This document shows, in pieces, positions 1 through 64,000 of a DNA stretch of 64,000 nt. The position numbers were made by a program, and so were the translations under genes. The stretch is taken from assembly GCA_037189585.1 (NCBI GenBank), contig JBBCJA010000013.1:259067-323066 (forward strand), written 5' to 3'. Under the pieces are notes generated by a model that was given only the letters and a program-made list of their open reading frames with translations, was not told the origin of the DNA and did not search any database. Position 1 is the stretch's first letter. Every line of letters starts with the position of its first letter. The stretch comes from Selenomonadaceae bacterium. GTDB taxonomy: Bacteria > Vulcanimicrobiota > Xenobia > Xenobiales > JADMJV01.

Positions 1-106
1 CTTGTTGCCAGCTGGAAAGTTCGCCTCGCATACCAGGGCTGTTCGACCCGCTTGGATAAAACCTTGGTCGCTTGACTTTCTCTCATCAGGTAGGACATAT
101 GGAGCT

Positions 107-1051
107 ATGAGCCGTGACCTTTGGATTGTGACAGGCCTCTCCGGGGCAGGGAAGAGCCTGGCCTTAAAATGCCTTGAGGATCTCGGCTTTTGGTGTGTCG
201 ACAACCTTCCGGCTCCGCTGATGCGAGCGTATATGGAGCTTGAGGCGACGAAAGAGGAGACCACGGCGTTATTGCCCACCGCGCTGGGACTTCGTGGAAT
301 CGAACAGCTTGAGGAGTTGGGAGATGCGCTGGCTCAACTGCCCGACATTCCCATTCGGACCAGAGTCATTTATCTCGAATGCGACGAGCCCACCCTGGTC
401 AAGCGTTACTCCGAATCTCGCCGGCGGCATCCACTCATGGGGCTCGACGGTAGAGGACTGCTGAAAGCCTTGGCCGATGAGCGAGTAGCCTTAGAGTCCG
501 TTCGGGAAAGGGCGGATTACATCGTCGACACCACGAGCCTTTCCCCGCACACTCTTTTGATGAGACTAGAGTCGATCCAGGCTAGTCTTTCAGGGCGCCA
601 TCAGCCGCTTCTTGTCCACATTCAGTCCTTTGGCTTCAAAAAGGGCGCCCCCGCGGACGCCGAATGGCTGTGGGACGTCCGGTTTCTTCCCAACCCTTAC
701 TATAACCCCGAGCTTCGTGCTTGCTCGGGTGTGGAGCCGGCGGTGGCCGAAGTGGTTTTCTCCGAGTCTTCTCAAGTGGCCTTGATCGATCGGATGATCG
801 CGAATTTGCTGGAGTTGATCGGGATCTATTCCGAGCAGGGACGGCGTCACGTCAGTGTCGGGATCGGATGCACCGGAGGGCAACATCGCTCGGTCGCGAC
901 GGCCGAGAAGCTGGCCGACATCTGTTTGCGAGCGGGTTATGTGGTGTCCTTGAATCATCGTGACGTTCATCTCAAGCCGGAACTGACCGGATATCGCTGT
1001 CAGTTGCTGGAACCGGATCGTCCGGCCAAGATGGTGGGAGCGGCTTCGTGA
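107..1051 (+). CDS. rapZ: RapZ-like (YvcJ/UPF0042) P-loop nucleotide-binding regulatory protein
   Basis: Translation MSRDLWIVTGLSGAGKS with a Walker A motif and a conserved C-terminal half. RBS GGAG at 101-104. The upstream in-frame sequence looks like read-through, so the start was placed at ATG 107. Confidence 0.85.
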   Translation: MSRDLWIVTGLSGAGKSLALKCLEDLGFWCVDNLPAPLMRAYMELEATKEETTALLPTALGLRGIEQLEELGDALAQLPDIPIRTRVIYLECDEPTLVKRYSESRRRHPLMGLDGRGLLKALADERVALESVRERADYIVDTTSLSPHTLLMRLESIQASLSGRHQPLLVHIQSFGFKKGAPADAEWLWDVRFLPNPYYNPELRACSGVEPAVAEVVFSESSQVALIDRMIANLLELIGIYSEQGRRHVSVGIGCTGGQHRSVATAEKLADICLRAGYVVSLNHRDVHLKPELTGYRCQLLEPDRPAKMVGAAS

Positions 1052-2382
1052 GCTATCGACGACCCGGTCCATGGGGATGGAAGGCCCTACGGAAGTGGTT
1101 GACTCCGGGAATTCGCGTCAAGCGCTGGTTTGGCGTTTCACTCCTTGGGTTTTTGGTCTTTACCATCGGTATTCTTATCTTGGCCGACATGCCGACCCAC
1201 TTTTGGGAACTCATGAGGGAGCGGTTTTCAGTTCGAAACACTCTGGGGATCGGTGCCGCCGTGAGCGGGATGGTGGGAATCGTGTTTGGCCTGGTTCGCG
1301 GATTTCAGACCATGTACGCGGCGGTACAGCCGAATCCAACGCGCAAGCTTGTCGATATGCTCTACGAGCGGAGCCAGCTCGGCGTGGGATTGAAAATTGT
1401 CGCTCTGGGTGGGGGAACGGGGCTCTCCTCGCTTCTTCGGGGACTCAAGCCGATGACCAGCAATCTGGTGGCGGTGGTGACGGTGTGCGACGACGGTGGG
1501 TCGTCGGGTCGACTTTCCAAAGACCTTGGAGTTCTTCCCCCGGGTGATATTCGTAACTGCCTGGTGGCCTTGGCCGACGACGAGTCGCTTTTGTCCGAGC
1601 TCTTCAACCATCGTTTTCAAGACGGTAACGATCTGGGAGGCCATTCCTTCGGGAATCTGTTTTTGGCCGCTCTGTCCGAGGTGGTGGGGGATTTTGAGGA
1701 AGCGGTTCAGGTGTCGAGCCAAATTTTGGCGATTCGTGGGAAAGTTCTGCCCGCGACCCTGGATAAAGTGACCCTGTGCGCCCGGATGAAGGATGGACAA
1801 GTTGTCTGTGGAGAGTCCGCCATCCCCAAGAGTGGCGGCGTGGTGGAACAGGTCTATCTTGACCCGTCAGGGGCGACCCCGGCACCTCAGGTTCTTTCAA
1901 GCTTTGCTTCGGCCGATGCTATCATTCTTGGGCCGGGCAGTCTTTTCACAAGTGTGATTCCCAACCTTTTGGTGGACGGCATGGAGCAAGCGCTTCGAGA
2001 GTTGAAGATTCCAAAGATCTACGTCTGCAACGTGATGACTCAGCCTGGAGAGACGGACGGATTCGGCGCGGCGGATCACCTGGAAGCGCTGGAGCGCCAT
2101 GTCGGCACGGGCGTCATCGACACCATTGTGGTCAACGTCGAGACTCCGAGCTCAGAACTCCTTCGCCGCTATGAAGCGGAGGGCGCCCGTCCGGTCGACC
2201 CGCAGCTCGAGCGGCTCAATAAGATGGGAGTCAAAGTTGTGGGCGCGAACCTCTTGTCGACTCACGATCTGGTCCGCCATGATAGCCAGCGTCTGGCTGC
2301 CGCTATCATCGATCTGCTGGCTCGCCATCACACCGGCGCGGGTGAGACGATGAAGACTCGCCACCTACGGGTTGTGAGTTAA
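1048..2382 (+). CDS. YvcK/CofD-family (UPF0052, gluconeogenesis-factor-like) protein with an N-terminal two-helix membrane extension
   Basis: Core IVALGGGTGLSSLL...VVTVCDDGGSSGRL matches YvcK/CofD. GTG start at 1048 overlaps the rapZ stop (GTGA). Residues about 20-100 form two hydrophobic helices. An alternative canonical-length start is ATG 1357. Confidence 0.75.
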   Translation: MSYRRPGPWGWKALRKWLTPGIRVKRWFGVSLLGFLVFTIGILILADMPTHFWELMRERFSVRNTLGIGAAVSGMVGIVFGLVRGFQTMYAAVQPNPTRKLVDMLYERSQLGVGLKIVALGGGTGLSSLLRGLKPMTSNLVAVVTVCDDGGSSGRLSKDLGVLPPGDIRNCLVALADDESLLSELFNHRFQDGNDLGGHSFGNLFLAALSEVVGDFEEAVQVSSQILAIRGKVLPATLDKVTLCARMKDGQVVCGESAIPKSGGVVEQVYLDPSGATPAPQVLSSFASADAIILGPGSLFTSVIPNLLVDGMEQALRELKIPKIYVCNVMTQPGETDGFGAADHLEALERHVGTGVIDTIVVNVETPSSELLRRYEAEGARPVDPQLERLNKMGVKVVGANLLSTHDLVRHDSQRLAAAIIDLLARHHTGAGETMKTRHLRVVS

Positions 2383-2495
2383 GAGCCCCCGCGGCTTGGG
2401 GCGGCGTGGCTGATTGAATTGCACGCGCGGATGTCGCTTGAAGTGCACGCGGCGCGGCTGATTGAATAGCACGCGCGGGGATGCCACTGAAAGCG

Positions 2496-2527
2496 TAAAG
2501 ACCTCCACGATAGGAGGTCTTTACGCT
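2496..2527. terminator. Bidirectional hairpin terminator between the convergent yvcK-like gene and recX
   Basis: gtaaagacctcc-N-ggaggtctttac perfect 12-bp stem. It is preceded by a 23-bp imperfect direct repeat (ggctgattgaatTgcacgcgcgg at 2409 and 2457). Confidence 0.5.
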
Positions 2528-2539
2528 GTCAACTATTTT

Positions 2540-3034
2540 CTAGTCGTGCTCGGTGTGCTCGGCCAGCGCTTCGCGAATCTCAGAGTAAGCAAAGCCTCGA
2601 CGCAATAGAGAGGCGATGATTTTTCGCGGGTCCTTCCCCCGTGAGAGGTCGCGCTCGACTAAACTGGTCAACTTCCGAGAGGGATCGAAGCCGTCGTCCT
2701 CCTGGGCTTCCAGTAAAACTTCCGTCACCATCTCTGAGGGCAACCCGCGCGCTATCAGCTCTTGACGGAATCGTTGGCGGCCCCAGGCCTTACCGGAGCG
2801 CGAGAGCAGAAAACTCCTGGCATAGCGGCGGTCGTCCAGGAGGCCGATGTCGCGCAGATCCGAAAGAACTCGCGCGACATCGTCCTCCCTTCCGCCTCGG
2901 GATCGGAGTTTGTCCTCTAGCTCCTTTTCCGAGTGGTCTCGACGGGTCAGCAGGTCCAGCGCCTTCGTGCGTAATTGCTTCGGCGTTAGAGGCTCCGCGT
3001 CACCGCCACGACCCCCTTGAAAAGCCCGTGCCAC
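2540..3034 (-). CDS. recX: RecX, RecA regulatory protein
   Basis: 164 aa with the three-repeat helical RecX pattern (RRYARSF..., ...LRRGFAYSEI). It lies immediately downstream of recA, 14 bp gap. Confidence 0.8.
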   Translation of the reverse strand: MARAFQGGRGGDAEPLTPKQLRTKALDLLTRRDHSEKELEDKLRSRGGREDDVARVLSDLRDIGLLDDRRYARSFLLSRSGKAWGRQRFRQELIARGLPSEMVTEVLLEAQEDDGFDPSRKLTSLVERDLSRGKDPRKIIASLLRRGFAYSEIREALAEHTEHD

Positions 3035-3048
3035 CGGACTAAACCTTC

Positions 3049-4092
3049 CTAGGCCTCGACGGGCTCCTCTTCGTTGACTTCGTTGGCCTGACCGTTCGTC
3101 TGGCCCCGATTAGTGCCGGACACCGCGCGAACTTGACGTTCAATGGCGTCGGCCATCTCGGGATTATCCTCTAAGAAAGTCCGTGAGTTATCGCGTCCTT
3201 GACCTAGCTTGGTATCGCCGAAGGCGTACCAGCTTCCGGTTCGTGTGGTCACACCAAGTCCGGTCGCCACATCCAAGAGAGAGCCTTCACGCGAGATCCC
3301 TTTGCCGAAGAGAATGTCGAACTCGGCTGTCTTGAAGGGAGGAGCCAGTTTGTTCTTCACCACTTTCACCCGCGCGCGGTTTCCTGTGACATCCTGACCT
3401 TGCTTGATGCTCTCCACTCGTCGCACTTCCAAGCGGACAGAGGAGTAGAACTTCAGAGCGCGTCCGCCTGGAGTGGTCTCCGGCGAGCCGAACATCACTC
3501 CGACCTTCTCACGGATCTGGTTGACGAAGATGACGGCGGTTTTCGACTTGGAGATTACCGCGGTCAACTTACGCAGAGCTTGCGACATCAAGCGGGCCTG
3601 CAGACCCACGTGGGCATCTCCCATGTCGCCCTCAATCTCGGCTCGGGGCACCATCGCGGCCACCGAGTCGACGACGACGACGTCCACGGCGTTGGAGCGG
3701 ACCAGGGTCTCCACAATCTCGAGGCCCTGTTCACCGGTATCCGGCTGAGAAACGTAGAGATTTTCAAGATCGACTCCGATATTGGCCGCGTAGATGGGGT
3801 CCAGAGCATGCTCGACGTCGATGAAGGCCGCTACTCCGCCCATTTTCTGGGCTTCGGCCAGAACATGCAGAGTCAATGTGGTTTTACCGGAAGATTCCGG
3901 TCCGTAGATTTCAGTCACGCGCCCGCGCGGAATTCCACCGACGCCGAGAGCGACGTCAATGGCGATGGAGCCGCTGGGGATGACGGGAACCTCAAAGCGG
4001 TTGCCGGCTTCCCCCAATTTCATGATAGAGCCCTTGCCGAACTGGCGCTCAATCTGTGATAATGCTGCTTCAAGAGCTTTTTTCTTGTCCAT
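3049..4092 (-). CDS. recA: Recombinase RecA
   Basis: [28 protein letters not shown]..., Walker [10 protein letters not shown], and L2/L1 loop motifs. Start set at the MDKKK codon (4092), with GGAG 8 nt upstream on the minus strand. Confidence 0.95.
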
Positions 4093-4114
4093 AGTTTTTC
4101 TCCTCAGGGGTATG

Positions 4115-4130
4115 GTGAACATATTTTCAC
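4115..4130. promoter_or_regulatory. Candidate LexA (SOS) box, Cheo-like palindrome, in the recA leader
   Basis: On the recA strand the sequence is GTGAAAATATGTTCAC, containing GAAA-N4-GTTC. This is one mismatch from GAAC-N4-GTTC. It lies 22 nt upstream of the recA ATG. Confidence 0.35.
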
Positions 4131-4290
4131 TTTTTCGAGAATCTCCTTCTCGAAACCCAATTTTTTTTCGACCTCCACTTTTTCGTGAGGATTTTCACCA
4201 AACCACCGATCATCATGTAAAAATTTTGAGTCAAAAGGTCTTCCGAGGGGATTTCGTGTAGGCCCCGATTCGGAAACTACTCTAGGAGTC

Positions 4291-7041
4291 ATGATGAAAC
4301 TATCCCAACGATTCAAGCGCTCGCTTGTGAGTCTCTTCTTTCTCGGTCTTTCCGGTACGGCGTTGGCCTTTCCGTTGCCCCCCGGAACAAAGGAGGTCAC
4401 CAAAGTGGCCGGTATCACCGAGTACAGACTCGACAATGGACTGAGGGTGTTGCTTTTTCCTGACCCCTCGTCGGCCAAGACCACGGTCAACATCACCTAT
4501 CTCGTGGGGTCTCGTCATGAAGGTTACGGTGAAACCGGAATGGCCCATCTCTTGGAGCATCTCTTGTTCAAAGGTTCTAAGAATCACACCAATGTTCCAC
4601 AGGAACTCTCCGAGCATGGAGCCCAGGCCAACGGAACCACCTGGTATGACCGGACCAACTATTACGAGACCTTCCCCTCTTCTCCGGAAAATCTCGACTG
4701 GGCGCTTTCTTTGGAAAGCGACCGTATGGTCAACTCTTTCATCGCCAAAAAAGACCTCGATTCCGAGATGACCGTGGTCCGTAATGAATTCGAACGTGGC
4801 GAGAACGATCCCAGCAGTATTCTCGAGGAGCGAGTCTTCTCCACGGCTTATCTCTGGCACAACTATGGAAAATCCACCATCGGAGCGAGATCCGACATCG
4901 AACAGGTTCCGATTCACCGTCTTCAGGCCTTCTATCGCTACTACTACCAGCCGGACAACGCGGTATTAGTGGTGGCTGGGCGCTTTGATGAAGCCGAGAC
5001 CCTGACCAAGATTGTGCAAAAGTTTGGAGCTATCCCCAAGCCGACGCGAGAACTGCAAGCCACCTACACCCAGGAGCCGACCCAGGATGGAGAGCGTGAA
5101 GTCGAGCTTCGCCGGACCGGAGACAGCAAAGTCGCCACGGTGGCTTTTCATATCCCGGCGGGAACAGCTCCGGATTTCGCCGCCGTCGACGTTCTGGGAG
5201 AGATCCTGGCCGACACCCCCTCGGGCCGTCTCTATAAGGCGCTGGTGGTACCGAAGATCGCGACCAGTGTGGGGGGAGGAGCCTATCAGCTTCACGACCC
5301 CGGCCTGATGCTGTTCTCCGCCTCGGCCCGCAAAGACGCCGATCTGGATAAGGTTCAGAAGATCCTACTCGACACGGTTGACTCCTTCACTAAAAATCCG
5401 CCCACGGAGGAAGAGGTGAATAGAGCCAAGGGAGCGCTTTTAAAGTCGGCCGAGTCCACTTTGCGTGACTCTCGCCGTCTGGCTCTTCAGATCTCCGAAT
5501 GGGAAGCCATGGGAGACTGGCGGATGTTCTTTCTCTACAAACAGCGAATCGCCGCAGTAACTCCGGCCGATGTGGCCAAGGCCGCCCAAGCTTATCTGAA
5601 AGTATCCAATCGCACTGTGGGAACATTCCTGCCCGATGACGCCCCCTCGCGCTCGGAGATCGCTCAAGTTAAAAAAGAGGACCTTACCGCGGCGCTCGCC
5701 GACCTGAAGGTGGATAAAGACGTGGTCGCGGGTGAGGAGTTCGACGCGACTCCCACCAACATCAAGGCTCGTACCACCTATTCCGAGCTCGCTCCGGGGA
5801 TCAAGCTCGCGCTTCTTCCCAAGGACAATCGTGGAGAGACCGTGGTCTTCGACCTCACTTTCCGCTTCAATAACGTCAAGGACGCGCAGAACCAAGCCGG
5901 AGTGGCCGCTTTCACCGGTGGGATGTTGATGCGGGGCACTCAGGGGAAAACCCGAGAGCAGATCAAGGATAAGCTGACCGAACTCGAAGCCAGTGGCTCT
6001 GTCAGTGGCGACTACGAGTCTGTCTCCGCCTCTTTCTCCACCACTCGGGAGCACCTACCGGAAGTTCTGAAACTGGCTGCCGAGATCATGAAAGAGCCGA
6101 GCTTCCCTTCGGGTGAGCTCGAAACCATGCGAGAAGGCTATCTCGCTGCTCTGGAAGAGGCTCGCAGCGAACCCGAGACGAGAGCTTCACTCCTACTGAG
6201 CCAGGTGCTCGATCCCTACGCCAAGGGCGACCCTCGCGCCGCCACGACGCTGGAAGAGGATATGGCCGAAGCCAAGAAGGTCAAACTCGAGGAGCTGCGC
6301 TCCTTCCACAAAAAGTTCTACGGAGCCGAACGGGGAGAGATCGCGGTTGTGGGAGATTTCGATCCCAAAGAGATCGAGCCGCTTCTCAAGGAGCTGTTCG
6401 TCGGATGGAAGTCGGCCGGTAACGTTCCCTACGAGCGAATGGCCAGTCGGGTAAAAGAAGGCGTGAAGGGTCAAAGCCTGACCGTCGAGATCCCGGACAA
6501 AGCCAACGCGGTTTACTACGCCAGCATGCCGCTTGCCATCACCGACGAGCATCCCGACTACGCTGCGCTTCGCCTCGGTAACTATCTTTTGGGCGGCGGA
6601 TTTCTCAACAGCCGACTGGCCACGCGGGTCCGCCAACAGGAGGGGCTCTCCTACTCGATCAGCTCCTCGCTTTCAGCCAACGCTCTCGACCCGGTGGGCG
6701 GCTTCGGAGTCTACGCCATCGCGGCGCCGGAGAACGTAGGCAAGGTGAAGACGGCCATCGTGGAGGAGGTCAACCGTGCCATCAAGGATGGATTCACCAC
6801 AGCGGAGGTGGAAGCGGCTAAGCGGGGCTACCTGGAATCGCTCAAAGTCTCCCGCAGCCAGGACGGGAACCTGGTGGGGTTGTTGAGCGGCTACATGTTC
6901 TATGACCGTGACGTCGAATGGCTCAACGCTTGGGACAAGAAGATCACCGCCCTGACTCCCCAACAGATTCAAACGGCGCTGGCCAAGCATATCGATCCGA
7001 GCAAGCTGGTAGTGGTCACCGCGGGCACCTTGTCCAAGTAA
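4291..7041 (+). CDS. Secreted M16-family (pitrilysin/insulinase-like) zinc peptidase, two-repeat type
   Basis: N-terminal signal peptide. Inverted zinc motif HLLEHLLFKGS (HxxEH). 916 aa with duplicated M16 active and inactive halves. Confidence 0.85.
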   Translation: MMKLSQRFKRSLVSLFFLGLSGTALAFPLPPGTKEVTKVAGITEYRLDNGLRVLLFPDPSSAKTTVNITYLVGSRHEGYGETGMAHLLEHLLFKGSKNHTNVPQELSEHGAQANGTTWYDRTNYYETFPSSPENLDWALSLESDRMVNSFIAKKDLDSEMTVVRNEFERGENDPSSILEERVFSTAYLWHNYGKSTIGARSDIEQVPIHRLQAFYRYYYQPDNAVLVVAGRFDEAETLTKIVQKFGAIPKPTRELQATYTQEPTQDGEREVELRRTGDSKVATVAFHIPAGTAPDFAAVDVLGEILADTPSGRLYKALVVPKIATSVGGGAYQLHDPGLMLFSASARKDADLDKVQKILLDTVDSFTKNPPTEEEVNRAKGALLKSAESTLRDSRRLALQISEWEAMGDWRMFFLYKQRIAAVTPADVAKAAQAYLKVSNRTVGTFLPDDAPSRSEIAQVKKEDLTAALADLKVDKDVVAGEEFDATPTNIKARTTYSELAPGIKLALLPKDNRGETVVFDLTFRFNNVKDAQNQAGVAAFTGGMLMRGTQGKTREQIKDKLTELEASGSVSGDYESVSASFSTTREHLPEVLKLAAEIMKEPSFPSGELETMREGYLAALEEARSEPETRASLLLSQVLDPYAKGDPRAATTLEEDMAEAKKVKLEELRSFHKKFYGAERGEIAVVGDFDPKEIEPLLKELFVGWKSAGNVPYERMASRVKEGVKGQSLTVEIPDKANAVYYASMPLAITDEHPDYAALRLGNYLLGGGFLNSRLATRVRQQEGLSYSISSSLSANALDPVGGFGVYAIAAPENVGKVKTAIVEEVNRAIKDGFTTAEVEAAKRGYLESLKVSRSQDGNLVGLLSGYMFYDRDVEWLNAWDKKITALTPQQIQTALAKHIDPSKLVVVTAGTLSK

Positions 7042-7145
7042 CACTGTCTCCGGGGTAGGATTCCCGCCCGATTCATCCGAGCGCGTCGCTTCCACTTCGG
7101 GCGGACTTTCGCGCCCGCTTCAACCAGATGTGACACAACCTAGTA

Positions 7146-7176
7146 AAAGGCCCGATGCGAGAGCACCGGGCCTTTT
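7146..7176. terminator. Bidirectional rho-independent terminator
   Basis: aaaaggcccgatgcgagagcaccgggccttttact: GC stem flanked by A and T runs, between convergent genes. Confidence 0.45.
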
Positions 7177-7195
7177 ACTGACGAGTAAAGTTCGC

Positions 7196-8557
7196 TCAGT
7201 CGCAATACGGGTCGGCTAACGACAGCGCTTCGTCGATGATGGAGAGGCCTTCCTCGAGCTCCTCGTCGCTGATGCACAGCGGGGGAACGGCGAAGATCCA
7301 GTCCCAGCGGACCTGAGTGGAGAGGCCGCGGGACTTGAGGTGTCCGGCGACTTTGGCCATCGCTTCGGAGGCGGGTTTGTTGAAGCCGGAGATGGGCTCT
7401 TTGGTCTCCTGATTCTTCACCAGCTCCAACACACGGAATAGGCCGATGCCGCGATGGTCACCCACGCACTTGTGGTTGGCCTTCAGCTCGTTCATCCGTT
7501 GGCCAAGCTTTTCGCCCTGCACGCGGGCTCGCTCGATCAAGTTGTCTTCCGTGTAGACATCCAAGCAGGCTGAAGCGGCGGCGCAGGCGATGGGGTGGGA
7601 GCTGTAGGTCAGCCCGCACCACAAGGGCCTTGTGTCGAAGTAGTCGCCGATCTCGGGTGAGACGACCACGGCGCCCAGTGGAATGTAGCCGCAGGTCAGC
7701 CCCTTGGCGCAAACCAGGATGTCGGGCCGCACGCCGTAGTGGTCGATACCCCACCATTCGCCGGTGCGACCGAAGCCGCTCATCACTTCGTCCACGATCA
7801 GCTTGATGCCGTACTTGTCGCACAGCGCGCGCACACCTTTCCAGTAGCCCACGGTGGAAGGGGCGATGATACCGGAAGAGCCGGAGTAGCCTTCCAGCAA
7901 GATGGCCGCGATGTCGTTGGGGCCTTCCATTTCGATCTGCTCTTCGATCAGATCGACCAAGGCCTGGTCTCCCTGCTCCGGCGTGCAGTGACGATACAGA
8001 GGGCTGCGGTAAGAGTAAGGATCGAGCATGCGCACGATCCATGGCACGCCGGGTTCGTTGGCCAGACGACGAGGGTCACCACCGGCGCTCATCGCTCCGA
8101 AGGTCGCGCCGTGATAGGCGCGGTAGCGGGTCATCACCTTCTGGCGGCCGGTCACCAAGCGGGCCATCTTCATGGCGTTCTCGATGGCGTCGGCGCCACC
8201 GTTGGTGAAGAAGACTTTCTTGAGATTGCCGGGGGCGATCTTGGACAGCTTTTCGGCTGCCTCACCGCGCGGCTTGGTGGCGCATCCGGGATAGATGAAG
8301 GCCAGTTCGTCGGCCTGGGCCTTGATGGCCTCGATCACCTTTGGGTGGCCATGACCGATATTCATGTTCATCAGCTGGGAGGAGAAATCGAGATAGCGTC
8401 GTCCCTCCACGTCCCAGAAACAGCTTCCTTTAGCTTTCGCCACCGCGATAGGGTTGGCGACCGACTGCACCGACCAGGAGAACAGGGTGTACTCCATATT
8501 CTTGGCGATGATCTCTTTAGAGGCACGCACGGCCTCTGATTCTTGCTCTGCGATCAC
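7196..8557 (-). CDS. Class-III (omega) PLP-dependent aminotransferase
   Basis: DEVMSGFGRTGEWWG PLP-lysine region and overall class-III aminotransferase pattern. GGAG RBS upstream of the start. Confidence 0.85.
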   Translation of the reverse strand: MIAEQESEAVRASKEIIAKNMEYTLFSWSVQSVANPIAVAKAKGSCFWDVEGRRYLDFSSQLMNMNIGHGHPKVIEAIKAQADELAFIYPGCATKPRGEAAEKLSKIAPGNLKKVFFTNGGADAIENAMKMARLVTGRQKVMTRYRAYHGATFGAMSAGGDPRRLANEPGVPWIVRMLDPYSYRSPLYRHCTPEQGDQALVDLIEEQIEMEGPNDIAAILLEGYSGSSGIIAPSTVGYWKGVRALCDKYGIKLIVDEVMSGFGRTGEWWGIDHYGVRPDILVCAKGLTCGYIPLGAVVVSPEIGDYFDTRPLWCGLTYSSHPIACAAASACLDVYTEDNLIERARVQGEKLGQRMNELKANHKCVGDHRGIGLFRVLELVKNQETKEPISGFNKPASEAMAKVAGHLKSRGLSTQVRWDWIFAVPPLCISDEELEEGLSIIDEALSLADPYCD

Positions 8558-8611
8558 GGTGACTTTTTCTCCTAGAGATTGATTGAGCGGAGGATTTCAG
8601 GGCAAGGGTTG

Positions 8612-9394
8612 ATGGACCCTGCCGAAGAACCTCCGCTTCCCATGTTGCGCAACAAGATTCAGGGCCTCGAGGCGACCGATCCCGATTTCCCGCAGCTCAG
8701 TTTAGCCGAGAGGCGGAAGAAGTTGCGCGTCCGGACCTACATAAGGCTTGAGATCGCCACCGACAAGGGGCGGGTCTCCGCCATCGTCACCGACCTGTCT
8801 TTGGACGGCATGCGCATGCGCTGCCAACACCCGGTGCGGGATGGCGAACGGGTGGAGGTCTTCTTCCCCGATGGCCAGGATCCCGAGAGCACGGGCTCGG
8901 TACGCTGCCGTATCGTCTGGGTGCAGCAGATTCAGCAGGTCGGGCGGACCAGCTACGAAGCGGGACTGGCCTTCGAGGATAGCCGGGACAACATGAAGCG
9001 ATCCTGGGTGCGCTATGTTCTCGAGCAGCTCGGCTTCGACGAGAATAAGACGTTTCAAAAGCGAAAGTTTCTCCGCGTGAAAGGTCAGATCCCGGCTCGG
9101 ATCTTCACTGTTCGTCCCGACGACCCGGCTACCGGCGAGGTGGTCAATCTCGGCGTGGGGGGCGCGCTCCTGGCCCTCGACGCTCCGCTCGAGCGGGACA
9201 GCCAGATCCACTGCGAAATCTGCCTCTGGCGCATCCTGCCCGCGCTCCGGCTTCCCTGTCGCGTCATGGGCGTTCGGGAAGACCCGGATGTACCGGGACG
9301 CCACCTCCACTCGCTGCTCTTTCTGGGCATGGACACCGAGGAGGTGAAGCTCCTCGGTAACTACGTCATCTTCTTGATCAATCAGTCGGAATAG
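8612..9394 (+). CDS. Tandem PilZ-domain protein (putative c-di-GMP receptor)
   Basis: Domain 1 carries RKKLR ... DLSLDG (RxxxR / DxSxxG). Domain 2 carries RKFLR ... NLGVGG. ATG 8612 preferred over the upstream TTG 8579. Confidence 0.6.
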   Translation: MDPAEEPPLPMLRNKIQGLEATDPDFPQLSLAERRKKLRVRTYIRLEIATDKGRVSAIVTDLSLDGMRMRCQHPVRDGERVEVFFPDGQDPESTGSVRCRIVWVQQIQQVGRTSYEAGLAFEDSRDNMKRSWVRYVLEQLGFDENKTFQKRKFLRVKGQIPARIFTVRPDDPATGEVVNLGVGGALLALDAPLERDSQIHCEICLWRILPALRLPCRVMGVREDPDVPGRHLHSLLFLGMDTEEVKLLGNYVIFLINQSE

Positions 9395-9441
9395 ACGATC
9401 GTTTGAAGGGGAAATATTCAACGCGAACTCAATAGCCTCGA

Positions 9442-9996
9442 ATGGATGCGTTTCGCGGGCTGGGTCAACTTGTCGGTATACTATTGGCGTTGTTCGGAGT
9501 TTTCTTCGGGGTTTTTCTCGTTCGGCGTGCAGTTAACCACGAAAAGGATCAGCGACGCGAGCGGGAGCGCGCGAATCCGCAAGAGCTGGAGCGACTCAAG
9601 GCGGAAAAAGCAAAGCGAGATTGGCGTATGGTGTCTTGCGCCTGTCTCCCGCCTCTCTTGATTCTTGTAGGTTTTATGGTCACTGGAGGATTGCACGCGG
9701 TTAAGCTGGAGAAGGCCTATAACTTGACGGACCAACATTTTAAAGCGGGAGCTTATGGAGAAGCTATCAAGTCCGCGCAGCCTGTCTTAGACGAGATCGA
9801 AGAGCGTTACGACCGCTATGGCTTAAAATTGCATGCAAAGCCACTTCCGGTAGATTCGGCCAGGCTGACCCGAATAGTTATCCGGTCTCTGATGAAGGAA
9901 GGGCGAAAGGAAGAAGCGGCTCAGCTTTTTTCAGTGTACCGTCAGAGGTTTTCTGACGCGCCGGACCCGGCGCTCGCCCGCGAAGTAGGGAAATGA
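9442..9996 (+). CDS. Hypothetical membrane protein (2 TM segments plus helical, TPR-like C-terminus)
   Basis: Two hydrophobic helices (LVGILLALFGVFFGVFLV, PPLLILVGFMVTGGL) and a charged linker. No recognisable catalytic motif. Confidence 0.4.
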   Translation: MDAFRGLGQLVGILLALFGVFFGVFLVRRAVNHEKDQRRERERANPQELERLKAEKAKRDWRMVSCACLPPLLILVGFMVTGGLHAVKLEKAYNLTDQHFKAGAYGEAIKSAQPVLDEIEERYDRYGLKLHAKPLPVDSARLTRIVIRSLMKEGRKEEAAQLFSVYRQRFSDAPDPALAREVGK

Positions 9997-10021
9997 GCCC
10001 TTTGTGGCTTCACTTCCGCAT

Positions 10022-11074
10022 TCACTTCCGCATTGCATACTCTCGGCATCGCTCGAAGTAGCGACCGACCTCTCCGGAGCGCAAAGCTTCGTAGGCTCGC
10101 TGATAGCCGGCGGCCAGGTCGTTCTCGACCTCGGTCAGCCATAGGGCGGCGGCGACATTCATGGCCACGGCACAAGCCAGCTCCTCGCGACCGCCGGCGA
10201 GAAGCTCGCGCGATATCGAGGCGTTGGTCGCCGCGTCGCCGCCTCGTAAAGATTCCAAAGCGATGGGGGAGGTGCCGAACACCGCCGGAGTCCATTCCCA
10301 GTTCCGAACCGGCTGGCCGGCCTCGGCCATGCTGACCCAGCTGATCCCGTTGGGACTCAATTCATCCAGGCCGCCCTCGCCGTGAACAACCAGAACGCGA
10401 CGCAAGCCGAGCCGAATTGCCGCCTGAGCCATCGGCTCCACCAATTCGCGAGCATACACGCCCAGCAGTTGATGGCTCACTCCCGCCGGATTGACCAGCG
10501 GGCCGAGAAGGTTGAAAAGTGTCCGCACCCCCAGGGCGCGTCGTAAGCTCGCCAGCTGTTTCATAGCGGGATGAAAGTGGGGGGCGAAAAGAAAGCCGAA
10601 TCCGCCGGAAGCGATGTGCCTAGCGACCTCCTCGGGGCGATGCCCCAGCGGATAGCCCAGCTCCGCCAACAGATCGGCGCTCCCGCAGGCCGAGGATATG
10701 GAGCGGTTACCGTGCTTGGCTACCCTCACCCCCAAGGAGGCGAGCACCAGGGCGGCCAAAGTCGAGATGTTGATCAGGTGAGCTCCGTCTCCGCCTGTGC
10801 CACAGGTGTCCAGAAGGGTCTCCCCCTCAGCGCCGACTGAAACACTGACCTGGTGCTCCTTTAAGGACTGGGCCGCCCCCACGATCTCATCCACCGTCTC
10901 GCCGCGCACCTTCAGCGCGCTCAGAAGCCCGGCCGCCAGAAGCGATTCGGGAGCGTTTTCCAGATTCGCTCTCATCAAAGCGCTCACCACCGAGCGCATG
11001 GTTTGCTCGGTCAACCTCTCTCCCGAGGTCACCGCGTGAAGCGCCTCTCGCAGTACCTGTTCATCAGCTTTCAT
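10022..11074 (-). CDS. trpD: Anthranilate phosphoribosyltransferase
   Basis: [46 protein letters not shown] is the canonical TrpD signature. Confidence 0.9.
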   Translation of the reverse strand: [350 protein letters not shown]

Positions 11075-11270
11075 ACCAAGCCCGGAAATTATCTCGTGAG
11101 ACCTTGTTTTCCTGGAGGAGGAACGCTTGAAAAACTATCCTGTTGGAACGAAACTTTTATCTGTCTGTATACTTCAAACATCGTATATATCTGGGGTATC
11201 CTCAGGTATATAACGTGCCTCCGGGGTGCTACGTGCCCTCCGGGTACAGTTTTGGAAGGTAGGGTTCTCG

Positions 11271-12518
11271 GTGCTTGTTCCACGCTCTTGGCGGTCTTTA
11301 GTCTTATGTGCCCTACTGGCGCTCAGTCTACTTTCTCCCACCCAGGCCGATCGCGGAGACGCGCTTCGTTTCGAAGCCGCCGTGGCCCAGATCTCGAAGC
11401 TCGCTAAGAAGCGCCCCACGATCGAGACCCTTCTGGATAGTGCCCGAAACGCCGTTCCCTCACTGGGAGACGACGCCTTGACCGTGGCGGGACTTTCCCA
11501 TCGCCTGAACGGAAGTTCGGACGCGGAACTTTCCACCGCCGTCATCAAGGCGATGCTGAAGTCTCTCGATGATCGATGGGCCCGTCTCTACTCTCCGGAG
11601 GAGAGCCAGAACATGCGATCGGGTCTCAACGGAGATGGGTTGGGTAGCTTAGGTCTCAACCTGGTCCACGACGGCACTAAAAATCAGGGCTACCTGATCT
11701 CCGACGTCGCTCCCAATGGGCCAGCCCTGGGGTTGATCAAAGCCGGCGAGCGACTGCGGTCGGTGGACGGTACGGATTTGACCAAGCCGACAGAAGTGTC
11801 CCTCGATTCCCTCTTGCACGGACAACCGGGGTCGGTGGCGCATCTGTTGGTTTCCGACATTAAGGGAAAGAGCCGCGAGGTGGATGTCACTCGGGTCGAT
11901 CTGGATGCCCCCACGGCCTATCTGACCAAGACCGACCGGGATAGCGCGGAGATTCGTATCACCAGTTTTGGCGCCGATACCGCCAAGGAACTCCAACAGA
12001 TTCTGGACCAAACCCGAGTCGAGACACTGGTCCTCGACCTTCGCTGCAATGGGGGAGGGTACGTCAAGTCGGCGGTGGCCTGCTCCTCCCTTTTTGTCAA
12101 GGACGGCTCTCTGGTCGTGCAGACCGAATCGCCCGACGGCGTGACTCCGCTTTATAGCGAGGGCGCCCCTCGTTTCAAAGGCTCCGTGGTGCTGCTAGTC
12201 AATAGCAAAACGGCCAGCGCCGCGGAGATCTTCACCGCTTGTCTACAACATCACCTGGATGCCGAAGTCATCGGCGAGACCACTTACGGCAAAGGATCGG
12301 TTCAGCGGATCGTCGACCTGCCCGGTAAATGGGCTCTCAAAGTTACCACTTCGGCCTATCGAACCGCGGCCGGTGATCTGATCGACGGGATCGGGATCAA
12401 GCCCGACCTGGAGCTTAAGATGCCCATCGCCGCGTGCCGCACCGAGGACGACACCCAGATGGCTCAAGCACGCCAACACGTTCGTCATCTGGCCGCCAGT
12501 CCCCCTAGCAAATCCTAA
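11271..12518 (+). CDS. S41 family C-terminal processing (tail-specific) protease with PDZ domain
   Basis: Signal peptide (MLVPRSWRSLVLCALLALSLLSPTQA), a PDZ region, and the S41 catalytic block DLRCNGGGYV...NSKTASAAEIF. GTG 11271 has a better RBS than GTG 11226. Confidence 0.8.
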   Translation: MLVPRSWRSLVLCALLALSLLSPTQADRGDALRFEAAVAQISKLAKKRPTIETLLDSARNAVPSLGDDALTVAGLSHRLNGSSDAELSTAVIKAMLKSLDDRWARLYSPEESQNMRSGLNGDGLGSLGLNLVHDGTKNQGYLISDVAPNGPALGLIKAGERLRSVDGTDLTKPTEVSLDSLLHGQPGSVAHLLVSDIKGKSREVDVTRVDLDAPTAYLTKTDRDSAEIRITSFGADTAKELQQILDQTRVETLVLDLRCNGGGYVKSAVACSSLFVKDGSLVVQTESPDGVTPLYSEGAPRFKGSVVLLVNSKTASAAEIFTACLQHHLDAEVIGETTYGKGSVQRIVDLPGKWALKVTTSAYRTAAGDLIDGIGIKPDLELKMPIAACRTEDDTQMAQARQHVRHLAASPPSKS

Positions 12519-12557
12519 GCAAGACAAAGCGGGCACCGAAGGGTTATACTGAGTCTC

Positions 12558-13610
12558 GTGGCCTTTAGCCCTATTTCCGGACCCAATTTTGGCCGCTACG
12601 AAGGCCAGCACATCCAAGCCGTCCCTCGGCAAAAGACCGAGAGTGTCGCGCCTAATTTGCTGCGCGATCTCAAGACTTTCATCGATCTCGATGACGAGCT
12701 TGATGCTGAGGAACTGCTCAGACTTCTCACCCTCGACGAGGTGGAACTCTCGGAAGAAGCTCGTGACATCTTACGCAAAATCAAGAAGAAGAAAAAACGA
12801 GGTCGAGACCGCGAGGCCGAGCAGAGCGAGGAAGAGTTTCTCCAGTTGCTAGCTCAGCTGGATGAGGAGGAGCTAACGCCGCTGAGCGAACTGCCGCGAA
12901 AAGATGTCACGCCCTATCTCCCTCCCGTACTGACCCTATCGACTTATGGACCTTTGGTGGAAGAGAGCCGGCCAGCGCCCATCGCGCCTCGACCTCAGCC
13001 GGCCGAGGACGATATCTCGCAGTTGACCCGGGCGGGGAAGCTGGCTCTGGCTATGGTCGCCATTGCCCCAGATAAAAAGCAGGCGATGAAAGTCGCTCGA
13101 GATCTGGAGGTCTTCGGGGCCGAACTGTTGGGCGAAGTCAAGCGTTTTGGTACCCGTGTGGTTGTGGTTGGAGCCAGGACGGCCTTCACCGATATCGAGA
13201 TCGCCGGGATCCGGCTCTTTGGAGCGGGAGAGAAGACCTTCGACGGGCGCCCTTGGTCGGTGGTCCGCGGTGTCTATTCGGCCAAGCGGCGCATTATCTG
13301 CGTCGGAGAAGAGCTGCTCGACGAGAGCAAGCGCAGCGGACGTTCCACCGTCCGGCACGAATTCGCTCACGCCTACGAGGACACCTGGAGCCGGAAGCGC
13401 CAACGACGACAGCCATTGAGCGTGGAGCTCTGGTACCGTTTCGAAAAGACCCGCAAAAGTTTTGTCTCGGCCTACGCCTCGACCCAGCCGGCGGAGTACT
13501 TCGCTGAATCGGTGGAGGCTTATTTCGCGCCCGGACTGCGCGACACCCTGATGGCCGGAGACCCCGAGATGTTCGCCTATCTTGGTGAGCTTTTCGGCGG
13601 TACTTATTAA
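12558..13610 (+). CDS. ATLF-like / M34-type zincin metallopeptidase with an acidic, lysine-rich and proline-rich N-terminal region
   Basis: HEFAHAY (HExxH) followed about 40 aa later by AEYFAESVEAYF. The third-ligand Glu lies in an E-F-A-E context, as in the anthrax lethal factor / Pro-Pro-endopeptidase family. N-terminal stretch KKKKKRGRDREAEQSEEEF followed by a Pro-rich linker. Confidence 0.55.
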   Translation: MAFSPISGPNFGRYEGQHIQAVPRQKTESVAPNLLRDLKTFIDLDDELDAEELLRLLTLDEVELSEEARDILRKIKKKKKRGRDREAEQSEEEFLQLLAQLDEEELTPLSELPRKDVTPYLPPVLTLSTYGPLVEESRPAPIAPRPQPAEDDISQLTRAGKLALAMVAIAPDKKQAMKVARDLEVFGAELLGEVKRFGTRVVVVGARTAFTDIEIAGIRLFGAGEKTFDGRPWSVVRGVYSAKRRIICVGEELLDESKRSGRSTVRHEFAHAYEDTWSRKRQRRQPLSVELWYRFEKTRKSFVSAYASTQPAEYFAESVEAYFAPGLRDTLMAGDPEMFAYLGELFGGTY

Positions 13611-13709
13611 CCCTCGCTCAGGGGATTCGGCCGCTCTCAATCCTTGAAAAAAATCCTACTCCAGGAAGGAGGCTTGAAGATCTGTCAGAATTTTCCTTGA
13701 AAGTTTTTC

Positions 13710-15077
13710 ATGAGGTTTCACAGTTCGTTGAGTCACCCCGGTAAGCCCAAGTTGTCACTTTCTCGTCTCCGTCGCTCCGAGCAGACAGGAATCATCTCGC
13801 GCGGCTTTTCCGTTCGCTGGACAGCGGCCGTCTTGTTGATGGGAAGCGTGGGAGCGGCCTGGGCTTTCAATCCTCTTTCGGGAAGCGGAAAGGCTGTGGG
13901 GACCACCACGGTCGCCGACTCCCATCTTGTGGTGGAGGGAGACCCCCAGGTCGTGGCGCCTCTCCTTGGCTCGTTGGTGGGCGAAGTGGCCTTAAGTTCT
14001 CAAGACCGGGAATTGATATCTAAGTCAGCGGGTCAGCGCATGGTGTTGCGTTCTAAACCTGTGGTCGACCTCGGTGGGAAGAGTCTGCGCGACAAAGGGA
14101 AGTTCTTGCGTGCCGTGGAGGAGGTCGAGGAGCAGTTTCTGCTTTCGGGCGCTTATCCCCCCTTGCCTCCGGATGGAGCGGCGGGATCGATGAATTATCG
14201 CACAGACGGGCAAGACTTCACCCTGGGGTCTGGACATCGCCGCTATACGGCGGAGGAGGGTCTGACTTATGGATCCCCTCCGGTCGCCGGGCAGAGCTTC
14301 GAGGTGGCCGGTTTTTTGCGAAGTCAAGACATAGGCTGGGGGCCGTGGCGAAAGGCTTCGATGGAGTTCTTCGGGCAGAAAGAGGTCACGAATTCGGAGG
14401 CCTTGGAGTTTCTCGTCGAAAATGTTCCTGACTCAAAAAGTTCCGCTCGTCTTTTCTTCCCCGTGGATCGCGCTACATGCGGCTACCTGTTTCGTAAAAA
14501 GGATGGAACGAGTGCCTACAGGTCGGGGGAGTTGGCCTACGACGCCGCCTTGGGCACTTTTTCCCTGAAGCTTTTCCGTGTCAATCTCGCCTCTAGTCCG
14601 GCCCTTCGGGCTGACCGGTTAGAGGCCGAGGCTAAAGCTCGCGATGGCGCGGTGGTTCTGGTGGGCGACCAGGGGCTGCTCGGCGACCTCGGGTTGGCCG
14701 AGCCGCCGGCCGAGAGTCCAGACGGGGTAGTCGTTCTTTCCTCGGCCGCCGTGATGCCCTGCTCGGTCAGTAGCGCGCTCGACGGTCTGCGTTTGTCCGC
14801 TTTGGCCAGACATCAAGAAAGTCTGGCGCGGGGCCTGTATGTGGCTTCTGAGGGAGAGAAGTCTCAAGCGGTCGTGGCTGGACGGGTGAAGCTTCTCGAT
14901 CAACTGGGCCAGCTTCATCAACTGCACCTCCGCGCCGGACGTGGCGCCGACTATGATTGGGTGATCGGTCAGGTGTGCCCGGTGAAGGAGGAGCCGCGAG
15001 CGGAGAAGTTTGTAGACAGTGGGCTCAGTTTTGAGGAGAGCCCCACGACGGAGCCTCTGGTGAAGGCGGGACGGTAG
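13710..15077 (+). CDS. Secreted hypothetical protein
   Basis: N-terminal signal peptide (AAVLLMGSVGAAWA). 455 aa with no recognisable motif. Coding-like codon usage. Confidence 0.45.
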   Translation: MRFHSSLSHPGKPKLSLSRLRRSEQTGIISRGFSVRWTAAVLLMGSVGAAWAFNPLSGSGKAVGTTTVADSHLVVEGDPQVVAPLLGSLVGEVALSSQDRELISKSAGQRMVLRSKPVVDLGGKSLRDKGKFLRAVEEVEEQFLLSGAYPPLPPDGAAGSMNYRTDGQDFTLGSGHRRYTAEEGLTYGSPPVAGQSFEVAGFLRSQDIGWGPWRKASMEFFGQKEVTNSEALEFLVENVPDSKSSARLFFPVDRATCGYLFRKKDGTSAYRSGELAYDAALGTFSLKLFRVNLASSPALRADRLEAEAKARDGAVVLVGDQGLLGDLGLAEPPAESPDGVVVLSSAAVMPCSVSSALDGLRLSALARHQESLARGLYVASEGEKSQAVVAGRVKLLDQLGQLHQLHLRAGRGADYDWVIGQVCPVKEEPRAEKFVDSGLSFEESPTTEPLVKAGR

Positions 15078-15687
15078 TCGTCGCTCTCCATTGCTCGGCG
15101 GATAATCTCATTATGACCCGCTTTTCGGTCCATCGGTTGTGAAGACCGATAATCTCCATCTCTCGAATGATTTCGAAACCGCACTTTTGAAAGCAGCCCT
15201 GGGCGCCTAAATTGAAACTGGCGGTGTCTAGCTCGATAGTATCGACACCGCGAGTCTCGAAAAGGTACCGGACCAGAATCCTCATCGCTTCCGAGCCCAG
15301 GCCACGACCTCGTTGTTGGCTCGCGCCCACCATGATTCCGACACGGGCCAAGCTCCGCCGGTCTTTACGGAAGAGTTTGTAGCGCAAGAAGCCCAGGGGC
15401 AGATTGGCTGTGGCTTCCTCGATGAGAAGCACTCCTCGCCCGTCGCAGCGAAGATCGTCCAAATACTCCCGGGACATTTCGGCGAGAGTCTCGCTATCCG
15501 TGTCCACGCCGAAGGCCAGTCGGCAGCTCTCGGAGTCGGCGAACCAGCCGGCTACGGCCTGGTGATCCTGGGAAAGTAGAGGGCGCAAACGCAACCTGCC
15601 CGACTCCGATAGCAGAGGCGGGTTCAAGTTTTCTCTGGAACGACCCAGGATTCGGCGCAACAGGCTCCGCATATGTGGGTTTACCAC
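15025..15687 (-). CDS. GNAT family N-acetyltransferase (RimJ/RimL-like)
   Basis: GNAT A-motif QRGRGLGSEAMRILVRYLF and the C-terminal CGFEIIREMEI. The 3' end is convergent with and overlaps the upstream gene by about 50 nt. The true start may be M6 (15672). Confidence 0.7.
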   Translation of the reverse strand: MVNPHMRSLLRRILGRSRENLNPPLLSESGRLRLRPLLSQDHQAVAGWFADSESCRLAFGVDTDSETLAEMSREYLDDLRCDGRGVLLIEEATANLPLGFLRYKLFRKDRRSLARVGIMVGASQQRGRGLGSEAMRILVRYLFETRGVDTIELDTASFNLGAQGCFQKCGFEIIREMEIIGLHNRWTEKRVIMRLSAEQWRATTTVPPSPEAPSWGSPQN

Positions 15688-15823
15688 GGATTGAGCCGAG
15701 GTTCCCTCAGGTTGGTCAGAATTTTATGAAGTCGCGAGGCTCGGTGTCCTCGAGCGACGAATAGTCCAATCTTGGAGGAATGCCCCGGGAAGAATCCAAA
15801 AGGGGCCCTCAAGATGACATGGC

Positions 15824-16492
15824 TTGGGGATGTTGAGCCTTCGAGCTATTACGGGTCAAAGGAGCGTCGAGTTGCAAAAGCGAGATTTCTATATGGTCCT
15901 TCGGGTCAAGCCCGTCGCGTCCCCTGACGAGATCAGAAAGGCCTACAGGGAACTCTCCAAAAAGTACCATCCCGACCTCAATCCGGGGATGAAGGCGGCT
16001 TCTGACGAGAAGATGAAAGAACTCGTCGCGGCTTACAACGTGCTCAATAATAAGGAACAGCGTAAAGCCTACGACGCGCAGCCGCAGTTTCAGTATCGGA
16101 AGTTTGGCAAAGGCCGAGACAAGCCGACCAAAGACACCTTTAAGAAGCAGGCGCCTAAAAAGCAGGGCTTGTTGCAGAAGATGTTGTCATTTGTGAGAAA
16201 GAAAGATGGAGCGAGTGCTGGAGTCGATCCTAAGCAGGCCGATGTGCATTTCATGTTGGGTTTGTCCATGGCTGAAAGCGACAATTTTCTCGAGCAGGCC
16301 AAGGCGGAGTTCGTTAAAGCCTTGGAGTACGATCCAAAGCATCTCGAAGCGACCTACAATCTCGCCCTGACCTCCTACCGAAACGGGGATTTCGAAGGGG
16401 CTCGCTTCGGACTCAATGATGTGCTCAAGCTTAATTCCAACGATGTTCACGCTAAACATCTGCTAAAGCTCCTCCACGATCCCGATCTATAG
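15824..16492 (+). CDS. J-domain (DnaJ-like) protein with TPR-like C-terminal repeats
   Basis: DFYMVLRVKPVASPDEIRKAYRELSKKYHPDLNP shows the HPD tripeptide. The C-terminus has TPR-like AKAEFVKALEYDPKHLEATYNLAL. Confidence 0.65.
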   Translation: MGMLSLRAITGQRSVELQKRDFYMVLRVKPVASPDEIRKAYRELSKKYHPDLNPGMKAASDEKMKELVAAYNVLNNKEQRKAYDAQPQFQYRKFGKGRDKPTKDTFKKQAPKKQGLLQKMLSFVRKKDGASAGVDPKQADVHFMLGLSMAESDNFLEQAKAEFVKALEYDPKHLEATYNLALTSYRNGDFEGARFGLNDVLKLNSNDVHAKHLLKLLHDPDL

Positions 16493-16567
16493 CTCCCGGG
16501 AACTTCGTCGGTATTTTTCGAACGTTCACATCTCGTTAAAGTCCGTTTTGCTCTTTAGCCTTAAAAT

Positions 16568-17197
16568 GTGGCTGTGATAATTACGGGCGTACATAGTTGG
16601 ACGAGTGGTCCCTTTTCGGCGGTCCGTCCCGGAGAGGTCGCCCAGGACCCCGTGGAGTCGTCTCCCAGGGAGCCCATCGACGAGGTGGTTCCCATGCAGC
16701 CACCCGCGGACAGTCAGAGGTCCGGGAGTTCCATGTCCAGTTCTCGGATGCGAGATCAGGGAGCGAAATCGGTCGGAGCGGCCCTGGCGGCCTTTCCTCA
16801 GATCGTTCATGTTTTAGCCGATCCGGAACTTCATTTAGGAAAGCAGCTTTCCACCGCCACAGGACTCCCCGTTGTCTCCCTGGAGGAAAACTCCATCGAG
16901 GAGCTCGCTACCGTTTTGTCCGCGGAAGAATTCGCCCAAGGATTTATCTTAGAAGGCTTCCCTACGGATCGCGGTGTGGCCGAGGGGCTGGACAGCTTGC
17001 TGTCCGCGACCAGTCCCAACGAGCGCCGAGTTTTGGGTTGGCAGGCCGAAAAAGACGATCATCAGCAGATCATCTTGGACCACTACATCGACCAGGGACT
17101 ACTCTGGAATGTTCCTAACGAGAGTCCGGCCGCTCCTTCCGAGCAGGTCACGGACGCGCTCTTAGAGTGCATGGTGGGCCTACCCGCTCGTAAGTAG
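16568..17197 (+). CDS. Degenerate adenylate-kinase-like protein (P-loop glycines lost, no LID domain)
   Basis: GFILEGFPTDRGVAEGLDSLL matches Adk GFLLDGFPRT..QA.AL. DDHQQIILDHYIDQ matches the Adk C-terminal helix. The Walker A region reads ADPELHLGK. The start is uncertain; internal Met codons lie at 16694, 16733 and 16748. Confidence 0.45.
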   Translation: MAVIITGVHSWTSGPFSAVRPGEVAQDPVESSPREPIDEVVPMQPPADSQRSGSSMSSSRMRDQGAKSVGAALAAFPQIVHVLADPELHLGKQLSTATGLPVVSLEENSIEELATVLSAEEFAQGFILEGFPTDRGVAEGLDSLLSATSPNERRVLGWQAEKDDHQQIILDHYIDQGLLWNVPNESPAAPSEQVTDALLECMVGLPARK

Positions 17198-17317
17198 GTT
17201 GGCGGGCTGTACCCGAGACCACTGACTCGCCCGAAGGAATGCACTCCGTACACCTCTAATAGGCACTCTGCCCGAGGCTCCCGCTAGGTATGGCTCGGTG
17301 ATGATCTTGGAGGATTC

Positions 17318-19054
17318 ATGGCTGGTACACAATCGACCCCCCCACAATCGCCGCAGCAAGGCGAGACCCCGTCTCCCCTGTGTAATCACCTGCTCGAACA
17401 GGTTCGGCTGCGCTTGGAGGACAAGCTCGCGGCGGAGGACCTTCGCAATGCCGCTCAGGAAGCCATCAAGAGTCTCGAGCAAGCTCGCGAGCAGACCCTA
17501 GCGAACCTGGAGAAGGGGGGAGCCAAGGACGAAGTTCTCGACGCCTTCGAGCGTAGCTTTGAAGAGATGCAAGTCGCACTCGAGGAGATCGACGAGTATG
17601 CCGACAAAGCCGACGACAAGACTCACGAGAGTGTTCGAGGCTCTATCTTTCGCGCCGCCCACGCCAGCGCTCTGGCGGTTCTAGCCATGCAGCAGGCGGA
17701 GCTCTCCGATGGGCCCACCGACATGCCTCTTTTCAACGGCCTCTTCAAGATGAAGGAAGGCTATCTTCAAAATCAGGTCGAGGGAAGCCAGCTTCAGGCG
17801 GCGCTCGACAACATCGTCAAGATGACCAAAGCCGCGATGGCTGAGCTTTTGGCCGCCGAAGGCGAGCAGCCTCCGCAGAGGGACGGCTTGGTACGGGCTT
17901 ACGAAGAGCAGATCGAAAGTCTCGAGCACGTCGGTGAGACGATCGACAGCGGAAGCAAGGACAAAGGCACCGTGGACGATGCCTTTGAGCGCTTACTTAA
18001 GACGAGTCAGGGTGTTCGTGAGGCGATGGCTTCACTCAACGAAGCCATGATGAGCGTTGGGCCATGCCGATTGGTGCGAGCCAATGTCTTGCTTTCCGCC
18101 TCCGAGACTTTTCGTGCCGGTGGCATCAGTCCCGATCAGTTTGGTCGGACTTTGGATTCCTTTGAGGGAGAGCTCAAGGAAGAGCGGGCCGCCGTGGATG
18201 AGATGGCGGGTCTTCCGGGGCAAAACGAGGCGGTCATCAAGGAGATTGAAGGTGTTCGCACGGCCTACGACCTTCATGACGAAGCTATCGCCATTTTTTC
18301 CGAGATCATTGATGGAGAGGCTGCTCCCGAGGACTTTGCCAAAGCGCAGACGCTTCTCATCGAGGCCTCCGAGAAGCTCTCCGATCACAAAGAAGAGCTC
18401 GAGCGTCTTGGGGAGAGCGAGGGGAAAGTCTCTTGTGTTCGCTGCGGATCCCCCAACGAAGCTGGACAGCGTGTCTGCGGAAAGTGTGGAGCGCAGTTGC
18501 CCCAGCAGGCCGGGGTCGGTGGAGTCTCTTCCACCATGTCTTATCAGGAATCTGACGGAGCCGCTGATTTCGGCGAACAAGAACTCGAGATGACCACGAA
18601 CCTGGAACGTCTTTTCCAGGCAGTCAACGAGGTTGCGGAGAGTCGCCGTAGCGATAGAGACTTCGAAGAAGTGATCGACTGGATGGATGGGCTGCTCGAA
18701 GAAGCCGCCCAAACGATGCCGGATGTTCCAGCGATGCAGTATCCGGATTGCCCTCCTGACATGCAAGAGAAGATCGAGGAGCTTCAAGTTCAGCTTTCGA
18801 CTCAGCGAGAGTTGATGATGGAAGGTATCGAAGCCGTTCGCGAGGCGTTGGGCATCCTGGGCAGCTATGTCGAGACTCACGACAAGGACGTTCTTGTCCA
18901 GGGTGTTCGTGGGGTCCGCGATGGCGTGATCAAAATGCAGTCCTCCGAAAAAGCCTTAACCGCTATTAGCGAAACATTGCAGAAAGCCGCGGCGGAAGCG
19001 CAGGCCTCTCGAGAGGACGAGGATTCAGAATCCGACGAATCCGAGACCGAATAG
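17318..19054 (+). CDS. Acidic coiled-coil protein with an internal zinc ribbon ([19 protein letters not shown])
   Basis: 578 aa, Glu/Asp-rich, heptad-like helices, a single C-x2-C-x11-C-x2-C zinc ribbon. No known catalytic motif. Confidence 0.5.
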
Positions 19055-19077
19055 GTCGCGAACCGCGAACATTATTC

Positions 19078-22000
19078 ATGGAAGAAGCTTTTAAGCAAGC
19101 CGCCTCGGAGCGGATTCTCATTCTCGATGGGGCGATGGGGACCGCTCTTCAGGGCTACCGGCTGGACGAAGCCGCTTTCCGGGGTGAGCGCTTCGCCGAG
19201 TGGCCCCAGTCGCTCCAGGGCTGCAACGACCTGTTGTGCCTGACTCAGCCGCACATCGTTCGTGAGGTTCACACGGCTTACATCGAGGCCGGTTCGGACC
19301 TGATCGAGACCAACACTTTCAATGCTCAGAGCCTTTCCATGGCCGATTACGGGGCTCAGTCGCTGGTGGCCGAAATCAACCGCGAGGCCGCGCGTCTGGC
19401 CAAAGAGTGCGCGCAGACCGTAGGTCGGACGGTGTGGGTGGCCGGTGCGGTCGGACCGACCAGCAAGACCCTGTCGCTTTCCGTCGATGTCAATCGTCCG
19501 GGAGCGCGCGAGGTCACTTTCGCCCAGGTCCGACAAGCCTACGATGAGCAGATCGAAGCTCTGATCGAAGGCGGCGTGGACTGTCTTTTGATCGAGACGA
19601 TCTTCGACACCCAGAACTCCAAGGCCGCGGTGGTGGCCGCCGAGGATGTCTTCGCCCGTCTCGGACGCCGTATCCCCGTTTTGATTTCGGTGACCATCAC
19701 CGACCGCAGCGGTCGGACCCTTTCGGGCCAGCAGTTGGAAGCCTTCTGGCACTCCATTCGCCACTGCCGGCCGCTCTGCGTGGGCCTCAACTGCGCCCTG
19801 GGTGCCGAGGAGATGACGACTTACCTGGGTGAGCTCTCGGAGCTTGCCGACACTCTTGTCTCCTGCTATCCCAACGCGGGTTTGCCCAACGCTTTGGGCG
19901 GTTACGACGAGACTCCGGAGCAGATGGCGGCTGTCCTGGGTCGCTTCGCCGACAACGGATGGCTCAACATGGTCGGCGGATGCTGTGGGACCACACCGGA
20001 GTTCATCGCGGCCATCGCGCGGGAGATGAAGGGTCGCGCTCCACGCCGGCCCAAGCCGACTCGATCGGGTTTTGCCGTCAGCGGCCTCGAGCCGTTCCGC
20101 CAAACCGCCGACACAGGCCTGATCGTGGTGGGGGAGAGAACCAACGTGACCGGTTCTCCCAAGTTCGCCAGGCTGGTTCGGGAAGGCGACTTGGAGGGCG
20201 CATTGGTGGTTGCCCGGCAGCAGGTCGATAACGGAGCCAACATTCTCGACGTCAACATGGACGAGGGGCTGCTGGACTCGGAAGCCTTCATGCGTCAGTT
20301 CTTGCAGTTGGTCGCTTCCGAGCCCGACATCTCCAAAGTCCCTCTGATGATCGACTCCTCCCGCTGGGAAGTGTTGGTGGCCGGAATCGAGAGCGCCCAG
20401 GGTCGCTGCGTGGTCAACAGCATCTCGCTCAAGGACGGTGAGGAGGAGTTCCTGTATCGAGCCGAGTTCCTCAAGAGGTTCGGCGCCGCCGTGGTGGTCA
20501 TGGCTTTCGACGAACAGGGACAAGCCGACACCACCGAGCGCCGCATCGCGATCTGCCGTCGAGCCTACAAGCTTTTGACCGAAAAGGTCGGCATGGACCC
20601 CTGGGATATCATTTTCGATCCCAACGTCTTGACCGTGGCCACGGGAATCCCCGAGCATGACGGCTACGGATTGAGCTTCATCGAAGCCATTTCCGCCATC
20701 AAGAAAGAGTGTCCCGGAGTGCTGATCTCCGGTGGAATCTCCAACGTCAGTTTTTCCTTTCGTGGAAACAATCCGGTGCGTGAAGCCATGCACACGGTCT
20801 TCCTCTATCACGCCATCAAGGCCGGCTTGGACATGGCCATCGTCAACGCCGGTATGTTGGGGATCTATGAGGATATCCCCGAGGACCTGCGGGTCGCGAC
20901 CGAGGATGTCTTGTTGGCAAGAGACCCCGAGGCGACCGAGCGACTACTGGCCATGGCCGAGAAGTACCGCGAGGAAGGCGGCAAGAAAGCCGAGGAGGGG
21001 ACGGGTCTTGCCTGGCGCTCGGGCAGCGTGGAAGAGCGTCTTTCCCACGCCTTGGTCAACGGAGTGGTCGACTTCATCGACCAAGACACCGAGGAGGCTC
21101 GTCAGAAGTACCCTCGTCCTCTGGAAGTGATCGAGGGTCCGCTGATGGCTGGCATGGCGATCGTGGGTGAACGGTTCGGCGAGGGAAAGATGTTCTTGCC
21201 CCAGGTGGTCAAGAGCGCCCGCGTGATGAAAAAGGCAGTGGCCTACCTACTTCCGTTTATGGACGCCGAGAAAGAGCAAGGCGGCGCCAAGTCCCAGGGG
21301 CGCATTCTGATGGCGACGGTCAAAGGCGACGTGCACGATATCGGCAAAAATATCGTTGGAGTCGTTCTGGGATGTAATGGATTTGAAGTGATCGATCTGG
21401 GGGTGATGGTCCCGACGGAGGAAATTTTACGTCAGGCCAAATCCCACCAGGTCGACCTGGTGGGGCTTTCCGGGTTGATCACCCCCTCGCTCGATGAAAT
21501 GGTCAGAGTGGCCGAAGCCATGGCAAGAGACGGACTAGATCAGCCGCTTTTGATCGGCGGAGCCACCACGTCGGCCACCCACACCGCGCTCAAGATCGCT
21601 CCCACCCGTTCTCAGCCTGTGGTCCACGTGTTGGACGCCTCCAGAGCCGCGGCGGTTTGTGGGAAACTTCTCGATGTTGACGGTCGCGGAAGCTATCTGG
21701 CCGAGGTGGAAATTGAGCACGAGCGGTTGCGGCAGAGATTTCTCAAAAAATCTCAAGTCGCCCTACTCCCTCTCGCCGAAGCGCGCTCCAAGGGATGGAC
21801 CTGGGCCTGCCCTAACGGTGGGGTCCCTAGAGCGGCGAATCTTTCTCAAATCATAGTACGAGACCCGCTTCCCTTGGAAGAGCTGGTGCCCTTGATCGAT
21901 TGGACTCCGTTTTTCATCGTCTGGCAGATGCGGGGCACCTACCCTCGAATCTTGGAGCGGCCGGAGGCCAGAGCTCTCTTCGAGGAGGCTCAAGAGCTGC

Positions 22001-22692
22001 TCGAGAGTTTGGTGAAAGACAAAATTTTGAGCGCTCGAGCCGTCTTCGGGGTCTTCCCGGCTCATTCCGAGGGAGATGACCTGGTGGTCGCGGGACAGCG
22101 CTGGCCCATGCTTCGGCAGCAGATCGAGCGGTCGGAAGGCAAGCCGTCGCGATCGCTTGTCGACTTTCTCTCCACCACTCCGCAAGCCGACAGCTTGGGA
22201 CTTTTCGCGGTCAGCACCGGTTTTGGTTGCGACGAGGCGGTGAAAGCTTACCAGGCTGACCACGATGACTATCACGCCATCATGATTCGAGCCCTGGCCG
22301 ACCGCCTGGCCGAAGCCGGCGCCGAGTGGGTCCATCGGGAGTTACGCGTCGCCTGGGGATTGGAAAGTCGCGGCAGCTTCTCTCCCGAGCAGCTGATCAA
22401 GGAAGAGTATTCCGGGATCCGTCCGGCGCCGGGATATCCCGCTTGTCCTGACCATGTGACCAAGCATGAGCTATGGAAACTTCTCCAGGTGGAGCAAAGG
22501 ACGGGGATCAAGCTGCTCGACTCTGGAGCCATGTGGCCGGCTGCGTCGGTCAGCGGGATGGTCTTTCATCATCCCGAGGCGCGCTATTTCGCTATCAACC
22601 GAATCGGCTCGGACCAGTTGGCGGACTACGCCGCTCGTTTGGGGGAAAATCCCGAGGAGGTGGCGCGCCGCCTGGCGACGCTACTGTCGTGA
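19078..22692 (+). CDS. metH: Cobalamin-dependent methionine synthase
   Basis: 1204 aa. Hcy-binding and pterin-binding barrels, B12-binding motif [21 protein letters not shown], and a C-terminal AdoMet reactivation domain. Confidence 0.95.
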
Positions 22693-23489
22693 ATTCCGGT
22701 CCGTGGTTTGAGCCTGGACGCCATCACCGTCTTTGGAAACAGTGGCGGCGCATCGGAAAGGGCCAGGAGGAGAAGTTCTTTCTGGAGCACCGACACGCGG
22801 TTTTGGAATCGCTGCGAGGGCATTATCCCCCCGAACAGGTGCTCCTTTCCAAAGAACTCTACAGCTCCGAACCGGAATTTTGGGCCGGCCTGGCTCTGGG
22901 GATCCCTAGTATAGAGTGGTTTTTGGTCGAGGGTGAGCGCTTGAATCAGGTCACCAGCGTTCCTGCTAGTAGCGGACTCTGCGCCGTCTTTTCACCGCGC
23001 CCGGTGACCCTGGAGGAGCTTCTCGAGGTATCCTTTCTTATGGTGCTCTGGAAGATCAGCGATCCCGGAAATATGGGCACCTTGATCCGAGCCGGTAGGT
23101 CGCTTTGCCGAGCCGCGATTTTAGTTGTCGGCGGTTGTTCGGTTTGGTCGTCCAAGGTGGCCCGGGCTTCCGCCGGTAGCTTGATGTCGACACAGGTCTG
23201 CCAGCTGGAGGTCTCCTCGGGACGAGAAGCGCTAGAGAAACTCCAAGCCTCGGGGTTCACTCTGCGCCAGGCTGTCCCCAGAGGGGGAGAGGCGCTGCCG
23301 GGTCTGACCTGGAGCGAAAAAGACGCCGTACTTTTGGGCAATGAATCTCACGGTCTTCCTCAAGAACTCGAGGGGCTCGGACAGCCCTTCACTATCCCTT
23401 GCGCTCCCGAAGTAGAGTCGCTCAACGTGGCCATGAGCGGCTCCATCATCGCCTGGGAGTGGGCGCGCGCACACCCACTGGAGGCTTGA
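22689..23489 (+). CDS. TrmH/SpoU-family RNA 2'-O-methyltransferase (RlmB-like)
   Basis: SpoU motifs [30 protein letters not shown] and [24 protein letters not shown] start overlaps the metH stop (GTGA). The long upstream in-frame ORF from 22473 lies inside metH and was rejected. Confidence 0.75.
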
Positions 23490-23561
23490 GCCTCTTCCGG
23501 CGGCAGGCCTCGGCATCACCGGCGACAAAGCAGATCGCCTGCCGAATTTTTCCGGTTGACA

Positions 23562-23587
23562 CACATTGTGAAAAGCTTCACAATGTG
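23562..23587. promoter_or_regulatory. Perfect CRP-consensus palindrome (TGTGA-N6-TCACA) overlapping a TTGACA -35-like hexamer upstream of the cox operon
   Basis: cacatTGTGAaaagctTCACAatgtg is an 11-4-11 perfect inverted repeat at 23562-23587. TTGACA sits at 23556-23561. The ctaA-ctaB ATG is at 23615. Confidence 0.5.
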
Positions 23588-23614
23588 ACCCGGTTTGGGA
23601 GTGTATTTCTATTT

Positions 23615-25447
23615 ATGAAAAGAGAATCCAAAAGTCTGGGGGAGACGGCTTTACCGAGTCCCTTCGCGCTTTTTGTCAGGGTTCTCGTCGTATGTACCGC
23701 ACTCTTGGTTCTCGTCGGAGCGATGGTGACCACTACCGGCTCGGGCCTGTCGGTTCCCGACTGGCCCCTTTCCTTCGGAAAGATCAATCCGACCATGGTC
23801 GGGGGAGTGGCTTTCGAGCATGGACATCGCCTGGTCGCCTCGGCGGTGGGCTTTCTGGTCCTTGTCGCCGCTATCTGGGCCACCTCGATTCGAGCCAACA
23901 CGGTGGTCCGAAGGCTTTCACTGTTCGCTCTCGCCTTGGTTATTTTCCAAGGACTCCTGGGCGGATTGACCGTTCTCATGCGCCTGCCCACCGCGGTTTC
24001 CGTTGCCCACGGCACCACCGCTCAGATTTTCTTTTGCACGATCGTCGCTCTACTCTGGTGGACCGATTCGCGCTTTGTCGCCTCGATCGCCAAGATTGAA
24101 GGGCCGGCCGCTCGAGATCTTATGATCTCGAGCGGGGCGATGACCGGATTGATCTTCGCCCAGCTGTTGGTGGCCGCCACCATGCGACATCTCGGCGCGG
24201 GATTAGTCATTCCCGACTTCCCGACCTCACTGGGGCGGATTATTCCGCCTTTGACCTCTCTTCCCATCGCCATCAACTTCACCCACCGAGTTTTGGCTTT
24301 AGCCATCTTCGCCATGGCGATTCTACTGTGCCGGCGCGTCTTCAAGTTTCATCGCGAGATGACCGTGCTGAGCAGACTTTCAGCCGTTCTTGTCGGCTTG
24401 ATTTTGGTCCAGGTCACCCTGGGTGCTCTGACGGTGTGGGGAGGCCGAGGGCTTTTTTCGACCTCCCTTCACGTGATGAATGGAGCCCTGGTGCTCGCCA
24501 CCGCTTTCTCCATCTTTCTCTGGTCCTGGCGGCTCACCCGCCCTCGTCGCGACGACGGGAATAAGGGTGAGGAATCTTCCAGCGCGGCCACTAAGATGAG
24601 CGACGTCAGCCGCAAGGACTGGATGGACCTGGCCAAGGTTCGGCTAGTGACGATGAGCGTCTTCACCGCTCTGTGTGGATTTCTCCTCGGGGGAACAGCC
24701 TTGAGTGTCGCGGGTCTGGTTGTCACCGTGATCGGCGTTTCTCTTCTTGGTGCTGGTTCGAGCATGCTCAACCACGTTATGGAGGTGGAGACCGACGCCC
24801 GCATGGAGCGGACGCGGAATCGACCTCTTCCCACGGGCCGAGTCTCGGTGGCTTTGGTGGAGCGTACCGGCGGTCTGCTGATCGCGGCGGGGACGCTTTG
24901 TCTGGGGCTATGGCAACCCTGGGCGGGACTGCTGGCTTTTGCCGCCTTCTTTTCCTACGTCTTCGTGTACACCCCGATGAAGACTTGGAGCCCGAGCTGT
25001 ACGGTGGTTGGCGCCGTCCCGGGGGCTCTCCCGGTGTTGATAGGTTACGTTGTCCGCACGGGAGTGCTCGACATCGGTGGGTTAATCTTGTTCGCCATCC
25101 TGTTTCTTTGGCAGTTGCCACATTTTATGGCTATCGCCTGGCTCTGCCGCGAGGATTACGCTCGCGCGGGCTTACCGATGGTCACGGTGATCGATCCGAA
25201 AGGGACCCTGGCCTCTTCTCAGATTTTGATCTATAGCCTGGCCCTGCTGCCGGTCTCGATGGCTCCAACCCTGGTAGGGATGGCCGGCCAACTTTATTTC
25301 TACTGCGCGCTATTGCTCGGGATCGTCTACCTCTCCTCGGGTGTGAACTTGTGCTGGCGTAAGTCCACCGTGGCGGCGCGAAAGCTGTTGTTGACCTCGG
25401 TGGTCTACCTCCCCTTACTGTACGGAGTGATGGTTGTGAACAGTTGA
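23615..25447 (+). CDS. Fused heme A synthase (CtaA/COX15-like) and protoheme IX farnesyltransferase (CtaB/CyoE)
   Basis: The N-terminal half has CtaA His-containing helices (FEHGHRLVASAVGF...). The C-terminal half has the CtaB motif NHVMEVETDARMERTRNRPLPTGRVS. 610 aa, polytopic. Confidence 0.8.
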   Translation: MKRESKSLGETALPSPFALFVRVLVVCTALLVLVGAMVTTTGSGLSVPDWPLSFGKINPTMVGGVAFEHGHRLVASAVGFLVLVAAIWATSIRANTVVRRLSLFALALVIFQGLLGGLTVLMRLPTAVSVAHGTTAQIFFCTIVALLWWTDSRFVASIAKIEGPAARDLMISSGAMTGLIFAQLLVAATMRHLGAGLVIPDFPTSLGRIIPPLTSLPIAINFTHRVLALAIFAMAILLCRRVFKFHREMTVLSRLSAVLVGLILVQVTLGALTVWGGRGLFSTSLHVMNGALVLATAFSIFLWSWRLTRPRRDDGNKGEESSSAATKMSDVSRKDWMDLAKVRLVTMSVFTALCGFLLGGTALSVAGLVVTVIGVSLLGAGSSMLNHVMEVETDARMERTRNRPLPTGRVSVALVERTGGLLIAAGTLCLGLWQPWAGLLAFAAFFSYVFVYTPMKTWSPSCTVVGAVPGALPVLIGYVVRTGVLDIGGLILFAILFLWQLPHFMAIAWLCREDYARAGLPMVTVIDPKGTLASSQILIYSLALLPVSMAPTLVGMAGQLYFYCALLLGIVYLSSGVNLCWRKSTVAARKLLLTSVVYLPLLYGVMVVNS

Positions 25448-25539
25448 TGACCATTTAGGAAAGCGACTGTTCTAGTCGTCTCCAAGGGAGGGGGGGAGCA
25501 TTCCCCGGATGAAAGCGTTACGAACCTAGAAGCCATTCT

Positions 25540-26727
25540 ATGAGGAATATGATGCCAAAAAGATACCTGAAAGCCGTGAGTGGTCCCCTCTCGCGGATTC
25601 TTCTCGCGCTCCTGGCGATCTTGAACACCGGTTGTGTGAACGAGGTGCGCGGCACCTTGAATCCGCTCGGCCCGGTGGCCGAACGCCAGATGAGCACGTT
25701 CATGGTGACCTTGTGGGTCAGCTTGGGGATGTTCGTGGTGGTGGGTTCCTTTCTCGTCTACTGCCTCGTGAAGTTTCACCATAAGGGCGAGATCACGAAG
25801 GACACGCCGCTGCCCGACCAGAGTCACGGTAACGCCTTGACCGAAATAGGCCTGATCTTGATCTCCGTGTTCTTAGTCGGGATCATCGCCTTGCCCACCG
25901 TGCAGGGTGTGTTCTACGTCGGGACCTTACCGAGCGACCAGAAGGTCTACGAAGTCAACGTCACCGGCCTTCAGTGGTGGTGGAAATTCGAATACCCCGA
26001 ATATGGAGTCGTGACGGCCAACGAGATCGCCATCCCGGCCGGTCGCCCGGTCAAGTTCAATCTCCAGACAGCGGACGTGCTCCATTCCTTCTGGGTGCCC
26101 CGCCTTGGCGGCAAGATGGACTTAAATCCAGGCCAGGATAACTGGCTCTGGTTGCAAGCCGATCCGGAAATGCTGGCGGCCGACGCCAAGGAACTGTCAA
26201 CTTCGGGCGGCTCTCCCCGTTGGGCTCATCTTCCCGCTGACTATCCCTTCCAAGGCTACGTTCTCTATGGGCAGTGCGCTGAGTACTGCGGGTCTTCACA
26301 CGCCTTCATGCAGTTTCGAGTGTTAGTGCTCGATGACGCCAACTTCCAGAAGTGGGTCGAGTGGCAGAAGTCGGATTCGAAGTCGACCCTAACCGCTGGC
26401 GAGGTCGCCCAAGGCCAAGCGGTGTTCATGAAGAACAAGTGCCAAACGTGTCACACGGTTCGCGGCACCAATGCCAAAGGTCTGGTCGGTCCTGACCTGA
26501 CCCACATTGGAAGTCGCACCTCCATCGCGGCCGGTTGGTTGGAAAACACTCCGGAGAATCTGGGACACTGGATTCAAAAGCCGGGTGAACTCAAGCCCGA
26601 GAACATCATGTACGTGACAGGTTACCAGCACACAGACAAGTGGGGTGGCCTGGTCAACAACTCTCAGATCGTCGTTACCGACGAGGAGCGTGACGTGCTG
26701 GCCAAATATCTCTACAGTCTTAAGTAA
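25540..26727 (+). CDS. coxB: Cytochrome c oxidase subunit II with fused C-terminal cytochrome c domain (caa3-type)
   Basis: CuA ligands HSFWVPRLGGKMD ... CAEYCGSSHAFM, followed by the heme-c site CQTCHTV. N-terminal signal plus 2 TM segments. Confidence 0.9.
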   Translation: MRNMMPKRYLKAVSGPLSRILLALLAILNTGCVNEVRGTLNPLGPVAERQMSTFMVTLWVSLGMFVVVGSFLVYCLVKFHHKGEITKDTPLPDQSHGNALTEIGLILISVFLVGIIALPTVQGVFYVGTLPSDQKVYEVNVTGLQWWWKFEYPEYGVVTANEIAIPAGRPVKFNLQTADVLHSFWVPRLGGKMDLNPGQDNWLWLQADPEMLAADAKELSTSGGSPRWAHLPADYPFQGYVLYGQCAEYCGSSHAFMQFRVLVLDDANFQKWVEWQKSDSKSTLTAGEVAQGQAVFMKNKCQTCHTVRGTNAKGLVGPDLTHIGSRTSIAAGWLENTPENLGHWIQKPGELKPENIMYVTGYQHTDKWGGLVNNSQIVVTDEERDVLAKYLYSLK

Positions 26728-26738
26728 GGGAGCTTAAA

Positions 26739-28745
26739 GTGTCCTCCGAAGAAATGCACATAGAACCGGCCCCCGAAAAGGGCTTCTTCGATAACATCTT
26801 TCCCCGTCAGGTCGAGCCCAAGGGTTTGATCGGATGGCTTACCACCATCGACCACAAACGGATCGGTATTCTTTACGGAGTGACCGCGCTGTTCTGGTTC
26901 CTGGTGGGCGGCTTGGAAGCGCTGATGATCCGCATCCAGCTGCATACCTCGGACTTCCGGGGTTTCATCTCGGCCGAGACTTACAATAGTCTGTTCACGA
27001 TGCACGGCACCACGATGATCTTCTTGGTCGTGATGCCCCTGGCGGTGGCCTTCTTTAACTACGTGATGCCGCTACAGATCGGCGCTCGAGACGTGGCTTT
27101 TCCACGCATGAACGCGTTTAGTTATTGGATGTTCTTGTTCGCCTCCATCTTGCTGAACATCTCCTGGTTCTTCGGTGAAGCGCCTCACATGAGCTGGGTA
27201 GGGTACGCGCCTATCACCGAGATTCAGTACACGCCCGGTATGGCCGGTGAGTTCTGGATTATCGGCCTGCAGCTTCTCGGTGTGGCCTCTATCGTGGGTT
27301 CATTGAACTTCATCACCACCATCATCAACATGCGAGCGCCCGGTATGACCTTTATGAGAATGCCGGTGTTCTCTTGGATGACCTTGGTGACCGGTTTTCT
27401 GATCATCCTGGCTTTCCCGGCCATCACCATCTGCTTGGCGGAGTTGATGTTCGACCGGCTCTTCGGTACCAACTTTTTCCAGGCGGCCGCCGGTGGTCTC
27501 CCTATTTTGTGGCAACACCTTTTTTGGGTCTTCGGCCACCCCGAAGTTTACATTTTGATTTTGCCTCCGATGGGTATGGTCAGCGAGATCCTTCCGGTCT
27601 TCTCTCGTAGGCCGCTCTTCGGCTATCCGCTGATCGTCGGTTCCGGCATCGCCATCGGCCTGATGGGCTTCACTGTGTGGAGCCACCATATGTTCACCTC
27701 GGGTCTGGGCAATATCGCCACCGCGGCTTTCGCCCTGACCACGATGGCTATCGCGGTTCCCACCGGCGTTAAGATCTTCAACTGGATCGGAACGCTCTAC
27801 AAGGGTCAACTGATCATGGCCACTCCGATGTTGTTCTCGCTCGGATTCATCTACCAGTTCATGATGGGCGGATTCTCCGGCTTGATGCACGCCAACGCGG
27901 TGCACGACCTTCAGCAGCACGACTCCTACTTCATCGTGGCTCACTTCCACTACGTCTTGATCGGCGGAGCGCTCTTCGGAACGTTCGCGGGTCTATACTA
28001 CTGGTTTCCCAAGGTGACCGGTCGAAAGCTTGACGAAAAGTTCGGAAAATTCGTTTTTTGGTTCCTCTTCGTAGGCTTCAACCTAACTTTCTTCCCGATG
28101 CACTGGTTGGGCCTCAACGGAATGCCCCGCCGTATCTACACCTACTCACCAAACATGGGTTGGGATACGATCAACATGGTCTGTACCTTCGGCGCGTTGC
28201 TGATGGCGGTCGCCGTGGTGGTGTTCTTCTGGGACCTCTTCCGCACGGCTAAGAGCGGACAAGTGGCGGGATTCGATCCCTGGGACGCTCGCACTGTCGA
28301 GTGGTCCATCCCGAATCCTCCGCCCGTGTACAACTTCAAAGACACCCCACAGGTCAAGTGCCTGGACGATTTCTGGTACGCGAAGTACCCCGAGACCATG
28401 GTGCACGACGAGGACGAGACTATGCACCCGTCCGACTACGTCGCGGCTGACCCGGCCGTTCATGGCCACAGCCACGACGACCACGGTATCCACATGCCGG
28501 GCGGAAGTTGGTTCCCGATGTTCGCCGCGCTGGGGTTCTGTATCGGTGGCTTCGGCATTGTGATGCACGGTTTCTTCATTCCAGATCCGGTAGCGGCTAA
28601 ATCCATGTCCACCCTCAGTATCCTACTTCGCGAATACTGGCTCGCGATTCTGGGTGGACTGATGGGAGTCGCCTCGGTCTTCGCCTGGGCGATGGAGCCG
28701 ATTGGCGGTTACAACATTCACTTCAAGGAAGAGGACAACAAATGA
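26739..28745 (+). CDS. ctaD: Cytochrome c oxidase subunit I with a C-terminal extension of about 110 aa (His-rich loop plus 2 extra helices)
   Basis: Canonical heme-copper oxidase helices and His ligands (WFFGHPEVYIL, HHMF). GTG start with an AAGGGA RBS. The extension carries HGHSHDDHGIH. Confidence 0.95.
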   Translation: MSSEEMHIEPAPEKGFFDNIFPRQVEPKGLIGWLTTIDHKRIGILYGVTALFWFLVGGLEALMIRIQLHTSDFRGFISAETYNSLFTMHGTTMIFLVVMPLAVAFFNYVMPLQIGARDVAFPRMNAFSYWMFLFASILLNISWFFGEAPHMSWVGYAPITEIQYTPGMAGEFWIIGLQLLGVASIVGSLNFITTIINMRAPGMTFMRMPVFSWMTLVTGFLIILAFPAITICLAELMFDRLFGTNFFQAAAGGLPILWQHLFWVFGHPEVYILILPPMGMVSEILPVFSRRPLFGYPLIVGSGIAIGLMGFTVWSHHMFTSGLGNIATAAFALTTMAIAVPTGVKIFNWIGTLYKGQLIMATPMLFSLGFIYQFMMGGFSGLMHANAVHDLQQHDSYFIVAHFHYVLIGGALFGTFAGLYYWFPKVTGRKLDEKFGKFVFWFLFVGFNLTFFPMHWLGLNGMPRRIYTYSPNMGWDTINMVCTFGALLMAVAVVVFFWDLFRTAKSGQVAGFDPWDARTVEWSIPNPPPVYNFKDTPQVKCLDDFWYAKYPETMVHDEDETMHPSDYVAADPAVHGHSHDDHGIHMPGGSWFPMFAALGFCIGGFGIVMHGFFIPDPVAAKSMSTLSILLREYWLAILGGLMGVASVFAWAMEPIGGYNIHFKEEDNK

Positions 28746-29353
28746 GCGCGCATGGGTCCCATCTGATAGAGAACCCGCACGAGATCGGAACCACGGGGCT
28801 TCCTCACCGGAAGATCATGATGTGGCTCTTCCTGGCCTCGGACTGTATGTTCTTCGGAGCGTTGATCAGCACGTATCTGATCTATCGAGGACGAAGTATC
28901 GCCGGGCCGACTCCAGAGGAGATCTTCGACATCCCCCTGACCTCCACGTCCTCGTTCGTGCTGTTGATGAGTTCGTACCTGATGGTACTGGCTCTGGCGG
29001 CGATCGAGCGCAACGACTTGACCAAGTTTAGGGTCTACTGCCTGGGAACAGCCTTCTTCGGTTCGATCTTTTTGGGCTTCCAGGTCTACGAGTTCACCCA
29101 CTTCTATCACGCCGGCTTGACCTTGCATGGTTCGGTCTTCGGTAGTTCGTTCTACGTTCTGACCGGGACGCACGGCTGTCACGTGGCGATAGGCGTTCTC
29201 TGGCTACTGGCCCTTTTCTTCTATTCGTTCACCGGTGGGGTAACCCAGCGACGAGCCTTGGACGTGGAGATCGCCGGTCTGTACTGGCACTTCGTGGACA
29301 TCGTCTGGATCGTGATCTTTGTCGCTGTCTATCTGCTCGAGTACATTATTTAA
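28742..29353 (+). CDS. ctaE: Cytochrome c oxidase subunit III
   Basis: ATGA overlap with the ctaD stop. MWLFLASDCMFFGALISTYLIYRG and the conserved subunit III helices. Confidence 0.85.
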   Translation: MSAHGSHLIENPHEIGTTGLPHRKIMMWLFLASDCMFFGALISTYLIYRGRSIAGPTPEEIFDIPLTSTSSFVLLMSSYLMVLALAAIERNDLTKFRVYCLGTAFFGSIFLGFQVYEFTHFYHAGLTLHGSVFGSSFYVLTGTHGCHVAIGVLWLLALFFYSFTGGVTQRRALDVEIAGLYWHFVDIVWIVIFVAVYLLEYII

Positions 29354-29364
29354 AGGAAGGTCCG

Positions 29365-29805
29365 ATGAAGCACGAAGAAGATAAAGAAGTTCAAGGCCTC
29401 TCGATTGTCGCGCGCTATACCATCACCGCGGTGGTGTTGGCCGTCGTGACCGCGATCGAGGTGCTGGTTCTCTACCCGCCGCTGGTTCGGGCCGGAGACA
29501 CTTTTAAGATCGCACTGCTGGCCTTTTTGGGTATCGGCAAGTTCATTCTGGTGGTCGGGCTGTTCATGCACCTTTGGAACGATGACCCTATCTTCACCGG
29601 AATCTTCGGTCTAGGTATGGTCATCGGTGTTGGAACTCTGGTCGCGCTGCTGGCGGTGATGAACGTGTATCCTCACCGAAGCGACGCCGTGAAGGCTCCC
29701 CCGCTAAGACAGATCTATGAAGATAGGGAGAAGGTTCGCCGAGGCGAGGCTCTACCCCATACTGAACAGCACTCTTGGCGGCAGTGGGAAGCCCTTAGCG
29801 CCTAA
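29365..29805 (+). CDS. Small membrane subunit, CoxIV/CtaF-like (prokaryotic COX4 family) with C-terminal tail
   Basis: Three TM helices immediately after ctaE. Pattern resembles bacterial subunit IV. Confidence 0.5.
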   Translation: MKHEEDKEVQGLSIVARYTITAVVLAVVTAIEVLVLYPPLVRAGDTFKIALLAFLGIGKFILVVGLFMHLWNDDPIFTGIFGLGMVIGVGTLVALLAVMNVYPHRSDAVKAPPLRQIYEDREKVRRGEALPHTEQHSWRQWEALSA

Positions 29806-29815
29806 GGGGTACGAG

Positions 29816-30250
29816 ATGCGTCCTGAGCGGCTACTACCCATCATCGTGGTGATCGTGGGAGTGGTCGCTTTTTTTTCAGTCTATCACAAGAAGAGCCAGC
29901 CCGTTCCGGTCCCTCCGGAGCTGGCTGGCCTGCCTGGGCCTCGGCTCTTTTTCGAGCACGATTGTGTCACGTGCCATACCGTGACCGCGCTACCGGGCGC
30001 ACGCGGCACCCTGGGTCCGGGGCTTGACGACATCGGACAGCGCGCGCCTACTATGGATGGGGGAGACGGCCGGAACTATCTTCGGGACTCGCTACTGGAA
30101 CCCGGGAAGACCGTACGGGAAGGATTTGTCAACGCCATGCCAAGTTTCGCGGGCAAGATTTCGGATCAGGAACTCAACCAGATGGTCGACTGGCTTCTAA
30201 CTCTCAAGAAGGACGAGGCTAGGTCGCCGGGAGGAAAGTCTGGTGAGTGA
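29816..30250 (+). CDS. Membrane-anchored mono-heme cytochrome c
   Basis: N-terminal TM anchor, then heme-c motif CVTCHTV, with a Met distal ligand candidate at NAMPSF. The start ATG follows the upstream stop. Confidence 0.65.
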   Translation: MRPERLLPIIVVIVGVVAFFSVYHKKSQPVPVPPELAGLPGPRLFFEHDCVTCHTVTALPGARGTLGPGLDDIGQRAPTMDGGDGRNYLRDSLLEPGKTVREGFVNAMPSFAGKISDQELNQMVDWLLTLKKDEARSPGGKSGE

Positions 30251-31040
30251 TTTTCTAGGCGGCCTCTTCACCCCGGACCCTGGAGTCGTGGATGGGATCC
30301 TTGCCCTGTCGGTTCTTTACGTTCTAGCTGTCTGGCCCTTGCGTCGTTACCTGGTACCGGAAGAGCCTTTTGAAAGATGGCGGGCGAGCCTCTTTGCCAC
30401 CGGGGTCGTGATCTTGATTCTCGCGGTAGCGACGCCGATGGACGAGATCGGGGAGAAGTATCTCTTCTCCATGCATATGTTGCAGCATGTCATTTTGATT
30501 TTCATTCTGCCCCCGTTCTTGATTCTCGGCTTGCCCAACTGGTTGGTTGACTTTCTCTTGCGCACCGAGGGACTGGGCGCCGTTTTGAGATTTTTGATCA
30601 AACCCGTGGTGGCCTGCGTTCTGTTCAACGCAATGCTCATCATCTGGCACATACCGGCTTTTTACGAGCTGGCCCTTCGCGACAGTTTGGTCCATCTGCT
30701 CGAACATCTCGGTTTCACCGGGACGGCGATTTTGATGTACTGGCCCCTGATCGACCCTGGGACGAAGAAAGAAGAGAAACCCGTGCATCCGGGGATCAAG
30801 ATCCTTTACATCCTCGGGGTCAGTATCGGCCAGCTGCCGCTCTTCGCGGCCTTGACCTTCTCCAACACGGTTTTCTACCCGACTTATGAGGCCGCGCCCC
30901 GGTTGGAGAGCTTTAACATCAGTCCTATTGATGACCAGATTCTGGGAGGAGCGATCATGAAGATCGCCGCGGTGGCTTATATGTTTTTTGGACTAGCCGT
31001 GTACTTCTATCGCTGGTATTGGTCCGAGCACCGAAGATAG
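30243..31040 (+). CDS. ctaG: caa3-type cytochrome oxidase assembly factor CtaG (Caa3_CtaG family membrane protein)
   Basis: Polytopic. HMLQHVILIFILPPFLILG and WHIPAFYELALRD are typical of Bacillus-type CtaG. GTG start overlaps the upstream stop. Confidence 0.65.
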   Translation: MSDFLGGLFTPDPGVVDGILALSVLYVLAVWPLRRYLVPEEPFERWRASLFATGVVILILAVATPMDEIGEKYLFSMHMLQHVILIFILPPFLILGLPNWLVDFLLRTEGLGAVLRFLIKPVVACVLFNAMLIIWHIPAFYELALRDSLVHLLEHLGFTGTAILMYWPLIDPGTKKEEKPVHPGIKILYILGVSIGQLPLFAALTFSNTVFYPTYEAAPRLESFNISPIDDQILGGAIMKIAAVAYMFFGLAVYFYRWYWSEHRR

Positions 31041-31624
31041 GGCTGCAGCTCCTCGGGAGTGGAGGCGCGGATTTTCGCCCGCGCGTGATGGACGCGACGA
31101 AAAAGGCAGCTCCAGGTTAACAGAACTAAAACCCCGAGCGGCCAAAAAGGTAAGGGCTGGAACCAATAGGCGAGGGCTATCAGTACGGCTCGGTCGGGAT
31201 AGTCTCCCCAGCCCGGCCAGTCTCGGTTGTCCATCAAGCAGACCAGAGCGCAGCGTGCTTTGGCGAAAGATACGAGACATCCGCCGGCCAGAGACAGTAG
31301 AACCAGGTTGGGTGCCAGGGGAAGAAGCCCGAACAACAAGACGCATTCGCAGATTCGATCCCCCATCGCATCGAGGTAGTTTCCCTCGGGGGATTCCTCT
31401 CCACTCTCGCGGGCGACTTCGCCGTCAGCGAGATCGGTCAGTAAACTTGAGGCCGCGAGCCAAAAAGAAAGCTGCGTCTCTCCCGCGCGGGCCGCGCCCG
31501 CCGCCGCCAAAGCGAGGATGATTCCCAACACGCCAACCTGGAACGGGCCTAGCCCTAGACGGAGAAAAGGCCAGGCGAGCAAGCGTTTCAAGGGCCCGAT
31601 GACCGGGCGCAGATGACTCAACAT
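31007..31624 (-). CDS. CDP-alcohol phosphatidyltransferase family membrane protein
   Basis: DGEVARESGEESPEGNYLDAMGDRI matches D-G-x2-A-R-x8-G-x3-D-x3-D. Confidence 0.6.
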   Translation of the reverse strand: MLSHLRPVIGPLKRLLAWPFLRLGLGPFQVGVLGIILALAAAGAARAGETQLSFWLAASSLLTDLADGEVARESGEESPEGNYLDAMGDRICECVLLFGLLPLAPNLVLLSLAGGCLVSFAKARCALVCLMDNRDWPGWGDYPDRAVLIALAYWFQPLPFWPLGVLVLLTWSCLFRRVHHARAKIRASTPEELQPYLRCSDQYQR

Positions 31625-31630
31625 CGGAAA

Positions 31631-32368
31631 TCAGGAAAAGTGGGGACGCGCCACGTCCACCGCGGGATAGACCTCGACCTCCGAGCCTATGGCATGAAAA
31701 GCAGTGTCGGGTTGGGCCTCCCTCAGTGTTCGCGCCCACATTGGTCCGTAGAGCGATAACCAGTCGATGTCGTGAGAGGCCTCGTGAAGATCGCGAAAGA
31801 GCCAGCGGGGGTGGGAAACGTGATAGCGGTTGAGACTACCGTCGTGACCTAAACCGAAGCCCCACTCTTGCTGGGTAAACCAGTCGGCCCATTCGCCGGC
31901 GCGAGAGGCGCTGGTGCCAGGTCCGACTCGCACCTCGACCTGGCTTGCGCGGCCCTGCCAGGAAAGTCTGGTGACCTGCGTCTGGCTGCCGTCGTCGTGA
32001 CTGGTGACCGTGCGCTGCATCGGGCAGGCGGAGTAAGGCTCGTTGTAGGCCATTCGGGCGATCAGGGCGGGGAGACGGCCGGGTATCAGCTCCTTAACGA
32101 ACATCACTCCACGCCGTCCAGCTTCCTCACATTTGACGTAAACACGAAGGTTGAATTCAGGAAACCTGGTGTATCCGGGCCAGGGAACTCCGGCTACTCG
32201 AATGTTTTCGAAATCAAAGGCGACCAAACTGGCGAACGCGGCCCCATCTCTGGTGTCTGGGACCAGACCGGTTGGAAGGGTGCTGGCCAGCATGATCGGA
32301 TCCAGGCGGAAGTTGAGCAAAGTCAGCTCTTTCCAGTCCGCGGTTAAAAACGGAATGTTGGTCTTCAT
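31631..32368 (-). CDS. DUF2071 (YqjF-like) family protein
   Basis: W..LTLLNF...P.GL.PDTRDG.A..SLVAF....RV.G.PWP....FPEFNLRVYV matches the DUF2071 core. The ATG at 32368 is preferred over the upstream TTG. Confidence 0.5.
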   Translation of the reverse strand: MKTNIPFLTADWKELTLLNFRLDPIMLASTLPTGLVPDTRDGAAFASLVAFDFENIRVAGVPWPGYTRFPEFNLRVYVKCEEAGRRGVMFVKELIPGRLPALIARMAYNEPYSACPMQRTVTSHDDGSQTQVTRLSWQGRASQVEVRVGPGTSASRAGEWADWFTQQEWGFGLGHDGSLNRYHVSHPRWLFRDLHEASHDIDWLSLYGPMWARTLREAQPDTAFHAIGSEVEVYPAVDVARPHFS

Positions 32369-32435
32369 TGACCGTAGGCTTTGCGATGAGACTGGAGGAA
32401 TCCCTGTCGACCCCGCCAAGTGGGGCTCACGGACG

Positions 32436-33101
32436 ATGCGAGTCGACTATTTAGCCCATAGCTGCTTTCTCTTGGAGAACTCGGGATTCCGCGTTCTTTT
32501 CGATCCTTACCCGACCGGTATCGGTTATCCGCCGCCCCGGGTTCACGACCCCAATCTGATCGTCGTCAGCCATGATCATTTCGATCACAACGCCGTCGAC
32601 CAGGTCCCCGGGAGAGCCACTGTGGTTCGAGGCATCGCCCGTCGAACCTACGGTCCCGTCACCGTCTCCGGCGCCATCGGTTGGCACGATGACGGCGAGG
32701 GGGCTGAGCCGGTCAGTTTGACTCTACTGGAGTGGTCCGGGCGTCGACTGGCCCACTTCGGCGACCTGGGTTGCCCATTGGATTCAGAGCAGGAAGCTAT
32801 GTTTGAGGATGTCGACCTCCTTTTGCTCCCTTGCGGTGGGGATTTCACTCTCGATGGGGTTTCGGCGGCGCGGGTGGTGGAGAGGCTCCGCCCTAAGGTC
32901 GTGGTTCCGATGCACTACCAGACACCGTTTCTGCGCAAGGACAAGTTCCCTCACATGCAGACCGTGGACAGTTTCCTCTCGGCTTGCGCCAAGTTCGCGA
33001 AGGTGGTTCCGGAACGCTCGGGCGGGAGCGACCTCGAGCGATACTGGTCGCAAGCGGCAGCTGACCCAATCGTATTACACCTTCAACATCAGATGGCTTA
33101 G
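32436..33101 (+). CDS. Metallo-beta-lactamase-fold hydrolase (UlaG/UPF0173-like)
   Basis: HSCFLLE...VSHDHFDH metal-binding motif. About 220 aa. Confidence 0.7.
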
Positions 33102-33108
33102 GACGTTC

Positions 33109-34662
33109 ATGGAGACATATCAAGATAAATTGGAACGGCTTCACCGGCTCGGTCAAGAGAGCGCCCTGGGTGGGGGAGCCGATCGGCTGGAAAAACATCG
33201 GGCTAAAGGCAAGATGACGGCGCGAGAGCGAATCGAGGCTTTTCTCGATCCGGGGAGCTTCCGCGAACTCGATCGCTTCGTGACCCACCGCTGTCAGGAT
33301 TTTGGCATGGCCGAGAAGACCTTTCTGGGTGACGGCGTGGTCACCGGTCACGGGACCGTCTATGGTCGACTGGTCTACGTTTTTGCTCAGGACTTCACCG
33401 TTTTCGGCGGAGCCCTGGGTGAAGCTCACGCTCAGAAAGTTTGCAAGATCATGGATCTCGCCGTGCAAAACGGGGCTCCGGTGATCGGTCTCAACGACTC
33501 GGGCGGCGCTCGTATTCAAGAGGGAGTGGAGTCACTGGGGGGCTACGCCGAGATCTTCTATCGCAACACGCAGGCCTCTGGAGTTGTCCCTCAGATCTCC
33601 GTCATCTTAGGCCCCTGCGCCGGCGGAGCGGTCTATTCTCCGGCTATCACCGACTTCGTCCTGATGGTGCGGGAGTCGTCCCACATGTTCATCACCGGGC
33701 CCGACGTGATCAAGACGGTGACCAATGAAGAGGTCACTTTCGAGGAGTTGGGTGGCGCCGACACCCACGCCTCCAAGTCCGGAGTCAACCACTTTACCTT
33801 CGATTCCGAGTCGCAGTGCTTACGCTTTCTGCGCGACTTTCTGCAATTTTTGCCTTCCAATAACCTCGACGATCCGCCTCTCGCTCCCACCTCGGACCCG
33901 GCCGACAGGCTGTGCCGGGGGCTTGAGGAGTTGGTTCCGGATAACCCCAACAAGCCTTACGATGTGACCAGGGTGATCGAGGAGATCGTCGACGACCAGC
34001 TCTTTGTTCCCGTTCAGACCGACTGGGCGGGCAACATCGTGGTGGGCTTTGCCCGCTTGGAGGGTCGTTCGGTAGGAATCGTGGCCAACAATCCGATCGT
34101 CCTAGCCGGAGTGCTCGACATCGAGGCCTCTCAGAAAGCTGCTCGTTTCGTACGTTTTTGCGATGCTTTCAACATTCCGCTGGTCACCCTAGTCGACGTT
34201 CCCGGCTTTCTGCCCGGGGTCAAGCAAGAGCACGGCGGTATCATCCGTCACGGGGCCAAGCTTCTGTACGCCTACTGCGAGGCGACCGTACCCAAGGTCA
34301 CCGTCATCTTGCGCAAAGCCTACGGAGGCGCTTACGACGTGATGTGCTCCTCTCACATCCGCTCTGACGCGAACTTCTCCTGGCCGACCGGGGAGATCGC
34401 GGTGATGGGACCGCAAGGGGCAATCAACATCATCTTCCGGCGTGAACTGGCTGAGGCGGCCGACCCCGAAGCCAAAAGAGAAGAGCTGGTGGAAGACTAC
34501 AAGCGCCGGTTCGCTTCGCCTTACGTGGCGGCGTCGCGCGGATTCCTCGACGACATCATCGAACCCAAGGACACCAGGGCTCGGCTGATCGATACGTTGA
34601 GGACTTTACGCGGCAAACGCGTCACTCCGCCATCCCGCAAGCACGGAAATATCCCCTTGTAG
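33109..34662 (+). CDS. Acyl-CoA carboxylase carboxyltransferase (beta) subunit, propionyl-CoA carboxylase PccB-like
   Basis: N-terminus ...[45 protein letters not shown] and two crotonase-fold halves typical of PccB/AccD5. Confidence 0.9.
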
Positions 34663-34669
34663 CTACGTG

Positions 34670-35455
34670 TTAGATCATACCGGGGGTGAGCGCGTCTAAA
34701 ACGGCTCGGTTGAAAAGCTCGGGGGTTTCCAGCATGCAGGCATGGCCGGTGCCACGGAGACGCTCGAGTTTGGCTCCTGGAATGGCTTCGGCAAGCTGTT
34801 GCCCGGAGGACGGTCGGACGAGGAGATCTCCTTCGGCCAGGAGTACCACTGTGTGAGATTGGATTCGATGGAGGTGCGGCGAACTGTCGAAGTCGCGAAT
34901 GGCCGCGACCTGAGCCGCCACGCTGGTGGCATCGAGAGGGTAGGGGTGGGCCGCCAGAGCACTGTGGGCGGCTTCGAGATGTCCCGGACGGTCGAGAAAT
35001 TCTTCCGTGTAGAGCCAGGGAAAAAGGGCGTTTCCGATATCGCGCGGCTGAGCCTGGCTAGCGGCGATGGTTGCGGCCCAACTTTCCAGGACCGCCAGGT
35101 TGCGAGCCCCGATTTTACTGAAGGTACAAGCCAGGAGTAGGCGGTCGACCCGCTGGGGATGCTCTATCGCGATGTGTTGAGCGATCGCTCCTCCCATAGA
35201 GTGACCCAACATGTGGACTTGGGTCAAATTGAGCGTGTCGAGCAGTTCTAGGACATCCTGGGCCATCGAGGCGACAGAATAGGGTCCCGGAGGTTTGGGG
35301 CTTCTGCCTACACCGCGATTGTCAAAAGTGATCAATCGAAACTCCTGGGATAACGCCTCCTTCTGAAAGGTCCAGGAGATTTCGTCGCTGGCTAATCCGG
35401 CGATGAGCAGCAGGGGAGGCTTTTCCGTCGACGTGTCTTCGAAGTAGAGTTTCAT
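34670..35455 (-). CDS. Alpha/beta-fold hydrolase (3-oxoadipate enol-lactonase-like)
   Basis: Nucleophile elbow GHSMGG. 261 aa. Confidence 0.8.
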   Translation of the reverse strand: MKLYFEDTSTEKPPLLLIAGLASDEISWTFQKEALSQEFRLITFDNRGVGRSPKPPGPYSVASMAQDVLELLDTLNLTQVHMLGHSMGGAIAQHIAIEHPQRVDRLLLACTFSKIGARNLAVLESWAATIAASQAQPRDIGNALFPWLYTEEFLDRPGHLEAAHSALAAHPYPLDATSVAAQVAAIRDFDSSPHLHRIQSHTVVLLAEGDLLVRPSSGQQLAEAIPGAKLERLRGTGHACMLETPELFNRAVLDALTPGMI

Positions 35456-35516
35456 TGGCTGAGCTTTCTCTTCAAGTTCGGTAATCCTCGGATTACGTTA
35501 TGCTCCTTCTGGAATG

Positions 35517-35543
35517 AAAGAAGGTCCAGACAGCGTCTGGACC
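35517..35543. terminator. Hairpin terminator downstream of sod
   Basis: aaggtccagac-agcg-tctggacctt perfect stem, followed on the minus strand by a T-rich tract. Confidence 0.35.
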
Positions 35544-35602
35544 TTCCGGCAAGTTTGCCATCAGTGCGGAGCCCGCTTTTAGGCTTGACGCGTCACTAGG
35601 GC

Positions 35603-36349
<747 letters not shown>

Positions 36350-36608
36350 ATGCTTGCCTTTCTTGAGAGCGGCGGAGCACGCCCTGCCGCCCTCCGGATA
36401 TACAGACCCCCTACCTTTGGACAGTCAACCGGCTTTCCGGAGCGCGGTTCCTAGGCTCGGGTTTCGCACTTCTCTCGAAAGATTGGTTTTCGAGGCATTA
36501 TTGTCGATAGGAACCCGAGTGCGGTGTACGATGGTACATAAGCGAGGGACGACAACGCGACAATGATGCCTCGGGAAGCAAGATTCGAGAGAAGTGCGAA
36601 ATCCAAGC

Positions 36609-37877
36609 CTAGGCGGTCACGTAGGAGAACTCGGCTTTGAACTGGTCCGGGGTCAGGTTGACGATGTCGGCCAGACGCTTGAGCGCCGCGGGGTCTTCGA
36701 AGTCCGACCTCTCCAGGCGAATCATGTATTCTCGGGCGATTTGGAAAGAGAGCGAGTTGATATCGACTTCACGAACTCTGGTTTTACCCGTCGTGGGATC
36801 TTTAAGGTCCTCGAAGGTCAGCGGTACGAACTGTTCACGCTGAATCGAGATCATAGCGCCGGAGTTACCTTCCTCCAGGAATTTGACCGCGCCGAATCCG
36901 AGATTCCGGGTGTAGTCGATGTCGTAGGCGCACGGATCGATGCAGCGGAGCTCGTACCCGATCTCTTGATCCACGATGCGGGTTCCGATCCCCAGTTGAT
37001 CCAGTCGTTGTTTGACCGAGAATTTCAATATATCGCTGAAATTAAGCTCGGCCAGTCGCAGGTGGCCGTGCTCGTCATGCTCGATCGACTGGTGCGAGGT
37101 GATCAGTTTGCGCAGCTCGTTCTCATCGAGAAACTCCAGGAAGCCCTCGGCCACGATGGCCAATCCGTGAGGTTTCCCGGCAGCGCGCTTCTTGATGATG
37201 GAGCCCACGATCAAGTCGGTGATCAGCTTGAGAGAGATTTTCCCTTTGAACTCTTCAGGAATCAGAGTGAGGTTGGCCGAGCCGGACTTTCCGATACCCA
37301 GGGCCAGGTGTCCGGTCTTGCGTCCCATCGCCACCACCACGAACCAGCGGCCGGTGGCCCGAGCATCGGCGATGAAGGTATTGACGGTACGAGCTCCCTC
37401 GGCTCGCGCGGTCTCGAAACCGAAGGTTCGGATACCAGGGGGCAGAGGGAGATCGTTGTCGATGGTTTTGGGAACGTGGCAAAAGCGCAGGTCGTAGTCG
37501 AAGTGCTCTTTCGAGTATTCGGCGACCTTGGTGGCCGAAAAGAGGGTGTCGTCACCGCCGATGGTGACCAGGTGCGTGACTCCGATGGCTTTGAGGGTTT
37601 CCACCGCGTTGCGCAGATGCTCTTCCTGCTTGGTGGGATTGGCCCGAGAGGTGCGCAAGATGCTCCCCCCCAGACGATGGATGCGGGTAACCTTAGAGAT
37701 GGAAAGCTCCTCGGTGTTCACGGTACCGGCCATCAGGTGCTTGTAGCCGTCGTAAATGCCGACGACGGAGTGGCCGCGTTTGCTGGCCTCGATGGTGACC
37801 GAGGAGATGACGGAATTGATTCCGGGGGCCGGACCGCCGCCGACCAGGATGCCATAACGTTTTTTCTTGTCTGTCAT
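36609..37877 (-). CDS. 6-phosphofructokinase (PPi-dependent / group III long type)
   Basis: GILVGGGPAPGINSVI, IGGDDT and MGR motifs. 422 aa. Confidence 0.85.
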   Translation of the reverse strand: MTDKKKRYGILVGGGPAPGINSVISSVTIEASKRGHSVVGIYDGYKHLMAGTVNTEELSISKVTRIHRLGGSILRTSRANPTKQEEHLRNAVETLKAIGVTHLVTIGGDDTLFSATKVAEYSKEHFDYDLRFCHVPKTIDNDLPLPPGIRTFGFETARAEGARTVNTFIADARATGRWFVVVAMGRKTGHLALGIGKSGSANLTLIPEEFKGKISLKLITDLIVGSIIKKRAAGKPHGLAIVAEGFLEFLDENELRKLITSHQSIEHDEHGHLRLAELNFSDILKFSVKQRLDQLGIGTRIVDQEIGYELRCIDPCAYDIDYTRNLGFGAVKFLEEGNSGAMISIQREQFVPLTFEDLKDPTTGKTRVREVDINSLSFQIAREYMIRLERSDFEDPAALKRLADIVNLTPDQFKAEFSYVTA

Positions 37878-37927
37878 GGGGCGCGGATTTCCGCGTGTTC
37901 TAAGGGAATCCTTTGACTTTTCTTCAT

Positions 37928-39190
37928 TTATGACAGTCGTTTTAAGGCTTCAAGAACTCCCTGGGCGGCGCGCTCGAAGCTTTGTTCCCTCGCGGCTCGA
38001 GACGCTCCAGCGGAAAGGGCTTGGCGAAGTTGATCGGCCTCGCCACCGAGGAGAAGCTCCAGTTCGCCCCACAGGCGCCTGACGAGTTCGGGTCCGGGTT
38101 TCACCAACCGGCCCGCGCTAGACGACACGGTGGCCCGTGTGCCAAAAGAGGAGACGGCGACCACGGGACATCCTTGTTGCATGGCTTCCAGTGTGGTCAA
38201 TCCGTAGCTTTCGTGCAGTGAACAGACGACAAAAAGGTCGGCCGCGCGGTACCATCCCGCTTTCTCCAGTCCGCCGACATGACCGGGGAAAATGACGCGA
38301 GTCTTGAGTTTTCGAGCCAGTTTTTCTAGCTGTCGGGCGTGGGACGGACCTTGCATGAAGGCTGGGGCTCCAGCGATGACCACGGTGAGATTTCTGGGCG
38401 CTCGACCTTCCGATTCGGCCAGCGCCACGGCTTGCAGAAGACGATGTTGAGCTTTCTCGGGGGAGAGTCGGGAGAGGGTCAAAAGGAGCTGATGGCTTTC
38501 CGGGATGTCGCGGTCGGCGCGCAACTCCCGAGCCCTGGCCGCGATCTCTTCATCGGTGTAGGAGAGAGAAGGGGCACCCCAGCCGATCACCTCGGTCGGA
38601 GAACAGGCTTGCGGATAACTCTCCTTGAGAAGTTCCGCCGCCCCGTATGAAGGCACAAGGTTCAACTGCCCATGCCTCACCACACGCTGTTGTTTCTGAA
38701 ACACTAGCTTCAAGACCTCAGGCCAGGGGAGTCTCTCCGCCTTGTCATAGGCCCAGGCTAAAGAGCGGGGAGAGATCAGGGAGGCGAGATAGAGGCGTGA
38801 AAAGATGTCCACCACGTCGACGTGAAAGATGGTCGCCAGGGAGATGTTCGCGTTGCGCAACGCCAGCACGTTGGGTCCCTCGGAGATATCGTGAGCCAGA
38901 ACGACATCCGGTTTCTCGGTCAGGGCCAGTCGTGTGCTGGCTTTTTCGAAATCTTGGCAAAATCGAGCGTAGGCGAAGGTCGAGAGCGCGCTGGGAGCTT
39001 TCGGCGGGGCGGCGACTTGATAATATCGAGTCTTCGTGGGCGCGCGCGGGCCGGCCCCCACGGCCACCAGTTCGATCCCTTCGCGGCCCGACCACGCTTG
39101 GCACAGTCGCTCGAAGACAGCGGCGCCCCCCCCTAGGGGAACGTCCTCCGAGCCGAAACCGCCGTGGGCGGCTGTCATCAGAATCTTCAC
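37928..39190 (-). CDS. GT4-family (group 1) glycosyltransferase
   Basis: C-terminal E-x7-E retaining-GT motif region (LHESYGLTTLEAM). 420 aa. Confidence 0.8.
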   Translation of the reverse strand: MKILMTAAHGGFGSEDVPLGGGAAVFERLCQAWSGREGIELVAVGAGPRAPTKTRYYQVAAPPKAPSALSTFAYARFCQDFEKASTRLALTEKPDVVLAHDISEGPNVLALRNANISLATIFHVDVVDIFSRLYLASLISPRSLAWAYDKAERLPWPEVLKLVFQKQQRVVRHGQLNLVPSYGAAELLKESYPQACSPTEVIGWGAPSLSYTDEEIAARARELRADRDIPESHQLLLTLSRLSPEKAQHRLLQAVALAESEGRAPRNLTVVIAGAPAFMQGPSHARQLEKLARKLKTRVIFPGHVGGLEKAGWYRAADLFVVCSLHESYGLTTLEAMQQGCPVVAVSSFGTRATVSSSAGRLVKPGPELVRRLWGELELLLGGEADQLRQALSAGASRAAREQSFERAAQGVLEALKRLS

Positions 39191-39300
39191 CCCAACCGGT
39201 TCGTATCAGACTGGTCTCCTCCTTGAGACGGGAGGGAGAAGGGGAATCGTCGATCGGGAAAAATCATGCCGCCAGTTATCTGTAGGGAGGATGATGGATC

Positions 39301-39495
39301 GTGCAAGATTTTATCGCAAAGGTCAGTGGGGAACATAACGACTTGGACTGCCCTGTCTGCAAAAAGCGAGAGTGGGCAACTCTCCCGCTACAGGGGAAGC
39401 TTCCCGTCGGTGAGGGGTCACAGTCGCTCGGCGTCGCCGTCAAGGTGTGCACCAACTGTCACTTTGGACGTTTCTTCGTTCAGTTCTCGAAGTAG
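39301..39495 (+). CDS. Candidate small (64 aa) zinc-ribbon protein
   Basis: CPVCKKREW ... CTNCHFG are two CxxC pairs. GTG start 10 nt downstream of a GGGAGG RBS. It overlaps the probable start of the downstream lipoprotein by about 30 nt. Confidence 0.3.
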   Translation: MQDFIAKVSGEHNDLDCPVCKKREWATLPLQGKLPVGEGSQSLGVAVKVCTNCHFGRFFVQFSK

Positions 39496-41239
39496 CCGAA
39501 GAGTTCGGTGGGCGCTCGTCGCCGGTCTGCTGTTTTCGTGCTGCTCCTCCGGCTGCGAGTCTCCCGAACCGTTGGCACGAGAGACTCCGCGGCCCGCTCG
39601 ACCCGGCTCGAGGTTACCCCGGACGCAGCCCGAGCCCGCGGTTCCGATTGTCGTTGCGACGGCGACCGCCGACCCAACTCCGACCGTCGTAGGGAATGCG
39701 TCCGTCGTTGCCGCGCCGACTCGGACTTCCGAGCCGCCGGCTCAACCCGACCCGAGTAGTAGCCTACCTCTGACCCTTCCGGGTCCCACCAACGCGACCA
39801 GTTCTGATGACGGGGAACTCAAGACGCTTCTGGCCGAGGCCAGGAGTTCCAAAATGGCGGCACAATGGCGCAAGGCTGGGGAGCGCGCTCTCAAGTTGGA
39901 CCTTTACGGAGAAGCCGCCAAGGCGTTCCGGCAAGAAGCCAGCATCTACCGGTCCAAAGGGATTCTTCAGGCCGCGCTGGCCCAGGAGGCGCGGGCCGAT
40001 CAGTATTCCACCGAATTCGGATTTTACCTTAGCGGGCGCTCTAGCCTTTCCACCCAACGGACCGCCGAGCGTCTAGAGCCGCCCGCGGGATGTCTGGTGG
40101 GCGCGTTCATCGACCGCGACGACAAGGTGCGAAACTTCATGATGGTCTCGCAGACCCACGGCGATGTCGATGAATTCAACGAGTTGACGGGGAAAAAACA
40201 CGCCAGCTTTTTCATGTATCGCTCCTACGGCGAGCCTTTCCCCAAGCAGTGGGCCGAGTATCTGAAGGCCCGCGGCGCCATTGTCCACCTGGCCTGGGAG
40301 CCGCGCGATCTGGCCAGGGTCAAAGACGACGCCTATCTGAAGAGTTTTGTCGACGCGATGGTCGCCTTGGACCACCCTGTCATGTTGCGCTTCGCCAGTG
40401 AGATGAACGGTGAGTGGACTCCTTATCATGGCGACCCCAAGGCTTACAAAGCAGCCTTTCGCTTAGTCCACCGAGCCACGCGGCGGGCCTCTAAAGTTGC
40501 CATGATGTGGTGTCCCAACACCATCCCTCGCCAGGGACTCGAGGATTACTATCCGGGCGACGACGCGGTGGATTGGGTCGGAGTCAACTTTTACAGCGTT
40601 CCTTTTCTCGATAACGATCGCAACCGCCCGGGAGAACTGATCCATCCCACCGATCACTTGAAAACGGTCTACGGTCTCTACTCCTCTCGTAAGCCGATCG
40701 CCATTGGAGAATGGGCGGCCAGCCACCAGTCGAGCGCGACACCGATACCCCTGGTGGATTTCGCCAAGACCAAGATCTCCCAACTGTACGGCTCACTTCC
40801 CACCCGCTTCCCTCGAGTGAAGATGGTCAACTGGTATAGCTCGAACAATCTTCGTCACGCCAGCCCGTCGCGCCAACTCAACAACTACCAGGTGACCGAG
40901 CCGGAGGAACTGCTCGAGCACTACCGCCGGGCCGTTTCCTCCTCTTACTACCTCGGCGCGGAGGGGAACGGTGAAGGGACGGAGCAGGCCTTCCGACCCG
41001 TGTTCGGACGAGTTTCCGCGAGCACTTCCTCGGAATTGCGCATTGCACTGAAAACCTACGAGCAACGCCCCAAAGTCTATTTCCGGGTCAACGACGAGTT
41101 GAAGTTAGCATCGGACGAGCCTTTGGATTGGCGGCTGTCGGCACGAAATTGGAGAGACGGAAAAAATATCGTCGAGGTACTGGTTTACGATCAAAAGAAT
41201 CGGTTCATCACCAGCGAGAAGCTTATACTTGTCCGTTGA
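39464..41239 (+). CDS. Secreted (lipoprotein-like) protein with Pro/Thr-rich linker, helical region and C-terminal GH26-like (mannanase-family) glycoside-hydrolase domain
   Basis: Signal-like RRVRWALVAGLLFSCCSSGC. The C-terminal block WEPRD...MLRFASEMNGEW...YYPGDDAVDWVGVNFY...IAIGEWA resembles the GH26 catalytic Glu contexts. The start (TTG 39464) is uncertain; the upstream part of the long ORF from 39266 looks non-coding. Confidence 0.55.
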   Translation: MDVSSFSSRSSRRVRWALVAGLLFSCCSSGCESPEPLARETPRPARPGSRLPRTQPEPAVPIVVATATADPTPTVVGNASVVAAPTRTSEPPAQPDPSSSLPLTLPGPTNATSSDDGELKTLLAEARSSKMAAQWRKAGERALKLDLYGEAAKAFRQEASIYRSKGILQAALAQEARADQYSTEFGFYLSGRSSLSTQRTAERLEPPAGCLVGAFIDRDDKVRNFMMVSQTHGDVDEFNELTGKKHASFFMYRSYGEPFPKQWAEYLKARGAIVHLAWEPRDLARVKDDAYLKSFVDAMVALDHPVMLRFASEMNGEWTPYHGDPKAYKAAFRLVHRATRRASKVAMMWCPNTIPRQGLEDYYPGDDAVDWVGVNFYSVPFLDNDRNRPGELIHPTDHLKTVYGLYSSRKPIAIGEWAASHQSSATPIPLVDFAKTKISQLYGSLPTRFPRVKMVNWYSSNNLRHASPSRQLNNYQVTEPEELLEHYRRAVSSSYYLGAEGNGEGTEQAFRPVFGRVSASTSSELRIALKTYEQRPKVYFRVNDELKLASDEPLDWRLSARNWRDGKNIVEVLVYDQKNRFITSEKLILVR

Positions 41240-41282
41240 GAATCCCGAGGAGATCGCTCCTTGGAACCAAAAGAGCCTCCTT

Positions 41283-42440
41283 ATGCAGCCACACGATATC
41301 GACCAGACACAGGCCCATTCCACGGCCGAGCTCGAGCAGATCCGTCCGACGGACTTTTCCCTCGTCTGCCGAGCCAGCGGGGAGCGCCGGCGAGTGGTGG
41401 TGCCACGGACTCACCTTTTTATCTCTTCAAAGTCCTATCTGGTGGTTGACGAGCAAGAGGTTCAGCTGCATACCGAACACCCTGACATCGTGACGGTCAA
41501 CGGCGCGGCTTTCAGCGGAGAGCCTTTGCGACCGGGAGACGAGATCGCGGAGAATGGGAGAGCCTTTGTGTTGGAGAGTTCTCCCGTGGTGGCTTTCTTG
41601 GAAGGTCTGACCCCCCCTCACCAGGGGACCTTCTGGCCCTTAGGGGAGGAGAGCGTCACCGTGGGCCGTCCCGGCAAGCGAGACAATACCATCTCTCTTT
41701 TGGACAAGACGGTCAGTCGCGAACAAGCGACCCTGACATACCAGCAGGGACGATTCGTGCTGATACCCGAGGCCGCTAGCAGCACCAGTACGGTGAACGG
41801 CCGCCCGGTGGAGCAGAAGATGGTTCTGCGCAACGGAGACCTTCTGGCCTTCGGACAACAGATTGTGCGCTTCCAGAGCAATCACGATACCTTCGGTGCG
41901 GGTCAAGGGACGATTTTCTTTTGCGACGTGTGGGACTACTCCAATCTCTTCCACGGCCGGGCCGTGCACGAGGTCGCGCAGCTGATGAGGGAGTTTTACG
42001 AGGCCGCCGGGGAGGTGGTCGAAGGGAACGGAGGACTGGTCCTTCGTTACATCGGGGATGCCCTTTTGGCTGCTTTCTCCGAGGATGGACACGCGGACTC
42101 CGCGGTGGCGGCGGGCTTGGCGCTGCAGGCTCGGCTGGCCGAGCTCAACGCGGACTGGGCGACGCGCGGCATGCCGGTGTTGCAAGTGGGAGTCGGGATC
42201 AACTCGGGTGAATTCGCGGTCGGCCATATGGGCTTCGCTGGCTACATCGAGTTCGGAGCACTTGGGCCTGATGTGAATATGGCGGCTCGGATCGAGAAAC
42301 TGACCCGAGATCACGATTCGAAAGTTCTCTTGGGAGAGTCGACGGCGACTCTCTTGACCCGGGACTACCCCCTGCACTCGCTAGGCAGGCTAAACCTCAA
42401 GGGAGCTCAGGAAGAGATCGAAGTCTTCGCTGTGGTCTAG
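41283..42440 (+). CDS. FHA-domain (x2) class-III adenylate cyclase
   Basis: Canonical FHA VTVGRPGKRDNTISLLDKTVSREQATL...NGRPV. A divergent FHA-like segment lies upstream. The cyclase domain has metal Asp residues in FFCDVWDYS and YIGDALLAAF, and GPDVNMAARIE suggests adenylyl specificity. Confidence 0.8.
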   Translation: MQPHDIDQTQAHSTAELEQIRPTDFSLVCRASGERRRVVVPRTHLFISSKSYLVVDEQEVQLHTEHPDIVTVNGAAFSGEPLRPGDEIAENGRAFVLESSPVVAFLEGLTPPHQGTFWPLGEESVTVGRPGKRDNTISLLDKTVSREQATLTYQQGRFVLIPEAASSTSTVNGRPVEQKMVLRNGDLLAFGQQIVRFQSNHDTFGAGQGTIFFCDVWDYSNLFHGRAVHEVAQLMREFYEAAGEVVEGNGGLVLRYIGDALLAAFSEDGHADSAVAAGLALQARLAELNADWATRGMPVLQVGVGINSGEFAVGHMGFAGYIEFGALGPDVNMAARIEKLTRDHDSKVLLGESTATLLTRDYPLHSLGRLNLKGAQEEIEVFAVV

Positions 42441-44386
42441 GCTAGAGTCGCCCCTCCGAACAGCCGGAGCGCCTCGGTGGGGAGAATCTGCCCCTGGGCG
42501 ACCAGGACCTTGGCGAAGCTCTTGAACGAGAACAGTAGCCCGTGGGAGATGGCAGCCTTGCGGACGGCCTCGGGGCTACGTCCGGCGCGCATCATTTCGG
42601 CCAGGAACGGATTGAGTTTGAGCGACTCGAAAACCGCGACCTTGCCGGAAACCCCGCTTCCTCGACAACTGTCGCAGCCGGCTCCATGGAAGAAGCGGTC
42701 GTCGCGCGAGCCCAGGCCGGAGAGCTCCAGTTGAGAAACGACGGCGGGTGAAGGGCTATACGCCTGACGGCAGTGCGAACAGACTCGGCGCAGTAGCTGC
42801 TGGCCCAGAACCAGGCTGAGATTCTCCACGGTGGAGGCGGGTGCGTCCGGGCGACCCAGCAGCCCGGACAGTGCCGAGATGGGGTCGGTTCCACGCGTGG
42901 TGGTCAGCACGGTCAGTCCGTCCTCGGCGGCCTCTAAAACAGAGTTGAGACTCTCGCAGCCAGGTTCGTCGACCATCAAAACATCAGGTTTTTGCTCCAG
43001 AGCCACCCGCAAGGCCGAGGTGAGGTTCTGTCGCTCGCATTGACCCAGCAGGTCCCCTGGAAGTCGAACTTGGGCTATCTGATCCAGGGTTAGGAGAGGC
43101 TTTGTTTCTAAAGTCAAAGCGTTGACCCGTCCCGTCTCCTGGTCAAGGAGTCGAAGCAGACTATAGAGTGTCGTGCTACGTCCGGAGTGAGAGGAGCCGA
43201 CCACCAGCACGGCGCCCCCCTCGCCACGGATGGCAGCTTCGATCGTCTGTTTGAGAACGTCGACGGGCCACAGAGCGGAGGGCGAAGGGACAGCTTCTCG
43301 CGGGTCGGTGACGCCGACGGCATAACGCGCGCCGCGCAGGGTTTGCAAACGGGACAGGTGGACCTCGCATCGCTGCCCGTCGATCACGACCACTCGGGTC
43401 CGCACCTCGTTGGCCTCGGTGTCGGCCCCAAAGAGCGCCTTCAGCTGTTGCCCGAGCGCATTCTTTTGAGTCGAGTCAAGCTGGCAGTCGAGCGGTTCGA
43501 GTCGTCCTGACGAGCCGGCCGCGAAGAGGGCGACGCCATTGGGTGTCGGCTCCACGATCACCCTTCCCTGGTCACCAGCGTAGGCATGGGCCAGCAGAGT
43601 GTCAAAGGGAGCTCTCACCGGTTCCCCGCCTTCCAGAGTGATGCTCCTTGGAGGAGTGGCCGCGACGCTTGTCGAGGAAGGGGCTACGGTGGGAAGAAAC
43701 CGTTGAGCGAAGTCGGCGAAATCCTCCGCCGTACAGGCCATGGGGTTGATGCTCAGCCCCGGCGCCTGGCGACGCAGGGCGGCAAGTGTTGCCGTGTCGT
43801 GGGGGCGGGTCATGGCTACGGTGACCACGCCGGCTTCGAGACGCAGCGGAATGGCCTTGAGGGTTCGCAACAAGTTGGGAGTGAAAGTTTCGATGAGATC
43901 GGGCTGATTGATGATCTCTTCGGCGCGGGCGAAGTGAAATCCCATGCCGCCGAGCTGCTGGGCCAGACGAGTGGCCAAGTATCGGCTGATCTCGACAGCC
44001 ACCTGAGGCAGCTTCTCCAGGACCGAATCAAAAGAGGCCTTGGCCAGAACAAGGCAGGTTGTCGGCTCGAGGGCGCGCACCGTCGCCGCCCGGGGAGCCT
44101 CGGTCAGAAGTGACATCTCCCCGAAGGATTCCGGGCTGCGCCTCTCCGAGAGGACCTGTTCAACCCCCAGACTCGGCTCCTCTCGCACTACCACCACCGA
44201 GCCTTCGACTAAAATGAACAGTTCCGACCCTGGGTCGCCCTGGCGGACGATGACGGCGTCGGTCTCGAAAGCCATGGCTCGGGTGACTTTGGCTACCGCC
44301 TCGAGCAAGGGTGGAGAGAGTCTTGAGAAGAGGTCCGTCTGGGATAGGAGAGCAACGGCGGCTTGTTGGTCGAACATGGTGGGCAT
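42437..44386 (-). CDS. GspE/PilB-family secretion-ATPase homologue with N-terminal cyclic-nucleotide-binding domain and degenerate catalytic motifs (putative pseudo-ATPase)
   Basis: The cNMP domain (LFSRLSPP...FGEMSLL...RAATVRALEPTTCLVL) is followed by a T2SSE_N-like region and an ATPase core. Walker A is GSSHSGRSTTLYSLL versus the consensus GPTGSGKSTTLY (Lys to Arg). The Asp box is TLETKP versus TIEDP. The His box is GLTVLTTTRGT versus GHLVLSTLHTN, with both His lost. The tetracysteine CSHC...CDSC is retained. Start at M60 (44386, RBS GGGAAG) avoids overlap with the divergent TerB gene. Confidence 0.75.
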   Translation of the reverse strand: MPTMFDQQAAVALLSQTDLFSRLSPPLLEAVAKVTRAMAFETDAVIVRQGDPGSELFILVEGSVVVVREEPSLGVEQVLSERRSPESFGEMSLLTEAPRAATVRALEPTTCLVLAKASFDSVLEKLPQVAVEISRYLATRLAQQLGGMGFHFARAEEIINQPDLIETFTPNLLRTLKAIPLRLEAGVVTVAMTRPHDTATLAALRRQAPGLSINPMACTAEDFADFAQRFLPTVAPSSTSVAATPPRSITLEGGEPVRAPFDTLLAHAYAGDQGRVIVEPTPNGVALFAAGSSGRLEPLDCQLDSTQKNALGQQLKALFGADTEANEVRTRVVVIDGQRCEVHLSRLQTLRGARYAVGVTDPREAVPSPSALWPVDVLKQTIEAAIRGEGGAVLVVGSSHSGRSTTLYSLLRLLDQETGRVNALTLETKPLLTLDQIAQVRLPGDLLGQCERQNLTSALRVALEQKPDVLMVDEPGCESLNSVLEAAEDGLTVLTTTRGTDPISALSGLLGRPDAPASTVENLSLVLGQQLLRRVCSHCRQAYSPSPAVVSQLELSGLGSRDDRFFHGAGCDSCRGSGVSGKVAVFESLKLNPFLAEMMRAGRSPEAVRKAAISHGLLFSFKSFAKVLVAQGQILPTEALRLFGGATLA

Positions 44387-44459
44387 GGATACTTCCCGCG
44401 AAGGAAAGCGACCTTCCGCCAGGAGAATACCGTGGGTCGGAAAATCGTGCCCGGTGAGC

Positions 44460-45023
44460 ATGCAGAATCCATTTCGCGACGCCATGGTCTCTATTTCCAT
44501 TGCCGCCGCTTGGGCCGACGGGGGAGTGGAGGACTTCGAGAAGCAATCGCTGGACAGAATCATGGTGAGCCTGGGCTACAGTCGGGGCGAGATCATGACT
44601 CGCATCAGTCAGGCCTTGGAAGGACCGGACCTCGATCCCATCGAGCTTCCAGTCGAACCAAGTCTGTGCGTCCAGACGATGCGTTACGCTCTGGCGGTGA
44701 CCTTGTCCGACGGGGCTCTCTCGGCCGCGGAAGTGAACTTTTTGGCCAAGCTCGCTGAACATCTGGGACTTGACGCCAAAACTTTGGAGACGCTGCGAGC
44801 CGAGGCGGAGGGGATGGTGTCGGAGCGTCGCGCCGAGGGGCTCGTCAAACCGATCGAAAGATTGGAGTCTCTGCCCCCGGAAGCCAGAGTCAAGCTGGCC
44901 GACGCCGAGCTTGACCAGAAACCCTCCCCCAGGCATGGACCTGGCGAAGCTGTTGCTGGAGGAATCCTGGAGCCCAAAGTCCTCTACGAGGGTGAGGGCT
45001 TCGGTGGCCAGTTGGAGCTGTAG
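44460..45023 (+). CDS. TerB-like (tellurite-resistance TerB / DjlA N-terminal fold) domain protein
   Basis: ISIAAAWADGGVEDFEKQSLDRIMVSLGY and a second repeat, LAVTLSDGALSAAEVNFLAKLAEHLGL. GGTGAG RBS. Confidence 0.55.
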   Translation: MQNPFRDAMVSISIAAAWADGGVEDFEKQSLDRIMVSLGYSRGEIMTRISQALEGPDLDPIELPVEPSLCVQTMRYALAVTLSDGALSAAEVNFLAKLAEHLGLDAKTLETLRAEAEGMVSERRAEGLVKPIERLESLPPEARVKLADAELDQKPSPRHGPGEAVAGGILEPKVLYEGEGFGGQLEL

Positions 45024-45025
45024 GA

Positions 45026-46363
45026 TTGAAGCCCGGGGTGGGGAGCCAGAGGTGTCTGCTCGGGTTGGGCTTGGCCGGCTGGTTGTTTTCTGCGGGCTCT
45101 TCCCTGGCCCAAGAGCAGGCTCCAGTGGTGCGAGCGGAGTTTGTCGTCGATCCTGGAAATACCGAAGTTTGGCGCTCCTCCGGGGAGGGAGTGAGCAACT
45201 ATGTCGGCCCGGCCAACAAGATGCTGTCTTTAGACCTCGACGCGGCGGAAATGGCCGGAAATCGCGATATCGTGGTGGAGTTCAAAGTGCCTCTCTGGTT
45301 CTCCACCTGGACCAGTCCCGCCGAGTATGTCTCTCCCGGCCGCTTACGCGAAACCCGTCGATTCCCGGAGCGTGATGTCCATCGCCTGGAGCTCGGCGGC
45401 TGGCGGCGTTTCCAAGCCTGGACACTGGCCCATCCGAGCCTGGCGCTAGGCGCCCCGGCGGGGCTCTTCGTCACCCTGGTGGCGGGCTGGCTATGGAGAC
45501 GTCGACCTCGACCGAAGCCCCATGGAGAATTGACCGATGGATATTCATTGAGAGAAAGGCTCGGCGCGGGAGCGATGGGTGAGGTTTTCGCCGCGACCGA
45601 TTCCGATGGGATGGAGTGCGCGTTGAAGTTTCTCCGCTCCGAGCTGACCGCGAATCCGAGGGCGGCCGAGAGGTTCAACCGAGAGATCGCCGCCAGCGTC
45701 TCTTTAAGCCATCCCAACTTGCTGAAGGTGTTCGGCTACGGATTCGCCCGTGACGGACGGCTCTACCTATCCACCGAGCTTTTGAAGGGCCGAACTCTTA
45801 AGGAGGAGCTCAAGAAAAATGATCGCTCGCCGGAGCTGGCTCTCGACGTGGTCGAGGAGGTCGGAGCGGCTCTAGCTTATCTGCAGGGACGCGGAGTGGT
45901 CCATCGCGACGTCAAGCCCGAGAATATCTTTGTTCGGGAGAGCGGCGGACTGGTGTTGATGGACCTTGGAATCGCGCAGACCGCGAACACGGAGTCGATC
46001 ACCGTCGCGGGTCAGGCCATGGGCTCTCCGCTTTACATGGCACCCGAGCAGGTTCAGGGGAAACCCGGTCCGGCTACCGACCAGTACGCTTTGGGTCTTG
46101 TTCTGTACGAGATTTTGACCGGACGACGTCCCTTCCGGGCCACCGACGTGGCCGCCCTGGTCCATCAGCATATCCATGAAACTCCGCCCCCGCCGCGCCA
46201 AATCGAACCGCGTATTCCCGAGGTCGTGGAGAGGGCTCTACTGCGCATGTTGACCAAGCGCCCAGAGGAGCGCTTCGCCTCCGTGGAGGAGGCGCGCCGG
46301 GCGGTGTCCGAGGGACTGGCGGGCCAGCGCTGGCGAAGATCTAGAGAGACTCGGACATTTTGA
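45026..46363 (+). CDS. Receptor-type Ser/Thr protein kinase (signal peptide, ectodomain, TM, Hanks kinase)
   Basis: GAMGEVFAA...ALK (subdomains I and II), HRDVKPENIF, DLGIA and APE motifs. A single TM segment (LFVTLVAGWLW) precedes the kinase. Confidence 0.85.
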   Translation: MKPGVGSQRCLLGLGLAGWLFSAGSSLAQEQAPVVRAEFVVDPGNTEVWRSSGEGVSNYVGPANKMLSLDLDAAEMAGNRDIVVEFKVPLWFSTWTSPAEYVSPGRLRETRRFPERDVHRLELGGWRRFQAWTLAHPSLALGAPAGLFVTLVAGWLWRRRPRPKPHGELTDGYSLRERLGAGAMGEVFAATDSDGMECALKFLRSELTANPRAAERFNREIAASVSLSHPNLLKVFGYGFARDGRLYLSTELLKGRTLKEELKKNDRSPELALDVVEEVGAALAYLQGRGVVHRDVKPENIFVRESGGLVLMDLGIAQTANTESITVAGQAMGSPLYMAPEQVQGKPGPATDQYALGLVLYEILTGRRPFRATDVAALVHQHIHETPPPPRQIEPRIPEVVERALLRMLTKRPEERFASVEEARRAVSEGLAGQRWRRSRETRTF

Positions 46364-48044
46364 GGATCGGCAGCAGGCACCCGATGGAGAAAAAGCCGAC
46401 GCAGATTCCCAGGAAGGCCATGAAAAGGGGCTCGACCAGACTCATCAGCGCTTCTATGCGATATTCGAGTTCGGCGTCGACGATACGCGCCACACTCTCC
46501 ATCATCCCCGTCACGTCGCCGCTCTGTTGACCCGCCTCGACAGCTTCGATCACCAGCGGCGGCAGTATGTCTCCAACTTCTAGCGACTCGCGCAGGGTAC
46601 TGCCGTCGATCAGGGCCTGTTTCATTCTGGGTCCGGCCAGTGTGGCCTTGCGTGAGCCTGTGGCCTCGGCGGCCATGAGAAAACACTGGGGAGCGGTCAG
46701 CCCGACATCATAGGTCATGATGAAGATTCTTAGGAAACGAAGCGAGACCGCGGTCTGGATCAGGTTTCCGACACCCGGTAGCGCCCAGGCCATCGGCTCC
46801 AGATTCACCAACCTTTCACGGACTTTTCCGCTACGGAGCCCCAGGAATCCGAGGACCGTCAGAGACGCCGCAGTGATGAGGAAGGCCGGAGAAGAGAGGG
46901 AACGCGAGAACCAGAGAATCCCCTTGGTGATAGCCGGGGGGTCGCCACTGAGCTCCACAACCTGGGTCAAGACGTCGGCCAAAACGAAAGGCGGGAGTAG
47001 AACCACCGCCAGAAGTGTGAGCGAGGCGATGGTGAGCGGATAGAAGAGATGACTCTGCAAGGTTTGGCGCAGCTTCCATCGATGCTCCTCGTCAGCCGCC
47101 AAACGGTGAAGAACGGCCACCAGCTTACCCGAACGCATGCCGATCTCGACCAGCTTGACCGCGATCTCGCTAAAAAGAGCGGGCTCTTTGTAGGCTGCCC
47201 GGTGAAGCGGCTGACCCGCTAATAGGTCTTGAGAAATACGTCGACAGGCTTCAGCTTGTTCGGGACTTTCCGACTCTCGAGCGAGAAAGTCGAAGACTCC
47301 GAACATAGGCAGGCCAGCCCCCAGCATGGTGGTGAGGGAGCGGTAGAAGGTCACTCGTTGGCGCTGGAGGTTGCCGGACCAGGATTGGATCAAAGATCGC
47401 CGAGGCACCGAGGTGGCGACGGATTCGACCGCCACGGGAGATTTTTTGACCGGCGGGGGCGATGGAGGAGTGGGGGGAGGTTTTAAGGGAGGTTTTGAGG
47501 CGTCGAGCTCCGGAGCCGTGACGGAGGGTGAGGGTGCCTCTAGCTTGGCTACCCAGGCGGGAACCGGTGGATCGTCGAGACTTTCCGGCTTAGCCCAGGC
47601 GGGTCGTTCGGGAGCTGAGGGCGCTGGAGGTGTCTTCTCGATGGGTTTCGGGCCTGGCGGCTTGGCCAATTTGAGCTCCACCGGAGGGAGGGCCGGGGGT
47701 TGTTTCGCAGCTTTCTCGACGGCTTCAGCGTGGGAAAGCATCTCAGGAAGCCCGACTTCTCCGGTGGGCGATTCCTCTTTCTTGGGGCGACTTCGTTGCC
47801 AGGCCCGCATCATTTCATCGCTACTGACTTCAAATGTCTCCGAGGTCTCACGGGCGACCCAGCCACCGCTGGAGGTAAAGTGGTCCGACCCGGCTGGACG
47901 GCTCAGGGGCTGCGAGTCCGATGTGATCAATCCGGAAAGCCAACCTGTATAAGTCGACTCCGTGTCCATCTCTGGACCTGGAGTGGCCAAGACGTCATCG
48001 CCCCACTGCACCGGCTTGGGTTCAGCAGACTTATCTTCGGCCAT
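46341..48044 (-). CDS. GspF/PilC-like inner-membrane platform protein (two T2SSF repeats) with an approximately 320-aa proline-rich N-terminal extension
   Basis: Two T2SSF-domain repeats (RVTFYRSLTTMLGAGLP...; ...GPRMKQALIDGSTLRESL...) with 3 TM segments. N-terminal low-complexity PPxP-rich region. Start placed at MAEDKS (48044); the first about 97 codons of the long ORF look non-coding. Confidence 0.7.
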   Translation of the reverse strand: MAEDKSAEPKPVQWGDDVLATPGPEMDTESTYTGWLSGLITSDSQPLSRPAGSDHFTSSGGWVARETSETFEVSSDEMMRAWQRSRPKKEESPTGEVGLPEMLSHAEAVEKAAKQPPALPPVELKLAKPPGPKPIEKTPPAPSAPERPAWAKPESLDDPPVPAWVAKLEAPSPSVTAPELDASKPPLKPPPTPPSPPPVKKSPVAVESVATSVPRRSLIQSWSGNLQRQRVTFYRSLTTMLGAGLPMFGVFDFLARESESPEQAEACRRISQDLLAGQPLHRAAYKEPALFSEIAVKLVEIGMRSGKLVAVLHRLAADEEHRWKLRQTLQSHLFYPLTIASLTLLAVVLLPPFVLADVLTQVVELSGDPPAITKGILWFSRSLSSPAFLITAASLTVLGFLGLRSGKVRERLVNLEPMAWALPGVGNLIQTAVSLRFLRIFIMTYDVGLTAPQCFLMAAEATGSRKATLAGPRMKQALIDGSTLRESLEVGDILPPLVIEAVEAGQQSGDVTGMMESVARIVDAELEYRIEALMSLVEPLFMAFLGICVGFFSIGCLLPILKMSESL

Positions 48045-48297
48045 TTCCCACTCGAGTCGACATAAAATTGGAGCTATCTTAGCAGCTTTGCTCGGCCTGC
48101 GAAATTGGCCTTGGAGCTTGAGAAAGTCTCGTTCCACGCCGAAGCGAGGAGATCGGAAAATAATCGGAAAAACTTCGATTACATTGTTCACTGACCTCCT
48201 GTGTCGAAAGGTCGCCGCGGACTGTTTTAGACAGTGTATGGACGACCAGGTGCGAGGAAATTTGATCAAAAATTTAACGTTAACCCGAGGTCGTCCG

Positions 48298-49818
48298 TTA
48301 GTTGGGAATGATGACGCCGCAGGTCGCGTCGTCAAGATCCCCTATGTCGGCTAGCGCGGTTTCGATGGCTTGAGCCGCTTCGGTGATTGAGGGGAATCGT
48401 GTTTCCGGCCTTTTGGCCATCAGACGTTGAACCACCACTTCTAGCAGTGGACTGGCATCGGGCACCTCGTGAAAGATAGACGGGACGGGGGCGGTCAGGT
48501 GTTGGGTTATGACCTCGATGGGGTCGCCCTCGGGATAGGGGCGGTCCCCGGTCAGCATCTCGAAAAGGATCACTCCCACGGCGTATTGATCGCTTTCGGG
48601 ACGAACCTCTCCCTTGGCCTGTTCCGGCGCCATGTAGTGAGGGCTTCCCACAGCCATTCCGGTTCGAGTGATGGCTTCGAACTCTAGACCTCGAGCGATC
48701 CCGAGATCGACGAGTTTGACTCCAGTGCGGTCCAAAAAGATGTTCGATGGCTTGACGTCGCGATGAACCATACCCTTTTTATGGATGTAAGCTAGAGCTT
48801 TGCACAAGGGAAGCAAAATGTTCGCGATCTTCTCTCTGGGCGGTTGAATATCGTCGTCGAGCTCCTCCGAGAGGGTACGACCTTCCAACAACTCCATCAC
48901 CAGGTAGGTCTCGCCGTCGGGACCCACGCCGGTATCATACATCCTGACGAGGTTAGGATGGTTTAGCTTGGAGCAGATCTCGATCTCTCGAAGGAATCGT
49001 TTCTTGGTGTCACGGTCTTCCAGCAGTTCGGGACGCACGACTTTGATGGCCACCTCTCGACCAGGCGCCTTGGGCGAGGTGCCGCGGTAGATGATCGCCA
49101 TTCCCCCCTCGGCGATCTTCTCTTTTATGACGTAAGGCGGCCCGGTCGGCGGGATGGGGTCTGCTCGGCCGGAAGTCGTTTGGGGCAACCGGGTCGAGGG
49201 CGGCGTCTGCTGCTGGCGACCTCGTCGCCCGAGGATAAATCCACCGGCGCCCACCCCCAGAACCAGAAGGGCGAGCCCCGGAGCAAGCCACGATCCGGAT
49301 CCGACAGGCTCAAGCCTGTAGGTCCCCTGGCTAGGAAGGCGCCGACTGCCTCGGAGTTCAGGCGCGGTGAGTGAGATAACTTTAGGCACGTAGCCGTCGG
49401 CGCTAAGGGTGAATTCAAAAGACTTGTCTCCCGAAGCGGGAAGCTCGAGAGCTAGCGGTTGAGCGGCGCTCTGCTCCACCACTCCGTCGACCTTGACGAT
49501 CGCGTTGGGAGGATCGACATGGACTTTCACTATGACCTGCTCGGCATCGCCGGGCAGTCTCATCAGAGCAAAGACAATAGCGGTAAGCATCCATGGCGCG
49601 CGCACGCGGCCTACTTTGCTTTTTTCGACCTGGCTCCTGGAATCAAACGGATACAGTGGTGGAAACGACCGACTCCTACCCCAGCAGAGAATCCAGGGCA
49701 TTCCGAAAGTCGTTTGAGTAGAGGGGTCCCACCGCGTTCCCTCTTTCGGCCCGCCGCGAAGCGCTTTGGAAGGTCGAGGTGCGGTCCGGGGAGGAGGAGG
49801 AGGTGTTGCCAAGTCCAC
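48298..49818 (-). CDS. Receptor-type Ser/Thr protein kinase with PEGA-like ectodomain
   Basis: Kinase motifs GGMAIIYRG...AIK, HRDVKPSNIF, DLGIARG and SPHYMAPE. An ectodomain VIVKVHVDPPNAIVKVDGV...GYVPKV (PEGA-like) is followed by one TM segment. A second ORF in another frame (49676..50083) overlaps the 5' end, so a frameshift or alternative N-terminus is possible. Confidence 0.8.
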   Translation of the reverse strand: MDLATPPPPPRTAPRPSKALRGGPKEGTRWDPSTQTTFGMPWILCWGRSRSFPPLYPFDSRSQVEKSKVGRVRAPWMLTAIVFALMRLPGDAEQVIVKVHVDPPNAIVKVDGVVEQSAAQPLALELPASGDKSFEFTLSADGYVPKVISLTAPELRGSRRLPSQGTYRLEPVGSGSWLAPGLALLVLGVGAGGFILGRRGRQQQTPPSTRLPQTTSGRADPIPPTGPPYVIKEKIAEGGMAIIYRGTSPKAPGREVAIKVVRPELLEDRDTKKRFLREIEICSKLNHPNLVRMYDTGVGPDGETYLVMELLEGRTLSEELDDDIQPPREKIANILLPLCKALAYIHKKGMVHRDVKPSNIFLDRTGVKLVDLGIARGLEFEAITRTGMAVGSPHYMAPEQAKGEVRPESDQYAVGVILFEMLTGDRPYPEGDPIEVITQHLTAPVPSIFHEVPDASPLLEVVVQRLMAKRPETRFPSITEAAQAIETALADIGDLDDATCGVIIPN

Positions 49819-50251
49819 GAGTTTCTAAGGAGAAGACCACTCCGTCATGAAAACTACCCCCGTTGGACGGAACCGCGATCGAGGGCTGTGCCGGGCTTGC
49901 CACGGGGCGAGCGACCGGGCGGGTCGTCGGAGCGATAGCGGTGACGGGGCGGGCCTGTCCGTTGCTGTAGGTGGCGCCGAAAGCCGAGCGGGAATCGTGA
50001 CGCTCGGGCTGCCCGCCGTAAAACAGCGAGGTCGCGTATCGGTCGGCTCCTTGGAAGTGTCTCTCTCGTTGTTGGGCTGCCACGGCTAGCTTTCTCCTTA
50101 GGTCCCCTAGGGGTGTGTTCTTGCCCTCAAGATACAGCCTCGAGGTTTTCTCATGGTTGAGCGAGCGGGGGTAAATGTTAACTTTTTGTGACGAATATGA
50201 CCATCTAGTCGTCGGTGTCAGTTTTTGAACGACTTCTTCTAAGAAACAACA

Positions 50252-50278
50252 AAGCCCCGCGGCGAGGCGGGGCTTTGG
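50252..50278. terminator. Rho-independent terminator downstream of the acyl-CoA ligase gene
   Basis: aaagccccgc-ggcgag-gcggggcttt stem with flanking T-rich and A-rich tracts. Confidence 0.5.
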
Positions 50279-50300
50279 AGATGAGTCGAGGTGGAATGGC

Positions 50301-51971
50301 TTACTGCCAGGAAACCTTTTCCTTGCTCTCGGCCCACTTGTCCATCTCGGGTCCGTATTTATCCTCCACGGTGCGCCGTTTGAGCTTCATACTGGGAGTG
50401 AGAAACTCATTCTCGATGGTCCACTCTTCTTTGATAATGATCAAACTCGAGAGGCGTTCCCATTCCTCGACGGAGCGATTAACCTTGGCTAAGAGCTCCT
50501 TGAGTTGACTTTCGATTTCGGCTTTGTTGGCCTTACCGGCGGCTAGGTCCTTACGAAGACCCTCGGCCAGCATCACGAAGGCAAACGCCATGGCGTAGCC
50601 GGAACCGGTCACGCAGGACATCTCGACGTAAGGATGAGCGTTGAGCATATTCTCGATGGGGGCCGGCGAAATGTACTTGCCCTTACTGGTTTTGAACAGC
50701 TCCTTGACGCGGCCTGTAATCTTGAGGCGTCCGGCGTCGTCGCGTTCACCCCGGTCGCCGGTTTTAAGCCATCCGTCCTCAGTGAGGGTCTCCTGAGTGG
50801 CTTCCGGCTGCTTGAAGTAGCCCTTCATCAATCCGGGGGTGTGGAGTTGAATCTCCCCCTCGTCAGAGATACGGACCTGCACTCCGGGCATCGGGTGACC
50901 CACGTAGCCGACACGGGATTTTCCTGGGAGCGAGACGTGAGAGCAAACGAACTCCTCGGTCATTGCGTAACCTTCGAGAAGCTCTAGACCCAGGCGTCGA
51001 TACCACTCGATCAACTGAGGCGGAATGGGAGCCGAGCCCGAAAGCGCGAAGCGGGTCTGATCCAGACCAAGCCCGGCGAGGATTTTATTCTTCACGATGC
51101 CCGAGATGATGGGAATCTTAAGAAGAAGGGACAGCTTCTTCTCGGGCATTTTGGCCGAGACACCCTGCTGAAACTTCAGCCAGAGACGGGGAACGGAGTG
51201 GAAGATGGTCGGACGGGCCCGTTTGACATCCTCCACGAATGTATCCAAAGAGTCGGCGAAGAACAACTGGCAGCCGGCAAGACAGGTCGCCACCTCCACC
51301 GCGGCACGCTCGAAGACGTGAGCTAGGGGGAGATAAGAGATAAAGCGGTCGTCAGTGGTGAGACTGAAGATTTTGATGGCGCCTTTGGGACCGGCCACAG
51401 TGCTTGCGAAGGTATGTTCTACCCCCTTGGGCTGACCGGTCGATCCGGAGGTGTAGATCAAAAGAGCGGTGTCGTCCTTGTCGCGAGTCGGGCTTCCCTC
51501 GATCGGCTCGGTCGACTTGATGATGTCGTCCCACTTGGTGTAGTCGGTTTTAGGAGACAGAGGATAGCTGATGCACGGCATCCCCTCGGGGACCATGGTT
51601 TTGGCGTCGAAAACGTCGAGTTTTCCGACAAACATCAGCTTGGACTCACTGTGCTCGAGGATGTACTGAATGGTATCCGGACTCGAGGTGGGGTACAGTG
51701 CGACGGAGACGTATCCGGCCATCCAGATGGCGAGATCGCTCATGATGAAATGGGCACAGTTTTTCGACAGGATGGCGATGCGCGACCCCTGCGGGTACCC
51801 TTGGGCTTTGAGGTGAGCCGCCATGCGGCGGGCTTCGTCGAGAGTCTGAGCCCAGGTGAATTCCCGTAGGGCGCCGCCCCCCATCGGCTGTGTCATGTAG
51901 ACACGCTGGGGGCTCTCTTTTTCCCAGCGATAGACGTTTTCTAGAACGAGATCCTTGGCTTCGATCGACAT
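50301..51971 (-). CDS. Long-chain-fatty-acid--CoA ligase (AMP-binding superfamily)
   Basis: AMP-binding motifs LIYTSGSTGQPKGV and TGDRGERDDAGRLKITGRVKE. Start at MSIEAK with GGAG 8 nt upstream. Confidence 0.85.
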   Translation of the reverse strand: MSIEAKDLVLENVYRWEKESPQRVYMTQPMGGGALREFTWAQTLDEARRMAAHLKAQGYPQGSRIAILSKNCAHFIMSDLAIWMAGYVSVALYPTSSPDTIQYILEHSESKLMFVGKLDVFDAKTMVPEGMPCISYPLSPKTDYTKWDDIIKSTEPIEGSPTRDKDDTALLIYTSGSTGQPKGVEHTFASTVAGPKGAIKIFSLTTDDRFISYLPLAHVFERAAVEVATCLAGCQLFFADSLDTFVEDVKRARPTIFHSVPRLWLKFQQGVSAKMPEKKLSLLLKIPIISGIVKNKILAGLGLDQTRFALSGSAPIPPQLIEWYRRLGLELLEGYAMTEEFVCSHVSLPGKSRVGYVGHPMPGVQVRISDEGEIQLHTPGLMKGYFKQPEATQETLTEDGWLKTGDRGERDDAGRLKITGRVKELFKTSKGKYISPAPIENMLNAHPYVEMSCVTGSGYAMAFAFVMLAEGLRKDLAAGKANKAEIESQLKELLAKVNRSVEEWERLSSLIIIKEEWTIENEFLTPSMKLKRRTVEDKYGPEMDKWAESKEKVSWQ

Positions 51972-52094
51972 ACGGTAACTCCAATCTCGGGGATTTTGAG
52001 GCGGACAAATGACGACCACGACCCCCTTGAATTCCATCCGCCGCTTTCGGATGAAGCAGGAAAGACCCTCTAAAAAGAAGCAAAGATCGTCGAA

Positions 52095-53471
52095 CTATAG
52101 ACCCATTGAAGCGCGATAGTAGAGCTTCATCAACTCCGGGTCGGGATCGAGGTCGTCGGACTTGAGCGCTTTGACGGTCGCTTCGTAGACTTCCACCGCG
52201 CGTTCCGGCTTGGCCATTTTCAGGTAGGCCTCCATTAAAAGGCCGGCCGCATCCTCGTTGGTGGGGTCCACTTCCAGCAGTTTTCGTCCGGAACTCTCCA
52301 CTGCTTCGAATTCGTTGTGTTCCAGCATCGTCCGACCCGAAGCCAGCACCGTTTCGGTGAAACAGATCTCGAGTTTGGACCGGGCCACGTCGGCCCAGTC
52401 TTCATAACAGGTTCGCAGAAACGGACCACGATAGAGATCGAGCAGCCTTCGTAGGGCCGCGGCCGAGGTGAGAGGTTTGCGAGGTTCGGTCATTTTCATG
52501 ACCTCGGTGTAGTCATGTTGGCCGAGGCGTTCGGGATTGAGTTGCAGGGTCGAGGGTGTCCGCAGTACCAGGGATTCGAAGGCCGCGTCGTCGAGAGCCA
52601 GGGAATCGCGCAGCTGGAGCAGAGTGTAGCTGAGATTTTTTCGGCCACGGGTTGCCGCGACCCCGGGCCAGAACTCCTCCAACAAGGACTCCACGGCCAG
52701 AGGTTCGCCCCACTGCAAAGCCAGTCGAGCCAGCAGCCAGCGACTCTTCTCGTTACGAACGTCTTGCCCCAGATTAGCGTCGCCACCTAAGGAGACCCAA
52801 AAGGTGCCCAAGGTCCTAATAGAGATGAGCGACTCGGTGCTAGAGGCTTCAGCGGGGACGGAGAAACGGAAGAAAAGTTGGCCGACTCCGATCAGATCGC
52901 CATGGTGAAGCCGCTTGGTGGCTCCGGGCGCCAGCGCCTCCCCGTTGACCGTGGTGGCACTACCGGCCGACTCGCTCATCAACGAAACCTGGCCGTGACG
53001 ATCGGGCAGAAAGGTCGCATGGGCTCGAGATATGGTCGGATGCTCGAGCTCGATATGGTTGAGTCGCTTGCCCCGACGACCCAACAGAGTCTGTTGACCC
53101 TTAAGGTGCCAAACCCGACCGGTGAAAGGAGCGTCAACCCCCTCCAGCGTTCCCACCGGAGGCTGACGTACGTCCAGCAGCCAGATGTTCGCTCCGTCGA
53201 GAATCGCGCTCTCTCCCACGTGCAGCGGACGGCTTTCGCCGTTCTCGCTGTTGAAAAGGACCACGCTGTCGCCTTTGAGTCTGGCAGACCATGTCGAGCC
53301 CGCGGGAAAAGCCGTGGCCGCTTCCTTGGCGAAGCTGATCTCCTCGGAGATGAAAGGGAAACGGTACTCCCGCTGACCGTCGAGAACCAGCTGCAGTTCG
53401 AGATGTGGATGGGCCAGAGTGACCGACTGGGCCAACACGTTCTGAGTGGGATCGCTAGACTGTTCCGTCAT
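52095..53471 (-). CDS. FHA-domain plus SARP/BTAD (OmpR-like wHTH with bacterial transcriptional activation domain) regulator, a reverse EmbR architecture
   Basis: N-terminal FHA (TLLGRRGKRLNHIELEHPTISRAHATF...NGEAL). C-terminal winged helix (LGTFWVSLGGDANLG...RWLLARLAL) and BTAD helices (LDLYRGPFL...EAYLKMAKPERAVEVYE). Confidence 0.7.
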   Translation of the reverse strand: MTEQSSDPTQNVLAQSVTLAHPHLELQLVLDGQREYRFPFISEEISFAKEAATAFPAGSTWSARLKGDSVVLFNSENGESRPLHVGESAILDGANIWLLDVRQPPVGTLEGVDAPFTGRVWHLKGQQTLLGRRGKRLNHIELEHPTISRAHATFLPDRHGQVSLMSESAGSATTVNGEALAPGATKRLHHGDLIGVGQLFFRFSVPAEASSTESLISIRTLGTFWVSLGGDANLGQDVRNEKSRWLLARLALQWGEPLAVESLLEEFWPGVAATRGRKNLSYTLLQLRDSLALDDAAFESLVLRTPSTLQLNPERLGQHDYTEVMKMTEPRKPLTSAAALRRLLDLYRGPFLRTCYEDWADVARSKLEICFTETVLASGRTMLEHNEFEAVESSGRKLLEVDPTNEDAAGLLMEAYLKMAKPERAVEVYEATVKALKSDDLDPDPELMKLYYRASMGL

Positions 53472-53675
53472 TTCAGTCGGTTCTGCCCCGTTTTCGCCTG
53501 TCCTTTAACTGTCCATGTAGGTGTGTCCAGTTTCAACCTAAAATCTCGGGATGCAGGCTACAACCTCAGCTAAATCCGCAAGGTGATCTTGAAGGATTCG
53601 ATACATCTCTTTGATATCGACCCGCCATATCGGTGGACTACGAAATTTCTCTGCCTGTCCACGCATCATCTGGGT

Positions 53676-55673
53676 TTAACCGACCAGGTAGGTGTAGCGA
53701 CGGAGGCCGGCCTCAAAGCCCTGCAAAAGCAGTTGTGATTCCTTGAGGGTCATTCGGCCGCTTTCGATGGCCCGCTCGGTTCGTTGTCGGATGTTCTCCT
53801 CCAGGTCGTCCACATCGTAGGAGACGTAGGAGAGGACTTCGCGCATGGTGTCGCCTTTGACCACGTGCTCGACCTGGTAGCCGCTGGGAGTCATTTTGAT
53901 ATGAACGGCGTTGACGTCGCCGAACAGATTGTGCAGCGAGCCGAGAATCTCTTGATACGCGCCACTGAGAAAAAGACCGAGAATGTAGGGCTCGAACCGC
54001 CGTGCCGGATCCTGGCTGGGGATCAAAGGATGAAGCTCCAGCAGAGTTTTGTGATCCTCCTTGGGATCGATGAACCTGTCCAGCTTTCCGTCGCTGTCAC
54101 AGGTCAGATCGGCCAGGGTGCCGCGCTCGGTGGGCTCCTCGTCCAGGCGATGGATCGGCATAATGGGAAAGAGCTGATCCATCGCCCAGGTGTCGGGGAC
54201 CGACTGAAAAATGGAGAGGTTGACGTAATACATCGAGGCCATAGTTTTGTCGAGCTCCTCGAGGTCGTCCGGCGGCTCTTCCATCTCACGGAAGAGCTTC
54301 TGAAGGATTCGGCAGATCTGCCAGAACAGTCGCTCGGCCTTGGCCCGTTGCCGAAGGGAGAGATAGCCATGTCCGAAGAGGGAGACCGCCTCTTTTTTGA
54401 ACTGCTTGGCGTCATGCCAGCTCTCCTGGAGATTTTCGCTAGTGATGTGGTCGAGCGTTTCGAACAGGTTCTTCACGATCATATGATCGTCGTCGGCGGG
54501 CGCCTTTGGCTCTGTCCTGGTCACTTCGCCAACTCCTAGGACATCAAAGACCAGCACAGTCATGTGGGAAGCCAGGGCGCGACCGCTTTCGGAAACAAGG
54601 ACGGGTTGGATGACATTGTGGGTGGTGCAGGCGTCTTTAACAGCCGCTACCACATCGTTGGCATAGTTTTGAATGTTGTAGTTTTTGGAGGCGTGAGTGT
54701 TGGACTTTGAGCCATCGTAGTCCACGGCGAGGCCCCCGCCCACATCGAGATAACCCATCGGAGCTCCCAGCTTCACCAACTCAACGTAGACCTGACAGGC
54801 TTCCCGCAAGGCTTCCTTGATAGTGGAAATAGACGAGATCTGAGAGCCGATATGAAAGTGCAAAAGGCGCAGACAGTCCAGCATTCCCGCATCTTGAAGC
54901 CTTTCCACGCACTCGATGATTTCGGGAACGGTCAATCCGAATTTGGCTCCGTCACCCACCGTCTTGGCCCAGTGGCCCTGGCTTCGAATATTGAGCTTGG
55001 AGCGGACACCCAGCCACGGCTTGATACCAAGCTTTTTGGAAGCCTCAAGAACGGTGTCCAACTCCTCAGCTTGCTCTAAGATAATGATGGTTTGCTGGCT
55101 CATCCGCGAAGCCAGCAGCGCCGTCTCGACGTAGTCGGCATCTTTATATCCGTTACAAAGGATGAGAGCGCCGGGCGAATTCAAGGTGGCCAGAGCGATC
55201 AAAAGCTCCGGTTTTGAACCGGCTTCTAGACCAAACTGTTTGTTTGTACCGTATTTGACCAGACTTTCGACAACATGGCGTTGCTGATTGCACTTGACCG
55301 GAAAAACTCCCTGATAATGGTTGCTATAGCTGTAGCGAGTGATGGCTCGAGAGAAAGCTGAAGTTAGGCGTTCCAGCCGATCTTCTAGAATATCGGAAAA
55401 ACGGATCAGAATCGGCATCTCCAGATTACGCTGCTTGAGAGAGGTTACCAACTCATGTAGGTCCAGAGCCCCGCCACGATCGCCCTGAGGACTGACGGTG
55501 ACATGCCCGGCCGCGTTGATGGAAAAATAGGGGTCCCCCCAATACTCGATGCGATAGAGCTCCTCGCTATCCTCAATGGTCCACGCGCTGTCTTGACGAG
55601 TCTCGGTTAGGCTCAATTCTTTCTCCACACTCCGTATTTCATAGATATGCCGGCTGGGGTCGACATTCGGCAA
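53676..55673 (-). CDS. speA: Biosynthetic arginine decarboxylase
   Basis: 665 aa. N-terminus WTIEDSEELYRIEYWGDPYFSINAAGHVTV and the alanine-racemase-fold PLP region are typical of SpeA. Confidence 0.9.
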   Translation of the reverse strand: MPNVDPSRHIYEIRSVEKELSLTETRQDSAWTIEDSEELYRIEYWGDPYFSINAAGHVTVSPQGDRGGALDLHELVTSLKQRNLEMPILIRFSDILEDRLERLTSAFSRAITRYSYSNHYQGVFPVKCNQQRHVVESLVKYGTNKQFGLEAGSKPELLIALATLNSPGALILCNGYKDADYVETALLASRMSQQTIIILEQAEELDTVLEASKKLGIKPWLGVRSKLNIRSQGHWAKTVGDGAKFGLTVPEIIECVERLQDAGMLDCLRLLHFHIGSQISSISTIKEALREACQVYVELVKLGAPMGYLDVGGGLAVDYDGSKSNTHASKNYNIQNYANDVVAAVKDACTTHNVIQPVLVSESGRALASHMTVLVFDVLGVGEVTRTEPKAPADDDHMIVKNLFETLDHITSENLQESWHDAKQFKKEAVSLFGHGYLSLRQRAKAERLFWQICRILQKLFREMEEPPDDLEELDKTMASMYYVNLSIFQSVPDTWAMDQLFPIMPIHRLDEEPTERGTLADLTCDSDGKLDRFIDPKEDHKTLLELHPLIPSQDPARRFEPYILGLFLSGAYQEILGSLHNLFGDVNAVHIKMTPSGYQVEHVVKGDTMREVLSYVSYDVDDLEENIRQRTERAIESGRMTLKESQLLLQGFEAGLRRYTYLVG

Positions 55674-55771
55674 ACTTGTTCGAAGCCCGCACGGCGAAGC
55701 CTCCAGGGAAAGGTGAAGGCCTACGGTACTTTATGCCTAGACGATTGACCCTACTTGGGGATAATAGAGCT

Positions 55772-57367
55772 ATGAGCCATGAAATCCGTACGAACCAGAA
55801 TCAGCCACATCGGCCTATCATTTCACCGTCGATCGAGAAGGTTGCATCCAACTTGGCTGGTGTGGCTGATAGCATTCTCGGAAATCCGGCGGGAGAGGCG
55901 CCCTTGGGCTCGGTTGTCTCGCCCGCGACTCAACGGATGGTGTCCCGCTTGACCGGCGGTTTGATGAACCCCAACCAGAATCTCGGAGTTACCCAGGGAG
56001 TTCCACGCGATGAACGGACCGGATTACCCGAAATTCACCAGGCCCTTCCCAGTGGTATGCTCGCCGAAGGGGTGAAGGCCGGAGTTAAGAAGGCACGTGC
56101 CGACAGGCGTGAGGTGTTGGAGAAGTTCAGCTCAAATCCTGAGCTGTTGGGCCTGGCAAAGACCATGAGAACCAACGACCTTCCCGCTTTGTTGAGCCTC
56201 CAGCAGAAGGGGATCCTGGCCAAGAAAGACATCAAGGGCCAGACCGTGACCGAATCGCTACTGGGCCTGGCTCAGGGGCCTTTGATCAAAGATACGGACG
56301 GAAAAGAGATCGACCGCAAGGCTCTTTTGGGTCAGCTCGTCACCGACCTCGACGATCCCAAAGTGATCTGGCAAGGTCGAGGAAATACCTGCGGAGCAAC
56401 CAGTTCCAGCATCTACCTGGCCCAAACCCGCCCCGCCGAGTACGCTCGCATCACTGCGGAGTTGGCCAAGCCACCCGGAGAAGCTCTTCTTCCGGACGGC
56501 AAAAACAAGATCAGGGCGCTTCAGAGCCAGATTAACAATGACCGCTCTCGCTCTTTGACGGGACAACTCTTGCAGCCGGCTTTCATGGAGTTCGCCAATG
56601 GAGACAAGTACGACTATAAGGTCGACAAGGACTCAGAGGCGCACAAACATAATGCCAACGCCCTTCTTCACAAATCTAGCTTGCCAGCTATCGGTACGGG
56701 ACCGATCTATGCCAAATTTGATGCATCTGAGAAGACTCGCCATTTAGCGGCGACTTTGGGACATCAGATTCCAGGGTTGACCCAGCCGGAAATGGCCAGG
56801 CTGACGACCGCGTTGTTTGGACAAGAGCATGAGGTTCTCGGATCCGACTTGAGTATAGGCGACGTTAGAAGGTCTCTGACCCAGCGAGCCAAGCCAAAGA
56901 ACAAGGCGGCACTAGAAGCTTTGGACCAAAGGCGTTTACCGGCTTTCGTCCTTATGGACGCCGACCATGGAATGAAAACGGAGAAAACCATGGTGGGGGC
57001 ACTCCTCAAGCGTACTTTCCCCGGAATGCTCGATAAATCTGCTTTGGAGGGGCTTCTGGGCAAAGAAGCCCAGGATGCGATTAAGGCTAAGCGGAAAATC
57101 GTCATGCCCGCCGACGGATTTCACTGGGTTCTGGTCCGGGAGATCAAAGACGGTAGAGTCTACTTTGACGATCCGAATCGGCCCAGTAAGGCGCAACTCG
57201 ACCCCAACGACAAAGCTCGCCGAGATTCCGACGATCCGGCTTACAAGTATCGCTATCGCCCGGATGGGTTCCAGGTGGACGAGCAGTCAGGCTTGTCCAG
57301 TATGCCGATCGACAATTTTAAGGAAACCGTCTGGTCGGTGGTGGTTCCGAAACAGCAGCCTAACTAA
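55772..57367 (+). CDS. Hypothetical protein with papain-like (clan CA) cysteine-peptidase signature (Gln...Cys / His...Asp)
   Basis: IWQGRGNTCGATSSSIYLA places a Gln 6 residues before the Cys, as in the papain oxyanion hole. The C-terminal DGFHWVLVREIKDGRVYFDDPN supplies His and Asp/Asn. No signal peptide. The start is uncertain (ATG 55733 or 55772). Confidence 0.45.
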   Translation: MSHEIRTNQNQPHRPIISPSIEKVASNLAGVADSILGNPAGEAPLGSVVSPATQRMVSRLTGGLMNPNQNLGVTQGVPRDERTGLPEIHQALPSGMLAEGVKAGVKKARADRREVLEKFSSNPELLGLAKTMRTNDLPALLSLQQKGILAKKDIKGQTVTESLLGLAQGPLIKDTDGKEIDRKALLGQLVTDLDDPKVIWQGRGNTCGATSSSIYLAQTRPAEYARITAELAKPPGEALLPDGKNKIRALQSQINNDRSRSLTGQLLQPAFMEFANGDKYDYKVDKDSEAHKHNANALLHKSSLPAIGTGPIYAKFDASEKTRHLAATLGHQIPGLTQPEMARLTTALFGQEHEVLGSDLSIGDVRRSLTQRAKPKNKAALEALDQRRLPAFVLMDADHGMKTEKTMVGALLKRTFPGMLDKSALEGLLGKEAQDAIKAKRKIVMPADGFHWVLVREIKDGRVYFDDPNRPSKAQLDPNDKARRDSDDPAYKYRYRPDGFQVDEQSGLSSMPIDNFKETVWSVVVPKQQPN

Positions 57368-58409
57368 GACTGGCCATGTCGATCACGAAACGATATTTAA
57401 TATCGCTTTTCAGCAGTCGTTCATAGGCTTCGTTGACCTTGTCGACCGGGATCAGCTCCACCTCGGAGACGATTCCGTGCTGGGCGCAAAAGTCGAGCAT
57501 CTCCTGTGTCTCGGCGATCCCTCCAATGAGTGAGCCGGCCAGGTTCTTGGAGCCGAAGATGACCGAGAAGGAGGCGACCTGCAGCGGCTCCTCAGGGGCG
57601 CCGACCAGCACCATCGTGCCATGACGCTTGATCAACGAGAGATAGGCGTTGACGTCGTGAGTCGCCGAGACCGTATCGACGATCAGATCGAAGCTTCCGG
57701 CGGCCGCCGCCATCTGATCTGGATTGTTGGATAGAACCACGCTGGAAGCGCCCAGCTTCTTGGCGTCCTCCACTTTGTTCGCGGAGGTGGTGAAGAGAAC
57801 AACTTCGGCTCCCAGGGCGGCGGCGATCTTCACCGCCATATGGCCCAACCCACCCAGGCCCACCACGCCGACCTTTTTACCCGGACCGGCACCCCAGCGT
57901 TTGAGGGGAGAGTAAGTGGTGATGCCGGCGCAAAGCAAAGGCGCCACGGCTTCGAGTTTGTCGGTGTGGCGGATGTGCAGGACAAACTCCTGGTCGACCG
58001 TCACTGACTGGGAATAACCACCGAAAGTGTGACCGCCCAGATGTTTGTCGGGACCGTTGTAAGTGAAGACCGCGCCGTTTTCACAAAACTGTTCCTCGTG
58101 ATCATGGCAGGCCGAGCACTGGCGGCAGGAATCGACCATACAGCCCACGCCGACGGTATCGCCCACTTTGAACTTGCTAACTTCAGCTCCCACCTCGCGA
58201 ACCGTGCCCAAGATCTCATGACCGGGAACGCAAGGATAGAGAGTGTTTTTCCATTCGTTACGAGCTTGATGCAGATCGGAGTGGCAAATACCACAGTAGA
58301 GAATGTCGATCTTGACATCGGTCGGACCGGTCTGGCGACGGTCGATGGTCATAGGGGCGAGCGGCGCGGCCGCGCTGGGATTTCCGTAAGCTGAAACTGA
58401 CATGATCAA
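57360..58409 (-). CDS. Zinc-dependent NAD(P) alcohol dehydrogenase (cinnamyl-ADH family)
   Basis: GICHSDLHQARNEW...CVPGHEILG zinc ligands. GxGxxG Rossmann motif VGVVGLGGLGHMAV. Confidence 0.9.
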   Translation of the reverse strand: MIMSVSAYGNPSAAAPLAPMTIDRRQTGPTDVKIDILYCGICHSDLHQARNEWKNTLYPCVPGHEILGTVREVGAEVSKFKVGDTVGVGCMVDSCRQCSACHDHEEQFCENGAVFTYNGPDKHLGGHTFGGYSQSVTVDQEFVLHIRHTDKLEAVAPLLCAGITTYSPLKRWGAGPGKKVGVVGLGGLGHMAVKIAAALGAEVVLFTTSANKVEDAKKLGASSVVLSNNPDQMAAAAGSFDLIVDTVSATHDVNAYLSLIKRHGTMVLVGAPEEPLQVASFSVIFGSKNLAGSLIGGIAETQEMLDFCAQHGIVSEVELIPVDKVNEAYERLLKSDIKYRFVIDMASLS

Positions 58410-58477
58410 GCCGTTCTCAGTCGAGGCGGCTAAGCCCTTTGGAGGTTGTTCAGGTCCCTTTCGGCGAACCTTGGACC

Positions 58478-59461
58478 ATGTCTGACATCGTCACCGAAGC
58501 ACCGCTCAACCGTCACGTCTCTTGGCAAGGTCTCGAGCACGACGTGACCCCTACCGGAGAGTTCTTCTGCCGTAACCATAACGACTTCCCCGAGCCTCCT
58601 GCCATCTTGGACTGGGCGGGCCACCCCCTGACCCCCGCGGAGCTGGCCGCCATGTCTCAGGTCGAATATCTGGTCACGCTAGAGTGCGCCGGTAACGGAA
58701 GAACCGAATTCAAGCCGGTGCCTAAAGGAACTCCTTGGGGAATTCGAGGTCTTTCCACGGGTCGTTTCCGCGGTGTCGCGGTGGAGACGCTGCTCAGAGA
58801 ATTTCCTCCTTCGTCCGAGGCCAAGCACGTCATCTTTCGCGGGGCCGATCGAGGCGAGGATGGTCTCTACGAGCGCAGCTTGACCTTCGATGAGATCGGT
58901 CGACATAGGGCCCTGGTCGCCTTAGAGATGAACGGAAAGGCTCTACCCTTGCAGCACGGGGCCCCCTTCCGTCTGATCGTTCCGCACTACTACGCGATGA
59001 CGTCCGTCAAGTGGCTGTGTCAGGCTGAATATTCCCCCACGGCGAGCGTCGGCTACTATCAGATCGAGGACTATCTGGTCGACTATCAAGATGGAACCCC
59101 GATTCGTCCGGCCACCTTGATGCGACCCAAGTCGATTCTGGTCTCACCTGCCGAGGGGGAGACCGTTCGGGGGATAGTGAGCATTCACGGTAAGGTCTGG
59201 TCGGGCGAATCGCACGTCAGCGGTGTTGAGCTCGAGCTTCGGGGAGCGGGAGCGGACCGGCTTCTGGTGGCACGGCTGGGAGACGACTTGGGACCTTTCG
59301 CCTGGCGGTCCTTTCATGCCGAAGTTCAACTCGCTCCAGGCTCATACTCGGTAACCTCTTTCTGCCTGACCGATCAGGAGCGCCAACCCAAAAAAGCGCG
59401 CTGGAACGCCCAGGGATACGAGAACAATTCCGCCCATCGAGTGGCCTTCCAGGTCGGTTAA
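58478..59461 (+). CDS. Sulfite-oxidase-family molybdopterin oxidoreductase (Moco-binding plus dimerisation domain)
   Basis: FFCRNHNDFP...LTLECAGNGR Moco-binding Cys context and a C-terminal Ig-like dimerisation domain. An alternative TTG start lies at 58439. Confidence 0.75.
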   Translation: MSDIVTEAPLNRHVSWQGLEHDVTPTGEFFCRNHNDFPEPPAILDWAGHPLTPAELAAMSQVEYLVTLECAGNGRTEFKPVPKGTPWGIRGLSTGRFRGVAVETLLREFPPSSEAKHVIFRGADRGEDGLYERSLTFDEIGRHRALVALEMNGKALPLQHGAPFRLIVPHYYAMTSVKWLCQAEYSPTASVGYYQIEDYLVDYQDGTPIRPATLMRPKSILVSPAEGETVRGIVSIHGKVWSGESHVSGVELELRGAGADRLLVARLGDDLGPFAWRSFHAEVQLAPGSYSVTSFCLTDQERQPKKARWNAQGYENNSAHRVAFQVG

Positions 59462-59591
59462 ATCAGGACCTGGTCTCAGGCCTGACGGCCTCCGACAAAG
59501 CCAGCGCGTCAACGGAAACCTGCTCGTTCTTGGCCTCGAAAAGAGCCAGCGGTTACTGCACTCAACGCACTTCAACCGCTGGCGGTAGACT

Positions 59592-60080
59592 CTAGGCTTG
59601 CCGATGTAGCTTCCGCTTCAGCCATAGCACCGCTTGCTGACGCTGCTCCGAGAGCCTCGTGTCGCCTTGAGCCCGACTACTGCAATCGTCATTGTCGCCT
59701 GACACTTTGCTCTCCTTGCTCTTTCTCTTTGCCCTAAAGCACTCGCTTCGCATCGCCCTGGGATGAGTGCGGCGATGTTCTTTCAGGAGCTCTAGCGGCC
59801 TAACCCGCGTGTAGCTCTCGGTGGTGGTCGAGCTCTCGTGTCCCAAGAGGGCTTGGATGTAAGCCACGTTCGCGCCGGACTCCAAGAGATGGGTCGCGAA
59901 GGAATGACGCTTATGCCGAGCTCGGCATAACCGACACACGCATGCCTCTCAGCTGGACCGAAGCCGCTACCGTCCCGGTCGGTTCACGTCCAGAAAATCC
60001 TTGGGCACAGGCAGCTCGGCTCCACTCAGGTTTACTGCACGGTCACGAAGGAAGAACTTGCTAGATCTGCCAGTGACCTG
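59592..60080 (-). pseudogene. Frameshifted tyrosine-recombinase (phage-type integrase) C-terminal remnant
   Basis: [36 protein letters not shown] covers catalytic box II, but upstream integrase-like segments ([10 protein letters not shown]...) lie in other frames with stops. Confidence 0.55.
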
Positions 60081-60637
60081 GAATAGGGCCATTTTTCGAA
60101 CCGTTCTGGATCGTTACCTAGTGACGTGGTGGCCATCACTGGCGTTAGTGCGTAACGCCCAGTTCCGGGATCGTCTGTGGCCATGTCTCGGCGACTCCTC
60201 GCAGATCCCCCGTAGATCTGGCGATCCTGCGGGGGCCTAACGGCCAGGATCCAAAGACCCTACTTGGGGGGACATGGTGCCGTTTATCGGTATCCGCTCG
60301 TCGCCGCTTCGCTTGGGCTAACGCCCAAGCTCATGGGCCGGGGCTCAAGGGACCGCGAGAGATCCGCGTTCACGATCTCGCATCCAACGCGGGGCCTAAG
60401 GCCGGACTCCAACGATCAGCGATGAGCGGCGACAATTGCGGGCGGGCTCATCGCCCCGGCCAACGCCAGCCATCGCGCTTTGTTCCAAAGCAGAGAAGGT
60501 TACACTCAAAGCTCTCGCTCGAGACCGGCAGCAACCGAGGGTCAGAGCAAACGACAGACTTTGGGGGGCCGGGTGACTCGCGCGGGAGAGGTTCTTGGGC
60601 TCAAGGGGATTGATGGGCAGCTTTCCCCAGCGAATCA

Positions 60638-60833
60638 CCCGGCGCGGAGCCTAAAGGCGGAACTTTGAGCAACGAACAGGCTCAGAGCTTTGGCCGGGCC
60701 CGCGCCGGAAGACGGTGCCCCGCCTTTGCCAGTCCCCTGTCGGGGACTGAAAGCCGGGGCGTAAGGCTCTTCTTCTGTTCTTGGTTCGCAGAAAAGAAAA
60801 AAGCCCCGACCGACCTGGGGAGATCGATCAGGG
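60638..60833. repeat. Copy 1 of an approximately 195-bp structured direct repeat
   Basis: About 90% identical to 61432..61626. It contains the hairpin ccagtcccc-tgtc-ggggactg and a GC-stem/A-rich 3' end. Confidence 0.6.
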
Positions 60834-60923
60834 GAGTGACATGGTCTCGGCAGTTGAATACTCAGATAGACGAATAGCGCCGAGTCACTTCCTTCACTTG
60901 TCTTGAACACGTAATATACGAAT

Positions 60924-61283
60924 ATGCAGGTCCCAAGAGAACAAAGAAAATGGATATTCACGGGACTTTTATTGGTTGTAGTTTGCTTTTGTAGTGTAGT
61001 CGCGTCTGGCAAGACTTGCTGGATTCCGGAGATTGGGGATTCTGAAAATGAAGTTCGCAAACACCTCAGAAATCCGATTCTTATAAGAACTGGTCAAAGC
61101 TTACGAATGCCAGATACAGTTTGGATGTCACTAGATGATTCCGCAAGAGCAATAAGGTTCGATGAACTACCAGCGAGCAGAGGTCATCGACTTCTATACA
61201 CGTGTGGGTTCTTGAGTTCCGAGTTTGTACTAGTGTACATCGAAAACGATAAAGTCTCTCAGGTTTTCAGGGGGGGTACTTGA
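60924..61283 (+). CDS. Low-GC small ORF (119 aa) with signal peptide, a likely horizontally acquired cargo gene
   Basis: Segment 60840-61430 is about 42% GC versus about 60% for the window. The ORF begins MQVPREQRKWIFTGLLLVVVCFCSVVASG. No similarity recognised. Confidence 0.3.
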   Translation: MQVPREQRKWIFTGLLLVVVCFCSVVASGKTCWIPEIGDSENEVRKHLRNPILIRTGQSLRMPDTVWMSLDDSARAIRFDELPASRGHRLLYTCGFLSSEFVLVYIENDKVSQVFRGGT

Positions 61284-61431
61284 GTTGGAGTCACCTTCCA
61301 TGCCTCCGGGGAGGAACATCAAGGTTATGAAAACTTGGGTTGATAGTGGAGTCCAATCGTGTCTTATCACATGGGGCCGGTGGGTTATCAATAGCATCAA
61401 TGCAGGCGCTTGAACAGCTTTTCGTCGGCTG

Positions 61432-61626
61432 AGTCCGGGCGAAGCCTCAAGGCGGGACTTTGAGCAACGAACAGGCCCAGAGCTTTGGCCGGGCCCACGT
61501 CGGAAGACGGTGCCCGCCTTTGCCAGTCCCCTGTCGGGGACTGAAAACCGGGGCGTAAGGCTCTTCTTCTGTTCTTGGTTCGCAGAAAAGAAAAAGCCCT
61601 GGTCGACCCGGGGGAAGCGATCAGGG
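61432..61626. repeat. Copy 2 of the approximately 195-bp structured direct repeat
   Basis: See copy 1. It ends 8 bp before the IS66-type terminal sequence GTAAGCGG. Confidence 0.6.
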
Positions 61627-61673
61627 CTTGCAGTAAGCGGTTCCTGAGTGGTGTTCTTTCGGGGCGTTAGACG

Positions 61674-62024
61674 ATGCCTTATTCTGGATCGATGTCACAA
61701 AGAGTACCGAGAGAGGACCGCCTGGCAATGGCCCGACGGTTCGAACAAACCAGCATCAGTAAGGACAACTTCTGCAAGGCCGAGAACATTTCGATGTCGA
61801 CCCTCGACTACTGGCGACAGCAACTTCGCCTCGATGATACCTTCGGTAACGGCTACGCCTTTCAGGGGGCTGTGGAGGGCCAATTCGTGGAGCTCATCGC
61901 TGATAAGCCCGGTCGTGTCACGACACGGCCGCCAGCACCAGGCCAGAGACCCGATTTGGAGGTCCAGCTTCCCCTTGGTGTCAAGCTTCGCTTCTTCGGA
62001 GTCGGGAGCGACGGTCACAGGTGA
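61674..62024 (+). CDS. IS66 TnpA-like (Orf1) protein
   Basis: Small HTH protein overlapping the next ORF by 4 nt, in the typical IS66 arrangement. Confidence 0.6.
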   Translation: MPYSGSMSQRVPREDRLAMARRFEQTSISKDNFCKAENISMSTLDYWRQQLRLDDTFGNGYAFQGAVEGQFVELIADKPGRVTTRPPAPGQRPDLEVQLPLGVKLRFFGVGSDGHR

Positions 62025-62446
62025 GTCAAGAACTCCTAGCCCCGGCGCGAGTCTTCGTGTTTGGGCAGCCAGTCGACATGCGCAAGAGCTTCGATGGATT
62101 GTACTGCATAGTCCGATACAAGCTCGAGGAAGAGCCCACTAGCGGTGACTTATTCCTGTTTCTGAACCGCCGACGAAATTACGTCAAGGGTTTGCTATGG
62201 GACCGCACAGGCTTCGTGATTATCGCAAAGCGTCTCGAGAACGGTCAGTTCAAGCTGCGAAACAAGGCCTCCAAAATCGTCATCTCGCGAGAATGTCTGA
62301 GAAAATTTCTAGACGGGATTTCTGTGGGAGGAGTTGAGATCGTGGGATCAAACCCTTTAAGCAGTGGACATGCAGACGCAGCTACAGAGGATGTCGAAGG
62401 CCGAACTGGTCTCCTTCGTCCTCCAGCAGCAAGCGGCCCAAGCTGA
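62021..62446 (+). CDS. IS66 Orf2 (TnpB-like) protein
   Basis: VFVFGQPVDMRKSFDGLYCIV...NRRRNYVKGLLWDRTGFVIIAKRLENGQFK is the IS66 Orf2 signature. Confidence 0.7.
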   Translation: MSQELLAPARVFVFGQPVDMRKSFDGLYCIVRYKLEEEPTSGDLFLFLNRRRNYVKGLLWDRTGFVIIAKRLENGQFKLRNKASKIVISRECLRKFLDGISVGGVEIVGSNPLSSGHADAATEDVEGRTGLLRPPAASGPS

Positions 62447-63725
62447 GGTTGAGCGGAAACAGTCCGACACCATCGCAAGTCTTGAGCGCCACATCAAGTG
62501 GCTATCCAACATCGCCCTGGGTTCAAGATCCGAGCGGCGAGTTCTTGACCATCTCGATGCCGAAGGCCAGCTTCTCCTTAGTGGGATGATGCTCGAGCTG
62601 CCGAAGGAGGTTCCCCCGGCTGACACTACCGTTGTTGACCTAGACAAGAAGGGCCGCAAGAAGAAGACCAAGGTCGACGACAAGACGACAGGTGGCATTC
62701 GTTTCAAAGACAACGTGCCCGTCATCGAGGTCAAGGTTGAGAATCCGCTGCTCGCCGGCGCTGACCCCGCAAAGCTCACCGTTATCGAGACCCGCCACAG
62801 CGACCGAATCGTGGCTCTACCGCCCTTCGCTGTCTTGAGAATGGTCCTTGAGACAACCAAGAACAAAGTTACGGGCGAGATCAGCCGGCCCAAGGTTCCC
62901 TCCGGCATCTGGGATCAGTGCTGCGCTGACGTGAGCTTCCTGGCCAAGCTCGTGGTGGACAAGTATCAGTTTCACCAGCCGCTCTACCGTCAGCATCAAG
63001 AGCTTCAGCAGAAAGGTGTTGAGATCCACCGCGGGACAATTTCGCGTTACATCCATCGTGCTGCTGAGCTGCTTGACCCAATCTACGGAAGTCTCTTGAG
63101 CTCGATTCTGAAGTCCAAGGTCATCTCGATGGACGAGACGCCGGTCAAGGCTGGGCATCAGGACGGGAAGACCGACAAGACGAAGAAGGCTTTCTACTGG
63201 CCCATCTACGGTGACCAAGATGAGATCTATTTCCTGTTCTCGCCGACGAGGTCGGGCAAGGTCGTCAAGGATGTGCTGGGCGCCTTTCAGGGCACGCTGC
63301 TTTCCGACGGCTACGATGCCTACGAGACCTTCGCCAACAAGGTGGAAGGGGTTACCTGGGCAGCCTGCTGGGCTCACGTGCGCCGCAAATTCATCGAAGC
63401 CGAGAATCACGAGCCCGACAAGGTGAAGAAGCTGCTTGTCTGGATGCAGACGCTATACAAGGTCGAGAAAAACGCCGGTGATGATCGCAAGCTTCGAGAA
63501 AGGCTTCGGTCGGAGGTCTCGACCGAAGTCGTCGATGAGATATTCACTTATCTAAACCAAGTCTACGCCGAATCGCGTCTACCTCAGACCAGTCCGTTCA
63601 TCATCGCTATAAATTACGCTTTGGAACGCACAGACGGCCTGCGCGTCTTTCTGAGCGACCCCGCCGTTCCTATCGACAACAATCACGTTTATGCCGCGCG
63701 CGGCATAATCCGGGAGTCGGCATAA
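62364..63725 (+). CDS. IS66-family transposase TnpC (C-terminally truncated)
   Basis: Leucine-zipper N-terminus, zinc-finger and DDE region (HQPLYRQHQELQQKGVEIHRGTISRYI...AACWAHVRRKF). The C-terminus is lost after DNN. Confidence 0.75.
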   Translation: MDMQTQLQRMSKAELVSFVLQQQAAQAEVERKQSDTIASLERHIKWLSNIALGSRSERRVLDHLDAEGQLLLSGMMLELPKEVPPADTTVVDLDKKGRKKKTKVDDKTTGGIRFKDNVPVIEVKVENPLLAGADPAKLTVIETRHSDRIVALPPFAVLRMVLETTKNKVTGEISRPKVPSGIWDQCCADVSFLAKLVVDKYQFHQPLYRQHQELQQKGVEIHRGTISRYIHRAAELLDPIYGSLLSSILKSKVISMDETPVKAGHQDGKTDKTKKAFYWPIYGDQDEIYFLFSPTRSGKVVKDVLGAFQGTLLSDGYDAYETFANKVEGVTWAACWAHVRRKFIEAENHEPDKVKKLLVWMQTLYKVEKNAGDDRKLRERLRSEVSTEVVDEIFTYLNQVYAESRLPQTSPFIIAINYALERTDGLRVFLSDPAVPIDNNHVYAARGIIRESA

Positions 63726-63727
63726 CG

Positions 63728-64000
63728 TGGGCGAGGGTGGGCATTGGTACCACAGTCAAAAGTGCTCCCGTCCGCAACTCGGTCAAGGTGTTCGGCGCCA
63801 TTAACGTCACTCACGCAGCGCGCCCTCGCTGGCACTACCGCTTCGACAAAATCTTTAACACTCAGACGTACCTTCGGTTCTTGAAGCAACTCGTCCGTTA
63901 CTATCCCGGGCAAAAGGTTTTTCTGATCGCCGACAACGTTAGCTACCACCACGCGAAGGTCGTGCGAGAATGGGCTGCGGACAACTCCGATGCAATCGAG
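63728..64000 (+). mobile_element. Internal fragment of an IS630/Tc1-mariner-family transposase gene (no start; runs off the window)
   Basis: The in-frame translation reads ...VKVFGAINVTHAARPRWHYRFDKIFNTQTYLRFLKQLVRYYPGQKVFLIADNVSYHHAKVVREW..., the IS630 DDE core. It begins mid-domain directly after the truncated IS66. Confidence 0.55.

Follow-up and report, generated by a model that had tools for sequence, protein, structure and literature searches.

Recombinase-in-trio (RIT) elements consist of three tandem tyrosine recombinase genes. They were reportedly described by Van Houdt in 2009 and 2012 and by Ricker in 2013. CIME-type cis-mobilisable elements and tandem accretion at an att site are exemplified by the ICESt1/CIME system of Streptococcus thermophilus. 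The ends of RIT elements comprise 34-bp terminal inverted repeats and 47-51-bp imperfect palindromes (PMC10214605, PMC5737581), and movement of these elements has been listed as not tested (PMC10214605).

The locus studied here forms the end of a 64-kb stretch of DNA from a Selenomonadaceae bacterium, hereafter the window, which has a GC content of 58.3%. From 59.6 kb to the end, the window is probably, if only just, a graveyard of nested mobile elements with relics of RIT ends and possibly an att-like pair of repeats. Taken as a whole, the mobile-element scar is ordinary, with a single detail that is instructive. A preliminary description of the sequence had rightly used the term mobile-element scar: an IS66 element is truncated, an IS630 piece begins mid-domain and what is left of the integrase is dead.

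Gene remnants and palindromes

An IS66-family element was identified on the plus strand (61633-63688) by Pfam, NCBIfam and comparison with ISSpu21. Only its left end is present (GTAAGCGGTTCC..., starting at 61633). As in ISSpu21-like members of the family, the terminus reads GTAAGCG and overlapping ORFs follow in the order tnpA (61674-62024), tnpB (62021-62446) and tnpC (62364-63688). They match TnpB_IS66 and DDE_Tnp_IS66 (positions 3-259/284) in Pfam, and IS66 TnpA and the transposase model (positions 11-333/387) in NCBIfam. Unlike complete members, this copy lacks the right end and about 94 tnpC codons relative to ISSpu21, and no second IS66 end was found within the window. TnpC indeed ends right after the DNN motif, as first described, the gene being cut after ..IDNNHV at model position 259/284 in Pfam and 333/387 in NCBIfam.

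The last feature of the window is an IS630-family transposase fragment on the plus strand (63726-64000), recognised by Pfam DDE_3. It shares this domain with the IS630 family but has lost the N-terminal half: the match covers profile positions 19-107/146 before running off the window end, and neither an N-terminal HTH nor the first catalytic D is present. The earlier statement that this segment begins mid-domain is therefore correct. Related decayed IS630 copies (L004 and L005) exist in other samples, and homology to L004 begins at 63725.

The integrase remnant lies on the minus strand (Int-X, 59592-59910). Pfam and NCBIfam identify it as the 3' fragment of a XerD-like tyrosine recombinase gene. 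Its domain part (approximately 59754-59909) matches positions 133-169/172 of Phage_integrase (E = 9e-11) and 239-290/290 of XerD; a read-through tail of 53 codons then runs to a stop at 59592. This gene had been called frameshifted; it is in fact truncated, with only about 52 codons left at its end, and none of the minus-strand frames upstream of 59930 is integrase-like. Within the R-H box, the gene is cut at the His codon, where it meets a 20-bp palindrome, P1 (TTATGCCGAGCTCGGCATAA, 59911-59930), seen both as an exact pattern match and as an inverted repeat. P1 extends as an imperfect palindrome to 59905-59936, and its flanking 6-mers are TGACGC and CCGACA. On its other side, a weak 3' fragment of a second tyrosine recombinase (Int-Y, plus strand, 59931-60083) mirrors Int-X and likewise begins at this His codon. 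Its match to Phage_integrase (positions 150-171/172, E = 0.074) is below the curated Pfam cut-off.

The palindrome, TTATGCCG-N4-CGGCATAA, occurs in two exact copies located exactly at the two truncation points, in the integrase gene and between IS66 tnpC and IS630. When up to three mismatches were allowed, the search returned three matches, the two exact ones being P1 and P2, and none of 100 shuffled sequences reached three (mean 0.22). The two palindromes at the truncations are thus not due to chance. The second copy, P2 (63689-63708, TTATGCCGCGCGCGGCATAA), is followed after an 8-nt spacer by a third half-site, TCGGCATAA (63717-63725). Together these 37 bp (63689-63725), in which the half-site stands at RIT spacing, fuse IS66 tnpC to the 5'-truncated IS630 transposase, and they amount to a left half-site joined to an entire two-half-site terminal repeat. 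Different 6-mers (TCACGT and CGTGGG) border the 37 bp on either side.

Such odd junctions might result from assembly chimeras. Short-read contigs of the same run do break at 59863, 61689 and 63753, and the P1 junction is covered by none of the independent contigs retrieved, L001 ending at 59863. However, the P2 junction is identical in the independently assembled Logan contig L002, including 45 nt on its right. A 20-bp palindrome is also too short to mislead assemblers working with k of at least 31, the centres of P1 and P2 differ, and in unrelated public contigs, too, genes are truncated at the same palindrome. We therefore give very little credence to an assembly origin.

Relation to RIT elements

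A search with the palindrome pattern yielded 30 IMG/VR loci. Genes resembling ritA-ritB-ritC adjoin the palindrome in 13 of them, as seen by tblastn, and are in tandem wherever all three fall within the fetched locus; all three proteins of the L012 trio score as tyrosine recombinases. The palindrome adjoins RIT terminal repeats in 21/30 loci, with a 6-nt spacer and a half-site at +6 and, except in two loci, another at +23. Complete RIT elements carry TTATGCCGA-8-TTATGCCGA and its reverse complement at their two ends, and the same 6-mer stands on both outer sides of the complete units in L007, L012, L014, L027 and L035. A gene-less miniature RIT is present in L007/L008. Neither adjacent half-sites nor rit genes are seen in around one third of these 30 viral loci, and the number of matches roughly expected by chance for a 16-base pattern in such a collection is of the same order.

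The two breakpoints of the window share several features with these elements: the 9-bp half-site (TTATGCCGA / TCGGCATAA), a two-site terminal repeat with a 17-nt period, a 20-bp palindrome that combines a left with a right half-site, and flanks of the TG....CA type. The 20-mer of P1 is identical in L006-L008, and its TG....-P-....CA flanks are those of RIT-associated copies; no half-sites adjoin it. At P2, the 17-nt period and CGGCATAATCCGGGAGTCGGCATAA match the ritC-side repeats of L012, L014, L031 and others, such a repeat being reproduced at 63700-63725 with the spacer CCGGGAG instead of CCGGGCA or CCGGACG.

The window differs from complete elements in several respects. It contains no ritA, ritB or ritC, and what is left amounts to 20 bp at P1 and to 37 bp at P2, the latter including one further half-site. 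The layout at P2 is non-canonical, as the palindrome is continuous with the two-site repeat rather than separated from it by 6 nt. Finally, the flanks come from different genes and form no 6-bp direct repeat. Since RIT-type ends are present and rit genes are absent, the two breakpoints are relics of RIT-element ends, as direct comparison shows. The preliminary description, sound on the nature of the scar, had missed these palindromes at both truncations, around which the region is organised, as well as Int-Y, and misdescribed the integrase.

The palindromes could instead be the terminal inverted repeats of IS630 itself, if an internally deleted IS630 had inserted into IS66 and left a solo end in the integrase gene. 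P2 directly precedes the IS630 fragment and homology to the L004 fragment starts at the same base, as this would predict. In the public loci, however, palindromes and half-sites accompany rit trios and never IS630 genes, the sequence to the right of P1 shows no similarity to IS630, and the half-site period and spacer agree with RIT repeats. An IS630 origin of the palindromes is thus hardly credible.

The window lacks rit genes, therefore any action of RIT recombinases here is one that we infer; no reciprocal junction was found in the window either. In the order of events that we infer for this part, RIT copies or miniature derivatives would have inserted into the integrase gene, IS66 tnpC and the IS630 element. 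Recombination between copies would then have deleted or inverted the DNA between them, either site-specifically, with RIT recombinases provided in trans, or through the short repeats of the half-sites, and would have left solo RIT ends joining unrelated flanks. This would explain the differing 6-mers beside the 37-bp relic, as outer 6-mers should no longer match once two copies have recombined. The position of P1 between two different, mirror-oriented integrase 3' fragments would be explained as well, and the mirror orientation of the weakly supported Int-Y, to the right of P1, would itself point to recombination between RIT copies. Solo relics of inter-copy recombination, such as solo LTRs or IS copies without target duplications, similarly consist of end sequences only, with unrelated flanks and no target duplication. 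In contrast, the relics described here are tiny (20-37 bp), and the proposed enzyme would be a set of tyrosine recombinases supplied in trans.

Direct repeats and low-GC insert

Between the two breakpoints lies a pair of direct repeats on the plus strand, R1 (60639-60833) and R2 (61435-61626). They are 91.3% identical over 195 aligned columns and fold far better than shuffled sequence on both strands (z = -4.6 for plus and -5.7 for minus). The initial report of 195-bp direct repeats about 90% identical is confirmed. R1 forms two hairpins (H1, approximately 60639-60708; H2, approximately 60717-60762), and a U-rich run lies behind H2 on the plus strand. On the minus strand, a terminator hairpin at 60833-60804 leads into a T-run. 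The repeat carries convergent terminators, and the minus-strand hairpin is conserved between the copies, with one compensatory change, four one-sided changes and no predicted pair broken. Identity between the copies peaks in the middle and decays toward both edges.

The repeats enclose X (60834-61434, plus strand), 601 bp of low-GC DNA delimited by composition. The low GC content of this segment had been recognised, although the 42% first given was slightly low; we measured 45.4% for X and 43.6% for its ORF. To the left of R1 lies a hairpin-dense non-coding stretch of 62% GC (60084-60638, plus strand) with no Pfam match in any of the six frames and fold z-scores of -1.9 (plus) and -3.1 (minus).

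The repeats had been proposed to be attL and attR of a decayed integrative element, and an att-like duplication caused by the arrival of a small insert remains our preferred reading, held with low confidence. It fits the direct orientation, the foreign DNA between the copies and the weak integrase fragment Int-Y, which lies 555 bp upstream of R1 and points at it. The searches found no tRNA or tmRNA at the repeats, no integrase between them and no empty site, and identity is lowest in the last 30 nt, contrary to what is expected of an att core.

A REP/MITE-like element specific to this lineage, or a small structured RNA gene as also suggested initially, could occur twice here by chance with the low-GC gene merely lying between. 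The strong folding of both strands would suit such an element, as would the motif GGGGC(N)(T/C)AAGG(C/G), which recurs inside the repeat and upstream of it (60234, 60342, 60393 and 60598), always on the plus strand. Pairing in the minus-strand hairpin is also kept despite eight differences between the copies. Beyond this terminator hairpin, however, there is no covariation, and substitutions weaken stems rather than compensate. The repeat has no Rfam match, terminal inverted repeats or target duplication. Only two copies exist in the 64-kb window, and searches of GTDB genomes, JGI metagenomes, IMG/VR and PLSDB, and of 5.8 billion predicted proteins with six-frame peptides, gave no further one. 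The RNA proposal is not upheld by these results, and a dispersed element of either kind appears distinctly unlikely.

The arrangement might also have arisen without site-specific recombination. A terminator spacer could have been duplicated locally, in tandem or as a segment, before foreign DNA replaced or entered part of it; alternatively, two paralogous loci could have been joined by the same rearrangements that disrupted the adjacent elements, the IS66 flank bringing R2. R2 stops 6 nt before the IS66 left end, therefore IS66 could be involved somehow; the decay of identity toward both edges and a demonstrably rearranged neighbourhood are further points in favour. On the other hand, homology stops short of the IS66 terminus, composition jumps sharply and exactly at both inner repeat borders, and neither a second IS66 copy nor another locus bearing the repeat lends support. 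We regard this origin as unlikely.

Finally, X could be an integron-type cassette between two attC sites, the integrase remnant being a dead IntI. The layout is suggestive, with a recombinase remnant on the left and a small, promoter-less-looking foreign ORF between structured repeats, and GCCTAAC-like boxes occur both at 60238 and within the 5' portion of the repeat. Direct reading of both strands, however, reveals no GTTRRRY core site in the repeat. The R'' candidate differs between copies (GCCTAAA and GCCTCAA), identity continues for about 60 nt beyond the putative R', and 195 bp is larger than a usual attC. The integrase fragment scores best as XerD and is too short for an IntI-specific insert to show. 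A cassette is thus extremely improbable.

Under the preferred att-like reading, the repeat would tentatively be a duplicated piece of host-type, GC-rich spacer with convergent terminators. Most likely, though with low confidence, the low-GC 601-bp segment and its small gene would have integrated as a circle bearing a related copy of this spacer, which would make R1 and R2 attL/attR-like. The now-broken Int-Y is a candidate enzyme for this step, and IS66 would have inserted later, 6 bp beyond R2. X would thereby resemble an integrase-less, CIME-like hitch-hiker: in both cases, a small foreign segment without integrase is bracketed by direct repeats beside the remains of an integrase-bearing element. 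The window differs from CIMEs in having no identifiable att core, target gene, empty site or third repeat copy, and its repeat is a 195-bp terminator-rich spacer instead of the 3' end of a tRNA or protein gene.

The ORF noted between the repeats (60924-61283, plus strand) is a real gene encoding 119 aa. The protein has an N-terminal hydrophobic helix, detected by hydropathy, and a small alpha/beta domain. Its AlphaFold2 model (pLDDT 77) has no significant match in the PDB. Four homologues of the same length and approximately 30% identity were found among 1.84 billion representatives, and the protein is a member of a rare family of unknown function.

RIT ends at the two truncations

The region downstream of the Mo-oxidoreductase gene (58478-59461) is an ordinary mobile-element scar. 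Its two gene truncations coincide exactly with copies of one 20-bp palindrome, TTATGCCG-N4-CGGCATAA. The copy named P1 (59911-59930, centre AGCT) cuts an integrase gene, and the copy named P2 (63689-63708, centre CGCG) cuts the tnpC gene of an IS66 element. A search allowing up to 3 mismatches returned three matches in the window, P1 and P2 being the two exact ones; none of 100 shuffled sequences reached three matches (mean 0.22). A third half-site, TCGGCATAA, is found at 63717-63725, 8 nt after P2.

Assembly artefact as the source of these odd junctions was considered and rated low. A Logan contig from SRR27999909, assembled independently, is identical to the window across the P2 junction, which is therefore solid. 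The P1 junction lies outside the independent contigs, as contig L001 stops at 59863. The Logan short-read contigs of this run are 100% identical to the window, and end or start at 59863, 61689 and 63753. The first of these positions is 48 nt before P1, inside the integrase fragment, and the stop there may mean that the genome contains this integrase sequence elsewhere as well.

A scan of IMG/VR for the palindrome yielded 30 loci. At 13 of them, genes similar to ritA, ritB and ritC (tblastn with the trio of locus L012) adjoin the palindrome, in tandem wherever all three fall within the fetched locus; several further loci are contigs ending within such an element. Each of the three L012 proteins scores as a tyrosine recombinase. 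The elements with these genes are recombinase-in-trio (RIT) elements, which are described as carrying three recombinase genes, 34-bp terminal inverted repeats and imperfect palindromes of 47-51 bp at their ends (PMC3414803, PMC10214605, PMC5737581). The mechanism of their movement is given as untested, and the movement itself has never been reproduced in the laboratory (PMC10214605). Two other natures had been considered for the palindrome: a synthetic linker or telomere-resolvase site, dropped once it was seen beside rit trios, and an IS630 terminal repeat, which was rated low.

The ends of these elements have a regular anatomy. A complete element has TTATGCCGA-8-TTATGCCGA at one boundary and the reverse complement of this array at the other. 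In 21 of the 30 loci the palindrome stands 6 nt outside one terminal repeat, with a half-site at +6 and, in all but two, a second at +23. The outer 6-mer beside the palindrome starts with TG and the inner 6-mer ends with CA; the inner is often the exact reverse complement of the outer (9 loci), and five of nine complete units show the outer 6-mer again past their far end. In L012, L014, L018, L019, L022, L027, L031, L033 and L035, an outer TGNNNN is followed by the 20-bp palindrome, a 6-nt spacer that ends with CA, the repeat of two half-sites, the ritA-B-C genes and then the opposite repeat. The outer 6-mer recurs past this opposite repeat in L012, L014, L035 and L027. L018 and L022 have the palindrome on the ritC side; in most loci it is on the ritA side. 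A DUF3489-like gene is interrupted by most of these elements, with the break inside the His codon of W-Q-x-H-T/S-V-R-G.

L007 (1252-1382, with a mirror in L008) also contains a RIT miniature of about 125 bp that lacks recombinase genes. It consists of the palindrome, one left half-site and two right half-sites, has ACGGTA on both flanks, and truncates a small membrane-protein ORF.

In the window, positions 63700-63725 (GCGGCATAATCCGGGAGTCGGCATAA) match the ritC-side repeat almost base for base. This is the one complete copy of a terminal repeat of ritC-side type; its counterpart for the opposite end is absent, P1 lacks half-sites beside it, and no more RIT half-sites were found around the integrase fragments or the 195-bp repeats described below. 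The 37-bp P2 block (63689-63725) comprises one left half-site and the whole right repeat. Its outer 6-mers (TCACGT and CGTGGG) are not a duplication, and the genes on its two sides are unrelated; P1 is flanked by TGACGC on the left and CCGACA on the right. When the whole window was searched by tblastn with the L012 trio, only a generic 33-aa RitC match was obtained, to the integrase fragment left of P1 (Int-X, see below). Because the window holds no rit genes, P1 and the 37-bp P2 block are relics of RIT ends rather than elements. Two breakpoints of the scar are thus RIT-end relics in a region devoid of any RIT gene. This is the useful result here, next to the regular end anatomy drawn from public loci. 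For annotation, the 20-bp palindrome makes it possible to recognise truncations that would otherwise be puzzling.

From these relics, we infer that RIT copies or miniatures inserted into an integrase gene, IS66 tnpC and IS630, and that recombination between copies removed the rit genes together with the missing gene halves. The P2 block is exactly what would remain after a deletion from the right half of the palindrome to the inner half-site of the far repeat. Its differing 6-mers and unrelated flanks would be the product of recombination between one copy in IS66 tnpC and another in IS630. At P1, two mirrored 3' halves about a symmetric site would correspond to an inversion between insertions in oppositely oriented genes.

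RIT elements are widespread, and solo end relics at gene fusions, together with the regular anatomy of public loci, provide concrete substrates and predictions for work on the three recombinases.

Integrase fragments on either side of P1

An integrative element with a XerD-like integrase once adjoined the Mo-oxidoreductase gene. The preliminary description reported this integrase as frameshifted, but it is not: only the last ~52 residues of a XerD-like protein are left. This fragment, Int-X (59592-59910), is read on the minus strand to the left of P1. From the R..K..H-x-x-R..H/W..Y set of the catalytic domain, it retains only R-H...Y (Pfam 133-169/172), and no integrase-like frame was found upstream of 59930 on the minus strand. 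The Int-X frame continues at 59592-59753 for 53 codons beyond the usual XerD-type end (..HPRA); either the natural stop was lost or the recombinase had an unusual tail.

To the right of P1, a second fragment, Int-Y (59931-60083), is read on the plus strand as T-H-A-C-L-S-A-G...V-Q-K-I-L-G-H-R-Q-L-G-S-T-Q-V-Y-C-T-V, with a stop at 60083. It matches the end of the integrase domain weakly, retaining only H...Y with a sub-threshold Pfam score (E = 0.074). The His codon of the R-H box is the start of both Int-X and Int-Y, and in the public loci the flank beside the palindrome likewise begins at a His codon. There is no extended mirror homology across P1, as the two sides have only a 10-13-nt motif in common, no better than in shuffled sequence. 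A reciprocal junction to P1 was not found.

Truncated IS66 and IS630 elements

IS66 elements are characterized by two terminal repeats starting with GTAAGCG and by an 8-bp target duplication. Here an IS66 element inserted 6 nt beyond the second 195-bp repeat. Its structure is as initially described: a left terminus GTAAGCG at 61633, followed by tnpA (NF047593), tnpB (PF05717) and tnpC (PF03050/NF033517), the latter cut after ..IDNNHV. The cut falls at position 259 of 284 in the Pfam model and 333 of 387 in the NCBIfam model, leaving TnpC about 94 residues short of that of ISSpu21. No second GTAAGCG terminus was found in the window, so that the element has an incomplete transposase and only the left of its two terminal repeats.

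IS630 elements carry an HTH and DDE_3 transposase between terminal repeats, with a TA duplication. The IS630 fragment does start mid-domain: the DDE_3 match begins at profile position 19 and runs off the end of the window, covering 19-107 of 146 positions, with neither HTH nor first D. Homology to IS630 starts directly after the third half-site (about 63725-63726).

An IS630 fragment 89% identical to window positions 63725-63999, with the same start base, was observed in a Logan contig from SRR32661229 (L004, 215-330). Just upstream, this contig has a sequence (GCGAGCGCATAAT...AGTCGGGGACATTGG) that may represent the same RIT end in decayed form, in which case the RIT/IS630 junction could predate the organism of the window.

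A pair of 195-bp structured repeats

Behind Int-Y comes a structured, motif-rich stretch of non-coding DNA, which ends in the first of the two 195-bp direct repeats. These repeats are real: R1 (60639-60833) and R2 (61435-61626) are 91.3% identical over 195 columns, with three single-base indels. On the left, the homology has a fairly sharp border near 60640; on the right, it stops 6 nt short of the IS66 terminus. No more copies were found in the 64-kb window. The repeat has a GC content of 62.5%, compared with 58.3% in the window, and its folding on either strand is far better than that of shuffled sequence. On the plus strand, it contains a long imperfect hairpin (H1) and a strong GC hairpin (H2) with a U-rich run behind it; on the minus strand, a 13-bp hairpin is followed by TTTTTTCTT. 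Judged from these features, the repeat carries predicted convergent terminators. The minus-strand hairpin bears 8 of the 17 differences between R1 and R2, but all 11 of its predicted pairs are kept, with one compensatory change and four one-sided ones. Outside this hairpin changes are few, and weaken stems rather than compensating.

The motif GGGGC(N)(T/C)AAGG(C/G) occurs in six plus-strand copies from 60234 to 61561, and the 5' ends of the repeats carry two variants. One inverted copy (59665-59674, minus strand) is located in the tail behind Int-X, and elsewhere in the window there are only about three to four loose matches.

The preliminary description had offered a small structured RNA as one reading of the repeat. 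An Rfam 15 scan of 59-64 kb (E up to 5) gave nothing relevant, the only match being CRISPR-DR10 at 18.7 bits versus a threshold of 39 (E = 1.6), and nothing points to a new RNA family. The H2 pattern returned one chance match from GTDB genomes, in a Clostridia MAG with no BLASTN similarity to the window. Nothing was retrieved from JGI metagenomes with two different blocks of the repeat, from IMG/VR, from PLSDB (blastn), or from 5.8 billion proteins with six-frame peptides of both copies concatenated.

Two known types of repeat were also rejected. Integron attC sites carry R'' (RYYYAAC) and R' (GTTRRRY) boxes that pair in the folded strand. The 195-bp repeat has no GTTRRRY box on either strand and is therefore not an attC site; its R''-like box differs from copy to copy, and attC sites measure 57-141 bp. 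In the repeat pair of a diversity-generating retroelement (DGR), mismatches are confined to template adenines and a reverse transcriptase is nearby. Here the differences include G/A, C/T, T/C, T/G and indels; as they are not adenine-specific, the repeats are not a DGR pair. No reverse transcriptase domain was found in the scanned ORFs of 58-64 kb.

The other initial reading, that R1 and R2 are attL and attR of an integrative element, stands in part. Direct repeats (91% identical) indeed bracket DNA of foreign composition (45% versus 58% GC), but no integrase lies between them and ARAGORN found no associated tRNA or tmRNA. Nor was any relative carrying the repeat found for an empty-site comparison. 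The insert, X, with its small gene, might have entered on a circle bearing a related copy of the repeat, which would thereby have been duplicated. The copies would then be attL/attR-like and the insert similar to a cis-mobilisable element (CIME), with Int-Y as the candidate enzyme. Such an entry is possible but somewhat doubtful. The same arrangement of two copies around X could be produced by a plain segmental duplication, or the repeat could be an element that simply occurs twice; these are the alternatives to the att reading, which is plausible but unproven. The repeat will be of importance only if more copies or an empty site appear.

We consider a broader reading of these observations improbable. 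The RIT palindrome would be a working recombination site, whose miniature ends of 20-37 bp outlast the recombinase genes. With RIT enzymes acting in trans, these ends would drive deletions and inversions that fuse unrelated genes. In other tyrosine recombinase genes they would favour the R-H box, at its His codon, just as they favour the W-Q-x-H codon in the DUF3489-like genes of public loci. Separately, the 195-bp repeat and its upstream motif array could serve for the attachment of very small gene cassettes that lack an integrase and form a class not yet described.

The low-GC insert and its small gene

The insert between R1 and R2 is of low GC, as previously noted, and of foreign composition; it measures 601 bp at 45.4% GC versus 58.3% for the window, and not the ~42% first estimated. 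Its ORF (60924-61283, 119 aa) starts with a hydrophobic helix. A word-index homology search detected no homologues, and exact look-ups in the Logan/ENA index found neither this ORF nor a 141-aa antisense ORF on record. A full HMMER scan detected four relatives of similar size, with about 30% identity and a conserved C-terminal pattern, most of them with a comparable hydrophobic N-terminus. These relatives show the ORF to be a real gene, belonging to a rare family. Modelled with AlphaFold2 (pLDDT 77), the protein gave no match below E = 0.1 in a Foldseek search of the PDB. No sequence similar to the 195-bp repeat is present at homologue loci L036-L038, and no flanking repeats at L036-L039.

Two paralogues of the small ORF lie 234 kb apart on one 1-Mb contig, in ordinary chromosomal surroundings (contexts L036, L038 and L039). 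The homologue of L036 directly follows a gene for a 506-aa protein, and has a 204-aa Phage_integrase gene and a DUF3368/UPF0175 pair as neighbours. Finally, a Planctomycetota-like genome is faintly suggested by Ser/Thr kinase and FHA-BTAD genes that lie upstream in the window and have similar counterparts at homologue locus L037.
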